DNA of 64,000 nt from Parcubacteria group bacterium. Its GTDB lineage: Bacteria; Patescibacteriota; Minisyncoccia; Moranbacterales; UBA2206. Shown here one piece after another: positions 1 through 64,000 of the stretch. Position numbers and translations under genes: made by a program. The stretch's first letter is position 1. Each line of letters begins with the position of its first letter. The stretch lies in the NCBI GenBank assembly GCA_041659505.1, contig JBAZYF010000003.1, positions 86,026 to 150,025 on the forward strand, written 5' to 3'. The notes beneath the pieces were generated by a model. That model had not been told where the DNA came from, did no database searches, and saw nothing but the letters and a program-made list of their open reading frames with translations.

Positions 1-342
1 TTGTATCGATTATGAACAAACATCAAATCCTCAACTATCCCTTTGAGAATTTTATTGTGCTTTTCATTCCAGCCTTTCAGCGCAATGCCCTCTCTTGCCA
101 ATTCTAAAATCGTTGCCATCTGGATGTGCAAATCGTTATTCTGCATTTGAAATTCCAATTGTTTTTTACGCTTCTGATTCATAGCCCTATGATTTTTTGG
201 ATACAAAAAAGGTCCTCCGTCGGCGGCACCGTTTCGGGCACCCAACACCCTTTCGAGTATTGACCCATGTGAACAGATACCGATCAGAAGACCGTTATTG
301 TTCACATGGGGTTTCATATATTTTGCCATGCCTACACCCGAA
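1..342 (-). CDS. hypothetical protein, 3' end cut off by the window edge. N-terminus is visible; the start is ATG at 182, 317 or 342
   Basis: Minus-strand frame is open from 342 through coordinate 1. It reads MPSGVGMAKYMKPHVNNNGLLIGICSHGS...MNQKRKKQLEFQMQNNDLHIQMATILELAREGIALKGWNEKHNKILKGIVEDLMFVHNRY. Segment 183-340 is GC-richer than 1-182, so the true start may be the ATG at 182. Confidence 0.25.
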
Positions 343-482
343 GGCATAAGTTTAGGCTGTATTGTAAATTTATTCTAGCTTTTTAAGTCGTGTTGGTCAA
401 TTTTCGGAAAGTTTTAGACACTCTTTTTAAATTTAGGCATACTAAAAACTAACTCCTATAAAAATAAGTTTTTATGCGTAAC

Positions 483-2231
483 TTACGTTTCCGAATACTT
501 TTTCCCATTAAGAAATCTGATTTCCTTTGTGAAATTAGCGACTCTATGATCATCTATTTCTAGGTTTAGCATTTTTTCTCGCTCTTCGTTTTCAATTTTA
601 TCCCTATTTAAGGTAAGAATGTATTGGAAGTCTTGTGACTCTTTTTTGGCTAAATAATTTAGACTTTTTATTAATGAATCCTGATCAACATCAAAAATAT
701 TATCATGAACCAAAAAATGAGGATGTCTCACTTGGGTGTATTCGTTAAATAATAATGCTAAATCATAAATAAAAACTTTCGTTCTGTCCACACTATGGCT
801 ACCATCATCATCTATCCTCATTTCAAATGATAAGACCTTTTTACTCTTCCCGCTTGTAACTGTCTTAATATCAAAGGATGCTTCGTTGCTATCCATTATA
901 TATTCATGGATACTTAAAATTGTTATATTAAAACTATCTATTATTTTTTTAGCATCAAATATCAAAGCATCCAGCTCCTGGAAATATTTGTCTTTCTCTA
1001 GTTTTAAATCCTTTAATTCTTTTTCGGTGTTTTCATAGGCCGCATACTTACTTTGAATATTTGCATAAGACTCTCTTTTTTGGTGATAAATAGCAAAACC
1101 GTTTTTCACATCCTTCAAAACACCCTTTTGATCAATAATTTCTAATTTATTTAGTCTGCTGTCTTCAAGAGCCTGAAGTTTTCTTGCAGTAACATTTAAT
1201 TCATCGCTTATAGATTTAATTTTTTCATTAAACAATTTTCTTTGGAATTCATCAATTTTTTGTTTAAAATTCACGACTTCTTCAATGGATTTGGAGACAA
1301 TATCACCAAGGCCTGATTTGAATTGGTTATAAATAATTTCAATATCTTTTTCTTTAATAGCCTCCAGTGCTGGGAAGGTTCTCATTTTTCTCAATTGATA
1401 TCTCAGGGCAGTCTGATGAGAGCGTAAATCATCTATCTCTATTTGCATTTTAGCCAAATCATCCTGCTGTAGCGCATATGCGTCATTGGTCTTGAAACTT
1501 TCAAGCGCTGTGTCTATTTTCTTTAAATCATCATTGAGGGAGTTGAGTGTAGCCTTGACATCGCCGACTTTTTTTGTTCCGTTTTCAGTTAAGGATTTTC
1601 TCAGTGCTGTTCTGTGGACACTAGTTTTTTCAATTTCTTTGAATTTTTTTTGTATCTTATTGATAAGCGAGACATCCAGACCAAAAATGAACGCACTTGG
1701 TTTTATGGCAGGAGGTATGGTCTTTTGTGAATTACTCTCATAACACATCATAATATCCTTAAACTCAGATCCTTCTTCTCTTAAGAACGGTCCCAGAAAT
1801 TCACGAAAACTAATATCTACACTTTCGGAAGTTTCCAAAAATAATATCCTCCCCAAATATTGGCTAGCATCATCCAAATTAGAAAAATCGGTTGTTTTAC
1901 CATCTTTTATAATTGTTGGATTTTCTGGTTTTCCTTTTGTTCTAATTATTCTAAGATTTTGAGAATTAATTTCAAGGTCTAAAATTATTTGAGTATCATC
2001 AGAAAATTTATCAAGTGGGATCTTCATAACCCGACTATTGGAACTTGCCTTTAAAAGACAAAAATTCACAAATTCTATACTTAAAGATTTGCCCACTCCA
2101 TTAGTTTTTTTCCCTTTTCTCACATTGTCTGTTTCAACTTTTTCACCCATGATAAGATTTATCCCATCTTGAAATTCGATGGGTTCAAATATTTCTGGTG
2201 AAGAATGAAGTTTCAATAATTTTATTCTCAT
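483..2231 (-). CDS. ABC/SMC-type ATPase with a long coiled-coil insertion (DUF2326/ABC-3C-like or Lamassu LmuB-like)
   Basis: N-terminal P-loop (GEKVETDNVRKGKKTNGVGKS). Central ~250 aa are heptad-rich coiled coil. C-terminal FLVHDNIFDVDQD is Walker B/D-loop-like. 4-nt ATGA overlap with the upstream small gene. Confidence 0.55.
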   Translation of the reverse strand: MRIKLLKLHSSPEIFEPIEFQDGINLIMGEKVETDNVRKGKKTNGVGKSLSIEFVNFCLLKASSNSRVMKIPLDKFSDDTQIILDLEINSQNLRIIRTKGKPENPTIIKDGKTTDFSNLDDASQYLGRILFLETSESVDISFREFLGPFLREEGSEFKDIMMCYESNSQKTIPPAIKPSAFIFGLDVSLINKIQKKFKEIEKTSVHRTALRKSLTENGTKKVGDVKATLNSLNDDLKKIDTALESFKTNDAYALQQDDLAKMQIEIDDLRSHQTALRYQLRKMRTFPALEAIKEKDIEIIYNQFKSGLGDIVSKSIEEVVNFKQKIDEFQRKLFNEKIKSISDELNVTARKLQALEDSRLNKLEIIDQKGVLKDVKNGFAIYHQKRESYANIQSKYAAYENTEKELKDLKLEKDKYFQELDALIFDAKKIIDSFNITILSIHEYIMDSNEASFDIKTVTSGKSKKVLSFEMRIDDDGSHSVDRTKVFIYDLALLFNEYTQVRHPHFLVHDNIFDVDQDSLIKSLNYLAKKESQDFQYILTLNRDKIENEEREKMLNLEIDDHRVANFTKEIRFLNGKKYSET

Positions 2232-2503
2232 ACTTTATAAATATAAGGATCTGTAAAATTTATAATACCCGCGGTATATAAAAATATTAACGATAGCATT
2301 ATTTGCCGATAATGAATTATTTTTAATTCCTTTTTTAATTTTTCAGTTACTTCAAAAATACTTACCTTATCATCATCCTTGCTCTTTAAAATTTTTAAAA
2401 TTAAATACCCAATATAAATTGGCGTTGTTTTAATTTCTTCATCTTTTGTAATCAAATTATTCTTCTTCATTTGGAAAAATACTACATTTGGGAATCTCTC
2501 CAA
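2228..2503 (-). CDS. small alpha-helical 'middle component' protein (91 aa) of a three-gene ATPase cassette
   Basis: Short ORF translationally coupled to the ATPase (ATGA overlap) and overlapping the upstream gene. Position and size fit the MC/LmuC-type adaptor. No recognizable catalytic motif. Confidence 0.4.
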   Translation of the reverse strand: MERFPNVVFFQMKKNNLITKDEEIKTTPIYIGYLILKILKSKDDDKVSIFEVTEKLKKELKIIHYRQIMLSLIFLYTAGIINFTDPYIYKV

Positions 2504-3386
2504 TTAAATAATATCTTATTGCACTATGCGCATATTTCTTGCCACTACTTTCAAGCTTATTCTCAAGATAATCTGCCATCTTATCTAACGCGGTCATAGG
2601 GTCACCATTATTCTCTCTTAAAAACCTACGACTAGTTTCCTTCAAAAACGCCACCTTTTTTGCTACCATTATCTTATCTGGACCAATTGCCTGTTCTGCT
2701 TCTTTTTGTGCACTTGCATACATTGCGCTATTTACTATTTCACTTTTAATTTGTACACAATAGCTACTAAAACGTTCGAGTTTTTTATCAGGATCAGGCA
2801 TGGTATTTTCAAACCCTTCATTGATAAAGTCCGCATTATCAGATACATAACAGATAAGATCCATTACGGTTTCAACTTCTGTCGCGTTGGAATTAATATT
2901 GGGAAGATTAAAGATTCTTTGCCGATCATTTTTGCTTAATTCAATAGCCTTTCTAACTATTTGTTCCAATCCCCAATGTTCCTTTTTTATTCCATCTCCA
3001 TTTCCATTTAATTCAATAATTTTTTGATGGGGCTTGCCCATTAAATTATCCCTTGTCACAAATACCCACTTATCAAACTGGTATTTATCTTTCCATTTTT
3101 CCAAAAATTTATCATAATCACCAAGCTCCTCTGATTTTTTAGGAATAGGATTTGAAATCTTCTTTGAAGTTATGCTATTATCGTATTTCTCTGATTCTGG
3201 ACCATACACGGCAAAAAAACATTTCTCATCTATACTGTACCCATCATTACCAAGATCATGTTGCATTTTAGGGGTTTGCAAATCCGGATAACAACAAATT
3301 AGGATATCCCACAAAATTTGCTGAAATTCCTTTCCTGTTTTTCTTGTCAATCGATCTCTTATTATTTCCTCAGAAGAATTAGCCAT
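2457..3386 (-). CDS. putative effector of the three-gene cassette with a PD-(D/E)xK-like motif
   Basis: First gene of the co-directional triad. Motif GNDGYSIDEKCFFAVYG resembles a restriction-endonuclease-fold D...(D/E)xK core. No other recognized family. Confidence 0.4.
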   Translation of the reverse strand: MANSSEEIIRDRLTRKTGKEFQQILWDILICCYPDLQTPKMQHDLGNDGYSIDEKCFFAVYGPESEKYDNSITSKKISNPIPKKSEELGDYDKFLEKWKDKYQFDKWVFVTRDNLMGKPHQKIIELNGNGDGIKKEHWGLEQIVRKAIELSKNDRQRIFNLPNINSNATEVETVMDLICYVSDNADFINEGFENTMPDPDKKLERFSSYCVQIKSEIVNSAMYASAQKEAEQAIGPDKIMVAKKVAFLKETSRRFLRENNGDPMTALDKMADYLENKLESSGKKYAHSAIRYYLIGEIPKCSIFPNEEE

Positions 3387-3494
3387 TTTTTATTTCGATA
3401 CTCAAGATTATATTTCATCTCAACTTTCTTGTTAAAATAATTATACCACATACTATCAGATTTGGTATCATTCATTCATTTTTAGCAAAATATC

Positions 3495-4001
3495 CTAACT
3501 AGAGAGATTCTTATTCTCCAAGATATTCCTAATATTTTGTGATAATTCTGAGAAGTTTCCGCCAACACTAATATGTTCTACTGGCAGACCAATTGCTTTG
3601 TATAATTCATCAATAAAATTATCCCGCTTTTTACGTTGTGCGCTATTATGCGATTTTCCATCTAGCTCAATAGCAAGCAATGGTTTTGTTGTGGCATAAT
3701 TACACACAAGGAAATCAACATGGCGTGACTTGATTTTGCCACGAAGACCCCAGTGACTATTGCCAGATATATTCTTCTTGTTCACATCAATAAAGTCCTC
3801 AATGCGAACCTTAGACAATACGATATAAACTTCTCCAAGTGCTTTTTGCAGATTAACGAATAATGCTTGCTCTGATTCATTCATTACCCTGTCCTTCTTT
3901 TGATATGAAGACAAACTCGTTAGTCTTTCCTTTTTCTCAATAAATGCCTTAGCGAGAGCAACAGCAACGATGAAAATGATTAATATAATTGTCCAAAGCA
4001 T
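3495..4001 (-). CDS. membrane-anchored DUF2726-like (PD-(D/E)xK, NERD-related) nuclease-domain protein
   Basis: N-terminal TM helix (LWTIILIIFIVAVALA). Core HVDFLVCN...LLAIELDGKSH matches the DUF2726 pattern (D...E.DGxxH). Confidence 0.5.
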   Translation of the reverse strand: MLWTIILIIFIVAVALAKAFIEKKERLTSLSSYQKKDRVMNESEQALFVNLQKALGEVYIVLSKVRIEDFIDVNKKNISGNSHWGLRGKIKSRHVDFLVCNYATTKPLLAIELDGKSHNSAQRKKRDNFIDELYKAIGLPVEHISVGGNFSELSQNIRNILENKNLSS

Positions 4002-4083
4002 AGTTTTGTTTTTATTGAATTATGTTTGATGAAATTAGAAAACAAATTAGACTTATCGTTTATTTTGCAATAATTGAAAAAAA

Positions 4084-5373
4084 TTACTTCAAATCAATCC
4101 TGTTGTTCTTTTTTAAATATTTTTCAATCATTTCATTTTCGAGTCTTTTTGCCAACCGCTCACCATAGCACCACCCTAATTGCTGACAAAAATCTTTAAT
4201 CAATTCTATTCTTTTCTCTTTTAAATCTTGCACCATGATATTCCTATTCCAGTCCAATTCATAATCTAATGATTTTTTTATTTTTTCGGATGTGAAATTT
4301 TCATCTCCCTTATACAGAAAATTATTATCCGTTTCTGAGAGTACAAACGAGAGTTCTATGTAACCCCAATAACCCAAATCTTCATAAAATTTATATGCAA
4401 ATTCAATGAGCAAATCTATTCTGGCTATTAAATGATAGAAGCCATAATACCCAAGTTTGTCTTCCCTTATATTATCAAAATTCATTTCACCCTCCCTTTC
4501 AAAACTTTGTTTTAACAATTCTATATCCTGCATGAATATTTCTCCATAGTATAAAAGTCCGAAATCATTGATTTCTGTATAATTTTTTTCGTTATATTTA
4601 ATAACAACACCATCATTTATAACCCTTCTTTTATCTATGAATCTAGGAAATCCACCTGAACTAAAATAATCATTAATTTGAAGCTCGCCGAGAAAATCAA
4701 ACAAATGATCTGGATTCGTTAGCACTTGATTTGGATAAATTGGGATCGATGAGAAATATCCACTTCCAAAAGGCTTTCTACTCCTAAAGGTTGCTATCAG
4801 TGTATTTTCCTCATTGGGAACATAAATTTTATCATTGTGTCTTTGCGTGGCCGAGGTTAATAAATTTTTTTTCAAATTATCTGATTTATCTCTCCTATTT
4901 CTCAACCACTCCAATTGCTCCATCGTGGCTAAACTTTCAGGGGTTTTAGTGTCATTAATTCTCACATATGCTCTAGTATTTCCCCTGATAGCATGGGGCG
5001 TTTCATTACTCGGATGAATTCTTATTACAACCAGCGCCTTCGTGCAATCATCGTTCTTGCAAACTTTTACTTCTGGAAATATTATTGGGTAAATATTATC
5101 AATGATTATTCTTGTTACTTTTTCAGAAATGCCCTCTTTATTTTCAAGGCCTTCAACTGGGAGCAATGGAACACCGTCATCATCTTTTACACCAACAATA
5201 ACTAAGCCACCAAAAGTATTTGCGAAAGCGCTCAGTGTCATTGCGAGTTTTTTATTGTCAGCATTAAAGTCTTCCTTGTAATCCAAATTAACATTTTCCC
5301 TGATTTTCTCATTACAAAAAGCAACAACATCCTCATAGGAAATATCTTCAATTTTTTTATTATATAAAATCAT
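4084..5373 (-). CDS. Schlafen/AlbA_2 (divergent AAA, PF04326-like) domain protein
   Basis: N-terminus EDISYEDVVAFCNEKIRENVNLDYKEDF...LSAFANTFGGLVIVGVKDDDG is the canonical AlbA_2 signature (LEfK...AFAN..GG.l.iGv.D.G). Confidence 0.6.
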   Translation of the reverse strand: MILYNKKIEDISYEDVVAFCNEKIRENVNLDYKEDFNADNKKLAMTLSAFANTFGGLVIVGVKDDDGVPLLPVEGLENKEGISEKVTRIIIDNIYPIIFPEVKVCKNDDCTKALVVIRIHPSNETPHAIRGNTRAYVRINDTKTPESLATMEQLEWLRNRRDKSDNLKKNLLTSATQRHNDKIYVPNEENTLIATFRSRKPFGSGYFSSIPIYPNQVLTNPDHLFDFLGELQINDYFSSGGFPRFIDKRRVINDGVVIKYNEKNYTEINDFGLLYYGEIFMQDIELLKQSFEREGEMNFDNIREDKLGYYGFYHLIARIDLLIEFAYKFYEDLGYWGYIELSFVLSETDNNFLYKGDENFTSEKIKKSLDYELDWNRNIMVQDLKEKRIELIKDFCQQLGWCYGERLAKRLENEMIEKYLKKNNRIDLK

Positions 5374-5519
5374 AGCTTTAATTAATTTTTATCTTTAGCA
5401 TAATTCTCAATAGCAAGCTCAGCCAATCCATAAAGATTATCCCTGATTTCCAAAACTTCTTCATCAGCGATATTTTCGTCGTTTAATATTTTCTTGACTT
5501 CTTCAATACTTAACATTCC

Positions 5520-7013
5520 TTATACTGATTTTAATACTTTCCAAATTTCAACCATAGCCAAGGTATCAAGATGGCAATAGTCCTTGAGTGCCTGCACTTT
5601 CATATTTTTTTCATCCTCAGAATATTCATCCGACACAATACGATTCCATGTATCTGACGCGGCACCACCCTCTTGAATATGCATATCCTTATATGAAAGA
5701 TGAGGAACAAGTGCCGGCAAAACATACTTTATTGAAGCGCTTCCTTTAAACTCTGGATGATCATACATTGTTGTATTTCCGTAAAATGGAATCATCAAGT
5801 CTACAACGCGATTATTAACACTTTGCATAAAATCCCGATATTCAGGCAGACGCTTTCCAATTTCTTCATTTCTCTTTTTTTCAAAACTCTGATTCCAAAC
5901 AACAACACTTCCTGTTTTCGGGATATGCTTTTCCAATGCTTTTGCGAAACTTTCATCAGGACAACCTTGATCAGTATAAATAAAATCATAATGTTCCAAT
6001 TCGCTCTCGCGTGAGTCAATCACATGCAGTGAAAATTGAAAAGTTATTTGCTGATATGGACTGTACCCACTATATCTCGGCAAGGCTGATGGATATGTTT
6101 CATAGTCAAGAAATGACAATGGGTATTTCATCGTTCCTAAAAATTCAGCAATGCTTTTTTTATCAATATATTCTTTGCCGGATTTGGCCGTTTCCACTTG
6201 CCTTTTCTGATTATCTGAAAGTGGGAAATCATCCGGCACATCGTGAATATTGAAAATATGACTATCAACCAACTCTGCTAATTTTTTTCCATTGATTCTT
6301 AAAATTGCGTGAACTGGATATTCCGGAAGATCAGAATTTGAATACCAAGCTGTTGTACAATGCGAGTTTTTCCCTTTCAAAATACAATCGCAATGCCCTT
6401 TCGGTTCAGCTTCACTAGATAACAATTCATAGGCACCCTCCATTTTTTGCTTTATGTCATCCAGCTTCTCATTCACTTGGCTAGTCGAATCTTCTATAAA
6501 AAATAACTTTTCCAAGTTAATTTCGCCAAGGCGGACATATTTTTTATTAAGCCTGATCAAATTGAAAGTTCCCATCTCAATGCCCAAATCATTCAGGACA
6601 TTCTTTTGAAAAGCCATATCTATCAAATAATCCTCGGTTTTTCTTCCTCCGTTTTCTTCCGAAGCTGTCGATGACTTCACTTCATATAGATCATAGACAT
6701 TTGTATCCAGATTGAAAACAAAAATATCAGAGACTGCGAGATATTTTTCGGTTGCAAAAACAGGCTGATAAATTACAGGTGTCTTTTCTTCCATAAGCTT
6801 CCTTGTAAGCTCTGTATCATCACGAGATTCCACTAGCACGCCGCCCGAGAAAAGGCCGCGCGCAAGCTCGTCAATTTGATTGCCAGTATCAATAATATTC
6901 AGCTCAAAAGAAGAAAGTGCTTTTTTCTTATATACCTCTGGATTGTGAATTTTTAGCCAAGCATTTTTTGCACAATCGAGACATATCAGAAAGTTTGTTT
7001 TTGATAATTTCAT
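5520..7013 (-). CDS. DUF2779-like protein (RecB/Cas4-like nuclease N-terminus)
   Basis: N-terminus LSKTNFLICLDCAKNAWLKIHNPEV resembles the DUF2779 start (LSKS.F..G.QC.K.LWL..H.PE). Later CDC...C cysteine cluster. Confidence 0.4.
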   Translation of the reverse strand: MKLSKTNFLICLDCAKNAWLKIHNPEVYKKKALSSFELNIIDTGNQIDELARGLFSGGVLVESRDDTELTRKLMEEKTPVIYQPVFATEKYLAVSDIFVFNLDTNVYDLYEVKSSTASEENGGRKTEDYLIDMAFQKNVLNDLGIEMGTFNLIRLNKKYVRLGEINLEKLFFIEDSTSQVNEKLDDIKQKMEGAYELLSSEAEPKGHCDCILKGKNSHCTTAWYSNSDLPEYPVHAILRINGKKLAELVDSHIFNIHDVPDDFPLSDNQKRQVETAKSGKEYIDKKSIAEFLGTMKYPLSFLDYETYPSALPRYSGYSPYQQITFQFSLHVIDSRESELEHYDFIYTDQGCPDESFAKALEKHIPKTGSVVVWNQSFEKKRNEEIGKRLPEYRDFMQSVNNRVVDLMIPFYGNTTMYDHPEFKGSASIKYVLPALVPHLSYKDMHIQEGGAASDTWNRIVSDEYSEDEKNMKVQALKDYCHLDTLAMVEIWKVLKSV

Positions 7014-7106
7014 GCAATTTTTTTAATCAATCGCCAAAAAACTATTATTTAAAATCATATTTGCCATTTTGCTTTTCGGGTTTAGTCCAATTTTTTCGCA
7101 AAACTT

Positions 7107-9293
7107 TTATTTTATCATTCGATTGTAGTGTGCCTCATGTCCAGAATTTTCAAATATTTTTTTAAATGCTTCTTTGAAAATTTGAGGATCAACTTCTTTT
7201 GTGTCAGAAATATTTATTCTATCAAAATGTGATTCTCTATTTATATATCTCAAAAAATAAGAGTATTTGCCATCTGTTAGATTTTCAATTGCTTTATCAT
7301 ATTTTTCATTATCAATAAAACCAAAAAAACATTCTAAAATATTTCTCATAGAATTAGCCAATAAACTATCAGGGGCGTTATCGTCTTTTATTATTTGCCA
7401 ATACTGTTGATAGTCATTTAATATCTCATCTTTACCCATTTCAGAAATTATAGATTTTTTTTCTCGATTCTTGGTAATTCTAAAAAGTTTTTCCCTGTCG
7501 TCTTTCTTGTTTTTCTCTGTGTATTTTATTAATTCGTGAAAAAGATATAAATTATGAGTTAAAATGAATACTTGCTTATAGTCATCATTAAAAAAGTTTT
7601 TTCTTATGAGCTGTGCAACATTAAAAACATACATATGCGACAAGCTAGAAATTGGATCATCAATAACAACTATTTTTTCAGTTGCTATATCATCATTATT
7701 TTCTTTGCCTTTGCATAATTCCAAAAAATACAGAAAACTAATTACTGTTTTTTCTCCCTCGCTCAATGTTTCAAATTTAGCAATATCTTCGTTTGGTCTT
7801 TGTAGTTTGTATGACTTTTCTCCAGCTGGAACAATAGAAAATCCATCTAATCCAAAAAATATTAATTCACTATTTATAGCCTCAATTGCATCTTGAATGT
7901 TTACCATTTCCTTTTGTGCGTCTTTTATTATCGTTCCTCGCTCTTCAATATTTTTGTTTAACTCTGAAATTTTAGTTTCAATATCTGATTTTTCTTTTTC
8001 AACTTTCACTTTTTGAGTGTTATAATTTTCTATTGTTTGATCATAATCCCACCGCATAATTTCCCAGAAGTCTTTAATGATCTGATTTCTTGTTTTTTGT
8101 TTGTTTTTTAGCTTTTCATTATGAGTTTTTATTTCATTAATAATTGTATCTAAAAAATCATTCAGTGCTTTTTGTTCTAAAATACTTAATTCTAAGGCAA
8201 TGACTACATTCGGACTTTTAATTTTATTGTTAATTTTTGACCAATTATTGTTCAATTTATCAATAAAATTTTTAAACAAAAGCTTAAATTTGGTTTCTTT
8301 GACCTTTATAAAATCAATTTGTAAAAGTTCATTTTCTAACTTTTTTGCATCCTGATATTCTCTAAAATATTCTTTGTCTAAATCTTCTAATTCTGTGATT
8401 TTTTGTTGGTAAGATACGTCAAAGTAATTTTGAATTTCTTGATATAAATCTTTAGTTATAGTTTTTTGCTGACAAAAAGGACAGATTTTATTTTCCTCTC
8501 GGGGTTCATTTATAAACTCTTTCCCTTTTTTCACCCAATCAGAATTGTTTAATTTCTCAATAAGATCCGCTACTTGTGAATTTTCATTTCCAATAATTAC
8601 TTCTTTGAAAATTTCCTTTTCTTCGGTTTTCCAAAAATCAAAAGTTACTTTTTTAACCAAATTTTCGTCATAAGTTTTGGCGCTTTTTCCTTGCGTTGCT
8701 TCTGCTTCTTTTTTTAAATCTTCTTTTGATTTTTCTGGTTTATTTGCTGGTTTTTGTAATCTTAAAAGATGATCAAATAAGTCTTTTTTGCTTCCCCTTT
8801 TTCCTTCCAAGCAAAATTCCAAAATTCTATCTCCACCCGAATATTTTGTTTTTATCTCCCAAGTTTTATCTTCTGTTGTATTTTGTAAATCAGCGACATT
8901 TTCTTGTTTTTTATTTAAGTCAAATTGAAATCCGGTTTTCAATTCATCGTTTTCAATTTGATTCTTTAGTTTATTTATCTCCTGAGTAGCTGTATCTATT
9001 TTTTCTTTTGCTTCTTTGTTTTCTGACTTCAGACTAAAAATACCTCTTTGTGTGTCCTGATAAAAATTATCACCAACAAATTTTTGATTATAAACTAACA
9101 CTTTTTCATTATTTAGTTCTGCAATTGAACAGCAAGAAAAACAAGCGTTATCTTTATCTTGAAGATAATTTGAAAGAGTTGTTTTTCCTGTCCCATTCAG
9201 TCCATAAATAAGATTGATTTTTTTATCAGTCTCCAAGATAGCGGGTGTTTCCCCATAACTTGCAGTATTTTTTATAGAAATCTTAGTGATCAT
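7107..9293 (-). CDS. AAA_13-family ABC ATPase (PrrC/RloC-like) with a coiled-coil insertion and CxxC hook-like motif
   Basis: Walker A GLNGTGKTT at the N-terminus. Long coiled coil with ICPFCQQK (zinc-hook-like CxxC) in the middle. Walker B/D-loop VVIDDPISSLS. C-terminal region carries R/H-rich motifs (RYINRESHFD, SGHEAHYNRM) compatible with a PrrC/RloC-type nuclease module. Confidence 0.55.
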   Translation of the reverse strand: MITKISIKNTASYGETPAILETDKKINLIYGLNGTGKTTLSNYLQDKDNACFSCCSIAELNNEKVLVYNQKFVGDNFYQDTQRGIFSLKSENKEAKEKIDTATQEINKLKNQIENDELKTGFQFDLNKKQENVADLQNTTEDKTWEIKTKYSGGDRILEFCLEGKRGSKKDLFDHLLRLQKPANKPEKSKEDLKKEAEATQGKSAKTYDENLVKKVTFDFWKTEEKEIFKEVIIGNENSQVADLIEKLNNSDWVKKGKEFINEPREENKICPFCQQKTITKDLYQEIQNYFDVSYQQKITELEDLDKEYFREYQDAKKLENELLQIDFIKVKETKFKLLFKNFIDKLNNNWSKINNKIKSPNVVIALELSILEQKALNDFLDTIINEIKTHNEKLKNKQKTRNQIIKDFWEIMRWDYDQTIENYNTQKVKVEKEKSDIETKISELNKNIEERGTIIKDAQKEMVNIQDAIEAINSELIFFGLDGFSIVPAGEKSYKLQRPNEDIAKFETLSEGEKTVISFLYFLELCKGKENNDDIATEKIVVIDDPISSLSHMYVFNVAQLIRKNFFNDDYKQVFILTHNLYLFHELIKYTEKNKKDDREKLFRITKNREKKSIISEMGKDEILNDYQQYWQIIKDDNAPDSLLANSMRNILECFFGFIDNEKYDKAIENLTDGKYSYFLRYINRESHFDRINISDTKEVDPQIFKEAFKKIFENSGHEAHYNRMIK

Positions 9294-9331
9294 AATTTAA
9301 AATATCAAATTTACTGGATATTTTTTTGATT

Positions 9332-10426
9332 TTATTTCCCCGATTTTCTTCTATTGCATTCTTTGCATAACATTTGGCAATTCTTTGCAACAGTTTTTCC
9401 GCCCTCATGCCAAGGATTTATATGATCAGCTTCCATTTCTTCAATTTCAAAATGTTTCTTGCATTTTTTACAAATGCCTTTTTGTCGCTCATAGGCTTCC
9501 AGCTTCATTTTCTCGTTAAACGCTCGAATATTGAGATATTTTTCTTCACCAGTTAGCACATACCAGTACACGCCTTTTTTGCTGTCAACGTCTTCGTCGG
9601 CAATCAATCGCGCAACTTCACTCTCCAATTCTTCTGCATCTAATTTAGTATTCTTAAATTTACCATATAATTCTCCCCACTCGATTCCTTTCATCATCTT
9701 ACGATATTTTGGAAAAACCATTCGCACCCACTCAATCACTTTTTGAAAATACGCCCATAATTCCTCAGCAGTTGCATCATGTTGATGTTTCCCCATATAG
9801 TCTTCAATTTTATCATTACTAATCCAGCGAAGTACTGTTTCCAAATATTCTTGACGATTTAATGCTCCCCCCATATAGTCATTAGCCGAAAGGGATGCTG
9901 GAGCATTGCTCTTACTAAAATATCGCTTAGCATCAGTTACCCAAGTCCCCGAGTAGATAGCATTTAATAATTCTTGATTCGTTAACTTTTCACCCGCAGT
10001 ATTAATAACCTTAAACCATGCCAATTTCTCATCATATGTACCTTCGCAAAAATAAACCATGAGCTTATAATCCAAAATCTTCGCTTTTTCTTTTTCAGTT
10101 AGATTGTCGAAATACATTTGATATTCACGATTTGTAATGTTAAAGTTACCAGCTACAAAATTACAAATGCTAACTGTGCGCTGTTGTCCATCAAGAATTT
10201 CAAAGCTTCCATCATTATTCTTTACCCAATACATTGCATTTAGCGGAAAACCTCCAATCACTGAATTTATTACAGCAATTTGTTGTTCGGGTTTATAAAT
10301 AAATTCACGCTGATACTTCGGACGAATATCTAATTTTCCGCCATATCCAACCACACCCTCTTCATCGCTATCCTGATATCCAGCAAAAAGTTCACGCACT
10401 GGAATTTCATTTAGTTCAATTTCCAT
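9332..10426 (-). CDS. DUF262 (ParB/GmrSD N-terminal-like) domain fused to a C-terminal HNH endonuclease
   Basis: N-terminal ILDGQQRT motif typical of DUF262. C-terminal CKKCKKHF..ADHINPWHEGGKT..NCQMLCKECNRRK is an HNH zinc-finger nuclease motif. Confidence 0.65.
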   Translation of the reverse strand: MEIELNEIPVRELFAGYQDSDEEGVVGYGGKLDIRPKYQREFIYKPEQQIAVINSVIGGFPLNAMYWVKNNDGSFEILDGQQRTVSICNFVAGNFNITNREYQMYFDNLTEKEKAKILDYKLMVYFCEGTYDEKLAWFKVINTAGEKLTNQELLNAIYSGTWVTDAKRYFSKSNAPASLSANDYMGGALNRQEYLETVLRWISNDKIEDYMGKHQHDATAEELWAYFQKVIEWVRMVFPKYRKMMKGIEWGELYGKFKNTKLDAEELESEVARLIADEDVDSKKGVYWYVLTGEEKYLNIRAFNEKMKLEAYERQKGICKKCKKHFEIEEMEADHINPWHEGGKTVAKNCQMLCKECNRRKSGK

Positions 10427-10427
10427 A

Positions 10428-11486
10428 TTATTTTTTTCGTTTAATTAAAATTCGATTATATATTTTCCTACCTTCAATTAAAGTAAAACATTCGTAACCA
10501 ATCCATCTTGCAGAATTAGCAATGCCCAATATTTCAAACTGCGCTGGGCTATATTTATCAACAAAGGTAATCGGTACGCCCATTACACTCTCATAATCCA
10601 TTGGAATATCAGCAACTTTATCAACATTTATAACGTTGTAGTTATCGTATTTTGGAAATTCTCCCGGCGTATATTTCTTATATAACACTATTTTTTCATG
10701 ACGTTTTGTATTGTCGAGGTTTGTATACCACACAATTCTACCCATACTGAAAAACTTTGTACCATTTTCAATTTTTATTCTTGACTCTGTCTCAATATCA
10801 TAATCATTGGGAACCTGAAACCATTTTGTACCACCATTGTCGTAGCCGTGCCACAATTTATTTTCTTTGATGAAACCGAAAGTTTCTTTATAGGTTACTG
10901 CATTTTGGTCGCCAAGAATCAAAAACTTCTTGTTATATTCAATCAATTGCGCAACATATTCCCGAAACAATGAAAAAGGTGGATTAGTCACCACGATATC
11001 TGCTTGTTTTAAAAGTTCTATACTTTCTTCACTTCTAAAATCTCCATCGCCTTCCAACGGTGCCCATTCATTGTTTTTGTTTGCTTTGAGTTGTTCAGCA
11101 ATATCACGCAAATCAAACGCACCATCACCGTCGAGATCGCTAACTTCATTGATAATGAATTTATTGGCCGTTAATTTTGGACGACCCTTTGTTATGGGCA
11201 GTGTCTTATTATCTCCAAATAATCCAAGTTGAGTATTAGCAATTGGTGATGGTTTGTAACTTGTAGCGATAAGTTTCTTTAGACCCAAAGCATTAAAATT
11301 TGAGGCAAAATACTTAAAAAAGTTACTCTCGAAAGGATCGTCACAATTGCAATATACCACCTTGTCACGAAATTGTTCTTTATAGTGTTTTAATTCCTTT
11401 TCAATATCAACAAGCTGAGTATAAAACTCATCTTTTTTTGCCTTGTTGGCTTTATGCAAATTACTGTTTAATGACTTATTTTCCAT
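10428..11486 (-). CDS. N6-adenine DNA methyltransferase, gamma-class (N6_Mtase-like)
   Basis: Motif X-like DEFYTQ followed by catalytic motif IV VVTNPPF. 1-nt gap to the downstream gene. Whether it is an orphan or R-M-linked MTase is unresolved. Confidence 0.65.
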   Translation of the reverse strand: MENKSLNSNLHKANKAKKDEFYTQLVDIEKELKHYKEQFRDKVVYCNCDDPFESNFFKYFASNFNALGLKKLIATSYKPSPIANTQLGLFGDNKTLPITKGRPKLTANKFIINEVSDLDGDGAFDLRDIAEQLKANKNNEWAPLEGDGDFRSEESIELLKQADIVVTNPPFSLFREYVAQLIEYNKKFLILGDQNAVTYKETFGFIKENKLWHGYDNGGTKWFQVPNDYDIETESRIKIENGTKFFSMGRIVWYTNLDNTKRHEKIVLYKKYTPGEFPKYDNYNVINVDKVADIPMDYESVMGVPITFVDKYSPAQFEILGIANSARWIGYECFTLIEGRKIYNRILIKRKK

Positions 11487-11490
11487 GAAA

Positions 11491-12402
11491 TTACTTATTC
11501 AAATCATAACTTTGCTTGATTAAAATAAAAGCTGATTCAAGGTCTTTTTCATCTTTTAATTTCACCTCATAATCTCCATTGCCCCAGTGTCCCTTTTTAG
11601 GTTTTGTGAAGTCTGTAGATATTTCAAACAAATCAACCAATTCACCACTTTTTACATTAAGTGTGATTCGTATTTCATCCTTATGAATAATCAGGTCGGC
11701 AAAGTTGGTTGCTGTTTTGTAGGCTATATAAAATTTCTTTGGCTCCTCTTTTATTTCCTCGTCGATGGAAATAATTTTTTCGCGCAATTTGTAAAAAAGA
11801 TCTTTTGTTTTTTGATCGGTTTTTTTCAGGTGGTCATCAATCGAATAATTTTTTTGTAGAACCTCGTGCTTTTCTTTTTGATTTTTAGACTTTTTGATAA
11901 TTCCAGAAGTAGAAATTTTTATTTTCTGATAGTTTTCCGGCTCAAGAAAAAGAAGATCGTTTTCATAGATCCTGTATCTCAAAAGTTCGATGTTAATTGG
12001 TAAAATATCTGCCGTGTCTATATCAAATTTGTTATAATTTTCCGCGACACAAATTACCCGCGGAGAATCCCAATCAATATCAATTTTGATATTTTTGTTT
12101 TTGCATAAAAATTCAAAATCAGCTTTGTGATCCAATAGCCAGCGCAAATATGAAAGACCTTGATTGATAACGCTATCGTTTTGATTTTTCTTATACTCAA
12201 TAATGCAGGGTGAGCCATTTTTATCTATACCCAAGGTATCAATCCTGCCCCCGAAACTAGTCGAATATTCATGAGCTAAAAAATCAATATTCAAAATTTC
12301 TTCCAGATTATTTTCAAATAATTTCTGCAAGTCCTTTTCTAGGCCTAAGTCTTTCGTTACTAATTTTGATACCTTTGGATTTTGAATCTTAAATAATGCC
12401 AT
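11491..12402 (-). CDS. NucS/DUF91-like PD-(D/E)xK endonuclease (candidate restriction endonuclease)
   Basis: GGRIDTLGID...GSPCIIEYKK gives a D...E.K nuclease core in a DUF91/NucS-like arrangement. Immediately upstream of the MTase with a 4-nt spacing. Confidence 0.45.
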   Translation of the reverse strand: MALFKIQNPKVSKLVTKDLGLEKDLQKLFENNLEEILNIDFLAHEYSTSFGGRIDTLGIDKNGSPCIIEYKKNQNDSVINQGLSYLRWLLDHKADFEFLCKNKNIKIDIDWDSPRVICVAENYNKFDIDTADILPINIELLRYRIYENDLLFLEPENYQKIKISTSGIIKKSKNQKEKHEVLQKNYSIDDHLKKTDQKTKDLFYKLREKIISIDEEIKEEPKKFYIAYKTATNFADLIIHKDEIRITLNVKSGELVDLFEISTDFTKPKKGHWGNGDYEVKLKDEKDLESAFILIKQSYDLNK

Positions 12403-12648
12403 CTAATTTAAACTTATTTTTTCCAATCTTTAACAAAACCCATCCACACACTTGACGGCTACTTCTTATTTCCCTTTTTTGTGACTTTTCCAATATTTTA
12501 ATAATACTCCCGAACGACCATAAAGTAAAGGAAAACAGCCCCTATTTCGCCAAATTCTGCCCTACGGGCGTTTTTCATATCGAAATGGTACAAGTACCCC
12601 AAAGGCAGGTCAGCTTCTCTCTGCCCCCAATATTCCGTGCAACCCGCC

Positions 12649-14613
12649 CTACTTGTATTCCTCCAAAAATTCCAGCATTTCCTTTTGTTCGGCGAGGGCT
12701 TCTTTGGCTGATTTTTCGACAGATGCGAGCATACCCTCAAAAGCCACTTTGTTTTCCACCGAGGTGACGCCGCTCAAATGCTTTCGTGCTTTCTCGGTGT
12801 GAAAAAGTGCCTTATTGCATACTTCCTGGATTACCTCATACCAAAATATTTTTTGCAGTTCCTTGATCTCTTTCTTCAAATCCAATTCTTTGAGGCTCTT
12901 GTTCCCGCCTCGTCTTGAGTATTTTTTCAAAACCTCAATTACCGTCGGGCTTAGTTGTCCTTTTTTGAGATCATCTTCCCAATCATGCGCGTCGTCATTA
13001 AGCTGTCTGGCGATTATATAATTTTCAAAGAATGCGAGTAAGTTTTTTATTTCTGAAGACTCAATGTTTTTTGTGTGAAAATACAACACAGCTATTGATC
13101 CCAACGCGTGACCGATGGAACGATCGGCGAGTCTTTCTAATGTTCCAAAATCAGGCAATCGGTCGGGAATCGTCAATCGTGATCCGGCTACCTGCGCTCG
13201 GCAATTAGTTGTCTCCCAGGCATTAGCAGAATCAATCCTGTCCATTGTGTTTTTGAAAAATTGTAAAAATTTTTCATCCTTCGCAAAAGTTTCGCAGTAT
13301 ATTAATGTTAATTCGCGAAGGCAGATATTGGCCAAGGAAAGAAACCTCGGGTCACCTTCGCCATCGAAAAAATCATCATAAATCGTATAGGCTATCCAGC
13401 CATAGAGACTGGCCACTTCCAGTTCAATGAGAATATTCTCATCCACAGCCTTATTGCTCCCCAGCGATTTTTGAAAATAATAGGGCAAGAGGGTTACTCG
13501 ATTTGCGTTGTCTCCTTTCAATATCCTTTTCCTGACAGCCAGAAAATTCTCAGTCAGTTCAGAATTGAAATTAGAAAATCTTTGATCTGTTAGCTTGATT
13601 ATCCTTTTATGTATCCTTTCCTGCTCCCTGTCTATTTTTATTTCTTTTTTATTCTTGACCGACTCATCTTCAGTCAAAAATTTTCCCACAGTTTCCAGAC
13701 AGAATGCCGTTGTAAGTTCCGCGCTACCGGAATAATGTTTTTGTTTCTTTTCTATTTTTTCAACCACGAAGGGATAGGCTTTCCACTCTCCATTTATTTT
13801 GTTTTTCAAGATAGATCCCAGACTTTCCTCCAGTTTTTCCTTATTGTGCCCTAGGTTAATAAGCGCGCTGACTGCCAGTGCGGTTTCCAAGGGATTACCC
13901 CAAGAATGATTCTTGTGCCTATTTTCCAAGAGATAGGAAATTATTTTGTCTTTCTTTTTTCCTTTGTACCAGCGAGAGATAAAATAAATGATGGCGTATG
14001 GGGATTGATAATAGGGAGAGCTGTATCTTCCAGAATCAATCGCTTCTTCCGCGAGAGCAGTCAGACTTTCCAGGGTCACGTCCTGAAGCGAAAGAAAAAA
14101 CGCAATGTTGCTGTTGACCGCCAAATCAATGTCTTTCCAGTCTTTGCCTGCATTCTGTGGAGTGAGCCACGTATAATACGGCCCGCCTTCTTTGCTCTCG
14201 CAAAATGTGAGAAGATTGATGACTTTAGCGATGGCTCTTATGGAGATAATTTTTTGATTATGCTTGGTCAGTGCGACCATAGCGCAACAAGTATCATCCA
14301 AATCGTCCGGGTACGGCGTATCTTTGCTTTCCGGCGAATTTCTTTTCCAATAATTCCACGACCAAAAATCGCTTTTTTGGCTCATCAGAAATTTTGCAGT
14401 TTTGCTTCTTACATTATCAAGCGCCTTTGAACTGGGAAGATTATTGAGACTCGCTAAAATTAAGCACGTGGGAAATGCGGATTGGTTTTCCCTGGATGCA
14501 TTGAAATCTTTTGAAGTTGAAACAAGATTGGAAAAACTTCCGTCTTTTTTTTGCCTTTGATCTAAATAATCAATACTCGCCTTTATCGTTTTGTCTATAT
14601 AGCTATGGTTCAT
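12649..14613 (-). CDS. terpene-synthase-like protein: N-terminal SHC-like class II (alpha/alpha toroid, DxDDT) region plus C-terminal class I (DDxxD) domain
   Basis: The ORF track extends to 14841 through an R-rich junk N-terminus overlapping the histidine kinase gene. A start at ATG 14613 (MNHSYIDKT...) is more plausible. Motifs: PYPDDLDDTCCAMVAL (compare SHC PYYPDVDDTAVV); QW-like repeats (DGSFSN, EGGPYYTW, NHSWGNPLETALAVSAL); C-terminal IYDDFFDGEGD and NDDAHDWED. Confidence 0.5.
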   Translation of the reverse strand: MNHSYIDKTIKASIDYLDQRQKKDGSFSNLVSTSKDFNASRENQSAFPTCLILASLNNLPSSKALDNVRSKTAKFLMSQKSDFWSWNYWKRNSPESKDTPYPDDLDDTCCAMVALTKHNQKIISIRAIAKVINLLTFCESKEGGPYYTWLTPQNAGKDWKDIDLAVNSNIAFFLSLQDVTLESLTALAEEAIDSGRYSSPYYQSPYAIIYFISRWYKGKKKDKIISYLLENRHKNHSWGNPLETALAVSALINLGHNKEKLEESLGSILKNKINGEWKAYPFVVEKIEKKQKHYSGSAELTTAFCLETVGKFLTEDESVKNKKEIKIDREQERIHKRIIKLTDQRFSNFNSELTENFLAVRKRILKGDNANRVTLLPYYFQKSLGSNKAVDENILIELEVASLYGWIAYTIYDDFFDGEGDPRFLSLANICLRELTLIYCETFAKDEKFLQFFKNTMDRIDSANAWETTNCRAQVAGSRLTIPDRLPDFGTLERLADRSIGHALGSIAVLYFHTKNIESSEIKNLLAFFENYIIARQLNDDAHDWEDDLKKGQLSPTVIEVLKKYSRRGGNKSLKELDLKKEIKELQKIFWYEVIQEVCNKALFHTEKARKHLSGVTSVENKVAFEGMLASVEKSAKEALAEQKEMLEFLEEYK

Positions 14614-16081
14614 TTCTAATTGGAAATTCAATAATAAATTTGCTTCCTTGCCCCCAGATGCTTTCAACCTTGATTGTTCCGCCAAAATCTTCCTCGACCG
14701 TGTTTTTTGCGGTTGCCAGTCCAATCCCCGCTCCCTTTTGCGGACCCTTGGTGGTAAAAAACGGATCAAATATCTTATTGCGGATTTCTTCCGAAATCCC
14801 GCCTGCCCGATCTTCAATGGAAATAACCGCCTTTTCGCCACGCTTTTCCAACCCTATCTTTATTTCTTTCCCCTCTTCATTGCTCATTTCATATGCGTCC
14901 AAGGCGTTGAGTATGATATTGGTTACCACATGATTGAATCTGACCGCGTTTCCGTAAGTAAGGATATCAAAATCGCCGCATAGCTTGATATCGACTTTTT
15001 CCGTTTTCAGTTTGTATCCCAGTATTTTGGCGACACCGAGTATCTCTTTCTTGGCCGAAAACAACGCTTCTATTTTTTGGTTTTGAAATTGCTTCTTGGC
15101 ATCTTCGATATATTCCGATATAGCCGCTTTATTATCATTGGCCTGCTTCAAATATTCTCTAATCTCAACCAATTCCTTTTCTCCCCCCTCGGTCGCCTGC
15201 TCTATGTTCAGAAAAAGAAAATTGATATGATTTATAAGGTCGTGGAAAAGTCCGGAGGAAATTTTGCCGAACTCGATAAACCTGGAAGCCTGATTGATTT
15301 TCTCCATTTGCGCCTTCTCTAACTCTCTTGTCCTTTCCTGAACTCTCATTTCCAGCATATCCCGTTCTTCTTTGAGTTCCGCTTCGGATTTTCTCGCTCG
15401 TTTTAATGACCTTTCAATTTCACGATTAGAAAGCCAGGAAACGATGGCGATGACCATGAAGGTTACAGAAAATTGTATGGCATCTTTGATGTCTAATGTT
15501 TCAGGCTTCCAATACACATTAGGTTGTGTCACACCGCTAAGTTGAAAATATGTCACCGCTAAAATAGCGAGGGCTGTCGCGAAAGCAATTCCAAATGCGA
15601 AGCGCGAACCAACCAAAACACCTGACGCCACAATAATAAACGCGTAACCGAGGAGCGCCTCTGGAACATCGGCGCCCCAATGAAAAGCGGTGTAGGTGGT
15701 CAAAATGAAAAAGATTGCTATGAAAACATAGGAGACAAAAACGAAAAGTTCCGCTCGGGAAAGTAAATATAAAACAACAAAGCTAAAAAATACAATCAAT
15801 ATATTGCTCAACGGAAAACCTCGATATTCCAAGCCGACCTTATTTGCTTGATATGCAATAATGAGCGAAAAGGTTGCCGACAAAACAATGGCGGACAATA
15901 GTAAAACATTCAGTATGAATTCGTGGCGCCTGGAGTCTTCGCTTTTTGACTTCGGTTTTATTACTTTTTCAAATAACAAAAAGACACTTTTTTGAAAAAC
16001 GCCAGAGTTGGAAATATCCTTTTCTTGTAGATCGTTTTTCATATAGTGTCTTTTTATAAAAAGCCTACGCCATCGGAGCAT
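14603..16081 (-). CDS. sensor histidine kinase (multi-TM sensor, HisKA H-box, HATPase_c)
   Basis: Six to seven predicted TM helices. H-box FHDLINHINFL. G-boxes (GAGIGLATAK, GGTIKVESIWGQGSKF). Confidence 0.75.
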   Translation of the reverse strand: MLRWRRLFIKRHYMKNDLQEKDISNSGVFQKSVFLLFEKVIKPKSKSEDSRRHEFILNVLLLSAIVLSATFSLIIAYQANKVGLEYRGFPLSNILIVFFSFVVLYLLSRAELFVFVSYVFIAIFFILTTYTAFHWGADVPEALLGYAFIIVASGVLVGSRFAFGIAFATALAILAVTYFQLSGVTQPNVYWKPETLDIKDAIQFSVTFMVIAIVSWLSNREIERSLKRARKSEAELKEERDMLEMRVQERTRELEKAQMEKINQASRFIEFGKISSGLFHDLINHINFLFLNIEQATEGGEKELVEIREYLKQANDNKAAISEYIEDAKKQFQNQKIEALFSAKKEILGVAKILGYKLKTEKVDIKLCGDFDILTYGNAVRFNHVVTNIILNALDAYEMSNEEGKEIKIGLEKRGEKAVISIEDRAGGISEEIRNKIFDPFFTTKGPQKGAGIGLATAKNTVEEDFGGTIKVESIWGQGSKFIIEFPIRNEP

Positions 16082-16296
16082 TGCTCCATGGACTGGCGAC
16101 GCTCACCATCGACATGACAAATGCACTCAATGCGACAGCCTTTCTGGCCTTCTTGCTCGTTAGAATTTTTTTGATGATTTTCTTTTTCATTTCTTCGTTA
16201 TTTTAATTTTTTGATAAAAATAATCCCTCGACCAAGAATTACAAATTTAATTGTATCAAAGCGAGGTAAAGAAAAAGTAAAGAAAATATCAAGAAA

Positions 16297-16968
16297 TCAA
16301 TCCAGTTCCATTTTGTAGCCTCTTCCGTTCACAGTTTGAATCAGGCTCACCTTTCTCCCAATGTCGATCTTGGCACGCAAGTTTCTGATATGTGATTTCA
16401 AAGTATTGGAAAAAGTATCTAAATCCATGTCCCACACGTGCTCCATGATATCTCCCTGCGACAGCGTTCGACCCGTATTTTTGGCTAGATATTCCAAGAG
16501 CATAAATTCTTTTCGCGTGAGATTGATGCTTTTCTTTCCTCGTTTCACCTCATGATTTTTGGTGTTCATGATCAAATCCCCGATTTTTATTGTTTCTCTG
16601 ATTGTGGCGTTCGGGCGACGCAGTAGCGCTTTCACTCTGGACAAAAGTTCCCGAAAAGAAAAAGGCTTGGTCAGATAGTCATCCGCACCATTATCCAAAA
16701 GATCCACCTTGGTGGTAATATCCGACAAGGCCGAAAGCATTATGATTTTCACGTCTTTCTTTTTTTCGCGGATCGCCTGGCACACTTCCAGTCCGCTTTT
16801 CTTGGGTAGCACGTTATCAAGCACGATTAAGTCATAATCATTGCAACGGCCGAGGAATGCTCCCTTCTCGCCATCCGTTGCCACGTCAACAGCAAAAAGT
16901 TCCATCTCAAGATTCGACTTGAGAAAGTCGGAAATTTTAGGGTCGTCGTCTATGACTAAAATTCGCAT
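16297..16968 (-). CDS. OmpR-family response regulator (REC + winged-helix)
   Basis: MRILVIDDD...D receiver motifs. C-terminal trans_reg_C pattern (LTRKEFMLLEYLAKNTGRTLSQGDIMEHVW...GRGYKM). Confidence 0.8.
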   Translation of the reverse strand: MRILVIDDDPKISDFLKSNLEMELFAVDVATDGEKGAFLGRCNDYDLIVLDNVLPKKSGLEVCQAIREKKKDVKIIMLSALSDITTKVDLLDNGADDYLTKPFSFRELLSRVKALLRRPNATIRETIKIGDLIMNTKNHEVKRGKKSINLTRKEFMLLEYLAKNTGRTLSQGDIMEHVWDMDLDTFSNTLKSHIRNLRAKIDIGRKVSLIQTVNGRGYKMELD

Positions 16969-17427
16969 ACTATTTTCAGGATGCTAATATTTCACCTGCC
17001 TATACTTTAGCACCTAATCTTTTCTTTGCCCATAGAAAAGTTACCCACAAAAGAAATCCCTGCGATTAGCAGAGATCTCTTTTTGGTTTAGATTCAATTT
17101 TGTCTCCTGGCTTATTCCTATGAAACAACTGCGAAGAAAGGCGCGCACTCGTGAGAGTATTTTCTTCATAGTGTATTTGCACTGGAATAAAAATCGCTAG
17201 GTGATGGATAGCATAAATATTTTTTGCTGCAACTAAAAATTATTTTTTCTTGGACGCCCAGTCCACGTCGACCTTCTCTTGGCATCCATCCCCTAGGATG
17301 CCTCGGAGCAAGAACTGTTTTTTTGCTTCCAAAAATATTAATAAACTAAAATAATTATACTCATCGCAAAGATAAATTTCAGTAAAAATTTGGTAAAATT
17401 TTTATAAAGCTCTACCCCTTGTTCTTT

Positions 17428-17655
17428 TCATGAGACTGAGTCCTCTGGAGCATCCTTCATTTTCTTGAGAAAACCGCGCCTGGTGCGCGATGCCACTTTC
17501 CACCAATTCACAATTTGGCCGTTTTTTATTTCAATCACAACCCGCCCGAAGCCTTCCGCTTCAATAGATGCCAAATCCTTGGCGATTTCCGAAAGGAGCA
17601 GATTGCGCTCCCGCTCATTGGATATATTTGTTTTTTGCTTATTTATTCGGTTCAT
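17428..17655 (-). CDS. small DUF2292/YezD-like protein
   Basis: GRVVIEIKNGQIVNW resembles the YezD family core. Last gene of the phage-like block. Confidence 0.3.
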   Translation of the reverse strand: MNRINKQKTNISNERERNLLLSEIAKDLASIEAEGFGRVVIEIKNGQIVNWWKVASRTRRGFLKKMKDAPEDSVS

Positions 17656-19201
17656 ATTTCAGTCTTTTTTTAAATGCGATATGCCAGTACAGGAGAGCAT
17701 GCCAAGCGTGATCAGTGCCAGTAGTCGATTGCCATTCCCGTTTTTCCTGGCCAAACTGATTAGTAACCGTCCGGGCATACATTGTTTGAGCGTGGTCTAT
17801 TAGCATGCGAAAGGTCGTGTCGTTCGACTGCATGGCAAATTTGATCTCTCCGCGCCTCAGGGATGAGATTGTGTCGTCAATGATGCGATTGCGTGAGGTA
17901 AGCACTTTCACTTCATCCTCGAAAGGTTTTCTGTCTTCCTCCCTCTCGTCATTCCAGCGAATTACCTCGAGCATTTTCGGGTCGTCTTTATAGAAATTCA
18001 CATAGACGCGATAGGGAAATTTGCGAGCCAAACGCAGGGCTTCTTCCGTCCATGGCATAGCGTCAATAACGCATACCCGCACGTCATAGAATTGAATCAG
18101 TTCTGCCATATATTCCCAGCGAGTTTTGTTCGGCCGGTCTTTGATTTTACCAATCCAAAATATTCCTTTGGCATTGCCAATTACGATATGATTCTCATCC
18201 CCGGTATCCGCGCCCATTACGTTCCAGCCGGCTGTTTCGACTTCTTCATTTGTAATATTGCGCAAAAATAGGCTTTGGGGAATTTTCTGATCGGATGCGA
18301 TATAGGGCAAACCGAGAACGAAATTGTAAAAGTATTTTTGGTCTTCGGCATTGGCTTCTTCATCAAGCAGATTAGCCGCACTGCGCCAAGGACACATCAT
18401 TTGACTGATCCAATACCCGCTGATTGCTTCTCCTGGATATCGAGCTTCCCATCGTCCAGTATCACAGACCCAGCGTGAGGTGATTTCTTTTCGGCATTTC
18501 TGGCAGACATAGATTCTTCGTTCGCGGTCAACATTCTTCTCCCAGTCCATATGCTGTTCATAGTTACAATTAGGACAATTAAACCGCCAGTGTTTTTGGT
18601 CGGATTGCCCGAACAACCGATCAATTCCCACGTCCGGAACAGTCGGGGTTGAAAAATAATGCTGACTTCTGATTTTCGAAAATCCCATACGGCTTGTGTA
18701 ATCGCGAATTACCTCCGGCTTGGATTTGTCGAGCTCGTCGTGAATGTTTCTGTCTGAAGTAAGCATAATAGCTTCCTTTTCCGTGTATGTTCCTTTGAAA
18801 AACAAGAATGATTTTCCGATCTGTTTTTGCTCCACCGAATCCACGTCTTTTCCACTCACTCCTTCCAGCACACAGGAATTCACTTTCACGATTCTGTTTA
18901 CCTTGCTCTTTACGAATTCGGCCACATCGTCCACCGTCGGAAGTGTATAAATTTGATTGATGCCCCAAAAACGCGCGGCGTGGATCGCTCGCAAAATCTC
19001 CATCGTGCTAGCTCCAATCTGCGAACCTTTACGGATAACTTGCATCGGAGTACGATCGGAATAAATATCCAGCATAAAGCGGTGATCCGAAAATTCAATT
19101 ACATCGCCACTTTCGCTTTTTATTCCATTCTGCTTGATCCAATACAGAATGCTACTTTTTTGTTTTTCCTTTTCGTCCATAAAAAGCTTTGATAGTTTCA
19201 T
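17639..19201 (-). CDS. phage terminase large subunit (GpA-like)
   Basis: N-terminal ATPase region (KGSQIGAST). Internal CPNCNYEQ....CQKCRK zinc ribbon. C-terminal nuclease-like acidic residues. Preceded by a small-terminase-like gene. Confidence 0.6.
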   Translation of the reverse strand: MKLSKLFMDEKEKQKSSILYWIKQNGIKSESGDVIEFSDHRFMLDIYSDRTPMQVIRKGSQIGASTMEILRAIHAARFWGINQIYTLPTVDDVAEFVKSKVNRIVKVNSCVLEGVSGKDVDSVEQKQIGKSFLFFKGTYTEKEAIMLTSDRNIHDELDKSKPEVIRDYTSRMGFSKIRSQHYFSTPTVPDVGIDRLFGQSDQKHWRFNCPNCNYEQHMDWEKNVDRERRIYVCQKCRKEITSRWVCDTGRWEARYPGEAISGYWISQMMCPWRSAANLLDEEANAEDQKYFYNFVLGLPYIASDQKIPQSLFLRNITNEEVETAGWNVMGADTGDENHIVIGNAKGIFWIGKIKDRPNKTRWEYMAELIQFYDVRVCVIDAMPWTEEALRLARKFPYRVYVNFYKDDPKMLEVIRWNDEREEDRKPFEDEVKVLTSRNRIIDDTISSLRRGEIKFAMQSNDTTFRMLIDHAQTMYARTVTNQFGQEKREWQSTTGTDHAWHALLYWHIAFKKRLKYEPNK

Positions 19202-19715
19202 CTATTGCCAATCCCAACTCCTCTTCTTCCGCTGTCGGTGGTTTTTGATCTTCTTCCTTGATGCTCAATTCGTGCTTACCGAGAGATTCTCCCATCTCCG
19301 TGCGAAACATTTCCCATAGTTTCTTAATCTCGTCGACTGTCGCTCCTTCTCCTTTTTTCATCTGCTTTTTTAGAGCCTGGATTTTTTCCCAAAAAACCTC
19401 ACCGATAACAAACACTTTTTTCTGTTTGATTTCCTGCGCTTTCTTTCGAAGACTCTCAAGATCTTCAGTGAGTTTGAGGTCTTTCCGTTCAACCCAGCGA
19501 TATTTTTTTGACCAAGTTTCTATCGTTGTATCACTTGGTTTCTTGCCAAGCCTTTCGGCAAATTCCACCCAAGTTTCACCCAAGCTTTGCCCAACCTTAT
19601 CCCATAGCCCCAATGTCTTTCGAATGCTTCCCGCTTCGCAATATAAAAGCCAAGCGGTATATTGAGATTCCGTTTCGCTTGGCATTTTTGAAGTTGTAAG
19701 TACGGGCTTTGCCAT
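19152..19715 (-). CDS. putative terminase small subunit / HTH DNA-binding protein
   Basis: Position immediately 5' of the large terminase gene with a 50-nt overlap. Basic helical protein. Confidence 0.35.
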   Translation of the reverse strand: MAKPVLTTSKMPSETESQYTAWLLYCEAGSIRKTLGLWDKVGQSLGETWVEFAERLGKKPSDTTIETWSKKYRWVERKDLKLTEDLESLRKKAQEIKQKKVFVIGEVFWEKIQALKKQMKKGEGATVDEIKKLWEMFRTEMGESLGKHELSIKEEDQKPPTAEEEELGLAIDETIKAFYGRKGKTKK

Positions 19716-19739
19716 ATGGCTTGATCGCTTATCATTTAT

Positions 19740-21077
19740 CTATCCCTTGAGCTTTACTTTTTCCCAGCGCTTTCGAATCACATCGCACCAACAAGGGTCA
19801 AGCTCCAGTAGATAGCAAGTGCGCCCTAATTTATGCGCAGCGAAAAGCGTACTACCTGATCCGCCGAAAAAATCGACAATATTATTTCCGATTCGACTGG
19901 AGTTTTTGATGGCTCGCATAATCAGCCACTCCGGTTTTTCAGTTGGATGAGTCATTTTAGTAACCGCCTTTCTGGGCATATCCCATACGTCGCTTTCATT
20001 ATTGTCACCATAGAAAAAATGACGCTCTCCTTTTTTCCAGCCATACATAATCGGCTGAGCTTTCGTTTTACTCTTGCTTCGCTTGGCTTTCATGATTTGC
20101 TCGTATTGCTTCTTATAATCGCCCCAACCGATAGAGAAAGACGGTTTGACCCAAACGATCGTCGATGAAAATTCAAAGCCTGAATTGAGCATTTCGTAAT
20201 ACCACAGCGAATAACTAGTATAGCCGGTGCAGACATAAATCACTGCGCCGGGCTTCATGATTTCACAATAATTCGCGAATACTTTCTCGCTGAACGCTTC
20301 GAAATCTTCTTGGCTCTGCTGATCTCCCAAAATTCTGCCCTGCTCAGTCGGAAATTTTCCTTTCTTTTCATGACTGACATGAGCCACATTATATGGCGGG
20401 TCAGTAAAAACCATATCGGCTTTGAGCGTACCAAGCAATTTTTTAATATCTTCCATTTTAGTCGCATCTCCGCACATAAGCCGATGCCTTCCGAGTTCAT
20501 AAATTTCGCCGTATTTTGATTTCGGCTTTTTTATTTCCGCATATTCTTCTTCGACAGTTTTTTCTTCTTCATCATCCGGTTCGTCTAGTATTTGACTGTC
20601 CAAGAGATTGCTGATTTCCACTTCATTAAACCCAGTGACGCTCAGATCAAAGTCCGAGTGGTTGAGTTCTGTCATCAGTTCAGCCAGCTTTTCATCATTC
20701 CAATCGCGCCTTTGAGCAATTTTGTTCAAAGCAAGACTCAGGGCTTTTTCTTCTTTTTCGGACAAATCCACCAAATCCACGTTTTCTTTTGGTACTGTCT
20801 CCCAGCCCAATTCCTGTAAAACCATAACGGTCATATTGCCACCAATAATAATGCCCGCACGGCTCTTATTGGTATTTACCGTTATGAGCCCGCGAAGCCC
20901 AAAGCGCTCAATCGATTTTTTTAGCGCATCAATGTCTTCCTGCTTAACTTCTCGCGGATTGTAAGACGGGTGCTTGAGTTCTGAAATTTTTACTATTTGC
21001 GTAGTTTTAACCATAGGTACATGAAAAATATTTTTATACGAATTAATATCATCTGCCATTTTGGAAGCGCGGGACAT
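19740..21077 (-). CDS. ParB-like nuclease domain fused to an N6/N4 DNA methyltransferase (phage-type orphan MTase)
   Basis: N-terminal ParB/Srx-like region (KISELKHPSYNPRE). MTase motif IV VFTDPPYN. C-terminal SAM-binding FFGGSGST. Confidence 0.7.
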   Translation of the reverse strand: MSRASKMADDINSYKNIFHVPMVKTTQIVKISELKHPSYNPREVKQEDIDALKKSIERFGLRGLITVNTNKSRAGIIIGGNMTVMVLQELGWETVPKENVDLVDLSEKEEKALSLALNKIAQRRDWNDEKLAELMTELNHSDFDLSVTGFNEVEISNLLDSQILDEPDDEEEKTVEEEYAEIKKPKSKYGEIYELGRHRLMCGDATKMEDIKKLLGTLKADMVFTDPPYNVAHVSHEKKGKFPTEQGRILGDQQSQEDFEAFSEKVFANYCEIMKPGAVIYVCTGYTSYSLWYYEMLNSGFEFSSTIVWVKPSFSIGWGDYKKQYEQIMKAKRSKSKTKAQPIMYGWKKGERHFFYGDNNESDVWDMPRKAVTKMTHPTEKPEWLIMRAIKNSSRIGNNIVDFFGGSGSTLFAAHKLGRTCYLLELDPCWCDVIRKRWEKVKLKG

Positions 21078-21155
21078 ACTTGCGTCGTTTCCTCTCGCTG
21101 AATCATTTCGATATGCTGTTTTCGCTCTTTGGCCACTGGAAGATTTTTTTGAGAA

Positions 21156-21419
21156 CTATTGTTTGACACGTACATATTCTTCTTCAATTAATTTTTTTGT
21201 TGTTAAGATGGCGTGTTCGACTTTTTCGATTCGCTCCTGATACTCGGCCACAATTTCCTTTTTAGTTTTTTGACCGTCCAGATTAAACGGGGTCAGGCGC
21301 GGTATCACCACGTCATTGTCATCGCGATCTTCGAGATTACGAATGGCAATCTCTAGTCGCAGGTTTTCTTCTATCAGTGAGTCATGGATTGACTCTAATA
21401 TTTCCAGTCTGGTTTTCAT
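21156..21419 (-). CDS. hypothetical coiled-coil protein
   Basis: ORF only. Confidence 0.3.
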   Translation of the reverse strand: MKTRLEILESIHDSLIEENLRLEIAIRNLEDRDDNDVVIPRLTPFNLDGQKTKKEIVAEYQERIEKVEHAILTTKKLIEEEYVRVKQ

Positions 21420-21484
21420 ATGATTTGATATGACGGATTTTGTTTCTTTGTCCCGCCCTTAGCGACAAGGCCGCCGTTATTTTA

Positions 21485-21766
21485 TTAAAGTTCGACAGAT
21501 GTCGGTCTGACACTACCCGGAAGATCCGGCACGTCAAGCCGAACACTGACCCGAGCCTTGCTTCTGCGACCGGCGAGATTCATGATTGAACGGATCGCTT
21601 TGATAACGCGTCCGTCTTTTCCAATCACAATTCCCGCATCACCTTCACCAAGCTTCACCGAGAGGAGCACGCCCATCTCATCGACATGCCTCAATACCTC
21701 GACCTGTTCGGGATACGTAACGATGGCCTGTAAAATCTCCTTCAATAAATTTTGATCTTGTTCCAT
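21485..21766 (-). CDS. KH-domain RNA-binding protein (YlqC/UPF0109-like)
   Basis: GxxG loop region VIGKDGRVIKAIRSI typical of a type II KH domain. Locally high GC. Confidence 0.55.
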   Translation of the reverse strand: MEQDQNLLKEILQAIVTYPEQVEVLRHVDEMGVLLSVKLGEGDAGIVIGKDGRVIKAIRSIMNLAGRRSKARVSVRLDVPDLPGSVRPTSVEL

Positions 21767-21877
21767 AGATTTTATTTTTCTTTAGATAATTTTTTAGTTT
21801 CTAACCACCTGTCGACCGCAGGTAGCAATGTGGATTAGCCACACCTGAAGAGTCAGTCTTTTTTACTCCTGAACGCC

Positions 21878-23128
21878 TCAGGTACTGCTAATAATTTTAT
21901 TGGTTTTTTTTATTGCTCTCATAATTTCAATCGCCACCTGCGGAACAATTGCGTTGCCAAGAGCCTTTAGTCTTTCTACTCGATGTCGTGATTTGGTGAG
22001 TTCAAATTCGTCCAGTTTTGCGGGTAGCCCATCATCCACTCCACAAAGTTCGGTTGCAACTTCAAGCCAGGAGAGTTCCCAACCTTCTCTCTCAAATTTG
22101 AACACCCGCCTTTGATTGCTTGGTTGCTTCTTTCTTCCGGTTTTCTGATATCGCTCCGCATATCCATCACGCTTGGAGCTGGAAGCATCGCCAACACGTC
22201 TTTCACCTTCACTCCGAATCTCACGCCCTTTCGATTTACCCTGCTCCATCGTCCGTTTTTCAGTTCCGCATTCTTTACCGGAGCACCTTCCTTTTCGCTT
22301 ACTCTCGGTGTCGGAAGCAAAGCGTTTATCGCTTCCTGAACTTGTTCTCCCATATTGTGCTTTCCTCTGTCCCTCATGGCCGCTCGGCTGTCTTGCGCTT
22401 TCGGTGTTCCTAGCATCTTCGGCCACAGGTGTGTTTTTCTCAAATCGCTCGCTCCTCCGGCCAAAAGCTGTTCGTAAAGATTGCCGGGCGGAACTGTGTT
22501 GCGCCCTGTTTTGTTTCTGCTCACCTGACGTTTCAGATAGCTTTCCGCGCTTTTTCTTTCGATTGGTCTTATCGCTGAGGGCGTGAGCAACAAACCAGAT
22601 CCGGTCTCTTCGGTGCGGAGCGTTGACGGCGACAGCTGGAATAATAAACGGCTGGATTTCGTAGCCGGAATTTTCCAAGTCAAGGCACACTTGTTCGAAT
22701 ACCATTCCGTTTTGCATAGTAAATAATCCGCGCACATTTTCAGCAATAACCCAGCGCGGTTTTGTAAGGCGGATGACGCGAAGCATTTCCGGCCAGAGAT
22801 AACGGTCATCATCTGTGCCTCGCCTTTTTCCGGCCTGGGAGAAGGGTTGACAAGGAAAGCCTCCCGTGAGGATGTCGACTTTAAATAGTTGTCTATTCCC
22901 ACTTGCTTGCTGTTTTTTCCTCTGTTTTTGTAGTCCGTTCCAGTTGGCGTCGGCAATAGACTTGATTTCTTTGATGTCCCCATATATTTTTGAATTTGGA
23001 AATCTTAGTTTTAATAATTTTTGGCAGTAGCGATCATTGTCGCAAAAAATATGTTCCGCGTTCGGCCAAATTTCTTCCACTGCCAGAGCAAAGCCACCAA
23101 TGCCGGAAAATAGATCTAAATGTCTCAT
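21878..23128 (-). pseudogene. DNA cytosine-5 methyltransferase with two apparent frame changes (pseudogene, recoding or assembly indels)
   Basis: Frame A from 23128 has motifs I (FSGIGGF), IV (GGFPCQPFS), VI (ENV) and VIII (RRDRIWFVAHA). After an A5 run near 22541-22552 the MTase-like sequence continues in another frame (ORF 21976..22983: LGTPKAQD..., LLPTPRVSE..., FVEWMMGYPQNWT). The terminal motif X (ALGNAIVPQVA) is back in frame A after an A4 run near 21990. Confidence 0.55.
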
Positions 23129-23140
23129 GTGCTTTTATTT

Positions 23141-24109
23141 TTATTTCCGCGAAACACTAAGCGATTCCTTCAACTTATTGAGCGCTTCGACCATTGCGCT
23201 CATTTTTTCAGCTTCGTTCTCGGTCTTTGAATTTTTCGCAGTGCCATACTTCATAGCAATCTGTTCCAGGTTTCCATAAAAACCATATTCGCGGTAACTG
23301 GCTTTTATAAAATCCCTGAGCACCTCCTTGCACAGCGCGGCGCCAATTGATGGCGACATGGATGGCTTGTTCTGCAAAAACCAGATGAATTCAAGTTCCA
23401 ATTGAAATTCAGTCAAATGCGAAAGAGCGTGCTTGAGTAAATTGCCGTCTTTAAATTTCACGAGCGTCGGCTTAGTATGTCGGATTGCTTGGCACAGCTG
23501 ACTAAACTTCCCAATAAAATACCGCGTTGGAATTATTTTTTTATTATCCCCAACAAGTTTTCTTGTCCGATAGGACTTCTTTGTAAACTCGGTTTCTTTT
23601 GTAGCCCGAAATTTTTTCGCCCGAAGATTTTTCGGGGGTTGTGCAAATTTTCTAACCCTCGAACTTTTTTCGGGGGTAGTTAAGTCAGGTATTTGTTGGG
23701 GGTGCTTAAGGCTAAGGCGATAGAAAATTTTTCCTCCGCATTTCATCCGTTTTTGCGATGAATCCAGAAGCTCGCCCAATTCGTCGTGAGCTTGGATTAT
23801 TCTCAACTCATCCACTAATCGCTTAAGCGAGTTTTGAATGGATCTGTCGCTTCGGTTTATCTTTTTCATCAGTTGACCCTGACTAATCCAATCTTTCTCC
23901 TTGCGCCGTTTTGTTTCCATGTCTTCAATCCATCCCAATGTTTGATCGGCAACAACGAGAAGAATTCTCAGCTCTACGTCACTCAAAAGTGGCATCCACA
24001 CACGGATGATGAGATGCGGAATTTGAGTCGTATTGGGAATTATTGATTGTATTTCGTAGTCCATATTTTTAGTGAAAGAGAAACAGCCACTGTCCTGACA
24101 CTTTCGCAA
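23141..24109 (-). CDS. putative replication initiator / replisome-organizer-like winged-helix protein
   Basis: N-terminal VWMPLLSDVELRILLVVADQTLGW resembles RepA/phage replisome organizer N-terminal domains. Weak. Confidence 0.3.
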   Translation of the reverse strand: MRKCQDSGCFSFTKNMDYEIQSIIPNTTQIPHLIIRVWMPLLSDVELRILLVVADQTLGWIEDMETKRRKEKDWISQGQLMKKINRSDRSIQNSLKRLVDELRIIQAHDELGELLDSSQKRMKCGGKIFYRLSLKHPQQIPDLTTPEKSSRVRKFAQPPKNLRAKKFRATKETEFTKKSYRTRKLVGDNKKIIPTRYFIGKFSQLCQAIRHTKPTLVKFKDGNLLKHALSHLTEFQLELEFIWFLQNKPSMSPSIGAALCKEVLRDFIKASYREYGFYGNLEQIAMKYGTAKNSKTENEAEKMSAMVEALNKLKESLSVSRK

Positions 24110-24130
24110 TCAAGACAGGGCTGAGAACTG

Positions 24131-24364
24131 TTAGAAATAAATGGGAAAATGAATTCTTATATATTCCTCCGCCTCTTCCTGTTCATGCAAGTTATCCGGG
24201 TCGGGATCGACCTGCCCGAGACCTTTGCATATTTTGCAATAAATATTTTCTCCATCACATTCGTCACATAGGCGCTTTTCGCCATCAAGAATGAATTGAC
24301 GTATTTTTTCTTCCCGCAATTCTTCAGGAAGCTCGTTCCATTCGAGATTGAATGCGTATTTCAT
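24131..24364 (-). CDS. hypothetical small protein with a CxxC...C cluster
   Basis: ORF; CDECDGENIYCKICKG. Confidence 0.3.
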   Translation of the reverse strand: MKYAFNLEWNELPEELREEKIRQFILDGEKRLCDECDGENIYCKICKGLGQVDPDPDNLHEQEEAEEYIRIHFPIYF

Positions 24365-24365
24365 A

Positions 24366-24740
24366 TTAGTAATCGGCTACTATCGTGCAAGGCTCTCCTG
24401 TTTCCTTTTCTTTTTGCTCGCACAATTTCACAAAATCAATAAAACTTTTTTGAATCCTGTCGATCTGTTTTTTTCTCACTTCTTTATAGAGGCGCCTTTC
24501 TCGCTCTTCGATTAATTCGAGAGTTTTCGGCAGTCGTTCGCGTAAAATTTTGGCTGCGATTTTCGTCTCTCCTTTTTTGGTAAAAACTTCCTGGAATAAA
24601 TAGTGAGTTGCATAAGGATCGCCGTGATACGCTTCCCTCAAATACCCCACATGTCCGTGCCTGGTTGAGAAGCCAGTCATTTGTTCTTCTCTTTGCTTTA
24701 GCGTCTGGTTTTTCCAGCGCGCGTAAATATCAATTCCCAT
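24366..24740 (-). CDS. hypothetical protein
   Basis: ORF abutting the downstream gene with a 1-nt gap. Confidence 0.3.
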   Translation of the reverse strand: MGIDIYARWKNQTLKQREEQMTGFSTRHGHVGYLREAYHGDPYATHYLFQEVFTKKGETKIAAKILRERLPKTLELIEERERRLYKEVRKKQIDRIQKSFIDFVKLCEQKEKETGEPCTIVADY

Positions 24741-24815
24741 AACTTTATATCTTCGGCAGGTTTCCGATCTCCGCTTTCGCCGATTCGGCGAACGATTCGG
24801 GATCGGAAACCTGGC

Positions 24816-25040
24816 TCATTTATTTCCCTCCGGGTTCGTTTCGCCCATTGGGAAGCTATTTAATTGCTTGGCGACTCCGTTCAACTTACGAAGCCGTATT
24901 TCGTTTGGCAAGTACTCTATCTGGATTTGGTCTCCTATTTTCCATTCGTAGCGATCCGCGAGCCATTTCCCTTCAAGGATTATCGCGGGAACTCCGTGCC
25001 TGCGATAAGTGACCGTGCGAGTGGTTTTCGGTTCTTTCAT
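24816..25040 (-). CDS. SymE-like (AbrB/SpoVT-fold) toxin-family protein
   Basis: YRRHGVPAIILEGKWLADRYEWKIGDQIQIE resembles the SymE core (Y.RS.P.P.IRL.GRWLEEAGF..G..V.V). Confidence 0.45.
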   Translation of the reverse strand: MKEPKTTRTVTYRRHGVPAIILEGKWLADRYEWKIGDQIQIEYLPNEIRLRKLNGVAKQLNSFPMGETNPEGNK

Positions 25041-25258
25041 TTGAGAATATTCAGCGCCAGCTTCGCTTGGGCTGACCAGAACGGACTCCAGTATCCGCTT
25101 TGGCCATCTGCCGTTATTTGAGCAAGCGAGATGAAGAGAATCATTATGTCGAGCATCACCAGGAAAACTGCCAGTTGCGTGGCGCAGACGATTGTTTTCT
25201 TAGCGTGCTCGCCTGCCCGCCGAAGCCTCGGCACAGGTGGGTAAGTTACTGCAATCAT
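25037..25258 (-). CDS. small membrane protein
   Basis: Two hydrophobic helices. 4-nt overlap with the SymE-like gene. Confidence 0.25.
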   Translation of the reverse strand: MIAVTYPPVPRLRRAGEHAKKTIVCATQLAVFLVMLDIMILFISLAQITADGQSGYWSPFWSAQAKLALNILK

Positions 25259-25303
25259 ACTTTTGATTACTGTTCGGCCGTGCGATATGCACCGACCGCA
25301 ACG

Positions 25304-25561
25304 TTATTGGTTAAGTTGCTTTTTGATTTTTTCGATCAGAGCTTTCCTAATCTGATCGAAGGCATAACCCGACAGTTCGCTTTGCATTTCTTCGTCAGCA
25401 AGTTCCGTCGTAAACTTTCCCATTAGCTCACCGATTTCGTCAGAGATATTATCCTCGAGATTCCCGGCGAGCCATTTGGCTTTTTCCAAGATGCGACTAC
25501 GCATCACTTTTCCACGCATCTCACTACGAATGCGTTGTTTAATTTTCGTTAGATTTTTCAT
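25304..25561 (-). CDS. hypothetical protein
   Basis: The ORF track starts at TTG 25576; the first ATG is at 25561 (MKNLTKIKQR...). Confidence 0.3.
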   Translation of the reverse strand: MKNLTKIKQRIRSEMRGKVMRSRILEKAKWLAGNLEDNISDEIGELMGKFTTELADEEMQSELSGYAFDQIRKALIEKIKKQLNQ

Positions 25562-25662
25562 AAGCGTGTTTGTCAACTTATGTAAACTTATTGCGGACTC
25601 AGGCGCCGCGTGCCTCGACCTTCAGGCGAGCGAAATTAATTTCGAGATCGGGGTTTTCGGCA

Positions 25663-25689
25663 TAGAAAAAACCCGTGCTCTTCGCACGG
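25663..25689 (-). terminator. Rho-independent terminator downstream of secA
   Basis: Minus strand: cccgtgc-gaaga-gcacggg followed by TTTTTT. A second 9-bp-stem hairpin lies at 25700-25719. Confidence 0.5.
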
Positions 25690-25741
25690 GTTTCCCCTTT
25701 TAATCCGCAACTGCGGATTACCTGGCTTTATTTTTCAGCTC

Positions 25742-28381
25742 CTACTTCCCACAACACTTCTTATATTTCTTGCCACTCCCACAAGGACACGGGTCATTCC
25801 GCCCAATCTTGTCATCATTGATAATCGGTTTTTGCTTGGGTGCTTCGCGTGTTTCGCCGTCTTGGATTTCTCGGGCGGAAGCAAATGATTCTGACTCTTC
25901 GGCTCCGCTGAAGTTGAGATTTTTTTCTGGAATTGCCGATTGCGTTTGTTGCACTGGAGCTACGGAAACACGGAAAATTGTGTGAACGATGGTTTGTTTG
26001 ATATTTTCCATCAAATAGGAAAACATCGTAAACGCTTCTCTTTTATACTCCACCAATGGATCGCGCTGGCCATAACCGCGAAGACCAATACCTTCTCGCA
26101 GATAATCAATCTCATCAAGATGACTCATCCACATCACATCAATCGTCTGAAGTGCGATACTCTTTTCAACCATCCGCATATTCGCCTCTCCTACTTCTTG
26201 TTCTTTGTGATTATAGACCTCTTTCGCTACGCCCGACAGATATTCCGTCGCCTCACCAATCAGCTCGGCTGTATTCTTATTGTGATTTTCCACAATTTCT
26301 TTGAGCTTGACTTGCGCTACTGGCGGAAGCACAATCATCGCCTGGATATTTTCTGCAATTTTTTCCATTTCAAGATTTCCATCTTCTGTCGTGAGACTTG
26401 CCGAAACCGCCCGCTCAATTTCTTCCCGGATATTATCAATAATCTCCGGCTTGATATTATTTGCCTCAAGAACCGCGCGTCTTTTTTTATAAAGAATTTC
26501 ACGTTGCTTATTCATCACATCATCATAATCCAAGATGTGTTTTCTAATGTCAAAATTAAAGCCTTCAATTTTTGACTGAGCATTTTCAATCGTACGAGAA
26601 ATGATCGGATTTTGGATCGGCTGATCTTCCGGCAATCCAAGTTTTGTCATCAGGTTGATCAAATTATCGCCGCCGAAACGCCGCATCAACTCATCTTCCA
26701 GAGAAACAAAAAATTGAGACATTCCAGGATCACCTTGGCGTCCTGCGCGACCGCGAAGCTGATTGTCGATGCGTCGCGCTTCGTGCCGCTCTGTGCCTAA
26801 AATAAACAGTCCCCCGAGTTCACGCGCCCCTTCGCCCAGCTTGATATCCGTTCCGCGTCCAGCCATATTGGTCGCGATTGTCACTGATCCGACGTGCCCG
26901 GCTTTCGCCACAATCTGCGCTTCCCGTTCATGGTTTTTGGCATTCAACACTTCATGCTCGACGCCGGATTTCATAAGGAGCATGCTGAGATATTCCGATT
27001 TCTCAACCGCAATCGTTCCCACGAGAATCGGTTGACCAAGTTTATTCACCTCCCTAATTTTTTCTACGATGGCGTTAAACTTCCCTTTTTCTGATTTATA
27101 AACAACATCAGGAATATCCTTTCTGATAGCCGGTTTGTTGGTCGGGATTTCCGTCACGTCCATTTTATACACCTTAAAAAATTCTTCCGCTGAAGTGGAA
27201 GCTGTTCCGGTCATGCCGGAAATTTTTTGGTACATCCGAAAATAGTTTTGGAAAGTAATAGTCGCAAGAGTCTTTGATTCTTTCTGCACGCGCACGTGCT
27301 CTTTCGCTTCGATTGCCTGATGCAACCCTTCACTATAGCGTCGTCCCGGCATCAAGCGCCCCGTGAAGTCATCAACAATAATCACTTCACCGTCTTTCAC
27401 CACATAGTCGCGATCCAGTTGAAAAATCACTTGCGCTTTCAAAGCCTGCTCCAAATGATGCACATAAGTAATTTTTCCTGCTTCATAGATATTTCCCACA
27501 TTAAGCCATGACTCAATCTTAGCAATTCCACTTTCTGTAATGGTCACTGATTTGGTTTTTTCTTCCACGGCATAATCCTCTTCTCTTTTCAGTTTTGGCA
27601 CAAGCATCGCAAATTGCTCATAGAGTTTTGTCGATTCGCTGTCCGCGGCGGAAATGATCAGCGGAGTCCGCGCTTCATCGATGAGGATCGAATCCACTTC
27701 ATCCACAATCACATAATTCAAGTTGCGCTGAACCATATGCTCGAGCGTCGGCACCATATTGTCCCGCAAGTAATCAAAACCAAATTCGTTATTCGTACCA
27801 TAAGTAATGTCGGCCGCATAGGCTTCACGCCGGGAGATTGGCGCGAGATTTTCCATCTCAACACTAACCTCGTCATCATCTTCCACTTTCGGAGTATAGA
27901 TATATGAAGCGTCATGGATGATACAAGCCGTGGAAATTCCCAGAAAATGCAAAATGCCTCCCATCCAATTACAGTCGCGTTTGGCCAGATAATCATTCAC
28001 CGTCACGAGATGCACGCCTTTGCCGGTGAGCGCATTGAGGTACATCGGCAGAAGTGAAGTATGGGTCTTTCCCTCACCGGTTTTCATCTCGGCAATCTTG
28101 CCACTATGAAGCACAATACCGCCCATCATTTGAACATCGAACAGTCTTTTTCCATCCACCCGCTTCACCGTTTCCCGCATAACCGCAAAAACTTCCGGCA
28201 GAAGTTCGTCGAGTGTTTCTTTTTCAGTAATCCGCTTTTTAAACTCAACTGTTTTCGCCCGCAACTGATCATCAGACAATTTAAGCATCTGCTCCTCAAT
28301 CGCATTGATTTTTTCGATGATCGGTTTCAGCTTCCCAATTTCCCTCTCATTCGAACCGAATATTTTCTTTAGAATTGACAT
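25742..28381 (-). CDS. secA: preprotein translocase ATPase SecA
   Basis: Full-length SecA with DEAD-like motor motifs and C-terminal zinc-binding [14 protein letters not shown]. Confidence 0.95.
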
Positions 28382-28452
28382 AAATATTGACTACGAAAAT
28401 ACGAATTATTACAAAAATACAAATAGTTACAAAATCACAAAAAAGCTCTAAT

Positions 28453-28619
28453 GCGTGTCATTCCCGCGAAGGCGGGAATCCAGGTACCACTAGTTATAAA
28501 TTATAAACAATCAAATTATAAATATTCTTGCCTTATGTTTCAGTCAGCCTTGCATTCAATAGCTCGTTTATCTATATACCAAGCCTGAGGTACCTGGATC
28601 CCCGCCTTCTCGGGGATGA
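28453..28619. repeat. 167-bp intergenic element bounded by 34-bp imperfect inverted repeats
   Basis: gtgtcattcccgcgaaggcgggaatccaggtacc at 28453-28486. Reverse-complement-like ggtacctggatccccgccttctcggggatgacac at 28586-28619. Each arm also folds locally. Confidence 0.6.
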
Positions 28620-28648
28620 CACAAGAAGAGAACCGAAATATAATCAGT

Positions 28649-29860
28649 TTAACCAATCTTCATCTTCCTAAACTCCCTCTTTCCCGCTTTCAGAATTTTT
28701 CCATCAAAACTTTTGTCCACTTTTAACTGCCAATCACGGATTACTTCATTATCCGCTTTTATTCCACCTTGGTCAACCTTGCGCCTAGCATCCGCCTTAC
28801 TGGTCGCTAACTTATTTTTCACTAAAACGTCAATCAGTGACTCTCCTGCAGAAACCTTAATTTCCAAAATTTCTATCGGCAATTCTTTTTTAGAAAAAAC
28901 TTGCTCGAAATGTGCTTCGGCCTTTTTGGCCGATTCTTCTCCTTTAATTATTTTCACAATCTCATAGGCCATCTTTTTCTTGAAAATCATCGGATTCTCA
29001 CCTTTTTCCATCGCCAGTTTCATTTTCTCAATTTCTTTTATCGGCACAGCCGTCAAAAGCTCAAAGCCGGACAAAATATGCGCATCAGAATAGGACATCG
29101 CTTTGCCATACATATCTTCTGGGCTATCGGCCAGATTAATTCCATTGCCTTTGGTTTTGCTCATCGTCCTGCCATCTGGCGCGTCCATCATCTTGTTCGT
29201 GCGTACAAATTTTTCCTTGCCGAGATAACTCTTGATCAGATCGCGCCCGACAAGCATATTGAAAGTTTGGTCGGTTCCGCCGATTTCCATATCCACTTCC
29301 ATCGCTACGCCATCATAACCTTGCATCAATGGATAGATAAATTCATGCAAACGAATTGGATCACCCTCTTTGATCCGACGTTCAAACATATCACGTTCGA
29401 GCATCCTCTGCACTGTGATAGTCGACATCAATTTGATCAGATCGTTCAGTTTTAGTTTTGAAAGCCATTTATAATTCCGCTCAAAACGCACCGGATTTTC
29501 TCCGCCAAAATCAATCAATTGTGAAGCCTGTTTTTTCCAACCGGACATATTTTTTTCAATTTCCTCGTCTGTCAGCATTTTTCTGGTCGTATCTTTGTCT
29601 GGATCTCCGACTTTGGCCGTGTAATCTCCAATAAGAAAAACTACTTCGTGACCTAATTTTTGCAAGATGCCCAGAGCGCGAATGCCCATCGCATGCCCAA
29701 CATGCAGATATGGCCCGGTCGGATCAAAACCCTGATAAATTTTCAATCTTTCACCTGACATCAGTTTTTTGCGAAAAGCTTCCTTGGAAGGATAAATCGC
29801 CTCCACTCCCCGCTCTAAAAATTCATCAATCAGTTTTTTGTCCTTTAATACTTTTGGCAT
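28649..29860 (-). CDS. tyrS: tyrosyl-tRNA synthetase
   Basis: HIGH motif (LHVGHAMG). KMSKS-like TMSKTKG. C-terminal S4 domain. Confidence 0.9.
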   Translation of the reverse strand: MPKVLKDKKLIDEFLERGVEAIYPSKEAFRKKLMSGERLKIYQGFDPTGPYLHVGHAMGIRALGILQKLGHEVVFLIGDYTAKVGDPDKDTTRKMLTDEEIEKNMSGWKKQASQLIDFGGENPVRFERNYKWLSKLKLNDLIKLMSTITVQRMLERDMFERRIKEGDPIRLHEFIYPLMQGYDGVAMEVDMEIGGTDQTFNMLVGRDLIKSYLGKEKFVRTNKMMDAPDGRTMSKTKGNGINLADSPEDMYGKAMSYSDAHILSGFELLTAVPIKEIEKMKLAMEKGENPMIFKKKMAYEIVKIIKGEESAKKAEAHFEQVFSKKELPIEILEIKVSAGESLIDVLVKNKLATSKADARRKVDQGGIKADNEVIRDWQLKVDKSFDGKILKAGKREFRKMKIG

Positions 29861-29980
29861 AAATTTTCTCCACTATAAATTAGCTTACCACCTAAATTTA
29901 GCACTAAAACGCATTGATTGCAAACAAAAAGGCTCCGTCTACGTAATTACTACGCAAACGGAGCCCATCGACCTTCGAGA

Positions 29981-30739
29981 TTATTCAGAAGGCCAAATGA
30001 TATCAATATTCAAGTCTCCGCCTTCGAAGAAACTCGGGGTAATTGAAATAACCCCATTTACCGCGTCATCCCAATTCAATGCGATTTCTGTATATTTCTT
30101 GCCTAAACTCAGCCCTAGCGACACGCCAGTGCCACTATGGGGAATGAATACTTCAGCCTTCAATTCACCGTTTGTATCTGCCCAGAAGTAAAGCTGACGG
30201 TTTATCTCCTCTCCATCAAAGATGAAACTGACCCTAGCGGAAATCTCCGCCTCATTCAGGCCGGAGCCTAAATTGATAATATAGTGTCCGCCGACGGGTA
30301 GCATCTCTACGGAAATACCCACTGACCTTCCGCCAATAACGGACACCGTTACGGGTGGGGAATAAAAAATGACGTCCCATTCACTCTCCCCAAAAGCAAA
30401 AAGGGCTACCTTATAACTCCCGGCAGGGATACCGCTGAGCGTGGTATCATATTCTCGATTAACAACCGGGATGGTGAAAGATGCTTTAGCCAAATAATCC
30501 CAATCGGGATCTTGGCCAGTTTGCATCATCCAACTCAAATCCTGCGGCTCGAAATCAGCCGCCATGAGGAGAACTTTAATCCCCTTTACGGAGTCCTTCA
30601 TGGTCTCAAGTCTTGAGTCCGAAGAAGCAATTCCCGAGCCTGAGAGAACAACTAATGTCAAAAAAAACGCAACCATCGCTATGATAACTACTGATCTTTT
30701 TTTCATTTTTTCTCCTTCCCTGATAGACCTTTTTAACAA
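29981..30739 (-). CDS. secreted hypothetical protein (signal peptide)
   Basis: N-terminal MKKRSVVIIAMVAFFLTLVVLSG. Confidence 0.4.
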   Translation of the reverse strand: MLKRSIREGEKMKKRSVVIIAMVAFFLTLVVLSGSGIASSDSRLETMKDSVKGIKVLLMAADFEPQDLSWMMQTGQDPDWDYLAKASFTIPVVNREYDTTLSGIPAGSYKVALFAFGESEWDVIFYSPPVTVSVIGGRSVGISVEMLPVGGHYIINLGSGLNEAEISARVSFIFDGEEINRQLYFWADTNGELKAEVFIPHSGTGVSLGLSLGKKYTEIALNWDDAVNGVISITPSFFEGGDLNIDIIWPSE

Positions 30740-30800
30740 TCGTTAATAGCCGCATCTCCAACACCACGCCGGAGAGTATCTTTGTTATTTCTTAAAAAAA

Positions 30801-31052
30801 TCAAAGCTTACCTCGAATCCGGATTGATCCAGTGGGTGCGATTTCCTGAACTTGTTGCGACTGGATTGGTATTTGTTTTTTTGAAGCGATTACTACTGGT
30901 CCAGTCTTAATAACGGGCTTCATGGCCACCACCGGTGTTTTTTTTGACTCCGCTGGCGACGATTTAATGTTGAAATATTTGCCAGCTAACAATCCGCTAG
31001 CAAAAATCAACGCCACAACAAAGAATATCAACGCTTTTTTCATTATAATCAC
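30801..31052 (-). CDS. small secreted/membrane-anchored protein
   Basis: Signal-peptide-like N-terminus. Confidence 0.3.
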   Translation of the reverse strand: MIIMKKALIFFVVALIFASGLLAGKYFNIKSSPAESKKTPVVAMKPVIKTGPVVIASKKQIPIQSQQVQEIAPTGSIRIRGKL

Positions 31053-31212
31053 CTCCCTATAAATAGATTTTTAAGCTTCAATAAAATCAACCGTAACTGA
31101 CAATAATAGCATAATTATTTATATTTGTCAAATGCACCTAAATTAACTCTAAAAACATGAAAAAGACAGGGCTAGGCGTCTTTGACGCTCTAGCCCTTTT
31201 TCCAATGTTGGA

Positions 31213-31440
31213 TCAGTAAACATAAACTTCAATATCCGCTTCATCCAGCAAAACTGCCTTAAGCATGCCGGACAACTGTTCCTCCAATCGCTCATGAGAC
31301 AGATATTTGTCCTCTATCGACTTCCGGATGACCATCTCCTCGACATCCTGCTGTTCAAAAAACTTTCTGATCAATGTCTCATTTCCGTTCGCCTTATAGA
31401 CGCGAACCTGCCCGATTTCTCTCGTTACGTGAATAATCAT
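31213..31440 (-). CDS. hypothetical small protein
   Basis: ORF only. Confidence 0.3.
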   Translation of the reverse strand: MIIHVTREIGQVRVYKANGNETLIRKFFEQQDVEEMVIRKSIEDKYLSHERLEEQLSGMLKAVLLDEADIEVYVY

Positions 31441-31758
31441 TGAATTCCCTCCTGTTGTTTGTGATCCATCTTAGAGAAATTAAAGAACAAAAAACCCGCT
31501 GTTGGCGGGTTTTGGTTTATTTCGAAAGGATAACTTCATCGAACCATTTTCCTCTTCGCTTCAAGCCAAAATTCGCCAACATAAAGTCGGGACCCGGATC
31601 CGGAACATGTTGACCAAATATTGGTTTTGACTTGGCGATTTAGGCTCATAAAACTATCAAAATTATTTATAATAAAATATTACCACGCGACAATATTTTG
31701 TCAATAAAATATCTTACACCATTACTGAATCCTGTTCACTGATCAGTGTTCTCTGTTA

Positions 31759-31855
31759 TTCATTCCACCACCGCCTTAATCCTCCTCACACCCGCCGAAG
31801 AGCTTTCTTCTTTTTGGATGCGGAATTTGCCTTTGATTTCGGCGGTATTTTTGAT
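31759..31855. repeat. 97-bp direct repeat, copy 1: duplicate of the alaS 3' end
   Basis: Identical to 33315-33411, which is the alaS stop codon plus its last ~31 codons. Confidence 0.85.
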
Positions 31856-31884
31856 TGTTGGCCATTTCAATCAAACTTTTCTTG

Positions 31885-33285
31885 CTAATAATTAAAACTG
31901 ATACTTGAGATGATCTCTTCAAATTCTTTTTGCAACTCTGAGTATTTTGCAAAATACTGCGGTTGGCCTAGGCTGATTCTTATTTTTCTTCCATTTACTT
32001 GGGTGTAATAAGCCACTTTCTCAAGTCCTGATTCTTTAAAGTTTTTTATTAAGTAATTATAATTTCCCAATATTTCATTTTTTTCATCGATAACCTGATT
32101 TTGCAAATCCATTCCGTTGTACATCACATCAAAAGAAGGATCTGAAGAATTAGGCACATACATGAACATGAAAGGCTCTGTAAAATTTAATCCATTTATT
32201 TTTTCAAAATCGGAATGCTTTGTTATGACATAAAATTTAGCATATTTTCCTAACTTAATATCTTCAAATGTTAAACCAGTTTCAGTTGGATCTTCAACTT
32301 TGTATTTGTCATTATCTATTTTGAAAGAAATAAATTTATCCGAATAAACGCCTTGATTATCTACGGTCTTCCTCTCTGAAATCTCCACTTTTCCATTTTC
32401 AGAAATTTCATAACTCAAGCCTTCCATTTTTTTTGAATCTTTCAGAATAAACTCTAAACAATTTTTAATACTACTAGATTCAAAGCCCTCCGCTTCACAT
32501 ATAGCATCTCTAGTTTTTTCCCAATCCGAAAAATTCATATAATTAAATATTGATGTCGGCCAAGCGCTAGAAACCCTAGGATTAAATTCTAACGTACATG
32601 CAGTTTCCACCTCTTTTCCAGGCAATGTTTTTATCAAGATACTGCTGCCCCAAGAACCACTTTCTGCTATTTCGTTATCGCTATACAAATATTTAATATT
32701 ATTCAAGAAATACAACATTATGAGTTGTTTTTTTGGATTTCTTAGATCGCTTTTTAAACTAAGGCCAATCATCGCCTCACGATCAGTCCAATTTTGATTT
32801 TTTTCTTTTTCTGCCACGCATTTATTTATCTGGTGATTAGTTAACACAAATGAAACGGATAGTAATATAATAAAAATACAAACATTCGAAATTAAAATTA
32901 CTCTTTTTGCGATATACTTATCTACTAAATAAATAACCAGTCTAGAAAAAACATAAAGCAACCCCAAAGATACTAAAATTGCTATTCCTATAGTTATTAG
33001 ATTAGGAAAAGATATCATTGTACCTTGCCAGAAGTATAAATCTTCGTTCACATTTTCAGAAAAAATAAAAAATGGAAAGTAGACAATTTTAATAAAGGAA
33101 GTTAAAACTGGATGCCAAAAAACATAAAGGCTAAGATCTGTTAAATAAAAAATTGCTAAAATAACTGCGATAATTGGCCATGCTAATGCAGACCACCTGA
33201 AAATTTTTCTTTTGGGGTCTAATGCGGCATCATCTCCCTGAATATTATTTAAGTTTTCGCCTGCTAAATTTGGGTCTTGTTCCAT
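31885..33285 (-). CDS. polytopic membrane protein, hypothetical (AT-rich insert cargo)
   Basis: Multiple TM helices. Sits between the two 97-bp direct repeats. Confidence 0.4.
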   Translation of the reverse strand: MEQDPNLAGENLNNIQGDDAALDPKRKIFRWSALAWPIIAVILAIFYLTDLSLYVFWHPVLTSFIKIVYFPFFIFSENVNEDLYFWQGTMISFPNLITIGIAILVSLGLLYVFSRLVIYLVDKYIAKRVILISNVCIFIILLSVSFVLTNHQINKCVAEKEKNQNWTDREAMIGLSLKSDLRNPKKQLIMLYFLNNIKYLYSDNEIAESGSWGSSILIKTLPGKEVETACTLEFNPRVSSAWPTSIFNYMNFSDWEKTRDAICEAEGFESSSIKNCLEFILKDSKKMEGLSYEISENGKVEISERKTVDNQGVYSDKFISFKIDNDKYKVEDPTETGLTFEDIKLGKYAKFYVITKHSDFEKINGLNFTEPFMFMYVPNSSDPSFDVMYNGMDLQNQVIDEKNEILGNYNYLIKNFKESGLEKVAYYTQVNGRKIRISLGQPQYFAKYSELQKEFEEIISSISFNY

Positions 33286-33314
33286 TTTTTTTATTTTAAT
33301 TTATTATTCACTTT

Positions 33315-33411
33315 TTCATTCCACCACCGCCTTAATCCTCCTCACACCCGCCGAAGAGCTTTCTTCTTTTTGGATGCGGAATTTGCCTTTGATTTCGGCG
33401 GTATTTTTGAT
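33315..33411. repeat. 97-bp direct repeat, copy 2 (authentic 3' end of alaS)
   Basis: See copy 1. Confidence 0.85.
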
Positions 33412-35256
33412 GTGCGGTCCGCCGCAAATTTCCTTGGAATAATTGCCGATGGAATAAACTTTCACTCGGTCGCCATATTTATGCCCAAATTCACCTTCTG
33501 CTCCAACATTTTTCGCTTCTTCCGGTGTCATTTCCTCCAGCGTCACTTCTGTTTTTGATTCGATCGCCTCGTTGACAAAATCCTCCACCGCCTTTTTCTG
33601 TTCATCAGTCATTTTGTCTGGATGGGAAAAATCAAAACGAATGCGCTCGCCATTAATGTTTGAGCCTTTTTGATGGACGTTTTCTCCCAAAACCTTGCGT
33701 AATCCTGCCAGCATCAAATGAGCAACAGTGTGCAGTTCGGTGGTTTTTTCTTTTGTATCAGAAAGTCCACCTTTAAACATTCCAGCTGAAGCAGTGCGGG
33801 ACAAATCTTGGTGTTTTTTTAATCTGTCATCAAATTTATCCTTTAGCTTAACTTCATCAATATTTATACTTTTATTTTTCAACTCTTCAAACACTAATTC
33901 TAAGGGAAAGCCATATGTTTGATATAAATCAAAAATTGTATCCACGATATCATCATTAGGATATATGGGAGCTATCCGATCTCCTTTTATCCAAAAATTT
34001 CCCTCTTTGTTTTCTAATAACTTGCCAAATCTAGCTATACCACTTTCCAATGTCCTCCTAAATTTCTCTTCCTCTTTTTTTAACTCACTCAAGACTCTCT
34101 CTTGCATAACTTCTGGATAAAACTGCCCATACATTTCTTGTACTACCTTGGCAATTTTAGCGGTAAAGTTACTTTTTATGCCCAGAAGATGCGCCTGACG
34201 AATGGCACGACGGATGAGGCGACGCAATACATAGCCCCGCTCAGTATTGGACGGTTCGACTCCATCGGCAATAATGAATACGCTTGCCTTGATGTGATCA
34301 GCGATAATTCTGGCAGAGCGTTTTTTTTCTTCACTAAGGCTCGCGTACCATTGCTGACGTGGCCTGATTTCTTCAGAAAAAGGAATATTAGGTTCCATTT
34401 TCTGTGGCATAAGAAGTGCAATCTCGTGGAATATTTTTTCAAATAAATCCGTATCAAAAACATTGTCCTTACCCGAAAGAACGGTAATCGTTCTTTCTAG
34501 TCCCATCCCAGTATCCACATTTTGCTGAGCCATTTTCTCGAAACTCCCATCTTCTTTTTTATTAAACTCCATAAACACGTCATTCCAAATTTCCATCAAA
34601 CGGAAACTTTTCACCATTTCATCATGCGTTCCCACAAGTTTTCCCTCAGCCGGTCTCACGTCATAGAACATTTCACTGCACGGTCCGCATGGTCCGGTTT
34701 TTCCGGCTGGTCCCCAGAAATTATCCTCACTACCCAAAAGAAAGATACGACTGTCCTCTTTGGCTTTTTGATCCAATTCGCAAACACCATTACTCAGTCC
34801 CGCTTTTTCAAATTGCTTTTTCCAAATCTCGATCGACTCATCGTCCCGATCTGCTCCCAATTTTTCATCCCCAGCGAAAACTGTCACGCAAATCCTTTTT
34901 GGATCAAGTCCCAGCCACTTTTTGTCAGTTAAAAATTCAAAGCTCCACTCAATCGCCTCTTTTTTAAAATAATCACCCAAAGACCAGTTACCCAACATTT
35001 CAAAAAAAGTCAGATGTCGGTTGTCACCCACATCATCAATGTCCCCTGTGCGGATACATTTTTGCGCATCAACCAATCTTTTACCCAGCGGATGTCTCTC
35101 TCCCATCAGATACGGCACAAGCGGATGCATACCAGCAGTTGTGAAAAGCACGGTTGGATCATTTTCCGGCACCAAGGGCGCTGAAGGAATAATGGCGTGA
35201 CCCTTACTTTTGAAAAAGTCCAGATATTTTTGGCGCAAATCTTTGGCTGTAAGCAT
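33316..35256 (-). CDS. alaS: alanyl-tRNA synthetase, short form (catalytic + tRNA-recognition + editing, no C-Ala domain)
   Basis: N-terminal class II AlaRS motifs (FTTAGMHP, GNWSLGDYFK). Editing-domain HxxxH (HTVAHLMLAGL) and CGGPH. Confidence 0.85.
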   Translation of the reverse strand: MLTAKDLRQKYLDFFKSKGHAIIPSAPLVPENDPTVLFTTAGMHPLVPYLMGERHPLGKRLVDAQKCIRTGDIDDVGDNRHLTFFEMLGNWSLGDYFKKEAIEWSFEFLTDKKWLGLDPKRICVTVFAGDEKLGADRDDESIEIWKKQFEKAGLSNGVCELDQKAKEDSRIFLLGSEDNFWGPAGKTGPCGPCSEMFYDVRPAEGKLVGTHDEMVKSFRLMEIWNDVFMEFNKKEDGSFEKMAQQNVDTGMGLERTITVLSGKDNVFDTDLFEKIFHEIALLMPQKMEPNIPFSEEIRPRQQWYASLSEEKKRSARIIADHIKASVFIIADGVEPSNTERGYVLRRLIRRAIRQAHLLGIKSNFTAKIAKVVQEMYGQFYPEVMQERVLSELKKEEEKFRRTLESGIARFGKLLENKEGNFWIKGDRIAPIYPNDDIVDTIFDLYQTYGFPLELVFEELKNKSINIDEVKLKDKFDDRLKKHQDLSRTASAGMFKGGLSDTKEKTTELHTVAHLMLAGLRKVLGENVHQKGSNINGERIRFDFSHPDKMTDEQKKAVEDFVNEAIESKTEVTLEEMTPEEAKNVGAEGEFGHKYGDRVKVYSIGNYSKEICGGPHIKNTAEIKGKFRIQKEESSSAGVRRIKAVVE

Positions 35257-35295
35257 AGTTTTAGACGTTAAAAACTTAAATTCAGTCTACGTTGA

Positions 35296-35324
35296 ATTGT
35301 ATAATGCTTAAGCTTCGCAGTCAA
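35296..35324 (-). promoter_or_regulatory. sigma70-like promoter upstream of alaS
   Basis: Minus strand: TTGACT, 17-bp spacer, TACAAT. About 40 nt upstream of the alaS ATG. Confidence 0.4.
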
Positions 35325-35337
35325 ACTGAAGCTTGAC

Positions 35338-36591
35338 TTATTTTTTCAAGAATTTATAGACTAAAAAGATTAAAAGCAAGGAAGTTACCGTCATAATTCC
35401 GGAAAGTAGATAGGGAATTCTTTCTGTCAGGGGCTTTAGCGGTTCTTGCTCCGGGACAAAACCCGGACTGTCTTTTTGCCCGCCCAGACTTGCTTGTGCC
35501 GCCTTGTCCGGCTCCAAATATTGGAAATATTTCTCCAAATCATATTGCGGATGATTGGCCTTTGCATTTCCATAAAATAGGCGATATTTTTCAGTTGCCT
35601 TAGTCTCGAAAATAACTTCCCGATAGATGGAAAAAGTACGCAGAGCAGAGATTGACAGAGGCACGTCATCTTTGTTAATTACCTCAATCCTTATAAGACG
35701 CTTATTGGTTTCCGGAAAATTTACAGTCAGATTTTCTCCATTGAATTTCGGAGTGCTATAACGAAAGACATAGCCTTGACCAAGATAGTTCCAATCCCTC
35801 GCATTTTCATCATTACTTGCATAGACCAAGATCGCCCGATTGAAATTCATATTGTTCGTATCAAGACTCAATCGGTCAGTCGGGATTCCGCTTGCCCCCA
35901 AATCCGCCACCAACTCTGTCAATTTCTCATCCGACTTTTCAAGAGATTTGAATTGTGGACGACGCTCATTTCCTCGAGTTTTTTCCTGGACAATATTACT
36001 CGTGTCCACCGAATTGATCTTCACTGGAGACCCATTTTCATCTGTGATTTCAATCTTGATGTAGCGATAAGCACTGTTGGGAAAATAAATTTCCGTATTT
36101 TGAGACTTGAAATTGGCTTTTTTGTCGGTAAAATCATAGATATAGCCATTATCTATGAGCGTATTCCACGCTTGCATATCATTACCGCCATAAACTTTGA
36201 CATTTCTCTGGAAATTTTCTGAAACAGTGTTGATCCTTAGGTTATTGACCAAGTTACCGGAAGTTCCCAGATCCAAAACCACTTGAGAATTTTCTCCTGG
36301 CACAAATGAATTATTGATCATAGTGACCGAAGTTCGGTCAACCTTCGACCTTTCCTTTGCGGAAACGAGTTGGAACGGCACTTCCTGATTATTTCCATCG
36401 ATGATCCGCAAATCAGACAGATCTTTCGTGGCACCAGAAAAAACTTCATCATCCAAAGTTATCTTGGCCATATCCCCACCCGAAGAAGATATATCCTTAT
36501 AGTACTTCCAGCGGGTCAGATCAAAATCCGCCAAGCAACCAGTCGAGATAATTGAAAAAAATAATGCACAAATGAGAATTGATTTTTTCAT
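35338..36591 (-). CDS. secreted protein with a C-terminal TM anchor (possibly DUF3999-like partner of DUF2339)
   Basis: Signal peptide MKKSILICALFFSIIS. C-terminal TM LLSGIMTVTSLLLIFLV. Adjacent to the DUF2339-like gene. Confidence 0.35.
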   Translation of the reverse strand: MKKSILICALFFSIISTGCLADFDLTRWKYYKDISSSGGDMAKITLDDEVFSGATKDLSDLRIIDGNNQEVPFQLVSAKERSKVDRTSVTMINNSFVPGENSQVVLDLGTSGNLVNNLRINTVSENFQRNVKVYGGNDMQAWNTLIDNGYIYDFTDKKANFKSQNTEIYFPNSAYRYIKIEITDENGSPVKINSVDTSNIVQEKTRGNERRPQFKSLEKSDEKLTELVADLGASGIPTDRLSLDTNNMNFNRAILVYASNDENARDWNYLGQGYVFRYSTPKFNGENLTVNFPETNKRLIRIEVINKDDVPLSISALRTFSIYREVIFETKATEKYRLFYGNAKANHPQYDLEKYFQYLEPDKAAQASLGGQKDSPGFVPEQEPLKPLTERIPYLLSGIMTVTSLLLIFLVYKFLKK

Positions 36592-36604
36592 TTTTTTATT
36601 TTAT

Positions 36605-38545
36605 TTAAATTATTTCTTTGATCTTGTCCTTATATTTTTGATATGCGAAAGAAATAGCCAAAAGTACAACGCCTAGACTCATCGAAGAAATGATGCGGTA
36701 GAGCGTCCCCATACTCCAAAGATCATAGAAGAATAGCTTGAGGATAGCAAGCGTGAAAAGCAAAAGTCCGCCCACCCGTACGCCCTTGACGCGAGAAAAG
36801 AATCCGAACAAAACCAGAATGATTCCATAGAGAAGCCAGAACAAAGAAAGCGAAACACTGCTCTTATTTTGCAGTTTTTTAATCTTCTCTTGATTTACAT
36901 TGAGCGTTTGGTATGGCTGAAAAGAACCGACATCCATTTTTTTGGGAATGGCATAGTCTTTTTCCAATTGCCGCTGGACCGTCCTAATTTCTTGATCATA
37001 GTAATAGCTGATTTCTCGACTGATCGCATAGATGGTTAAAAAATTGGCCGTAATCAGAAAAGTAGCGACTAATTTTTTCGGCGCCAAGAAACTATTCTTA
37101 TCATCCTCGCCTTCTAGGGAATAAGCGTGAAAAAGATAGGCAGCTAGGTAGGCGGAAATAATCACAACCAAGTATGTCAACATCACTTTATTAAACAGTA
37201 CCATATCATTTGATCCGTGATTAGAATCAATGAAGAGCATCCGGAAAAAAGCCAGTTCGAAAACAACAACACCGAAAGCCTTGATCGCATTTTGAGCCGT
37301 TTTGGTTCCGAGAATGAGCAAGAGAATTGCTTCGATCGTCCAGCCGATCGTAATTACCCTACCATCAAATTGCAGAGGAATCGCCAATGTCACAAAACCA
37401 ACCGTTAGAAAAGCCAGAAAACCATATAGACTATCATCCTCAGGAGTAAGCGCCCGGACAAGATAGGCCCAGAGAAAATAATAGATAGCTAGGATCAATG
37501 CGAAAAATCCCATAAAAATATGATATTTGGGATCGAGGATAGCATAACTGGAAGCAAAGTAGACCGAACCTGCCATGATTGTCAGCAGTTGTTCAATGCC
37601 GGATGATTTTTCTTTCTGAACTAAATTATAAATGAGAGATGAGATGGAATAAGTGATAAAAAACAAGGTCAGAAAAAACATCGTCAAGGGCAATTCATCG
37701 GCCCGATAAAATTCTCCCGCCCAAGCCATAAAAACAAACATCGTCGCAAGAAATCCCAAAACATTCAGCCATCTCCATTTCTTGAAGATAGAAACGGCCA
37801 AGATTGCCAGATCAAGGATCAGGATATAGGAAAAAAGTCCTGCTTCATTATTCTTTCCGGTCGAGATAAGAAAAGGAGTAAAAAAACCGCCCAATGTGGA
37901 AACAATGATAAGTGAAATTGCGTCGTAGCGGATGCTGAGAATTATTCCCACAGTCGTAATTAGCATCATCATCAAAAAAGCCGGAATCTGTCCGATGAGG
38001 GAGTAAAAATCAAAAGCGGCAAAGATAGAAAGGTAAAGCACGGCCAAACCACCACCACTGAGCAATTGCCCATAGACAAAATATTTACGGATGAATTTTT
38101 CCCCAAGTCCAAGTAGGATAATCCCAACAATGATACCAATCATCACCCGACCAACTTCGCCGATCCAATTATTATCAAAAGCATATTTCAGAAAAAAAGA
38201 AGCGCCAAGAACAAGCGCAGCCATTCCGATCCGCGCAAACCAAGTGCCACCGATGTTTTCTTCCATACTGGACTTTTCCATAGCGACTGGCTGTTGAGTC
38301 GGCTGCGCTGATCCGGAAAAATCGATTCCTGGATAATTAGACTCGGGGGACCCTGGAGCAGACACTGGCGGTGGTGGCGGTGGCGCATAGGCAGTAGCTG
38401 TGTTTGCTATTTTCACATCACCTTTCTCTAACCGCAAAATTCGCTCATTCTGCAATTCTACCTTTTGATTTAAATCTGAGAGGGCACCACCAATTGCATT
38501 CAGACTTGCAATTATTTCTTCAGAAGTATTGTTTTCGTTTGACAT
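36605..38545 (-). CDS. DUF2339-like polytopic membrane protein
   Basis: N-terminal coiled coil, then a proline-rich linker (PPPPPVSAPGSP), then many TM helices. Confidence 0.45.
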   Translation of the reverse strand: MSNENNTSEEIIASLNAIGGALSDLNQKVELQNERILRLEKGDVKIANTATAYAPPPPPPVSAPGSPESNYPGIDFSGSAQPTQQPVAMEKSSMEENIGGTWFARIGMAALVLGASFFLKYAFDNNWIGEVGRVMIGIIVGIILLGLGEKFIRKYFVYGQLLSGGGLAVLYLSIFAAFDFYSLIGQIPAFLMMMLITTVGIILSIRYDAISLIIVSTLGGFFTPFLISTGKNNEAGLFSYILILDLAILAVSIFKKWRWLNVLGFLATMFVFMAWAGEFYRADELPLTMFFLTLFFITYSISSLIYNLVQKEKSSGIEQLLTIMAGSVYFASSYAILDPKYHIFMGFFALILAIYYFLWAYLVRALTPEDDSLYGFLAFLTVGFVTLAIPLQFDGRVITIGWTIEAILLLILGTKTAQNAIKAFGVVVFELAFFRMLFIDSNHGSNDMVLFNKVMLTYLVVIISAYLAAYLFHAYSLEGEDDKNSFLAPKKLVATFLITANFLTIYAISREISYYYDQEIRTVQRQLEKDYAIPKKMDVGSFQPYQTLNVNQEKIKKLQNKSSVSLSLFWLLYGIILVLFGFFSRVKGVRVGGLLLFTLAILKLFFYDLWSMGTLYRIISSMSLGVVLLAISFAYQKYKDKIKEII

Positions 38546-38583
38546 TTTTTTTCATTTTATTATTTTTTTAAGAAAGCATGAAT

Positions 38584-38844
38584 TTATAATCCAGTATATT
38601 CTGAACGCTTGATATTCTCTCCGACTTTTTTTACGATATCATCCCTATCAGAAGAGCTAAATTTATTTCTAAGCTCGCTTGAATCCAAATCCCTCCTCAA
38701 CTCGCGCAAAAGCTGGGAAATATGATCGTTAAGTTCTCTTTCAAGCAAACGCAACTCTTCGGAAACTTTTTTCTTTTCTTCATCATCCACAATCTTGTCT
38801 CCCAAAATACCTAAAGCGACTTCTTGCAATTTTGATTCGAGCAT
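38584..38844 (-). CDS. small coiled-coil protein
   Basis: ORF only. Confidence 0.3.
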   Translation of the reverse strand: MLESKLQEVALGILGDKIVDDEEKKKVSEELRLLERELNDHISQLLRELRRDLDSSELRNKFSSSDRDDIVKKVGENIKRSEYTGL

Positions 38845-38869
38845 AAATTTATATTTTAAAAAATTAAAA

Positions 38870-39169
38870 TTAAAGCAAGTTTAGTTTCTTTTTCAGATGT
38901 TTGACTTCATCATCCTTAGATAAGATTTCTCTTGCAACAATTTCGTAGCGCTTTTTTTTACTATCCAATTCTAGTCTGATCCGCTCACCATCTTGCTTCA
39001 ACTTTCGCAGTTCCGCATCCAGTGTTGTTTTTTCATTAGTGAGTTTTCGCGTGTCAGAATCCAAAATTAAAAGCTCCATTTGAATTCGCCTTTTTTGACT
39101 TTCTTTGGCTGCGTCATCCGTACTAGTGTTGCTACCGCCGGAAGAATTTCCCATGTACATATGTTTCAA
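38870..39169 (-). CDS. small coiled-coil protein
   Basis: ORF only. Confidence 0.3.
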   Translation of the reverse strand: MKHMYMGNSSGGSNTSTDDAAKESQKRRIQMELLILDSDTRKLTNEKTTLDAELRKLKQDGERIRLELDSKKKRYEIVAREILSKDDEVKHLKKKLNLL

Positions 39170-39207
39170 TTTTATAATTTTTAATTTTGTAATTTTTAAA
39201 AAAGTAA

Positions 39208-40278
39208 TTAAGTTATCACGCCTCCGCCCAAAACTTCTCCATCCTTGCCATAAAAAACTACCGATTGTCCTGGTGAAATGGCTTTTTGAGGTACATCAAA
39301 TTTTACCTGGCAAGTTTTTTCACCTTTATCACTTTTAACTATAGCACAAACAAGCGGATTATGATAGCGCGTCCGCGCTAAAACAGCCAGGGGAAACTTT
39401 GGTGTGATACCTCTTGTCCAAACAACGTCTAATAATTTAATCGCTTTTCGCGCAATTGCCAAGTGTTTCAAATCATTAGCCACGATCAAATTATTTTTTT
39501 TCATGTCTTTGGCCACAACAAAATATGGTCCTGTTCCACCAATCTCAATTCCCTTTCTCTGCCCGATCGTGTAAAGTGGCAATCCGCGATGCTTACCAAG
39601 CAACTGTCCTTCAGTATCGATGATTTTCCCCTTTTTTAGATTTATGTTTTTCGCCAAAAATCTCTCCAAGTTATTATCCGCCATAAAACAGACATCTTGC
39701 GAATCAATTTTATCAAAAACCGGCAAACCAAATTTTTCCGCCAATTTCCGCACATCAGCTTTTTGATATTCACCAAGGGGAAAAATAATCCGCGCCAATT
39801 CTTTTTGGCCTAAGCGATAAAGGAAATATGACTGATCCTTTTTTCCATCATTTCCCGGTAATAATTCATAACTTATTCTATTACCAGCCTTAACATTTTT
39901 AAGCCGAGCATAATGACCCGTCGCCACAAGATCTATTTCCATTTTCTTAGCCATTTCTAGGAGCAATCTGAATTTCAGCTGAGCATTACAATGGACGCAA
40001 GGATTGGGAGTTTTACCGCATACATACTCAGCAAGAAAATATTCAATTACGGTTTTTTTAAAGTCCGCGCGCGCATCAATAACTGTCAGAGGGATGTTCA
40101 AAGATTCACAGACAATTCTTGCATCAGACAGTGCTTTTTTTATTTTTTCTTCCACGTCCCAAAAAAGCAAAAAAGCCGCACTTACAGCGTATCCCATGTT
40201 CTTTAATAGCGCACAAGAAACTGAGGAATCCACACCACCAGACATTCCGACTAGAACTTTTTTTTGTCGTATAGTCAT
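39208..40278 (-). CDS. mnmA: tRNA-specific 2-thiouridylase MnmA
   Basis: PP-loop SGGVDSS. Conserved cysteines (CVHCN). Confidence 0.9.
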   Translation of the reverse strand: MTIRQKKVLVGMSGGVDSSVSCALLKNMGYAVSAAFLLFWDVEEKIKKALSDARIVCESLNIPLTVIDARADFKKTVIEYFLAEYVCGKTPNPCVHCNAQLKFRLLLEMAKKMEIDLVATGHYARLKNVKAGNRISYELLPGNDGKKDQSYFLYRLGQKELARIIFPLGEYQKADVRKLAEKFGLPVFDKIDSQDVCFMADNNLERFLAKNINLKKGKIIDTEGQLLGKHRGLPLYTIGQRKGIEIGGTGPYFVVAKDMKKNNLIVANDLKHLAIARKAIKLLDVVWTRGITPKFPLAVLARTRYHNPLVCAIVKSDKGEKTCQVKFDVPQKAISPGQSVVFYGKDGEVLGGGVIT

Positions 40279-40443
40279 AATATCTATCGAGGAATTCTTT
40301 TCGCCGGATTGAAAATCGCAGACTGAGGCGCGCTAGCAACAATGTTATCTCCAACAGACAAGGCAAACCAGGCCACAAGGAAACTCAATACAAAAATAAA
40401 AATTAAAGCCAACACAGAAGAAATTTTTTGATTCAGATCAAAT

Positions 40444-42333
40444 CTACCCATTGTTATTTTTACTACTATTAATTATATTTCTAATCCCTTCTTTGTCTAA
40501 GTTAAGCTCTTTTTTGGGCGTCTTAAACTTTCTGGGCTCAATATAGGAAATCTGACCGAGACTAATTTTTCCACTATCACGCAAAAGTCCCGCGGGATGA
40601 GAACTGTTCAACTCTTCCCGAACCGCTGAGTGGCTACTTTTCGCTTCATTTCGCACGGCAGGATTGTTCTGTAGCTGCACCTTCGCTCTCGCTCTCTGAT
40701 AGTCTCGCAAGCATTCTTTGCAAAAAGTTTTTCGGCTTGGGTCAGGCTTGAAAGGTACGATTATTTTCTCTTCGCAAGTTGAACAAATTGCTTCAAATAG
40801 TTCTTTCCGCTGTTCATCCTTCTGGATCAAAACTTCTTCTTTTTTTCGCTCATCATTCTGCCTAATTTTGGGCGGGGCTTGACTTTCCCTTGAGACATTC
40901 TCCTCAGGAACAATTCGTTCTTCAATCACTCTTGGCGAAGTCGCAATCGTATTCTCTGCTCGAGCTGGCCTTTGTTCAATCCTAGCGGGACTAGCTGCGC
41001 GCTGATTATTATTAGAAGAATCAAATTCATCAAACCCAAGTCCTACATCCATTCCGCTCCAACGAGCAATTTTTTCCGCCACTTCCAAGCGCGATTTTCC
41101 ATAACGCTCACGCGAAACTGCAATCACTTTTTGCTCTCCATCAATTGTGTCGGAAATGTCAGCTGGAGGCAATGTCCGCGCCGAAAAAGCATCACCGGCA
41201 ATGCCATCAATCATCAGTTTCAAATAAATATCGTATTTAGACAGATTAACAATATCATTCATCAGAAAGACCGGATCAAATTCTTTTTCCAGCGCCTCCG
41301 CATCTTCGGCGCCCACTCGGAAAGAAACTATGGTACCCACATTACCAAAAATCGCATCACGCACGGTGGCATTGCCATCAAAAATTAATTGATTGATGTA
41401 TTGATGCGCTAAAATCAGAGCCAAGCGGTATTTTCTGGCTTCTGAAAGAATGTTAGAAAAAGATTCCGTGGCAAAATTTTGAAATTCGTCAACATAAAGA
41501 TAGAAATCCTTTCGATCATTTTCAGGAATATCCACCCGACTCATTGCTGCCAGTTGAATTTTGGTGATAATCATACCGCCCAAAAGCCGCATCGCATCTT
41601 CACCGATCCGTCCCTTGGAAAGATTGACTATGAGAATTTTCTGATTATCCATAATTTCACGCATATCGATCGTCGATTTTGGTTGCCCAATGATATGGCG
41701 CACCAAGGTATAGGACAAAAATTGTCCGACTTTGTTTTGAATGGCAGCTACAGCTTCTTTTCTGAATTTATCTTCCCATTTGTCAAACTCATTGATCCAA
41801 AAAGCTTTCACGACTGGATCAGTAATTTTTGTATAGACTCTTTTGCGATAATCCTTATCACTCATCATCCTATTCACTCCCAAGAGCGTCGAACCAGGAT
41901 AATCCAAAAGCGCCAAAATCGCATTATTCAAAATATACTCCATCCGCGAACTCCACACGTCCGGCCAGATTTTCTTAAAAACTCCCATCATGCCTGATGC
42001 GACAAGATTCTTTTTATCCTCATCGACTGCTTCCAAAATATTAAAAGCTACCGGAAATTCAGTGTCCGATGGATTGAAATAGACCACGTCATTAATCCGG
42101 TTAGCGGGAACGGCGCGGAGCATCTTCTCGGCAAATTCACCGTGTGGATCAACAACACAAACACCCTTGCCATTGCGGATATCCTGGATCGCCATATTTT
42201 CCAACAAATTAGATTTTCCCATGCCGGTCTTACCGATGATATACATATGCCGGCGACGGTCGTCTTCTTTTATTCCAAAGACCCGCTCTTGATTGCGAAA
42301 ATTGGTTTTGGCGAAAAAATTAATATTAGACAT
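40444..42333 (-). CDS. TraG/TraD/VirD4-family (T4SS coupling-protein-like) ATPase with a C-terminal zinc ribbon
   Basis: Walker A IIGKTGMGKS. Motifs VVDPHGEF and KYRLALILAHQYINQL typical of coupling-protein ATPases. C-terminal C..C...C..C. Confidence 0.5.
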   Translation of the reverse strand: MSNINFFAKTNFRNQERVFGIKEDDRRRHMYIIGKTGMGKSNLLENMAIQDIRNGKGVCVVDPHGEFAEKMLRAVPANRINDVVYFNPSDTEFPVAFNILEAVDEDKKNLVASGMMGVFKKIWPDVWSSRMEYILNNAILALLDYPGSTLLGVNRMMSDKDYRKRVYTKITDPVVKAFWINEFDKWEDKFRKEAVAAIQNKVGQFLSYTLVRHIIGQPKSTIDMREIMDNQKILIVNLSKGRIGEDAMRLLGGMIITKIQLAAMSRVDIPENDRKDFYLYVDEFQNFATESFSNILSEARKYRLALILAHQYINQLIFDGNATVRDAIFGNVGTIVSFRVGAEDAEALEKEFDPVFLMNDIVNLSKYDIYLKLMIDGIAGDAFSARTLPPADISDTIDGEQKVIAVSRERYGKSRLEVAEKIARWSGMDVGLGFDEFDSSNNNQRAASPARIEQRPARAENTIATSPRVIEERIVPEENVSRESQAPPKIRQNDERKKEEVLIQKDEQRKELFEAICSTCEEKIIVPFKPDPSRKTFCKECLRDYQRARAKVQLQNNPAVRNEAKSSHSAVREELNSSHPAGLLRDSGKISLGQISYIEPRKFKTPKKELNLDKEGIRNIINSSKNNNG

Positions 42334-42346
42334 TTATGTATGTTAA

Positions 42347-43624
42347 TTATTCAACTGGTAAATTAGATGGAGCTGCTCCCAGCTTGGAAGTCGTCTGAGT
42401 TATCGCATGTGATTTGACTGACAAATCTGGAAAATGAAACATTGTTGCTAATTCCTTTGTGGAAAATAACATATTGACTCCGTCCGTATTTCTCCGACGA
42501 TAGCGGTCATAAATTTTTCTTTTACGAAAATTAGAAATCCGCTGAGTAAAAAAACCTGTTCCATAGGTCTTACTAATATCTTCGGGCTTGACTTGATTCA
42601 TATTAAGATCGTTAAACTGCTTTATTGCCCCACTAAACGCACTGACAAAAGATTTATCAAAAACATCTCTTTTTCCTAGAACGATCAGGCGCATCTTAGT
42701 TTTGAAAAAATTCTTACCTAAATTTTCCTCTACTGCTTTCAAGACCTCCCTTTCAATCGGAGAGAGCCTAGTGTCAAGCGGCAACTCATCTTTTTTCTTG
42801 GCCAACTCTTTAAATTCCGGCGGACCAAAAACCCCGGGGAAAATATTAAAAAATACGTCTTTAATATCATGCCACAACCTTCCTTCGGTAACGGCTACTG
42901 GTCGACCTTTTAATGTATTCGCCAATGCCTCACCGCCTTTTATCGACTCCCCTTCCTGCACTGGCACTAACATATATTGCAACCAAATATGTTGCCCCGG
43001 TCCGAGCGCTCCCATCACCTCTACCATCGCCGCCATCGGGTCAATCATTTCGCCAGTAATACTTTCTTCAAACTGATCGTAGGTCTTAATTGGATAGTAA
43101 GGCTCTTTTTTTACAAACTCATAATCCGCCCCCCAAAGATCCCAATTGCGATTAGGAATGACTTTCGGAAACTTATTATAATAATCTTCGACTTCCAAAA
43201 TTTGTGCCTCAGGATATTGCGCATAAATCTGAGCTTCAATCAAATTGCGATATTTCTTCAAGAGCCGAAAATAGAAATGCACACTGCCTTCCTCGCCGAC
43301 CAACTCTACTCCAAACGGATCCTGGCGATATGCACCATTAAGCCAAACATCAAAATTATTATGCGTCGTCATTACGCCAGTCATTCCGGCGTAGATAATT
43401 TCCATCGGCTTGGGACCGCGCTCGATGTCGCGAGGCGGAATCACTTCCAGGATTGTCCATTTATATTTCGAAAACCAAGAATCGCTTGAATAAATAGCGA
43501 CGTAATCCTTCCAAACAATCCCAAAGATATACCAGACTGGTACCGGCAGTATCAACCACCAAGAAGTAGCGAAAACGCTTCCGAAAGTATTTAAAATATC
43601 AAAAGTATTTACAGAACCATCCAT
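42347..43624 (-). CDS. membrane-anchored hypothetical protein adjacent to the coupling-type ATPase
   Basis: N-terminal TM (WWLILPVPVWYIFGIVW). Confidence 0.35.
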   Translation of the reverse strand: MDGSVNTFDILNTFGSVFATSWWLILPVPVWYIFGIVWKDYVAIYSSDSWFSKYKWTILEVIPPRDIERGPKPMEIIYAGMTGVMTTHNNFDVWLNGAYRQDPFGVELVGEEGSVHFYFRLLKKYRNLIEAQIYAQYPEAQILEVEDYYNKFPKVIPNRNWDLWGADYEFVKKEPYYPIKTYDQFEESITGEMIDPMAAMVEVMGALGPGQHIWLQYMLVPVQEGESIKGGEALANTLKGRPVAVTEGRLWHDIKDVFFNIFPGVFGPPEFKELAKKKDELPLDTRLSPIEREVLKAVEENLGKNFFKTKMRLIVLGKRDVFDKSFVSAFSGAIKQFNDLNMNQVKPEDISKTYGTGFFTQRISNFRKRKIYDRYRRRNTDGVNMLFSTKELATMFHFPDLSVKSHAITQTTSKLGAAPSNLPVE

Positions 43625-43686
43625 TGTAATTTTTATTTTAGATAAATATAGCCCATGATTCCTCCCTTTGGAAAAGGGGGAGAAAA

Positions 43687-44748
43687 CTATCTCCTTAATC
43701 TATATCCACTGCCCACTTTTTCAAAATTTTTGCCATTGAGGTTGATCATGATCGTAGTCCGTTTCACCTTGCGTACTTCAAAAACTTTTTGCACAATTTC
43801 TTCTCGATCCAAGGGTTTTTCGCTCTTCGCTAAAATATCTTTAAGCACATCCTTCACTGCTCCACCGAAATAGCCCCACTCGCCCAAAGCATAGATGCCT
43901 CGGCCGATCAGCACAAATCGCTCATCCTTGATTAGTTCATTGTGGATCGTTTGCGGATGCACCTTCTTCGTTCCCAGCTTATATTTCTCGATCAATTTCG
44001 CAATCTGGGTAAAATGCAATGGCGCTTTTTCTTCTTTTAAAACCAGATAGATCTTTTCACGACTGCCTTTCGGACTGACTTCGGGCCAATTGCGCATCCC
44101 CCATTTGCCAAATTTGTTTTTCTTAACTCCAGAAAGGACATTCAAATAACACAAAACGTCTTTCTTGGAAAATTCCGGCAAACGTGTCACCAACTCTTTG
44201 GAAATCTGATCATCACTGAGCAGCTGCTTATTTTTCGACAGCATTTCCTCGGCAGCTTTTGCCACTTTCAAAACTTTTTCCAAAACATTTTCGGCGGTCA
44301 CCCAAGACCGTTCAATTCTGTTCTTGTGGGCAATGGCTTGGATCTTTTGGGAATAACTAACCAAAAAACGCATCGCGTTTTCTTCTTTCTTTGATCCATC
44401 AGGATTCAGCTCGGTCAGAATTTCCTCTTCCCTGATTATACCACATTTTTTTTCAACTGCCAAAAATAATTGGTTTTCCGCTTTTTGAAAATCTGCTTCT
44501 TCGCAAATCTTTCCGATGCTCTTTTTGGCATCAGAAATGATCTGGCGCACCCGCTCCCTAGTTATGCTATAGTCAGAGCCGATCTTTTCTAAGGTTTGGA
44601 CGGAAAAATCGCCCATAAGACCAAAACGTTTTTTCAGAATCTCTTGTGCTCTTTGGGGCAATTGGACTAAGATTTTTTCGGCGACATCAAAAAAGGAGTT
44701 CTTTTCTCCAATTTGCGAATTATTGCGCTTATTTGTGTTTTCCACCAT
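43687..44748 (-). CDS. DNA-binding protein with a sigma-70 region-4-like HTH
   Basis: SITRERVRQIISDAKKSI resembles the sigma70 r4 HTH. Confidence 0.35.
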   Translation of the reverse strand: MVENTNKRNNSQIGEKNSFFDVAEKILVQLPQRAQEILKKRFGLMGDFSVQTLEKIGSDYSITRERVRQIISDAKKSIGKICEEADFQKAENQLFLAVEKKCGIIREEEILTELNPDGSKKEENAMRFLVSYSQKIQAIAHKNRIERSWVTAENVLEKVLKVAKAAEEMLSKNKQLLSDDQISKELVTRLPEFSKKDVLCYLNVLSGVKKNKFGKWGMRNWPEVSPKGSREKIYLVLKEEKAPLHFTQIAKLIEKYKLGTKKVHPQTIHNELIKDERFVLIGRGIYALGEWGYFGGAVKDVLKDILAKSEKPLDREEIVQKVFEVRKVKRTTIMINLNGKNFEKVGSGYRLRR

Positions 44749-44846
44749 CGTTTTTGCCTTAAATTAAGTTATTTTCGACTTCCAGAAATACTAGCACATA
44801 ATCAATTAATTTGTCAAGCCTCCGACCCCTGTGGTACTCTTGAGGA

Positions 44847-45929
44847 ATGAAATATCTCCATGCATTGAATAAAATTGAAGGCGTCGGAACACAAAGACTA
44901 AAATTACTCCTGGCTGAATTTGGCACAGCCCAGAATGCTTGGCAGGCCAGTCTTTCCGATTTGCAAAAAGCGCTGGGCGGAGATATCTTGCCGGAACGGA
45001 TTTTTTTTGAAAAACAAAGAATTGATCCGGACGCGGAATGGGAGCAAGTGGAAAAATCCAACATTCAGGTGATCGATTTTTTGAGTCCAAGCTATCCCAA
45101 ACTGCTCAAAGAAATCCACAGCCCGCCCTATCTCATTTATACTCGGGGAAATTTAGTTTTTGATTCCACGCCCGCCATTGCTATTGTCGGCTCACGAAAA
45201 TTTTCTAATTATGGCGAACAACTGGCTAGCACCTTTGCTCGTGATTTGGCAAAAGCCGGTTTTGTCATCGTAAGCGGTCTCGCGCTGGGTATCGATGCCA
45301 TTTCACATCGCAGCACGCTAGAAGCGAGAGGCAAAACGATTGCGGTTCTTGGCGGAGGGATTGACAATGAAACCATCTATCCGCGCGCTAATTATAATCT
45401 CGCTCAAGAAATCATCTCCAGTGGCGGAATCGTCATGAGCGATTATCTACCAGGCACGCCCGCTACCGCCGCAACTTTTCCCGCCAGAAACAGAATTATT
45501 GCTGGTCTCGCACTTGGCACGCTTGTCGTGGAAGCTGGAGAAAAAAGTGGAACATTGATTACAGCTAAAATGGCACTGGAAAGCAACCGCGAAGTTTTTT
45601 CCATCCCCGGTTCAATTTTCTCCCCCACTTCCATCGGCACCAACAACCTCATTAAATCCGGCGCCAAAATGGTCACTTGCGTGCAAGATATCCTGGAAGA
45701 ATTCGATCTTTCGCAGAGCCTGACAGAAACAAAACAAGCCACACTCAAATTGCCGGAAAACAAAGAAGAAGAAATTCTCCTCACAATCCTATCTGACGTG
45801 CCGCTCCACATCGACAATATTGCCAAGCAATCAAAACTCTCAGTATCAGCAATTTCAGCCACACTAATGATGATGGAAATCAAAGGCTGGGTAAAAAATC
45901 TCGGCGGGCAGAATTATATTCTTTTGTAA
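44847..45929 (+). CDS. dprA: DNA processing protein DprA (Smf)
   Basis: Rossmann-like DprA core (IAIVGSRK...GLALGIDAISH...GGGID). Confidence 0.85.
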   Translation: MKYLHALNKIEGVGTQRLKLLLAEFGTAQNAWQASLSDLQKALGGDILPERIFFEKQRIDPDAEWEQVEKSNIQVIDFLSPSYPKLLKEIHSPPYLIYTRGNLVFDSTPAIAIVGSRKFSNYGEQLASTFARDLAKAGFVIVSGLALGIDAISHRSTLEARGKTIAVLGGGIDNETIYPRANYNLAQEIISSGGIVMSDYLPGTPATAATFPARNRIIAGLALGTLVVEAGEKSGTLITAKMALESNREVFSIPGSIFSPTSIGTNNLIKSGAKMVTCVQDILEEFDLSQSLTETKQATLKLPENKEEEILLTILSDVPLHIDNIAKQSKLSVSAISATLMMMEIKGWVKNLGGQNYILL

Positions 45930-46056
45930 CAAAACTTGGAGAAAATCCAATTCTGGTTTATGATAAATAGCGAACGCTTAATTCATTGTACAAATATTTT
46001 CTAATAACAATTCGTATGTCCGGCATTCGTGACGCCGGTTCGCGAAGCGAATAACT

Positions 46057-48315
46057 ATGAAACTGATTATTGTTGAGTCGCCGACCAAGGCTAAAACTAT
46101 CACTAAATTTCTTGATAAAAGTTACACGGTCAAATCCAGCTATGGCCACATCCGCGATTTGCCGGTGAAAGAAATGGGCATTGATATCGAGCACGATTTT
46201 GCCCCGCAATATGTCATTCCCAACAAAGTCGCTGATCGCGTCGATGAGTTGAAAAAGCTGGCCAAAAAAGCCGAAAGTGTGATTCTGGCAACTGACGAAG
46301 ACCGCGAAGGAGAAGCTATTTCTTGGCACCTTGCCACGGCCTTGGAACTGGACAAGCATTTCAAGGGTGAAAAAATTGCCCGCATCGTCTTTCATGAAAT
46401 CACCAAAACCGCCATTGAAAAAGCGCTCGCCACACCACGTGAGATAGATTTAAACTTAGTCGATGCCCAACAGGCCCGGCGCATCCTTGATCGCCTGGTT
46501 GGTTATGAGCTCTCGCCTTTTCTTTGGAAAAAAATCCGCCGCGGACTGTCCGCCGGCCGCGTCCAATCGATGGCGCTGCGCATCATTGTCGAACGAGAAA
46601 AAGAAATCGATAAATTTAAAGCGGAAAATTATTGGAAAATAAATCTGACTTTGAAAACTAAGTCTGGCGGAAAGGATTCCGAATTCCCGGCCGAGTTGGT
46701 CAAAAAAAATGAAGAAAAGATTGAGGCCGTCACCACGCTGAAATTGTTCGCCGGTGATTATAAGATCAAAAAAACAATTCTCACGAAAGAAAAAGGCGCC
46801 CTAGATATTATCGCTGATCTAGAAAAATGTGACTACCAAGTTGAGGCACTGACCAAACGAGAAACAACCAAAACTCCGCCACCACCTTTCACAACATCCA
46901 CCTTGCAACAATCCGCTATTAGTAGTCTTGGTTACAGCTCCAAACAAACGATGACCTTAGCGCAAAAACTCTACGAGCAGGGCTTCATCACCTATATGCG
47001 TACAGACAGTCTCAATCTTTCCTTGGAGTCATTGCTCTCTGCTCAAAAAACGATCCATAAATTGTTCGGTAAAGATTTTGCGCTCAAAAGTCCGCGCTAT
47101 TTCAAAAATAAATCCAAAGGCGCACAAGAAGCCCACGAAGCCATTCGCCCGGCTTATCCGGAAAAAACGCCCGAAGAACTCAAGTCTAAACTCGAGCCAG
47201 GACAGTATAAACTATATAGACTGATCTGGAACCGAATGATCGCTTCCCAGATGGAATGCGCCGTTTTCAACTCTGTCAAAGTCGATATTTCCGCTAAAAG
47301 TAAAGCCAGCAAAAATGTCTATGCGCTGAGCGCCAGCGGATCGACCTTGACTTTTGAGGGCTATCTGAAAGTCTATGCCGATAAAAAATCGGCGACAACC
47401 GACACGCTTTTGCCTCCAATGGAAAAAGGCGACGCACTGGAGCTGGCATCTGCCACATCCGAAGGCAAAACAACCACCCAACCTCCACGCTACAATGAGG
47501 CAACGCTTGTGAAAGTGCTGGAAGAAAATGGCATCGGCCGACCATCTACCTATGCGCCAACCATCTCCACAATCATTGATAGAAAATATATCGATAAAAA
47601 CGAAGAGAAGCGACTCTTTCCAGAAGAAATCGGCACATTAGTCAGCGATCTTCTAGTCGCCCACTTTCCTCAAATCGTCGACATGACTTTCACCGCCACA
47701 CTTGAAAAAGATTTCGACGAAATCGCCGAGGGCGCCAAAAAATGGGTGCCGGTCATCAGGGAATTCTATGAACCGTTCCATAAAAATCTCCAAACCAAAA
47801 CTAAGGAAGTGAAAAAAGAAGAGTTTCAAGAAAAGCTGGACAAGAGTTGCCCGGATTGCGGCGGAGATCTGATCATGAAATTTGGCCGCTTCGGAAAATT
47901 TATCGCTTGTTCCAATTATCCCAATTGCCGTTACACAGAAAAAACTGGGGCGGAAAAAAAGATTGAGGAAGAATTTTCCGGAGAGATCTGTGAAAAATGC
48001 GGCGCTAAGATGGCAGTGAAACGGGGAAAATTCGGTGTCTTTCTAGGTTGTTCCAACTATCCGACTTGCAAAAATATCAAACGGATTGAAAACAAAACCG
48101 GCGTCAAATGCCCCAAATGCAAGGTTGGCGATATCGTCGAACGCAAATCCAAAAAAGGCCGTGCCTTTTTCGGCTGCAGCACCTACCCGGCATGCGATTT
48201 CTCCCTTTGGAACAAACCGACCGGAGAAGTTTGTCCTACCTGTGGATCACTCTTAGTTTTCGCCGCCAAAGGCAAAACCAAATGTTCCAACAAGGAATGT
48301 AATTTTGAGAAATAG
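46057..48315 (+). CDS. topA: DNA topoisomerase I
   Basis: TOPRIM (MKLIIVESPTKA...ATDEDREGE). Active-site region. Three C-terminal C4 zinc ribbons. Confidence 0.95.
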   Translation: MKLIIVESPTKAKTITKFLDKSYTVKSSYGHIRDLPVKEMGIDIEHDFAPQYVIPNKVADRVDELKKLAKKAESVILATDEDREGEAISWHLATALELDKHFKGEKIARIVFHEITKTAIEKALATPREIDLNLVDAQQARRILDRLVGYELSPFLWKKIRRGLSAGRVQSMALRIIVEREKEIDKFKAENYWKINLTLKTKSGGKDSEFPAELVKKNEEKIEAVTTLKLFAGDYKIKKTILTKEKGALDIIADLEKCDYQVEALTKRETTKTPPPPFTTSTLQQSAISSLGYSSKQTMTLAQKLYEQGFITYMRTDSLNLSLESLLSAQKTIHKLFGKDFALKSPRYFKNKSKGAQEAHEAIRPAYPEKTPEELKSKLEPGQYKLYRLIWNRMIASQMECAVFNSVKVDISAKSKASKNVYALSASGSTLTFEGYLKVYADKKSATTDTLLPPMEKGDALELASATSEGKTTTQPPRYNEATLVKVLEENGIGRPSTYAPTISTIIDRKYIDKNEEKRLFPEEIGTLVSDLLVAHFPQIVDMTFTATLEKDFDEIAEGAKKWVPVIREFYEPFHKNLQTKTKEVKKEEFQEKLDKSCPDCGGDLIMKFGRFGKFIACSNYPNCRYTEKTGAEKKIEEEFSGEICEKCGAKMAVKRGKFGVFLGCSNYPTCKNIKRIENKTGVKCPKCKVGDIVERKSKKGRAFFGCSTYPACDFSLWNKPTGEVCPTCGSLLVFAAKGKTKCSNKECNFEK

Positions 48316-48324
48316 CATCCATAT

Positions 48325-48480
48325 CCCCTTCGCCCTTAGGGAGAAGGTGCCCGAAGGGCGGATGAGGGAAAGGGCATTACATTAAGATAAAACTAACTTT
48401 ATTTAGATTTTATCCTAACCCAAAGCCCTTGCCCTCACCTGTCACGTGCTCGTGACATCCTCTCCCGAAGGGCGAGGAGG
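48325..48480. repeat. ~155-bp palindromic intergenic element (family copy A) with ~50-nt imperfect terminal inverted repeats
   Basis: Left arm ccccttcgcccttagggagaaggtgcccgaagggcggatgagggaaagggc. Right arm is its imperfect reverse complement. Near-identical arms recur at 61604-61758. Confidence 0.7.
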
Positions 48481-48499
48481 CGTTAAAAAGAATAATTTT

Positions 48500-49996
48500 A
48501 TGTCTATCGAAGCAAAAATTACCATTGAAGATGTCCTGCGTAACGTCAAGTTCAATCTGGAATTCAAAAAAGAAGCTCTGATCCGCAGTGCTTATGCTGT
48601 CGCGGAGAAAGCCCACTTGGGCCAAAAACGCAAATCCGGCAAAGACGACTATATCCAGCATCCTTTGCATACCGCGCTCAATCTGGCGCGTATCGGCTTG
48701 GGTTCCAAAACGATTGCCGCGGGACTTTTGCATGATGTGCCGGAAGATACAACTGTCACGCTCAAGGAGCTGGAACTAAAATTTGGCAAAGAAATTGCCT
48801 GCATGGTTGATGGTGTCACTAAACTGGGTAAGATAAAATTGCGCGGAGCGAAAGAAGATAATTATTTGGAAAATCTGCGCAAGATGTTTTTGGCCATGGC
48901 CTCAGACATCCGCGTCGTTCTCATCAAATTAGCCGACCGTCTGCACAATATGGAAACGCTAGAATATCTTCCGCCTGAAAAACAACAGCGCATCGCGCTG
49001 GAAACGATGGAAGTTTTTGCCCCGATCGCTAATCGCCTGGGAATCGGAGAGATCAAGGTTCGCTTGGAAGATTTATCGTTCAAATATCTCGATCCGGAAA
49101 ATTTCGCCGCGACGGAAAAATTAGTCATGGCGGAATATGGCCAAAGAAAAAAATTCATCGACAAGATGGTCATTGAACTGAAAAAGGAATTGACCAAGGA
49201 AGGGATCAACGTGCTGGAAATTTTCGGACGCACCAAGCACATCTACAGCCTCTACCAGAAATTAAAACGCCACGATATGGACATCAGCAAGGTCTATGAC
49301 CTCCTGGGCATCCGCATCATTGTGTCAGAACTGGCCAACTGTTATGAAACGCTCGGCATCGTGCACAAAAAATATCGTCCACTGGTCGGCCGAATTAAGG
49401 ACTACGTCTCACTGCCTAAACCCAATGGCTACCAATCGATCCACACCACGATTTTTGGACCAGAAGGCATCTTTCTGGAAGTCCAGATCCGCACCAAAAA
49501 AATGGACGACGAGGCGGAATTTGGCATTGCCTCGCACTGGATCTATTCGGAGAAAAAAAGAAAACTGAAAAATTTCTTTATGAAAAGTAAATATGCCGTG
49601 CCGGACGAAGAATTAGCCTGGGTCAATCAGTTGCGCGAATGGCAAAATGATCTTGGCAAGGATGACGCCGAGTTCATGGAAAGTCTCAAGATTGATTTTT
49701 TCAAAAATCATATTTTTGCGTTCACTCCGCAGGGAGATATAATCGACCTGCCGGAAGATGCCACGCCGATCGATTTCGCCTACCGCATCCACGGCGAAGT
49801 CGGCAACCGCGCGAATGGCGCCAAAGCCAATGGCAAGATGGTTACTTTGGATTATAAAATCCAAAACGGCGAAGTGATCGAGATTCTCACCACCCGAGAT
49901 CAAAAAAACCCCAGCCGCGACTGGCTGAAGTTTGTCCGCACGTCTCTGGCAAAAAGTCAGATTAAGAAATATTTGAAGAAAGAAGGGTTGTTATAA
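48500..49996 (+). CDS. rel: RelA/SpoT-family (p)ppGpp synthetase/hydrolase, short form (HD + synthetase + TGS, no ACT)
   Basis: HD motif (LLHDVPED). Synthetase motifs (EVQIRT). TGS domain. Start moved to ATG 48500 because the upstream ORF extension runs through the repeat element. Confidence 0.85.
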   Translation: MSIEAKITIEDVLRNVKFNLEFKKEALIRSAYAVAEKAHLGQKRKSGKDDYIQHPLHTALNLARIGLGSKTIAAGLLHDVPEDTTVTLKELELKFGKEIACMVDGVTKLGKIKLRGAKEDNYLENLRKMFLAMASDIRVVLIKLADRLHNMETLEYLPPEKQQRIALETMEVFAPIANRLGIGEIKVRLEDLSFKYLDPENFAATEKLVMAEYGQRKKFIDKMVIELKKELTKEGINVLEIFGRTKHIYSLYQKLKRHDMDISKVYDLLGIRIIVSELANCYETLGIVHKKYRPLVGRIKDYVSLPKPNGYQSIHTTIFGPEGIFLEVQIRTKKMDDEAEFGIASHWIYSEKKRKLKNFFMKSKYAVPDEELAWVNQLREWQNDLGKDDAEFMESLKIDFFKNHIFAFTPQGDIIDLPEDATPIDFAYRIHGEVGNRANGAKANGKMVTLDYKIQNGEVIEILTTRDQKNPSRDWLKFVRTSLAKSQIKKYLKKEGLL

Positions 49997-50171
49997 AAAA
50001 TCTACTTTCCATTCTTTTCTAAAAAAAAGGGAGGGTGGCAATTTGCCCCCGCCCTGTCGGCTCAAGTCTCTCCGACTTGCCTGCCTGCCTTTTGGAGGGA
50101 AATATTTATTTCTAGTCCAGCTTTGGAAAAAAGCTGATTAGAGCTACAAGGCGAATTCCGCTTATCACCTT

Positions 50172-51164
50172 TTACTCCTTGTTTATTTTTTTAATAGGAT
50201 ACAGCAACCTTGCTGAATCAGGTTGATTTTTAATTGGCGTTGATATTCCGTTGTTGGTTATTTTCAAACTTCCTCCGCGACTTCTAATATTACCAGCAAT
50301 ACTGCCAAATATTTGGGAGTATAAAGCGAAGTCAGTTGGCACACGATATTTATATGTCAATCCTTCCCCTCGAGCTTCATTATCTATTGCAATAATTTTC
50401 ATATTAGTATCCCCACTTTCAGATTCTAGCATTTCACCTATTTTCGCAAAAGGCAATGCATCAACATCATACTTTGCAAAAGGATCGTTATCATTGGTGG
50501 TTGGATTTTTTAAATCATAAGAACGAATTTTGTGATAATGCGGATCGTACAGAACAACTTCATTTTTTTCCTGAATTCTTATCCATTCATGACCAAACGA
50601 GTGTGTTTGACACTCCATTTGACCAACTTGCTCCGTAGATCCCGCTATTGTCTGCACACTCAGAGAGGGGAAAACTTTTTTCAAAATCATTGAGGATATT
50701 AACGATTGGCCAACGCAAGCACTACTTTTTTTTATCAAAATATCATTACTACTGCGGATGTTTTCATTAGCAAGACTAGACTTTATTTCTTGCTTCATAG
50801 TCTGTTCTAGTAATTCAATTTTCCCAATAAGCGTAGAGGGTGAATTCTGTCTTAAAGAATTTTTATACTTATTTTCTAGTTGCAAAAATTCAAACGTTTT
50901 ACATTCTAATTTTAACGGTGTAGCTCTTACCTCGGGAGGATTATTGCTGTAAAATAATTTATCATTATTTAAATCAAATTCAGGAAAAGAAAAATCTACA
51001 AACAAAATATCCCCGCTGTGAGTTTTTATTTCAAAAATATTATCCCCGTTTAATGTCCGCTTTTTTTCTATCTTAAAACCACTGTTTTCAAATAAAGCAT
51101 CGGGTTTATTTTTTTCGTTTTTTCCACCAATTCTATTAAATGTCAACCTCTGATCTATACCCAT
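50172..51164 (-). CDS. hypothetical protein (AT-rich islet)
   Basis: ORF only. Confidence 0.3.
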   Translation of the reverse strand: MGIDQRLTFNRIGGKNEKNKPDALFENSGFKIEKKRTLNGDNIFEIKTHSGDILFVDFSFPEFDLNNDKLFYSNNPPEVRATPLKLECKTFEFLQLENKYKNSLRQNSPSTLIGKIELLEQTMKQEIKSSLANENIRSSNDILIKKSSACVGQSLISSMILKKVFPSLSVQTIAGSTEQVGQMECQTHSFGHEWIRIQEKNEVVLYDPHYHKIRSYDLKNPTTNDNDPFAKYDVDALPFAKIGEMLESESGDTNMKIIAIDNEARGEGLTYKYRVPTDFALYSQIFGSIAGNIRSRGGSLKITNNGISTPIKNQPDSARLLYPIKKINKE

Positions 51165-51382
51165 AGTTATAAAATTAAAATCGTATTAAAGTCCCTCGAG
51201 AACATTTTAATTTTCAAAATATAATTCTAGTGCTTCATCCAAAGCGCATAGTGCCTCTTTTTTAGTTTTTCCAAAACTGGAAACATCCACGTTCAAACAT
51301 TGAGCAACATAATATTCCCCTTCCTTCCAAACCACGTTTTTTAGATCGATTTTGCGCATATAAATATTTCCGTTCCTAAGCA

Positions 51383-52108
51383 CTATTTATTTTTCCTTAC
51401 AATTATTGAAAATTGATTATCGTCAGCCAATTCTCCGTTAAATTTTTCTGGATTAAGCAGCGGATTATCAATGAACTTCAGGATTGCATATCCTTTATTT
51501 GAAAAATAATCCCTGAAAAAATCTTTACTATACCTATTAAAGTATGTTTTGTATTCTGGATTAAATGGTTCTTTTCCAAAAATCTCTTTGTTATTATTTT
51601 TTAACTCCAAAACATTTATTGCAATTAATCCATTCTTTTTCAGTATACGATCGAATTGATTTAGAATTTTCAAGCATTCATTATCATCAACATGGGTTAA
51701 CGTAGCAAAACAAATTATCACATCAAACAGTTCCTTTGAAAACTCTAAATTTCTAATATCCATTACCTGAAACTCTGCTTTGCGTGCATTGTTTTTTGCG
51801 ACTTCTATCATATTCTTTGCCGCATCGATTCCAACAACTCTAAATTTCTTTGAACATTTCTCAGTTAGATATTTAGGATATTCTCCCGTGGCTGTTCCTG
51901 CATCTAGGATCACAGCATTTTCTTTTAATTCTGAAACTATATAATCTATTTCTTTTTGAAATTGAACATTCTCTCCCAGATCTTTGGTCTTAAAATACTC
52001 AATATACTCCTTCACGATATTATTATAAGTTTCAACGGTCGTATCTGTTTTATTTTCTTTTTCTTTTTTGTCCATATTGCATCGCCTTTTCTTCGCAATT
52101 AAAATCAC
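51383..52108 (-). CDS. class I SAM-dependent methyltransferase
   Basis: Motif I VILDAGTATGEY. Motif post-I (RVVGIDAAKNMI). Confidence 0.6.
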   Translation of the reverse strand: MILIAKKRRCNMDKKEKENKTDTTVETYNNIVKEYIEYFKTKDLGENVQFQKEIDYIVSELKENAVILDAGTATGEYPKYLTEKCSKKFRVVGIDAAKNMIEVAKNNARKAEFQVMDIRNLEFSKELFDVIICFATLTHVDDNECLKILNQFDRILKKNGLIAINVLELKNNNKEIFGKEPFNPEYKTYFNRYSKDFFRDYFSNKGYAILKFIDNPLLNPEKFNGELADDNQFSIIVRKNK

Positions 52109-52482
52109 ATAACTTTCAAATAATCAGTATCTTTGTTTCTATCTATCAGCTTATGAGCGTGTTTCATTTCTTCTGGTGTATAGATATAGATTATTTTAAA
52201 TTTTCCAGAAGTTGTTTGATTAAGATTGTTGTGAATAACTTCAATAACATGAACAAGTCCCCAGTAAAGCCATTCACCATCTATATTTTGAGCCAGAAAA
52301 TTACGAACAGGCGGTAAATGATACATCCTAACCTTAGGCTTATCTTTAAACTCAAAAATTTTACCTTCAAAATCAGAAGCAACAATTGGCTTTATTTTAT
52401 GTTGCTCATAATCTAATTCTTTTGGAAAACCCTGCTCCCTAGATATTTGCAGAGTATCATTCATCTCGATGAAACTGCCCAT
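52105..52482 (-). CDS. hypothetical protein
   Basis: ATGA overlap with the methyltransferase gene. Confidence 0.3.
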   Translation of the reverse strand: MGSFIEMNDTLQISREQGFPKELDYEQHKIKPIVASDFEGKIFEFKDKPKVRMYHLPPVRNFLAQNIDGEWLYWGLVHVIEVIHNNLNQTTSGKFKIIYIYTPEEMKHAHKLIDRNKDTDYLKVM

Positions 52483-52557
52483 AATTTTAATTGCTAATTT
52501 TAAAGGTTTGCTTTTTTAAGATTTTACCATAACGCTGAGTTCCACTATATTATATTC

Positions 52558-52818
52558 TTATTGATACAGACAAATATAGCTAGAGGTTTCTTTTGCTACA
52601 ATAGTAAATGGCGCACCTTGCTTGACTACAATCTCTTGACCTGGTATGCATTGCTCATTATTGATTTCCAGTAATCCCGTTAAGCACTGGATTGTTTCTT
52701 CACGATCAGGCGTAAAGGTGTATTTGCCAGGCTCGACAACTCCGACCGATTTATCGAAACCATTGTTACTAAACTCAATGTTTTGAAGACCGCCGTTTGC
52801 GTAGCTGTTGTGTTTCAT
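52558..52818 (-). CDS. ppnP: pyrimidine/purine nucleoside phosphorylase PpnP (DUF1255/YaiE-like cupin)
   Basis: Collinear with YaiE: SVGVVEPGKYTFTPDREETIQCLTGLLEI....SSYICLY against [27 protein letters not shown]....TSYLCRY. Confidence 0.65.
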   Translation of the reverse strand: MKHNSYANGGLQNIEFSNNGFDKSVGVVEPGKYTFTPDREETIQCLTGLLEINNEQCIPGQEIVVKQGAPFTIVAKETSSYICLYQ

Positions 52819-52869
52819 AAAAATTGTTTTAATTGTGCTAAATTTTGTTAATAATATTTACGTTCGATC

Positions 52870-53868
52870 CTACTTCCCAATCCGCTCAATATTCTCTGCG
52901 ATATTTCTCAGTTCCTCTTCGGAATAAAATTCAATCACAATTTTTCCGCCTGCGCCGGATTTTTGCAATTTAACTTTGGTGTTTAGGGCTTGAGAGAGAT
53001 TATCCTCAAGGGCTTTTTGTTCCGGGTCAACGCTGACCTGGCGACTGTGCGTACGCACGGAAACTTCTTTTGTCTTATTTTCCGTCTGACGGACAGTGAG
53101 ACCACTTTTGAGAATCAGATCGAACAGTGCTTTTTGTTTTTCCGGATTTTCCAGTGCCAAAATTGCCTTGGCGTGACCTTCGGTAATCTTGTCTTCCATT
53201 AATGCCTTTTGAATCTCTACAGGAAGGTTCAGGATTCGAAGCTTATTCGCCACCGTCGAACGACTCTTGCCCAATTTGATGGCCGCTTCTTCTTGACTCA
53301 AATCAAAATCCTCCATCAATTTTTGATATGACCGCGCTTCCTCGACTGGATTCAAATCATGCCGCTGGATATTTTCGATGATCGCCAATTCCAGTTTCTG
53401 TTGTTCTGTCACGTCACGTAAAATTACCGGGACTTTCAGAAGGCCTGCCAATTTGGCTGCTTGAAAACGCCGTTCACCGGCGATGATTTCATATTTCTCA
53501 CCATTGCGACTAACCACGATCGGCTGGATAATGCCATGCTCCTTGATTGAGTTGGAAAGTTCCTGTAATTTCGTCTCATCAAAATGAAACCGCGGCTGAT
53601 GCGGATTAGGCACGATCTTGCTAATTTCAACTTCATTATCTTCCAAAAGTTTTGGCGCAACATCGCTACGGAGCTCAGCTCCGGTGCTCCGGAGCTGAGC
53701 TCCGTTTCCGCCGGGCACCTCTAATTTTTCTGCGCGTGTACCGAAATAATTAAAATCCGCTTCCGGCTTGGTGATTTTTTTCTCCCCCTCGTCAGCGCCC
53801 GCGCTAGTTGCTTTTCTTTGTGGGATGAGTGATGATAATCCCCTTCCCAGTCCATAGTTTTGTGCCAT
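52870..53868 (-). CDS. parB: ParB/Spo0J partition protein
   Basis: ParB box (IQPIVVSRNGEKYEIIAGERRFQAAKLAGL). HTH. Confidence 0.85.
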   Translation of the reverse strand: MAQNYGLGRGLSSLIPQRKATSAGADEGEKKITKPEADFNYFGTRAEKLEVPGGNGAQLRSTGAELRSDVAPKLLEDNEVEISKIVPNPHQPRFHFDETKLQELSNSIKEHGIIQPIVVSRNGEKYEIIAGERRFQAAKLAGLLKVPVILRDVTEQQKLELAIIENIQRHDLNPVEEARSYQKLMEDFDLSQEEAAIKLGKSRSTVANKLRILNLPVEIQKALMEDKITEGHAKAILALENPEKQKALFDLILKSGLTVRQTENKTKEVSVRTHSRQVSVDPEQKALEDNLSQALNTKVKLQKSGAGGKIVIEFYSEEELRNIAENIERIGK

Positions 53869-53878
53869 TTTTTTATTT

Positions 53879-54673
53879 TTAAACTGAAAACTTTTTAACT
53901 TCTTTTTTCTCCAGCCCGATCACTTCCTTGGCAAAATTTTTATAGGATCTTGCACCGCGCGAAAAAGAATCAAATCCGAGGATTGATTTGCCAAAGCCAG
54001 GTGCTTCAGCGAGACGCACACTTCGTGGAATGACACTTTCGAAAACGTGCCCAGGGAAATGATCTTGCACTTCTTTCACGACCTGACGTGCCAAACGATT
54101 GCGCTTGTCATACATCGTGAGCAGTGCACCCATAATTTTGAGATTTGGCTGCAAATTTTCTTTCACAAGCGTGATGGTGTTCAAAAGCTGACTCAGTCCT
54201 TCCAAGGCAAAATATTCGGTCTGCACAGGAATAATCACTTCGTCGCAGGCTACCAGACCATTAATTGTGAGCAGGCCAAGGCTAGGCGGAGAATCAATAA
54301 TGATATAGTCATAATTTGTGCGAATTTCACGCAAAACGTTATAGAGCCGAAATTCCCGATTGTCCATATGTACAAGTTCTATCCCCGCTCCCGCCAAATC
54401 TTGCGAAGACGGAATCAGATCATGCCCCAGTGTTTCCGTACGCATAATAATTTTTGAAGGATGTTCGCCCAAAATCATCGAGTGATAGAGACTTTTTTCA
54501 ATCGTGCGGATGTCAAACCCGAGGCCCGATGAAGCATTGCCCTGCGGATCAAGATCGACTAGGAGCACAAATTTCCCCGCCGACGCCAAATAGGTCGCAA
54601 GGTTGATGGCCGAGGTAGTTTTACCCACTCCGCCCTTCTGGTTGACTAATGAAATAATCTTTGCCATAATCAA
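53879..54673 (-). CDS. parA: ParA/Soj partition ATPase
   Basis: Deviant Walker A KGGVGKTT. Confidence 0.9.
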   Translation of the reverse strand: MIMAKIISLVNQKGGVGKTTSAINLATYLASAGKFVLLVDLDPQGNASSGLGFDIRTIEKSLYHSMILGEHPSKIIMRTETLGHDLIPSSQDLAGAGIELVHMDNREFRLYNVLREIRTNYDYIIIDSPPSLGLLTINGLVACDEVIIPVQTEYFALEGLSQLLNTITLVKENLQPNLKIMGALLTMYDKRNRLARQVVKEVQDHFPGHVFESVIPRSVRLAEAPGFGKSILGFDSFSRGARSYKNFAKEVIGLEKKEVKKFSV

Positions 54674-54786
54674 TAAGTGGTTATTCGCTTCGCGAACCCG
54701 TATTGCGAAAACGGGACATGCGAATAATCTTTGTATAATGAAATTATACTACAATTTTTGCATAAGTCCAAATAGCGCGAAAACCG

Positions 54787-54868
54787 CGCCGATGTGGTGA
54801 AATTGGCAAACACGCACGACTCAAAATCGTGTACCGCAAGGTTTGTGGGTTCAAGTCCCACCATCGGC
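54787..54868 (+). tRNA. tRNA-Leu (anticodon CAA), class II with long variable arm. CCA not encoded
   Basis: Acceptor GCCGATG/CATCGGC. D-arm TGGTGAAATTGGCAAACAC. Anticodon stem-loop CACGA-CTCAAAA-TCGTG. 13-nt variable arm. T-arm GTGGG-TTCAAGT-CCCAC. Closely parallels E. coli tRNA-Leu. Confidence 0.8.
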
Positions 54869-54928
54869 ACAAAAAATATTCTTGTCGCAGGAACGAGCTA
54901 GCAAATTAGTGTCGCCCGCCTTTTGGCA

Positions 54929-54951
54929 GGAACGGGTTTGTAACCCGTTCC
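54929..54951. repeat. REP-like hairpin copy 1 (ggaacgggtt-NNN-aacccgttcc)
   Basis: Perfect 10-bp stem; also at 55504-55526 and 56613-56635. Confidence 0.7.
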
Positions 54952-54990
54952 GCATAGCTTACAATCTTTTTTAGCTTATCAAAACAAAAA

Positions 54991-55494
54991 ATGCCTTCGG
55001 TAAAAATACACAAAGAGTTTAGCTCAGGAACTTATTTCCTCACTTTTAGTGTTAAAAATCTTTATTACTTCTTCGATCAATATTATCGGTGGAATATCCT
55101 AGCTGATTCGCTAAAATATTGCCAAAAAGAAAAGCAACTAAAGATCTATGCTTTTGTGTTTATGCTAAATCATCTCCATCTAATAGCTAGCTCACCAGAT
55201 GTTTCTGGTTTTGTTTGCGATTTCAAAAAATTTACTTCAAAAGAATTTCACAGAAACATTGAAAGCACAGAACCCAATGTGCTGAAATTATTTTTAGACG
55301 CCGATGGAAAATATGAATTTTGGGAAAAAACCAATATGCCGAAAATAATCGAAACCGAGGAATTTTATTTGCAAAAAGTAAATTACATCCACAACAATCC
55401 AGTGAAGAAAAATTATGTCACTGAACCGGAGCACTGGCATTGGTCGAGCGCAAATCCGCACTGTGAAATTACGCCTAATAAAATTTATAGCTAG
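54991..55494 (+). mobile_element. IS200/IS605-type Y1 HUH transposase (RAYT-like)
   Basis: HuH motif MLNHLHLIA. Conserved downstream Tyr region (YIHNNPVKKNYV). Flanked by REP-like hairpins. Confidence 0.6.
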
Positions 55495-55552
55495 TAAACT
55501 AAAAGGAACGGGTTGCAAACCCGTTCCTGCTGTTGGATGCGACAATAATTCC
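55493..55552. repeat. REP-like element copy 2 (~60 nt, direct orientation relative to copy 3)
   Basis: aaactaaaaggaacgggttgcaaacccgttcctgctgttggatgcgacaataatt against copy 3 at 56602-56661 (~8 mismatches). Confidence 0.65.
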
Positions 55553-55560
55553 TAGAAGAC

Positions 55561-55830
55561 TTACTTCTCCAACTCTTTAAGTAATTCGATCTCCTTATTG
55601 ACTAATCTTTGCCACAAAATTTTGTCATTTTTTACTATCGATTCCTCCTTTGCTCGATAAATATCCACTAAGTTCTCAAGAAAGTCGGGATTGTCTTCTA
55701 ATAAAGCGACGAGCTCACATAGCTGATTATCATTAGCTTGGGACAGCAAATTAATCATATACTCTCTATTATTTTCAGACAGAGAGGAATTCATCATTAA
55801 GTTTATACCTTTTTCTGTATTTGTTGCCAT
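55561..55830 (-). CDS. hypothetical protein
   Basis: ORF between REP copies 2 and 3. Confidence 0.3.
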   Translation of the reverse strand: MATNTEKGINLMMNSSLSENNREYMINLLSQANDNQLCELVALLEDNPDFLENLVDIYRAKEESIVKNDKILWQRLVNKEIELLKELEK

Positions 55831-55831
55831 A

Positions 55832-56509
55832 CTATTTAGATTTGAATAAGTTATCTATTTTAATCTGAATTGTATGATCTTTTTCGTCATTTAAACTAAT
55901 CTTGCTCTTTTTCGGGAGAACATTTCTACCATCACTCGTAAGATCCTGTGCTAATGGATGAGCAATAAAAAAATTTCCAAGATTGGTTCTGAAAGATTGA
56001 CTACCTCCATCTGAATAAATCTCTGCTTCATTAATTTCCGCCACTTTTCCACCAACAACAATCTTATAACTTTTCAAATCAGCCTTTCTCCATAATTCAG
56101 CAACTTTCATAAAATCAGCATCTTTTATTTTTTTCTGATATTCGACATCATCCTCTCTCTGATAATTCGTTTTATATATTTCAAATGGTATTTTTCCGTC
56201 AATAGTTCCAGAGATTAGAAGCTGTAATTGCTCTTTGGATTCAACTTTAGTGGCCATTTCTCCAGCTATTGCAGATTTTGTTTCAATGGCAACATGCCCC
56301 ATTGATGAACTAACTATAAGGGTGCCCAAAACAAAAGCGCGCATAAGTTTAGAGGCTCTAAGTCCTCCGAGACTAGCTCTTTTTAAAACTTCTTCCTCAT
56401 AAGTTAAAAAATTCTCAACGCCCCCTACTGATTGAAATTCGACAAAATCCCCACTCTTTTCCTTGCGCATATCTCCGCCACCCAATACAAACACCTGTTC
56501 CATTTTCAT
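55832..56509 (-). CDS. hypothetical protein
   Basis: ORF between REP copies 2 and 3; 1-nt gap to the downstream gene. Confidence 0.3.
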   Translation of the reverse strand: MKMEQVFVLGGGDMRKEKSGDFVEFQSVGGVENFLTYEEEVLKRASLGGLRASKLMRAFVLGTLIVSSSMGHVAIETKSAIAGEMATKVESKEQLQLLISGTIDGKIPFEIYKTNYQREDDVEYQKKIKDADFMKVAELWRKADLKSYKIVVGGKVAEINEAEIYSDGGSQSFRTNLGNFFIAHPLAQDLTSDGRNVLPKKSKISLNDEKDHTIQIKIDNLFKSK

Positions 56510-56601
56510 AAGATTATAAAACTATTTAATTTATCAATTATATATAACCTAGCATTTTTTCGAGATCAGGGCAAGCCAACCCGCTCCCTCCGATGGTCCT
56601 T

Positions 56602-56661
56602 ACAAACTAAAAGGAACGGGTTACAAACCCGTTCCTGCAATTAGATGCGGTAATAAATTTC
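56602..56661. repeat. REP-like element copy 3
   Basis: See copy 2. Confidence 0.65.
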
Positions 56662-56669
56662 TGAACGCT

Positions 56670-57122
56670 TTATTTCCCCAATTCTTCCTCAGCAATCTTT
56701 TTGACCAGGTTTCCATCGGCTTGGCCCTTCAACTTTCCCATTGCTGGTCCCATCACTTTGCCGATTTCCGCCATTCCAGTTGCACCAACTTGGGCGATCA
56801 CTGCTTTCACCGTTTCACGCACAGTGGCCTCGTCCAATTGGGCTGGTAAGTAGGCAGCCAGAATTGCAATCTCTTGATTTTCTTTTTCCACGAGATCAGC
56901 GCGTCCGCCGGACAGATATTGCGCGGAAGCATCTTTTCTTTGTTTCACCGCTTTCCCAATCACTTCCATCACTTCCTCGTCAGAAAGACCGGATTCCCGT
57001 TTTTGCTTTTCGATCTCGACGTTTTTCACCATCGAATCAAGCATCCGGAGCGTATCACGCTTCACTGTATCCCCGGCTTTCATAGCGGCTTTAAGATCAT
57101 CAAGTATGGTTTGTTTTAGCAT
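56670..57122 (-). CDS. GatB/YqeY domain protein
   Basis: Full-length match to the YqeY pattern (LKAAMKAGD...LSDEEV...AILAAYLP). Confidence 0.8.
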   Translation of the reverse strand: MLKQTILDDLKAAMKAGDTVKRDTLRMLDSMVKNVEIEKQKRESGLSDEEVMEVIGKAVKQRKDASAQYLSGGRADLVEKENQEIAILAAYLPAQLDEATVRETVKAVIAQVGATGMAEIGKVMGPAMGKLKGQADGNLVKKIAEEELGK

Positions 57123-57135
57123 ATGTTTTATAAGA

Positions 57136-57390
57136 TTACTTGATCAATTTCTTTTTGACGTTTTTGAAGTTTTGATCGTCAAATTTGCCCATTTTTTTGA
57201 GCTTATTCACAACTTTACGCACTTTTACCTTATACATCGCTCCGGCGCGCAGTTCGCGTTTGCTTTTTTCATCCTGGCGAAAACGCACTTTTCGGGCGCG
57301 CATCAAAACTCCGCTCTGCTGGATGCGGCGGCTAAAGCGCCTAATTAGGCTTTCCGGTGACTCACGTTCTTTCTTTTTTACCTCGATCAT
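57136..57390 (-). CDS. rpsU: 30S ribosomal protein S21
   Basis: MIEVKKKERESPESLIRRFSRRIQQSGVLMRARK matches the S21 core (V.V..E...alrrFkr.....G.l.e.r.r). Start trimmed to the internal Met. Confidence 0.55.
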   Translation of the reverse strand: MIEVKKKERESPESLIRRFSRRIQQSGVLMRARKVRFRQDEKSKRELRAGAMYKVKVRKVVNKLKKMGKFDDQNFKNVKKKLIK

Positions 57391-57444
57391 AAAAAACCTC
57401 CTTTCTAAGTTCAACCAAATTACAAAACAATCAATTATCTAATT

Positions 57445-57801
57445 TTAGCGATCCGCCCAAGGACGGATATTCTCATAGAGCCGGACTCCACCGATGAGGT
57501 GCATATGCAGGTGCGCCACCTCTTGTCCGCCCCATTCACCGACCCGAGTAAGTAGTTTATACCCTTTTGGCGAAATGTCAAAGTCAATGGCAATTTTCTT
57601 GGCGACGAGCACCATCCGCCCAGCCAGGTTGACATCTTTCTCGGTCAGGTCATTTAAGCTCTCAATGTGCTTTTTGGGAATAATCAGAATATGCACTGGA
57701 GCCAAGGGACGGACATCCTTAAAGGCCAAGATATCATCATCTTCATAAACAACAGAAGCGGGAAGTTCCTTGTTGATGATTTTGCAAAATAAGCATTCCA
57801 T
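57445..57801 (-). CDS. HIT-family hydrolase
   Basis: Histidine triad HLHMHLIGG. Confidence 0.8.
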   Translation of the reverse strand: MECLFCKIINKELPASVVYEDDDILAFKDVRPLAPVHILIIPKKHIESLNDLTEKDVNLAGRMVLVAKKIAIDFDISPKGYKLLTRVGEWGGQEVAHLHMHLIGGVRLYENIRPWADR

Positions 57802-57865
57802 AATTTTTCCTCGTCACGCCGAAGCTTCAACAGAAGCGAAGGCGGATTTCTCCTTAAAATTTTTA

Positions 57866-59269
57866 TTATATAATCGGCTCTTCGTGATTGTGAAAGACAA
57901 CCACATTGTCCGTTTTTAATTTTTTCTTGATGATATCGATCAGCTTTTCCATACTAACTGTTTCTTGCACGCCGGTCTGCATATTTTTGATAATAACCGT
58001 GCCATCCAGCGTTTCTTTTTGACCCAAAATTAACGTCAGCTCTACTCCCAAGCGGTTAGCGATTTTCAGTTGCGATTTGAGACTGCCCCGGCCGAAACTT
58101 TCTGCCGTAAGAATTCCGTTTTTCTCCAACTCAGCAAACAGGCGCAAACTTTTTTTCTTGGCCAAGCCTCCCAGTTGCGCCAAAAAGACGCGCGGCTTCA
58201 TCGGTTTGTAGGATTTGGCCTGCACTCTTTTCATCTCTGCAATGATGCGTTCCATGCCGACCGCAAAGCCGATGGCTGGTGTATCCTCGCCACCCATAAT
58301 TTTTATCAGTCGATCATAACGACCGCCACCACCAAGAGAAGCTTTCTTGCCTTCTTCTGAACCGGACCAAATTTCAAACACAGTTCTTGTGTAATAGTCA
58401 AGCCCTCTCACAAGGCGCGGATTGATCGTATAGGGCAGATCCAATTCGTCCAGATATTCGAGCAATGTCTTGAAATGCACCCGACATTCATCACAAAGGT
58501 GATCAACGGCCTGCGGCGCCGTGGCCGCCACTTGAGCGCATTTATCTTCCTTACAATCTAAAACACGCATCGGATTTATTTCCAATCTCCGCTTGCAATC
58601 TTGACAAAGTTTGGTCTTTTTCGATTCCAAATAATTCACCAAGAGATTATTGTAGTCTTTTTTACAAACAGCACAACCGATCGAATTGACTTGGATTTGG
58701 ACAAATTTCAAGCCCAAACAATGTGTCAGACGATGCGCCATCTGGATCATCTGCGCATCCAAAATTGGATCATCTTCTCCAAACGCATCAAAATTGGCCT
58801 GATAATGCTCGCGATAACGGCCTTCTTGCGGACGGTCATAGCGATAAACCGGGCCGATCGAAAAAAGTTTCACCGGCTTAGCTAGCGTGTGCATTCCGTG
58901 TTGGATAAAACTGCGACAAATTCCCGCTGTCATCTCTGGCCGCAAGGCTACTTTATCGCCGCCACGCGTCGTGAAGGCATACATCTCTTTGTCCACAATG
59001 TCCGTTCCGCCGCCGATATTTCTTGTGAAAAGATTCGCAAATTCCAAAAGTGGTACATCAATCCGTGAAAAACCATAATCTCGGGATAAGCGTTCAGCGA
59101 CTTTCCTGGCCTGCTCCCAATAAGCTTGGTCTTCCGGCAAAGTGTCTTTCATTCCGCGCAAATTCTGCAAAACCAGTGGTTCGTCTTTCGGTTTTTCCGC
59201 TTTAGATTTTTTGGAAACTTTTTTTACCGCGCCCTTTTCTTTGGTTACACTCTTTGTGACTTTAGGCAT
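57866..59269 (-). CDS. hisS: histidyl-tRNA synthetase with a lysine-rich N-terminal extension
   Basis: LRGMKDTLPED matches the IRGMNDYLP start region. Class II motifs. C-terminal anticodon-binding domain. Confidence 0.9.
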   Translation of the reverse strand: MPKVTKSVTKEKGAVKKVSKKSKAEKPKDEPLVLQNLRGMKDTLPEDQAYWEQARKVAERLSRDYGFSRIDVPLLEFANLFTRNIGGGTDIVDKEMYAFTTRGGDKVALRPEMTAGICRSFIQHGMHTLAKPVKLFSIGPVYRYDRPQEGRYREHYQANFDAFGEDDPILDAQMIQMAHRLTHCLGLKFVQIQVNSIGCAVCKKDYNNLLVNYLESKKTKLCQDCKRRLEINPMRVLDCKEDKCAQVAATAPQAVDHLCDECRVHFKTLLEYLDELDLPYTINPRLVRGLDYYTRTVFEIWSGSEEGKKASLGGGGRYDRLIKIMGGEDTPAIGFAVGMERIIAEMKRVQAKSYKPMKPRVFLAQLGGLAKKKSLRLFAELEKNGILTAESFGRGSLKSQLKIANRLGVELTLILGQKETLDGTVIIKNMQTGVQETVSMEKLIDIIKKKLKTDNVVVFHNHEEPII

Positions 59270-59302
59270 AGGAAGTTGGGATAAAAAATTAAGTTAAAAA
59301 AT

Positions 59303-59956
59303 TTAGAACACTGAGATTTGATTGAGCGGCCAAGCGCGCACCAACACCTCACCAATAATATCCTCACTTGGTACCGGTCCCCATACGCGCGAATCTGAAC
59401 TGAACGGCCGGTTATCCCCCATCACAAAATATTCATTATCGGAAAGCGTCACTGATTGGTCGCCGACTGTTTTTACGTTCTTGTTCAAATAAGCGCTCTC
59501 GTCAAGCACGAAACCATCGGGATTGTCTTTGTTAAAAATCTTGAAACTGCCGTCTTTTATTTCGATCCGCTCACCTGGAAGTCCAATGATGCGTTTGATA
59601 AAAAATTTGCTCGGGTCTTTCGGGTAGCGGAAAACAACCACTTTTTGCCTGGTAATTTCTCGAAAAGCACCAACAGTAAAAAATTTAATACTATCTAGAC
59701 CAACGGTTGTTTTCTTGAACCCCAACTCATTGACGATCAAGTATTGTCCATTTTCGAAGCTTGGTTCCATTGAAGCGCCTTGGACAAAAAATGGCTGAAA
59801 GAGAAACATCCGGATTGGCACGATAATCACGAACGCCAAAAATATAATCTTGATTATTTCCAAAACAAATCCTCCGACACCGACATAATTTCCATTTGGA
59901 GAGCCTGCTTTTTCGCGAAGAACTTCGTCTCGCACCTCCTGTTCCTTTTCTTCCAT
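59303..59956 (-). CDS. lepB: signal peptidase I
   Basis: Catalytic Ser box VQGASMEPSF. Box E YFVMGDNRPFSSDSR. Confidence 0.85.
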   Translation of the reverse strand: MEEKEQEVRDEVLREKAGSPNGNYVGVGGFVLEIIKIIFLAFVIIVPIRMFLFQPFFVQGASMEPSFENGQYLIVNELGFKKTTVGLDSIKFFTVGAFREITRQKVVVFRYPKDPSKFFIKRIIGLPGERIEIKDGSFKIFNKDNPDGFVLDESAYLNKNVKTVGDQSVTLSDNEYFVMGDNRPFSSDSRVWGPVPSEDIIGEVLVRAWPLNQISVF

Positions 59957-60125
59957 AAAAATACTTCTTAAATAGATTAAAGTTGACCTCGAATGTTCTT
60001 AAGCATAGCAGAAAATTATCCGTTTGGCAAGGGCATTTTTTCCTTATATAAAGCCCTAATTTGACTTGTGGCCACTAACAGGCTATGATTAAATAGCTTC
60101 CGGTGCAACTTTTTCACAAAAAAGG

Positions 60126-61601
60126 ATGGCGATAAAAAAAATATTGATAAAACTGATTCTTTGGTCTATCATACTTCTCCTTCTCGGCGCAATCGCCTAT
60201 GGAGCTTTTTTCTTGCACAAACTGAATTCTCTTAGCAACAAGATAAACGTCTACCAAAAACCGGAAAATCTATTCGACACACTCACCTCTGTCGCTCAAA
60301 TTGCCAAAAATGAACCGCTGGAGTTAAAAAATAGCAATGGTGAAAGAATCAATATTTTACTCTTGGGCGTAGCGGGAGACGGAAAACCAGGAAGAAATCT
60401 GACGGACACAATCATGATTGCTAGTTTGAATCTCAAAACTAACCAAGTTGCATTGCTTTCACTTCCGCGTGACCTCTATGTCAAAGTGCCCGCGTCCGAT
60501 TGGCAGACAAAAATCAATGCCATCTACCAGGCGGGACTCAATAATGAAAAAGATCAGAGCAAAGCAATCGATCCACTACTTGAAACAATCACTACTGTCA
60601 CTTCTTTAGATATTCACTATTATGCCGTACTTAATTTTGACGGTTTTCGGCAAGTACTCGATGCGATTGGCGGAGTAAATATCACAAATGTTAGAGACAT
60701 CTATGACGAGCGCTATCCCGGACCGAACTATAGCTATGAGACATTTGATCTCAAAAAGGGTTTTCAACATCTTGACGGAGACATGGCCTTGAAATATGCT
60801 CGCGAACGCCACGATGACCCAGAGGGTGATTTTGGCCGTGCCAAAAGGCAACAACAAATCATCCAAGTGACAAAAAATAAAATCTTTTCCGCCACCACCC
60901 TTTTTGACATCTCTTCCTTGAACAAGCTCTTCGACGCGCTGGGGAACAATATCAAGACCAATCTGTCATCGGATGAAATAGGCAGTTTTTTTGAGCTGAG
61001 CAAAAAATTAGACACCAATAACATCATCAATTCTACTGTCGATGCCTGGAATAAAGACAGCTTGCTCAAAGTCTCACATGTTTATTATGGCGATATTGCC
61101 GCCTTTGTCCTAATCCCCCGCGTCGGCAATTATAGTGAAATCCAAGAGTTGGCGCAAAACATTTTTGACTTGAATAAACTCAAAAGACGCCGCGAAGAAA
61201 TTAGCGGGGAAAACGCTTTGGTTGCGCTCATTAACAAAAGCGGAGATAATACTATCGTAACCAAGATCCAAAAATTACTCAGCGAAAATCTGGTCTACAA
61301 AAACGTAATTATTATCACCGATCCAGGAAAAGATCAGGAAAAGACGACAAACGTCTATGACTCCAACTCAGGGACCAAGCCATTCACGCTTGACGAATTA
61401 GCTACTCGCCTTCCCGCTAAGGTTTTCTATGCCTTGCCGGATAAATACCAAAAAATAGTTGAAAAAAAATCACCGGACATCGTCCTAGTCATCGGCAAGG
61501 ATCTGATTGAAAAATACAACGTGCCGGAAGACTCGATCGAAGATTTCAAAAAAGCCCAAGATGATCAAGATCTGATAAATATGCAAAATAAATCTAACTA
61601 A
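60126..61601 (+). CDS. LytR-CpsA-Psr (LCP) family protein
   Basis: N-terminal TM. LCP core NILLLGVAGDG...DTIMIASL...LLSLPRD. Confidence 0.8.
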   Translation: MAIKKILIKLILWSIILLLLGAIAYGAFFLHKLNSLSNKINVYQKPENLFDTLTSVAQIAKNEPLELKNSNGERINILLLGVAGDGKPGRNLTDTIMIASLNLKTNQVALLSLPRDLYVKVPASDWQTKINAIYQAGLNNEKDQSKAIDPLLETITTVTSLDIHYYAVLNFDGFRQVLDAIGGVNITNVRDIYDERYPGPNYSYETFDLKKGFQHLDGDMALKYARERHDDPEGDFGRAKRQQQIIQVTKNKIFSATTLFDISSLNKLFDALGNNIKTNLSSDEIGSFFELSKKLDTNNIINSTVDAWNKDSLLKVSHVYYGDIAAFVLIPRVGNYSEIQELAQNIFDLNKLKRRREEISGENALVALINKSGDNTIVTKIQKLLSENLVYKNVIIITDPGKDQEKTTNVYDSNSGTKPFTLDELATRLPAKVFYALPDKYQKIVEKKSPDIVLVIGKDLIEKYNVPEDSIEDFKKAQDDQDLINMQNKSN

Positions 61602-61603
61602 TT

Positions 61604-61758
61604 CCCCTTCGCCCTTAGGGAGAAGGTGGTCGAAGGCCGGATGAGGGAAAGGGCTTTTGATAAAATTATTACTTTCCTACGCAGAACATTTTTATTTTTT
61701 TAGCATTACCCTTGCCCTCACCTGTCCTTCGGACATCCTCTCTCGAAGGGCGAAGAGG
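61604..61758. repeat. ~155-bp palindromic intergenic element (family copy B)
   Basis: Arms 48/51 identical to copy A. The central ~60 nt are unrelated. Confidence 0.7.
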
Positions 61759-61794
61759 ATACTTCACGCAATTAAAATAATTTAAAGCAATATT

Positions 61795-62340
61795 ATGAAA
61801 CTAATCATCGGCTTGGGTAATCCCGGCCAAAAATATGTCGCGACGCGGCACAATCTGGGATTTATTTTTCTCAATAAGTTGCGGGAAAGATGGTCATTGC
61901 CAAATTTTAGACTAGAAGCCAAATTTTCTGCTGAAATTTCCCATGGCGAACTAAATGGTCAAAAAATAATCTTAGCCAAACCGCAAAACTTTATGAATCT
62001 GTCCGGCGAAGCTGTGCAAAAAATTCTGGCTTTTTACAAACTTAGTCCCGAAGATCTTTTGGTCATCCATGATGATATCGACATCTTAGCCGGAAGATAT
62101 AAGCTGGCTAGTGATTCAACTTCCGCCGGACATAACGGCGTGCAAAATATCATCGAGCTTTTAGGCACAAAAAAATTCGCTCGTCTGCGAATCGGAATTA
62201 AGAATGAAAATAAAGATGAGACTGAAAACCAGATGGAAGTCAGTGATTTTGTCTTGGGAAAATTGACTGCGCTTGAGCTAGAAAAAATTAATGCGCAAGA
62301 AAAATCAATCCTGGAAGAAATAGAAAAATTTATTTCTTAA
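61795..62340 (+). CDS. pth: peptidyl-tRNA hydrolase
   Basis: MKLIIGLGNPG..Y..TRHN.GF. Confidence 0.9.
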   Translation: MKLIIGLGNPGQKYVATRHNLGFIFLNKLRERWSLPNFRLEAKFSAEISHGELNGQKIILAKPQNFMNLSGEAVQKILAFYKLSPEDLLVIHDDIDILAGRYKLASDSTSAGHNGVQNIIELLGTKKFARLRIGIKNENKDETENQMEVSDFVLGKLTALELEKINAQEKSILEEIEKFIS

Positions 62341-62342
62341 AA

Positions 62343-62486
62343 AACTTACGCTTGTCCAAAAAATAATTTTATCTATAGCCCGGACTAACCAAATAAAACC
62401 CCAGGAGTCAGACCAACTAAAAATAACAAAATAAAGCAATAAGAGGCCTCGCGCCTTGAAAATTATTTTTTGGACAAGCGTAAGTT
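62343..62486. repeat. 144-bp element with 28-bp perfect inverted-repeat arms immediately downstream of pth
   Basis: aacttacgcttgtccaaaaaataatttt at 62343-62370. Exact reverse complement at 62459-62486. Confidence 0.65.
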
Positions 62487-62747
62487 GCATCCTTGTTGTT
62501 TTTCAAAGTTTCGCACGTAAGATTGCATCTCTCTCGGAATTATCCTGGAAAAATACGTTTGACTTACTCGCGAAAACTAAGGAGGGTGTTTCCGCTTTCA
62601 AACTTACGCACGAAACCCTGAAAACCAATTTGCAAAATATCGAATTTTCAAAAAATACACCAACTTGATAGTATAGCACCAAATAGGACTTTTGTCAAAC
62701 AAAAAAAGCTAGAATGGCTTAATAAAAGCTTTTTTTGGTCAAAAAAC

Positions 62748-62778
62748 CGCCAAAATTACATCTGGCGGTTTTTCACAT
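62748..62778 (-). terminator. Rho-independent terminator after the kinase-like gene
   Basis: Minus strand: aaccgcca-gatgtaatt-ttggcggtt then TTTT. Confidence 0.45.
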
Positions 62779-62794
62779 TTTCAACTATAAAAGA

Positions 62795-63358
62795 TTACTT
62801 CAAAAGTGCTTGCATCATCTTCTCTGTCTGCTCTTTCAACTCATCGGCTGTGCCATTATTGTTCATCTTAAACTGGGCGTGCCGGCCGATCTCATGGATG
62901 GAAATTTCAGTCAACTTCCCCTCCTCTTCAAGAAATTGTTCCAGCGTCGCATTCTCTTCTCCGGCTTTTTCCTTGCGTGCTTTGGTCCGTTCGAAACGCA
63001 ACTTCAAATCTGCCGTCACATAGGCCAGATAGAAATTCTCCCCATAGTGTTTCTGGAATGGCTCGACATCGCCATGCATCCGGATACCGTCCGCAATGAT
63101 GATATCCGCATCGCTCTTCTCCATATCTTGGATCAAAGAATCGATGATGACCGAAGGACCATAACCCTCTTTGAGCACCAAGGCCAACTTGATCAAGTTG
63201 TCCCGCGTCACCGGAAGATGCAGATCCTCCAGCGTCCGACGCAAAATTTTGGAAGTGCCAAAATGAACCGCACCATATTTTTCGATCAAGTATTCAGCGA
63301 CAGTTCCTTTTCCTGCTCCTTTTTCCCCGATCAGGCCGATAATTATTTTTCTTTTCAT
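62795..63358 (-). CDS. P-loop nucleoside/nucleotide kinase family protein
   Basis: Walker A IGLIGEKGAGKGTVAEYL. Small kinase-like size. Confidence 0.4.
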   Translation of the reverse strand: MKRKIIIGLIGEKGAGKGTVAEYLIEKYGAVHFGTSKILRRTLEDLHLPVTRDNLIKLALVLKEGYGPSVIIDSLIQDMEKSDADIIIADGIRMHGDVEPFQKHYGENFYLAYVTADLKLRFERTKARKEKAGEENATLEQFLEEEGKLTEISIHEIGRHAQFKMNNNGTADELKEQTEKMMQALLK

Positions 63359-63370
63359 ATTTTTTCTTGT

Positions 63371-63408
63371 CGCGGACTGTCCGCTAGCTAGCGGACAGTC
63401 CGCGACTA
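63371..63408. repeat. 38-bp perfect palindrome (19-bp stem)
   Basis: gtcgcggactgtccgctag|ctagcggacagtccgcgac, 13 nt upstream of the kinase-like gene start. Confidence 0.7.
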
Positions 63409-63424
63409 ATTATGCTTTGAAAAA

Positions 63425-63465
63425 CAAAAACTTTCAGTACTGAAACCGAAAGTTTTTTTGTTGAT
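63425..63465 (-). terminator. putative bidirectional hairpin terminator downstream of rplA
   Basis: actttcagt/actgaaagt palindrome flanked by T-runs on both strands. Confidence 0.4.
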
Positions 63466-63471
63466 GATAGA

Positions 63472-64000
63472 TTAAACTGTGATTTTGAAACCGACGCCCA
63501 TTGTTGAGCAAAGTGAGATGTTACGCACCAATTTTCCCTTGAGACTAGCTGGTTTCATTTTTTCCACGCTGTCCAAAAAGGCTTTGATATTTTCCAGCAG
63601 TTTTTCATCAGTAAAAGATAATTTTCCCACCACTTGGTGGATATTCCCAGAGTTATCAGTCTTGTAGGCGGCGCGACCTTTTTTGAGCGCGTCCACTGTT
63701 TCTTTAATCTTAGTCGTCACTGTTTCCGTCTTGGGATTTGGCATGAGACCTTTAGGTCCCAGAATTTTCGCCACAACCGCCAATTTTGGCATCATTTCCG
63801 GCGTCGCGACCAAGACATCAAATCCTCCGTCTTCAGAAAAGATTTTTCCACTCTTGATCCGCTCGATCAACTCCTCTCCGCCGACAATTTCAGCGCCGGA
63901 TTTCTTGGCGTCATCAACGCTTGTTGAAGTGATTACAGCCACTTTCTTATTCTTTCCAGTTCCATGTGGCAAAGAAACCGCACTACGGATCTGTTGATCA
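63472..64000 (-). CDS. rplA: 50S ribosomal protein L1, C-terminal part (5' end beyond the window)
   Basis: LPHGTGKNKKVAV...GPKGLMPNP...VGKLSF matches the L1 central and C-terminal regions. The ORF continues past 64000. Confidence 0.85.
   Translation of the reverse strand, partial: DQQIRSAVSLPHGTGKNKKVAVITSTSVDDAKKSGAEIVGGEELIERIKSGKIFSEDGGFDVLVATPEMMPKLAVVAKILGPKGLMPNPKTETVTTKIKETVDALKKGRAAYKTDNSGNIHQVVGKLSFTDEKLLENIKAFLDSVEKMKPASLKGKLVRNISLCSTMGVGFKITV

What the first reader, a model, noticed from the sequence alone, without database searches (positions are those of the whole stretch)
31759..33411. Perfect 97-bp direct repeat duplicating the alaS 3' end, bracketing a 1.46-kb AT-rich single-gene insert
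31759-31855 equals 33315-33411 (alaS stop plus last ~31 codons). The 1459 bp between them carry only one AT-rich polytopic membrane-protein gene. Direct repeats that regenerate the 3' end of a target gene are the hallmark of site-specific integration (attL/attR). No integrase is present, so this may be a degraded integrative element or a tandem-duplication/recombination scar. The plus-strand ORF 33277-33558 is an artefact of this region.
Basis: seen in the sequence. Interest (0 to 1): 0.6.

Follow-up and report, generated by a model that had tools for sequence, protein, structure and literature searches.

The report
Single-gene cassette inserted at alaS end
A foreign, AT-rich 1.5-kb piece of DNA carrying one membrane-protein gene sits in the tail of the alanyl-tRNA synthetase gene of an uncultured Parcubacteria bacterium, bracketed by two identical 97-base copies of that tail; near-identical strains lack it exactly, so it is a real gain/loss polymorphism of a small element that has no recombinase of its own.

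Summary
Window 31759-31855 and 33315-33411 are identical over 97 nt, where chance expects none. The repeat (R) is the last 31 codons of alaS, its TGA and one more base. Between the copies lie 1,459 bp at 30% GC (window 40%) with one promoterless 466-aa gene.

It is not an assembly artefact. Two contigs from other samples are 99.9-100% identical to the window but lack exactly one 1,556-bp unit (insert plus one R). At least two long contigs carry the filled form.

No integrase, transposase or terminal inverted repeat lies in the insert. No tyrosine or serine recombinase was found among the window ORFs of 150 aa or more.

The cargo belongs to a tiny orphan family: 17 hits among 1.84 billion representative proteins. 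Its members are always low in GC and sit in unrelated places. One is bracketed by 58-83-nt direct repeats next to a GIY-YIG cassette. One lies between inverted transposase-gene ends. Others have no repeats.

Best reading: a non-autonomous, att-flanked mini-element, gained and lost by recombination across R using functions supplied in trans. The enzyme is unresolved (trans recombinase or host homologous recombination). Moderate interest: a clean example, not a new principle.

The parts
33316..35256 (-). alaS (alanyl-tRNA synthetase, 646 aa), the target gene. It is intact because the proximal repeat supplies its last 31 codons and the stop.
   Evidence: Pfam tRNA-synt_2c 3.4e-130 and tRNA_SAD 6.7e-16. 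160 relatives align through residue 645-646.
33315..33411 (-). Proximal copy of the 97-nt repeat R (attL-like): alaS codons 616-646, TGA and 1 nt.
   Evidence: Exact identity to 31759-31855.
31856..33314 (-). Insert of 1,459 bp at 30.3% GC. There are 30 nt between the alaS stop and the cargo ATG, then the cargo ORF, then 29 nt of 3' spacer. It has no terminal inverted repeats, and its end sequences are unique in the window.
   Evidence: It is absent, together with one R copy, from L002 and L172.
31885..33285 (-). Cargo gene of 466 aa. The N-terminal membrane domain carries the motifs FWHP..L, YFPFF..PE and PNxITIG. The extracytoplasmic alpha/beta domain has conserved Cys156 and Cys230. There is no promoter-like site between the alaS stop and its ATG, so it is probably transcribed by read-through from alaS.
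   Evidence: No hit in Pfam, PHROGs or PADLOC. 17 hits in 1.84 billion representatives. Alignment. AF2 pLDDT 74.8. Only weak PsbP/DcrB/MTC28-like fold hits, E about 3e-3. Promoter scan.
31759..31855 (-). Distal copy of R (attR-like): a non-translated duplicate of the alaS 3' end, followed by the native downstream DNA.
   Evidence: In the empty-site contigs the single R is joined to this same downstream sequence.
31441..31758 (-). Native spacer between alaS and the 75-aa gene at 31213-31440. It holds a promoter-like site (31704-31677) and a hairpin terminator (31513-31491). It is contiguous with alaS in the empty-site strains.
35296..35324 (-). Promoter-like site upstream of alaS (TTGACT-17-TACAAT). 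It is the likely source of the transcript that reads into the cargo gene.
   Evidence: This is a consensus match only.

Best explanation
A 1,556-bp foreign unit is integrated in the 3' end of alaS in a Parcubacteria genome. The unit is one promoterless membrane-protein gene plus a second copy of the last 97 nt of alaS. It is a non-autonomous, att-flanked mini-element: it encodes no recombinase, and it is present in some near-identical strains and precisely absent from others.

Shown:
- the perfect repeats;
- the regenerated alaS reading frame;
- the foreign base composition;
- the exact empty site in two other samples;
- the scattered occurrence of the cargo family.

Inferred:
- The unit was first placed by recombination between the chromosomal alaS end and an identical 97-nt site on a circular form. 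Integrase-type site-specific recombination supplied in trans is the usual source of repeats that regenerate a gene's 3' end.
- It is now lost by recombination between the two repeats. Host RecA-type homologous recombination would suffice for 97 bp.
- It can spread among members of the same species by natural transformation using flanking homology. DprA is encoded in the window.
- The cargo is expressed by read-through from alaS and adds a variable envelope protein.
For: - The exact 97-nt direct repeat is not expected by chance.
- R is exactly alaS codons 616-646, the stop and 1 nt, and it covers part of the tRNA_SAD domain (598-641). The duplication is therefore needed to keep alaS intact.
- Empty site: L002 (ENA ERZ27249449) has no mismatch over 2,302 + 368 nt around the site and one R copy. 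L172 (JGI 3300014208) has 2 mismatches in 3,651 nt and one R copy.
- Filled form: it is on the 216-kb contig the window comes from. The look-up tables also list a 248.8-kb longest contig carrying both proteins. The Logan unitig L004 is the insert plus 30 nt of R on each side.
- Foreign composition: 30% GC against 40-42%.
- No recombinase was found among the window ORFs scanned.
- There is no promoter-like site or terminator between alaS and the cargo.
- DprA lies at 44847-45929.
- Family behaviour: in L086 a homologue (P0006) is bracketed by two copies of a 58-83-nt repeat. A third copy lies upstream and brackets a GIY-YIG gene. This is an accretion-like array, and the two cassettes share 16 nt beyond the target-derived core. 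An independent Logan contig confirms it.
- Background: such repeats (at least 40 nt, at least 90% identity, 300-6000 nt apart) occur in only 4 of about 160 control loci, 1.5 Mb in all.
Against: - No integrase, excisionase or cognate larger element was found. R is absent from 2.9 million viral contigs.
- None of 160 other alaS loci, all 71% identical or less, has a duplicated 3' end.
- R has no significant hairpin or recognisable core-site symmetry.
- Perfect identity over 97 nt is what homologous (Campbell-type) recombination predicts. It is longer than any integrase needs.
- Most family members seen elsewhere have no flanking direct repeats (L005, L089, L177). The cargo is therefore not tied to one insertion mechanism.
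- The rest of the 216-249-kb contig and the rest of the genome were not searched for recombinases.
Confidence: 0.55

Rival explanations
1. Homologous recombination only. The structure arose once through a rare illegitimate or Campbell-type insertion-duplication of a circularised fragment that carried 97 nt of alaS homology. Since then it has been lost by RecA recombination between the repeats and re-acquired by natural transformation. No site-specific recombinase was ever involved.
For: - The repeats are 100% identical over 97 nt, as insertion-duplication predicts.
- No recombinase was found in the window.
- DprA is present.
- Patescibacteria are reported to keep homologous recombination genes and comEC/pili competence genes (PMC12455944).
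- Filled and empty alleles differ by 2 SNPs or fewer in 3.6 kb.
Against: - It does not explain how a foreign low-GC gene first became joined to a 97-nt copy of this species' alaS end.
- The repeat ends 1 nt after the stop codon and starts on a codon boundary. That is the typical gene-regenerating geometry of integrase att sites.
- The L086 array has two different cassettes that share extra sequence beyond the target-derived core. This looks like attP arms rather than random homology.
Confidence: 0.3
2. CIME in the strict sense. The insert is the decayed remnant of a larger integrase-bearing island, ICE or prophage that integrated into the alaS 3' end. Internal deletions then removed everything except one cargo gene.
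For: - It has attL/attR-like repeats and no integration or transfer genes. This matches the published definition of a cis-mobilizable element (PMC5704250; PMC6323972).
- A VirD4/TrwB-like coupling protein is encoded 7 kb away, at 40444-42333.
Against: - One complete gene is left, with only 30 and 29 nt to the repeats on either side. Deletion end-points this tight on both sides are unlikely.
- No integrase pseudogene fragments are seen: the insert is filled by the single ORF.
- No related full-length element was found at alaS in 160 loci or in viral contigs.
Confidence: 0.1
3. Assembly artefact. The duplication comes from a collapsed or mis-joined repeat, or from a free 1.56-kb circle wrongly threaded into the chromosome.
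For: Short-read metagenome assembly. At k=31 the insert forms a separate unitig bounded by R (L004).
Against: - The filled contig carries MEGAHIT's k141 name. A k of 141 exceeds the 97-nt repeat, so junction-spanning k-mers should exist (inference from the contig names).
- Independent assemblies give the filled form (216 kb, with 248.8 kb listed as the longest contig) and the empty form (L002, L172).
Confidence: 0.03
4. The insert is an integron-type gene cassette, or a transposon whose target-site duplication is 97 bp long.
For: It is a single promoterless ORF with minimal flanks and a 97-nt repeat unit, which is in the size range of attC (57-141 nt). The L086 array of repeat-gene-repeat-gene-repeat looks superficially like a cassette array.
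Against: - No IntI, attI or any integrase was found in the window.
- R is coding sequence of the target gene, not a cassette-borne imperfect palindrome.
- The single-strand fold of R has z = -1.2, which is not significant.
- No GTTRRRY core lies at the boundaries.
- There are no terminal inverted repeats and no transposase. By my own recall, 97 bp far exceeds known target-site duplications.
Confidence: 0.02

Closest known systems
Cis-mobilizable elements (CIMEs), such as those at the 3' end of fda in Streptococcus thermophilus (example recalled from memory; definition from PMC5704250 and PMC6323972)
   Same: [quoted passage not shown] It has no integration or transfer genes. It lies at the 3' end of a housekeeping protein gene. 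Tandem accretion is seen in the related locus L086.
   Different: It holds only one gene (1.46 kb). No cognate ICE or IME with the same specificity is known. The repeat is 97 nt and perfectly identical. The host is an uncultured Parcubacteria bacterium. Derivation from an ICE or IME is not shown.
Tyrosine-integrase genomic islands and prophages that integrate into the 3' end of tRNA, tmRNA or protein genes
   Same: The direct repeat regenerates the 3' end of the target. An exact empty site exists in sister strains. The insert has foreign base composition.
   Different: There is no integrase next to the att site or anywhere in the window. The element is far below the size of an autonomous element.
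Microcin H47 genomic island of E. coli (PMC3191183, PMC5426353)
   Same: It is a small island flanked by extensive direct repeats. It encodes no recombinase, so its mobility is parasitic on host functions.
   Different: H47 is 13 kb with imperfect repeats, and its RecA-independent excision and integration were shown by experiment. Here nothing is tested experimentally, and the repeat is part of a coding gene.
Integron gene cassettes
   Same: It is a promoterless single ORF with very short flanks, expressed from an upstream promoter. The recombination-site-sized repeat recurs between cassettes in L086.
   Different: There is no IntI, attI or attC structure. The repeat is derived from the target gene.
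Campbell-type insertion-duplication by single-crossover homologous recombination (own knowledge)
   Same: It produces an insert bracketed by two perfect copies of the homology segment, and it reverts by recombination between them.
   Different: It needs a circular donor that already carries host sequence. It is known mainly from laboratory constructs and plasmids, not as a natural route for a single foreign gene.

Membership tests
Integrase-bearing integrative element (island or prophage) | Tyrosine or serine recombinase gene inside the element, usually next to one att site | tested here: not met
   The insert holds one ORF with no Pfam, PHROGs or PADLOC hit. No recombinase domain was found in any window ORF of 150 aa or more.
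Integrase-bearing integrative element (island or prophage) | Direct repeats (attL/attR) that regenerate the target gene's 3' end, with an empty attB in related genomes | tested here: met
Integrase-bearing integrative element (island or prophage) | Circular excised form with an attP junction (insert-R-insert) | not testable with these tools
   This needs the raw reads. The Logan unitig L004 ends 30 nt into R on both sides, which is uninformative.
CIME (cis-mobilizable element) | [quoted passage not shown] | tested here: met
   This holds for structure only. Definition from PMC5704250.
CIME (cis-mobilizable element) | Derived from, and mobilised in cis by, an ICE or IME with the same att specificity | tested here: inconclusive
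   No such element was found at 160 alaS loci or in viral contigs. No close relatives above 71% identity were available apart from the same strain.
Integron gene cassette | attC: a cassette-borne imperfect inverted repeat that folds as single-stranded DNA, with GTTRRRY cores | tested here: not met
   R is alaS coding sequence. Its ssDNA fold has z = -1.2. No core motif lies at the boundaries.
Integron gene cassette | IntI, attI and Pc platform upstream | tested here: not met
   alaS lies upstream, and no integrase was found in the window.
Transposon / IS | Transposase, terminal inverted repeats and a short target-site duplication | tested here: not met
   There is no transposase in the insert, and its ends are not inverted repeats. 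The duplication is 97 nt.
H47-type integrase-less island | Extensive flanking direct repeats and no recombinase gene of its own | tested here: met
   Definition from PMC3191183.
H47-type integrase-less island | Excision and integration in a RecA-deficient host | not testable with these tools
   This is an experimental test.

The most novel reading that the evidence does not exclude
Patescibacteria may carry a class of integrase-less, single-gene 'target-end' cassettes. Each would be a promoterless accessory gene that inserts into the 3' end of an essential gene or ncRNA gene, copies that end as a 60-100-nt direct repeat, is expressed by read-through, can stack in tandem (as in L086), and is moved by a dedicated trans-acting recombinase or by competence-linked recombination. 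That would amount to an integron-like cassette system without an integron platform.
Probability: 0.12. Interest if true: 0.7.

Novelty: new variant of a known kind. Interest (0 to 1): 0.4.

Why it matters
This is a base-pair-exact example of very recent gene gain or loss in an uncultured, genome-reduced Patescibacteria lineage, a group in which mechanisms of horizontal transfer are mostly inferred statistically. The unit is about as small as such an element can be: one gene plus one repeat. It carries no recombination enzymes. It therefore shows that these organisms can vary an envelope protein between strains using only functions supplied in trans or host recombination.

If more cassettes like this one and the one in L086 exist, they would define a cassette-type route of accessory-gene flux at the ends of essential genes.

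In practice, the 97-nt repeat is a site where short-read assemblies of this lineage will break or collapse.

Tried and rejected
- Assembly artefact: rejected, because both forms appear in independent assemblies.
- alaS 3' end as a general integration hot spot: 80 GTDB species representatives and 80 metagenome loci, all 71% identical or less, show no duplicated alaS end. The metagenome scan returned no close relatives, so it says nothing about sister species.
- Phage or plasmid origin: R, the L086 repeat and the cargo family are absent from viral contigs. The cargo is absent from INPHARED phages and PLSDB plasmids.
- Recombinase in the window: none found. The only transposase-like protein is an IS200/RAYT-like gene 21 kb away with its own REP hairpins.
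- attC-like folding of R: not significant.
- Other copies of the cassette ends in the window: none.
- Identity of the L086 repeat: no Rfam hit even at E = 10.
- GIY-YIG gene in the window: none.
- The L114 27-nt repeat next to alaS is a REP-like or terminator-like hairpin, not an att site.

Full report
**Observation.** Window 31759-31855 and 33315-33411 are identical over 97 nt. The match reaches 100 nt with one mismatch. It is the longest repeat in the window. Shuffled sequence gives no matches.

alaS lies on the minus strand at 33316-35256 and encodes 646 aa. It matches Pfam tRNA-synt_2c at 3.4e-130 and tRNA_SAD at residues 598-641. The repeat (R) begins on a codon boundary. It comprises codons 616-646, the TGA stop and one further base.

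The 1,459 bp between the copies hold one ORF, 31885-33285 on the minus strand, of 466 aa. Only 30 nt separate the alaS stop from its ATG. Only 29 nt separate its stop from the distal R. The insert is 30.3% GC, against 39.8% for the window and 41.8% for alaS. GC3 is 26.6% in the cargo and 39.9% in alaS.

**Is it real?** The window is part of ENA contig ERZ27247358:k141_536199, 216 kb long. The look-up tables list 248,828 bp as the longest contig carrying the same alaS and cargo proteins. NCBI names them as proteins of a Parcubacteria group MAG, MFA5961984.1 and MFA5961983.1.

Two contigs from other samples show the empty site:
- L002 (ENA ERZ27249449, 3.1 kb) is identical to the window across alaS and the downstream spacer. 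It lacks exactly one 1,556-bp unit. Its only other differences are one SNP at window 31484 and a 1-nt indel at 31487.
- L172 (JGI 3300014208, 3.65 kb) has 2 mismatches in 3,651 nt and a single R joined to the native downstream DNA.

A Logan unitig, L004, equals the insert plus 30 nt of R on each side. That is what a k=31 graph produces at a repeat. The ENA contigs carry MEGAHIT's k141 prefix. A k of 141 exceeds the 97-nt repeat, so junction-spanning k-mers should exist; this is my inference from the contig names. The duplication is therefore a true presence/absence polymorphism between near-identical strains, not an artefact.

**Anatomy and expression.**
- A promoter-like site lies upstream of alaS at 35324-35296.
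- No promoter-like site or terminator lies between alaS and the cargo.
- The native spacer downstream of the distal R carries a promoter-like site (31704-31677) and a hairpin terminator (31513-31491), ahead of a 75-aa gene.
- The cargo is thus most simply expressed by read-through from alaS.
- The insert has no terminal inverted repeats.
- R has no significant single-strand fold, with z = -1.2.
- The cassette ends occur nowhere else in the window.

**Recombinases.** No tyrosine or serine recombinase domain was found in any window ORF of 150 aa or more. The only transposase-like gene is an IS200/RAYT-like ORF at 54991-55494, which has its own REP hairpins. DprA (44847-45929) and a VirD4/TrwB-like ATPase (40444-42333) are present.

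**The cargo.** It has no hit in Pfam, PHROGs or PADLOC. An exhaustive HMMER search of 1.84 billion representative proteins found 17 relatives. The family shares the following:
- an N-terminal membrane domain with the motifs FWHP..L, YFPFF..PE and PNxITIG;
- an invariant Cys156 and Glu225;
- a nearly invariant Cys230.

The AlphaFold model (pLDDT 74.8) shows about four long N-terminal helices followed by an alpha/beta domain. Foldseek against the PDB gave only weak matches to PsbP, DcrB, MTC28 and Eag-type folds, with E about 3e-3. I read it as a variable envelope protein of unknown function.

**Where relatives sit.**
- L005: between a GHMP kinase (ispE-like) gene and an ispG-like gene (my reading of its N-terminus). 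No repeats.
- L089: between a peptidase M16 gene and a TP_methylase gene. GC is 25-35% against 42-51% in the flanks. No repeats.
- L177: after a mazE-like gene. No flanking direct repeat.
- L173-L176: seven contigs, all under 2 kb, from several assemblers. All four examined end in inverted repeats of up to 200 nt that hold the 3' end of a transposase-like ORF. That ORF is 61% identical to annotated transposases, E = 3e-11.
- L086: three direct copies of a repeat (58 nt shared by all three copies, up to 83 nt between copies 1 and 2) at 76-158, 471-553 and 2139-2221. They bracket first a 104-aa GIY-YIG gene and then the cargo homologue P0006. The third copy is followed by a terminator hairpin. 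The Logan contig L087 confirms the second cassette independently.

In L086 the repeat is the 3' half of a long hairpin. By my inspection of the aligned copies, it shows one compensatory G-C to A-U change. It is probably the end of an unidentified ncRNA gene, with no Rfam hit. Its two cassettes share 16 nt beyond the target-derived core, which resembles a shared attP arm.

As a control, I looked for direct repeats of at least 40 nt and at least 90% identity, spaced 300-6000 nt apart. They occur in only 4 of about 160 unrelated loci, 1.5 Mb in all. Two repeat-bracketed members among about six informative contexts is therefore notable. The family as a whole behaves as a frequently transferred, low-GC accessory gene that uses more than one vehicle.

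**Is the alaS end a general target?** Among 160 alaS loci from GTDB species representatives and metagenomes, all 71% identical or less, none has a duplicated 3' end. R and the cargo are absent from viral contigs, phages and plasmids. No cognate integrase-bearing element was found.

**Mechanism.** Firmly shown: a precise 1,556-bp unit is present or absent between strains that differ by 2 SNPs or fewer in 3.6 kb. Either recombination between the two R copies (loss) or recombination of an R-bearing circle with the chromosomal R (gain) accounts for this.

The geometry is the classic signature of integrase-type integration: the repeat ends 1 nt after the stop codon and regenerates a domain-coding 3' end. 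I take that as the most likely origin, with the enzyme supplied in trans. The element then resembles a cis-mobilizable element (definitions in PMC5704250 and PMC6323972). It also resembles the integrase-less microcin H47 island (PMC3191183 and PMC5426353).

Perfect identity over 97 nt is equally what Campbell-type homologous recombination predicts. RecA-type recombination would suffice for loss. Patescibacteria are reported to retain homologous recombination and competence genes (PMC12455944). Sequence alone cannot separate these two. Decay from a larger element is possible, but the 29-30-nt flanks make it awkward. Integron-cassette and transposon models fail their defining features.

**Verdict.** The insert is a real, recent, non-autonomous single-gene insertion at the alaS 3' end of a Parcubacteria bacterium. 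It is a small, clean variant of known att-flanked integrase-less elements. It is not a new principle unless the L086-type arrays prove to be widespread.

Noticed in passing
L086:76-2221 (ENA ERZ23491094 scaffold_26480): Three direct copies of a repeat (58 nt shared by all three, up to 83 nt between copies 1 and 2) bracket a 104-aa GIY-YIG gene and then a homologue of the cargo gene. The repeat is the 3' half of a long hairpin, followed by a terminator after the third copy, so it is probably the end of an unidentified ncRNA. The 3' end of the GIY-YIG gene (385-420) is an 80% inverted copy of the start of the repeat.
   Followed up: partly
L173-L176 (JGI 3300025010, ENA ERZ27254730 and others): The cargo homologue P0010 is found only on contigs under 2 kb (seven in all). 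The four examined end in inverted repeats of up to 200 nt (95-98% identity) that hold the 3' end of a transposase-like ORF. The gene seems to lie between two inverted IS copies, like a composite transposon.
   Followed up: partly
window 54926-56656: An IS200/RAYT-like Y1 transposase gene (54991-55494) lies beside tRNA-Leu(CAA). REP-like hairpin repeats (GGAACGGGTT..AAACCCGTTCC) sit at 54926-54967, 55489-55548 and 56604-56656. The last two bracket an unannotated 225-aa ORF.
   Followed up: no
window 48324-48394 and 61603-61673: A 71-nt GC-rich repeat (85% identity) sits directly after the stop codons of topA and of a LytR_cpsA_psr gene. It may be a structured intergenic element.
   Followed up: no
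window 225-24109: A defence or prophage-remnant island holds DUF2326, DUF2726, Schlafen/AlbA_2, AAA_13, GmrSD_N-HNH, an EcoRI-type methylase, a terminase gpA ATPase, and ParB-N6 and C5 methylases. A LOOT RNA (RF03000) lies at 225-358 on the minus strand.
   Followed up: no
window 31484-31487: The only differences between the filled window and the empty-site contig L002 outside the cassette are a SNP and a 1-nt indel. Both lie beside the terminator hairpin at 31491-31513.
   Followed up: no
L006 (JAVEQZ010000080.1, Moraniibacteriota MAG): The closest species-level alaS relative (71% identity) lies on a contig that ends 10 nt after alaS. This could reflect a repeat or a polymorphism at the same place, but nothing can be concluded from it.
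   Followed up: no
window 40444-45929: A VirD4/TrwB-like coupling ATPase with a DUF87 domain (40444-42333), a neighbouring DUF8128 gene, and DprA (44847-45929) lie within 7-13 kb of the cassette. These are possible DNA-transfer or DNA-uptake functions.
   Followed up: no

What the first reader, a model, noticed from the sequence alone, without database searches (positions are those of the whole stretch)
48325..48480. Palindromic ~155-bp intergenic repeat family, copy A (after topA)
~50-nt imperfect terminal inverted repeats (ccccttcgcccttagggagaagg...gatgagggaaagggc and its complement). Each encloses a small GC hairpin (gtcacgtgctcgtgac here). The arms are 48/51 identical to those at 61604-61758, while the centres differ: arm conservation with a free core is the pattern of MITEs or structured terminator or attenuator modules. 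Both copies sit just 3' of plus-strand genes and 5' of the next gene (rel here), so they would be transcribed.
Basis: seen in the sequence. Interest (0 to 1): 0.55.

Follow-up and report, generated by a model that had tools for sequence, protein, structure and literature searches.

The report
Mobile palindromic intergenic repeat, CPR bacterium
The 156-bp palindrome between topA and rel is one copy of a small non-coding mobile repeat family in Moraniibacteria (tiny "candidate phyla radiation" bacteria); its 50-nt arm also occurs in Rhizobium and Xanthomonas, and it is not a terminator.

Summary
Window 48325-48480 (copy A) and 61604-61758 (copy B) are two copies of a 155-190 bp palindromic repeat. 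GC-rich arms (0.63-0.66 GC) flank an AT-rich core (0.20 GC). I found 32 full copies in Candidatus Moraniibacteriota genomes and metagenomes, all intergenic.

Both window copies are derived insertions. Five related genomes have topA and rel only 11-23 nt apart, and five have lytR and pth only 4-10 nt apart. No target-site duplication is visible.

The element is a mosaic of small hairpin modules. The inner hairpins vary in sequence and length but stay paired. The cores are not free; they fall into two conserved subtypes.

The 50-nt arm recurs at 84-91% identity, with the same architecture, in Rhizobium, Shinella and Xanthomonas replicons.

In 26 of 32 copies the same element strand lies on the C-rich replication strand. 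This suggests a single-strand, replication-linked step.

There is no U-tract terminator, no promoter and no Rfam match. A RAYT transposase gene lies in the window (54991-55494), but it is flanked by a different hairpin family.

Verdict: a new member of the known REP/BIME/RIME-like class of mosaic palindromic repeats, with an unknown mobiliser. Interest is moderate.

The parts
48325..48347 (+). Copy A, outer hairpin module HP1-L (CCCCTTCGCCC-TTA-GGGAGAAGG)
   Evidence: Sequence read. The module is conserved in all 32 copies and in the Rhizobium and Xanthomonas relatives.
48349..48359 (+). Copy A, small variable hairpin HP2-L (GCCC-GAA-GGGC)
   Evidence: Compensatory pair changes across copies: GC 20 / CG 7, CG 24 / UA 2, CG 29 / UA 2.
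48360..48375 (+). Copy A, inner arm block S3-L (GGATGAGGGAAAGGGC), which pairs with 48425-48440
   Evidence: Most of its positions are invariant across the 32 copies.
48376..48424 (+). Copy A, AT-rich core of subtype I (GC 0.20), itself a hairpin
   Evidence: The same core subtype occurs in L002a, L003, L013, L093, L100 and L106.
48425..48440 (+). Copy A, inner arm block S3-R (GCCCTTGCCCTCACCT)
48441..48456 (+). Copy A, small hairpin HP2-R (GTCACG-TGCT-CGTGAC)
   Evidence: Other copies carry GTCATG..CATGAC, GTCC-TTC-GGAC or GTCCCGACG-TAGC-GTCGGGAC at this position; all are perfect hairpins.
48459..48480 (+). Copy A, outer hairpin module HP1-R (CCTCTCCC-GAA-GGGCGAGGAGG)
61604..61758 (+). Copy B of the same family (core subtype II, short HP2-R), inserted between lytR (60126-61601) and pth (61795-62340)
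   Evidence: This junction is empty in L052, L171, L172, L173 and the P0003 locus.
46057..48315 (+). topA, the gene upstream of copy A; its stop codon lies 9 nt before the element
   Evidence: Pfam Topoisom_bac, Toprim and Zn_ribbon_Top1.
48500..49996 (+). rel (RelA/SpoT family), the gene downstream of copy A; its start codon lies 19 nt after the element
   Evidence: Pfam HD_4, RelA_SpoT and TGS.

Best explanation
Copy A is a non-autonomous, mobile, mosaic palindromic repeat. It resembles REPINs, E. coli BIMEs and rhizobial RIMEs. It inserted, without a target-site duplication, into the originally 11-23 nt spacer between topA and rel in a Candidatus Moraniibacteriota (Patescibacteria/CPR) genome.

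Each arm is an array of small hairpin modules: HP1, an optional extra hairpin, GGTG, a variable GC hairpin, then GGATGAGGG-AAGGG. The two arms are inverted around an AT-rich core that comes in two subtypes. Modules are reassorted between copies.

Shown: the element is repeated, intergenic, gained and lost at orthologous sites, and far more conserved than synonymous sites. Its small hairpins are kept paired through compensatory changes. Its orientation follows the replication strand rather than the neighbouring genes.

Inferred: the arms are kept intact because a trans-acting enzyme recognises them as folded single strands at the replication fork. That enzyme may be HUH-like, but it has not been identified. 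The one RAYT gene in the window has its own, different hairpins.

Inferred: when transcribed within the topA-rel message, the element forms a very stable four-way hairpin that RNA polymerase reads through. It may affect mRNA processing or stability, but it does not terminate transcription.
For: Family: the arm pattern found 14 loci, 12 titled Candidatus Moraniibacteriota and 2 untitled as to phylum, and about 19 metagenome loci are true members. An nhmmer profile finds 32 full copies, each scoring two to three times higher in one orientation.

Context: all copies are intergenic, mostly 0-45 nt from the flanking genes. Co-directional contexts number 19-20, convergent 8 and divergent 1.

Insertion: the topA-rel spacer is 11-23 nt in L174-L178 and is filled only in the window and L011. 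The lytR-pth spacer is 4-10 nt in five relatives. L052 carries a copy at a site where the window has an ordinary terminator-like hairpin. Short-read contigs L168 and L169 begin inside copy B. No duplicated flank is visible.

Constraint: the R arm is 54/55 identical between the window and L011, while third codon positions of topA are only 49% identical.

Mosaic build and hairpin covariation.

Orientation: in 26 of 32 copies the L-to-R strand is the C-rich strand (p = 5e-4). After correcting for gene strand the count is 16 of 18 (p = 0.001). The bias holds both for copies sense (7/8) and antisense (8/12) to their adjacent genes.

Stability. No promoter or terminator. No Rfam family.

Cross-phylum arm: 63 plasmid or chromid records match (49 Rhizobium; also Shinella, Sinorhizobium, Xanthomonas) at 84-91% over about 50 nt. 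The same architecture is seen in L165 and L166.
Against: No transposase or autonomous parent carrying these arms was found in about 1.3 Mb of held sequence. Two RAYT genes in family-bearing genomes are flanked by other hairpins. No near-identical strain pair was available, so the empty and filled sites differ by more than the element and the exact insertion point is approximate. The high arm conservation could instead reflect a host function. The orientation test uses 2-14 kb flanks, and some copies are not independent. No expression data were available.
Confidence: 0.78

Rival explanations
1. It is a host-selected structured RNA module. Transcribed between operon genes, the hairpin would protect the upstream message from 3' exonucleases or provide an RNase III site, as shown for E. 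coli REP/BIME and Neisseria Correia elements. On this view the arms are conserved for that function. This is compatible with a mobile origin.
For: Copies lie at gene 3' ends, between co-directional or convergent genes. The RNA fold is very stable. The small hairpins are kept paired by compensatory change. Arms are conserved far above synonymous sites. In L052 the element sits where the window has a terminator-like hairpin.
Against: The element is present or absent at the same junction among equally related genomes, so no locus needs it. Orientation tracks the replication strand rather than the direction of transcription. The long arm-arm helix shows no covariation at its one informative position: GC 8, UA 6, unpaired 18. 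There is no Rfam match.
Confidence: 0.25
2. It is a REPIN in the strict sense: an inverted REP doublet mobilised by a cognate RAYT (REP-associated tyrosine transposase).
For: The element is an inverted doublet of hairpin units with a spacer, and no target-site duplication is seen. It shows replication-strand bias. A bona fide RAYT gene lies in the window at 54991-55494 (NCBIfam NF047646, 90.6 bits against a cut-off of 80). RAYT homologues are common in Moraniibacteria.
Against: The window's RAYT is flanked by GGAACGGGTT..AACCCGTTCC hairpins. The JAPLXG genome's RAYT is flanked by GCAGGAGC..GCTCCTGC hairpins. Neither is flanked by these arms. No RAYT lies next to any of the 32 copies. No GTAG or CGTC tag is evident.
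Confidence: 0.15
3. It is a classical MITE: a deletion derivative of a DDE-transposase insertion sequence, moved by cut-and-paste through its terminal inverted repeats.
For: It has terminal inverted repeats of about 50 nt. It is small, multi-copy and non-coding, with insertion polymorphism.
Against: No target-site duplication is seen at any of 32 copies or at the filled-versus-empty comparisons. No element with these ends encloses an ORF. Replication-strand bias is not expected for double-strand cut-and-paste. A conserved flank occurs on one side only.
Confidence: 0.12
4. It is an intrinsic terminator or attenuator between topA and rel.
For: It is a strong GC-rich hairpin directly after a stop codon.
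Against: No T-run follows the hairpin in either direction: GGAGG is followed by CGTTAAAAAG on one strand and GGGG by ATATGGATG on the other. rel starts 19 nt after the element, and no promoter-like site lies between or inside. Relatives keep topA and rel 11-23 nt apart, which implies co-transcription.
Confidence: 0.04

Closest known systems
REPINs and REP doublets (Pseudomonas, E. coli), described in PMC3116915 and PMC3733652
   Same: Both are inverted pairs of short hairpin units separated by a spacer. Both are intergenic and found mainly between co-directional and convergent genes. Both have many copies, no coding capacity, can fold into a long hairpin, and lack a target-site duplication.
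   Different: The units here are about 50 nt and hold two or three hairpins each, compared with 20-40 nt for REPs. No GTAG or CGTC tag is present. The RAYT genes of two host genomes are flanked by other hairpins. Like the CGTC REPs of PMC3733652, this family has no dedicated transposase in view.
BIMEs of E. coli and RIMEs, Sm-repeats and 'AB, C palindromes' of Sinorhizobium and Rhizobium (cited in PMC2573895 as repeats of unknown function)
   Same: Both are mosaics of palindromic modules with optional inserts and variable centres. The arm itself recurs at 84-91% identity in Rhizobium, Shinella and Sinorhizobium replicons, with the same arm-core-arm layout.
   Different: I could not check whether the rhizobial counterpart is the element named RIME1, RIME2 or motif A/B/C, because the original paper (PMC177356) is not held. 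The host here is a CPR bacterium with about 40% GC, the cores are AT-rich, and there is no match in E. coli.
Correia elements (CREE) of Neisseria
   Same: Both are about 100-155 bp inverted-repeat elements within transcription units that form long RNA hairpins. From my own knowledge, Correia hairpins are RNase III substrates and alter expression of neighbouring genes.
   Different: Correia elements have 26-bp terminal inverted repeats and a TA duplication. Here no duplication is seen and the arm sequences are unrelated. No sequence comparison was run.
IS200/IS605 family and its miniature derivatives
   Same: Both lack a target-site duplication, have subterminal hairpins, carry a conserved sequence abutting one end only, and show orientation bias relative to replication.
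   Different: IS200/IS605 ends are not inverted repeats of each other, whereas here the two arms are true inverted copies. No tnpA or tnpB gene is linked.

Membership tests
MITE (derivative of a DDE insertion sequence) | Terminal inverted repeats | tested here: met
   The left arm matches the reverse complement of the right arm at 41/56 (A) and 39/51 (B).
MITE (derivative of a DDE insertion sequence) | Target-site duplication flanking each copy | tested here: not met
   No shared flank is seen at 32 copies. The filled and empty topA-rel junctions show no duplication.
MITE (derivative of a DDE insertion sequence) | Multiple dispersed copies with presence/absence polymorphism | tested here: met
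MITE (derivative of a DDE insertion sequence) | A full-length insertion sequence with the same ends | tested here: inconclusive
   None was found in about 1.3 Mb of held loci. Whole genomes could not be scanned.
REP / REPIN (RAYT-associated) | Inverted doublet of palindromic units with a spacer, located in intergenic DNA | tested here: met
REP / REPIN (RAYT-associated) | The same units flank a RAYT gene in the genome | tested here: not met
   The window RAYT (54991-55494) and the JAPLXG RAYT (L179:2501-3007) are flanked by other hairpin families. Only two RAYT loci were seen, so a second RAYT elsewhere in these genomes is not excluded.
REP / REPIN (RAYT-associated) | A conserved unpaired GTAG or CGTC tag at one end of the unit (PMC3733652) | tested here: not met
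   The arms start with CCCCTTC or CCTCCTC. No such tag appears at conserved positions of alignment A4.
BIME / RIME-type mosaic element | Combination of palindromic units with optional and alternative internal motifs | tested here: met
   Optional CCTGCC..GGCAGG modules, four HP2-R variants, two core subtypes that are reassorted, and copies with an extra half-arm.
BIME / RIME-type mosaic element | Sequence identity to the published RIME1, RIME2 or A/B/C motifs | not testable with these tools
   No reference sequence is held. Only similarity to unannotated rhizobial intergenic DNA could be shown.
Intrinsic terminator | GC-rich hairpin followed by a T-run | tested here: not met
   The scans found no terminator-like site formed by the element at either window copy or at L003. 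The one hit near L106 is a separate hairpin outside the element's left end.
Any curated RNA family (Rfam 15) | Match at the gathering score | tested here: not met
   Only LOOT RNA and a tRNA matched elsewhere in the window. At the elements only weak microRNA-precursor models matched, which reflects the long hairpin. Nothing matched on the GC-rich relatives.
IS200/IS605-derived miniature element | Strand bias relative to replication and no target-site duplication | tested here: met
IS200/IS605-derived miniature element | Ends that are not inverted repeats, and a linked or related tnpA/tnpB | tested here: not met
   The arms are true inverted repeats.

The most novel reading that the evidence does not exclude
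The 50-nt module (CCTTCTCCC-loop-GGGAGAAGG, TG, variable GC hairpin, CGGATGAGGG) may be a pan-bacterial 'orphan' palindromic unit. On this reading it has crossed between Proteobacteria and CPR bacteria and spreads through a single-stranded, replication-fork-linked step. The catalyst would be an enzyme that is not encoded next to it, either a host function or an unrecognised transposase. Moraniibacteria genomes are very small, so the set of candidate mobilisers is small. The old question of how transposase-less REP-like repeats move (raised for CGTC REPs in PMC3733652) could then be addressed by phylogenetic profiling.
Probability: 0.2. Interest if true: 0.7.

Novelty: new member of a known kind. 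Interest (0 to 1): 0.45.

Why it matters
Streamlined CPR genomes are usually described as poor in mobile DNA. This window nevertheless carries at least three palindromic repeat families and a RAYT transposase, and they insert between tightly packed housekeeping genes. The family studied here shows three features that are unusual together: an arm shared across phyla, insertion without duplication, and an orientation tied to the replication strand with no transposase in view. If these hold genome-wide, the small gene content of these bacteria offers a tractable place to find what mobilises 'orphan' REP-like repeats. On the practical side, these repeats break short-read assemblies and create spurious ORF extensions, such as the 516-aa GTG version of rel that starts inside the element.

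Tried and rejected
- **Rfam.** I ran it at gathering and at permissive thresholds on both copies and on the GC-rich relatives. Only spurious microRNA-precursor hits appeared.
- **Promoter and terminator scans.** Four copies were scanned and nothing was found in the element. An outward -10 reading of the conserved left flank (ATATAAAT on the other strand) has no -35 or TG support, so I dropped it.
- **Target-site duplication.** None was found.
- **Long-range arm pairing versus local hairpins.** Both models pair about 90% of cells (89.7% and 91.9%), and the only informative position shows no covariation. The question stays undecided.
- **RAYT link.** The window's RAYT and one from a second genome that carries the family have their own hairpins, so the link was rejected for those two loci.
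- **Phages, E. coli genomes and viral contigs.** No family member was found. A recalled resemblance to the E. coli REP stem (GCCGGATG) is therefore not supported at this sensitivity.
- **Hammerhead, k-turn and KOPS-like readings of GGATGAGGG.** I considered these by eye and dropped them because key consensus positions differ.
- **Literature.** A search for the arm strings returned only unrelated primer hits. The RIME paper is not held. No paper links Patescibacteria with MITEs or REPs.
- **Integron attC.** Rejected, because the flanking genes are core housekeeping genes and the R'/R'' core sites are absent.

Full report
**1. Observation**

- The left arms are 48/51 identical.
- The right arms share 48 identical bases over 56 aligned columns. 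All the indels fall in the small inner hairpin.
- Within a copy, the left arm matches the reverse complement of the right arm at 41/56 (A) and 39/51 (B).
- The arms have GC 0.63-0.66 and the cores 0.20-0.21, in a window of about 0.40 GC.
- The arm pattern has no match in 100 shuffles of the window.
- The whole element folds far better than shuffled sequence: RNA -79.4 kcal/mol, z -7.6 for A; RNA -71.8 kcal/mol, z -6.7 for B; ssDNA -46.6 kcal/mol, z -8.1.
- Single arms alone are unremarkable, with z from 0.06 to -2.6.

The flanking genes are topA and rel for copy A, and a LytR_cpsA_psr gene and pth for copy B.

**2. A family, and its host**

A degenerate arm pattern found 14 loci in the species-representative genome collection. 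Twelve are titled Candidatus Moraniibacteriota and two are named only as uncultured bacteria. A looser pattern scan of metagenomes gave many chance hits, but about 19 loci hold true members. None of the viral-contig hits is a member.

The window's own Pth protein is named 'MAG Parcubacteria group bacterium' and lies on a 248,828-bp contig.

A profile built from 14 copies finds 32 full-length copies. Each scores two to three times better in one orientation, so the element is asymmetric and its orientation can be defined as L to R. Only two copies lie in the window.

**3. Anatomy**

The alignment of the 32 copies (A4) shows a mosaic, in this order:
- HP1-L: CCCCTTC(G/T)CCC, loop, GGGAGAAGG.
- An optional extra hairpin: CCTGCC..GGCAGG, or a longer one.
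- GGTG.
- HP2-L, a GC hairpin that varies in sequence and length.
- GGATGAGGG(A/C)AAGGG.
- The core.
- CCCTTGCCCTCACCTG.
- HP2-R, with four variants (GTCACG-TGCT-CGTGAC, GTCATG-AGTA-CATGAC, GTCC-TTC-GGAC, GTCCCGACG-TAGC-GTCGGGAC).
- CATC.
- An optional extra hairpin.
- HP1-R.

The cores are not free. They fall into an A-type that is itself palindromic and a B-type, both conserved across genomes. Core subtype and HP2-R variant are reassorted between copies. In L010 and L072b the core is flipped relative to the arms. Copies with an extra half-arm exist in L100 and L106, and a core-less copy exists in L061.

**4. Structure and covariation**

RNAalifold predicts an outer arm-arm helix, the two small hairpins and the inner helix. 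Compensatory changes are confined to the small hairpins:
- HP2-L: GC 20 / CG 7, CG 24 / UA 2, CG 29 / UA 2.
- HP2-R: AU 22 / CG 3, CG 23 / UA 3.

A model with long-range pairing of the outer modules pairs 89.7% of cells. A model with local outer hairpins pairs 91.9%. The one informative long-range position shows GC 8, UA 6 and 18 unpaired, so there is no covariation.

The small hairpins are therefore under constraint to stay hairpins. Whether the constraint acts on RNA or on single-stranded DNA cannot be told from these data.

**5. Mobility**

*topA-rel junction.* Five related genomes (Rel 83-91% identical) have a spacer of only 11-23 nt. Only the window and L011 are filled.
- TopA identities among the window, L011, L174 and L175 are all 88-90%, which is a star-like pattern. 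Third codon positions are only 49-58% identical.
- Yet the right arms of the window and L011 copies are 54/55 identical.
- Their cores belong to different subtypes, and L011 carries a 35-nt extra module.
- This fits independent insertions at one site, or conversion from other copies. It does not fit neutral descent.

*lytR-pth junction.* The spacer is 4-10 nt in L052, L171, L172, L173 and the P0003 locus. In the JAPLXG genome the same junction holds a different palindromic element. L052 has a copy of this family at a site where the window has an ordinary terminator-like hairpin.

Short-read contigs L168 and L169 begin inside copy B. No target-site duplication is visible at any copy or at the filled-versus-empty comparisons.

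Most Moraniibacteria copies carry a conserved TTTATTTATAT directly 5' of the left end. The window copies have it truncated (A) or absent (B). In at least four loci (L014, L027, L052, L106) this motif is continuous with the T-tract of a neighbouring terminator-like hairpin.

**6. Context and orientation**

All 32 copies are intergenic, mostly 0-45 nt from the flanking genes. The counts are 12 co-directional antisense, 7-8 co-directional sense, 8 convergent and 1 divergent. The review of REPs reports the same bias (PMC3733652).

Orientation does not follow the neighbouring genes, but it does follow GC skew.
- In 26 of 32 copies the L-to-R strand is the C-rich strand (p = 5e-4).
- After averaging the skew over genes on each strand, the count is 16 of 18 (p = 0.001), or 14 of 16 when one copy per locus is used (p = 0.004).
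- The bias holds for copies sense (7/8) and antisense (8/12) to their adjacent genes.

I read this as a replication-linked, strand-specific step in insertion or retention. That is an inference.

**7. Not a terminator, promoter or known RNA**

No T-run follows the hairpin in either direction, and no sigma-70-like promoter lies in or beside the window copies. Two other copies gave the same result. Rfam has no family for the element.

**8. Beyond CPR**

The window's left arm matches 63 records in the plasmid collection: 49 Rhizobium, with the rest from Shinella, Sinorhizobium, Nitratireductor, Pararhizobium, Xanthomonas and Aeromonas. Identity is 84-91% over about 50 nt, and all the listed matches lie in unannotated intergenic DNA.
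- In Rhizobium sp. CB3090 the match lies between the ccmF and ccmH genes. It has the same layout of arm, core and inverted arm.
- The same layout is seen in Xanthomonas sacchari. That copy matches the Moraniibacteria profile over nearly its full length (E = 1e-13).
- GC-rich versions occur in unrelated metagenome contigs.
- The shared unit is the outer hairpin, TG, a variable GC hairpin and CGGATGAGGG.
- No match exists in phage records or in E. coli genomes.

Rhizobial genomes are known to carry RIMEs, Sm-repeats and 'AB, C palindromes' of unknown function (PMC2573895). I could not verify which of these names, if any, applies, because the original paper is not held.

**9. The RAYT gene**

The ORF at 54991-55494 is a REP-associated tyrosine transposase by two libraries: NCBIfam NF047646 at 90.6 bits against a cut-off of 80, and Pfam Y1_Tnp at 25.2 bits against a cut-off of 23.

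It follows tRNA-Leu and is flanked by inverted GGAACGGGTT..AACCCGTTCC hairpins, which are a different family. A 66%-identical RAYT in the JAPLXG genome, which also carries the family studied here, is flanked by GCAGGAGC..GCTCCTGC hairpins. No RAYT lies next to any of the 32 copies.

The strict REPIN reading therefore fails its defining test at the two loci I could examine.

**10. Verdict**

The element is a new member of the known class of mosaic palindromic intergenic repeats. It is mobile or recently mobile, and its mobiliser is unidentified. It is transcribed as a read-through hairpin rather than acting as a terminator.

The cross-phylum arm and the replication-strand bias are the points worth following up.

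Noticed in passing
window 54991-55494 (+), with hairpins at 54929-54951, 55505-55527 and 56613-56635: A REP-associated tyrosine transposase (RAYT) gene lies directly after tRNA-Leu(CAA) at 54788-54870 (NCBIfam NF047646, 90.6 bits; HUH motif HLH; YIHNNPV). It is flanked by inverted GGAACGGGTT-NNN-AACCCGTTCC hairpins, and a third copy lies 1.1 kb downstream. The region is about 1.1 kb shorter in the syntenic L052. Homologues at 60-69% identity occur in Patescibacteria, Nitrospirae, anammox Planctomycetes and Methylobacter.
   Followed up: partly
window 28455-28622: Another arm-core-arm palindrome, with arms GTGTCATTCCCGCGAAGGCGGGAATCCAGGTACC around a 100-nt AT-rich core. Each arm fits the CGTC-1 REP type of PMC3733652 (TGTC tag, stem starting with AT, CCA tail), arranged as a head-to-head dimer.
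   Followed up: partly
L170:2812-2950 (JAPLXG010000014.1): The same lytR-pth junction that holds copy B in the window is occupied here by an unrelated palindromic element (TGTCATCCTGAGCGGAG ... CTCAGGATGACA). This suggests the junction is an insertion hotspot or one of few permissive sites.
   Followed up: partly
window 225-358 (-): A match to Rfam LOOT RNA (RF03000) at 71.1 bits, against a gathering score of 46.4.
   Followed up: no
window 62343-62790: Downstream of pth there is a perfect 28-nt inverted repeat (62343-62370 / 62459-62486). It is followed by non-coding sequence that is 83% conserved with L052 (62492-62737). A strong promoter-like site (TTGACA, 17 nt, TATACT, preceded by TG) at 62698-62670 on the minus strand points into that sequence. 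A terminator-like hairpin lies at about 62741-62773. This could be a small RNA gene; Rfam has no match.
   Followed up: partly
window 46010-46055 and 54680-54725: A 46-nt inverted repeat pair, 80% complementary and 8.6 kb apart. One copy lies just upstream of topA and the other just upstream of tRNA-Leu, and each contains small hairpins.
   Followed up: no
window 31756-31855 and 33312-33411: A 100-nt direct repeat, 99% identical, spaced 1556 nt apart.
   Followed up: no
window 48446-49996 (+): The mechanical ORF list gives a 516-aa GTG-start version of rel that begins inside the right arm of copy A. Homologues are 498 aa, so ATG at 48500 is the likely start.
   Followed up: yes
L046:7357-7512, L085:154-295, L094:8641-8759, L108:8462-8574, L111:81-206, L117:83-139, L121:823-930, L118:1803-1955, L084:643-705 and 3376-3436: GC-rich versions of the same arm, often as inverted pairs, lie in metagenome contigs that are clearly not Moraniibacteria. 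I did not determine their taxonomy.
   Followed up: partly
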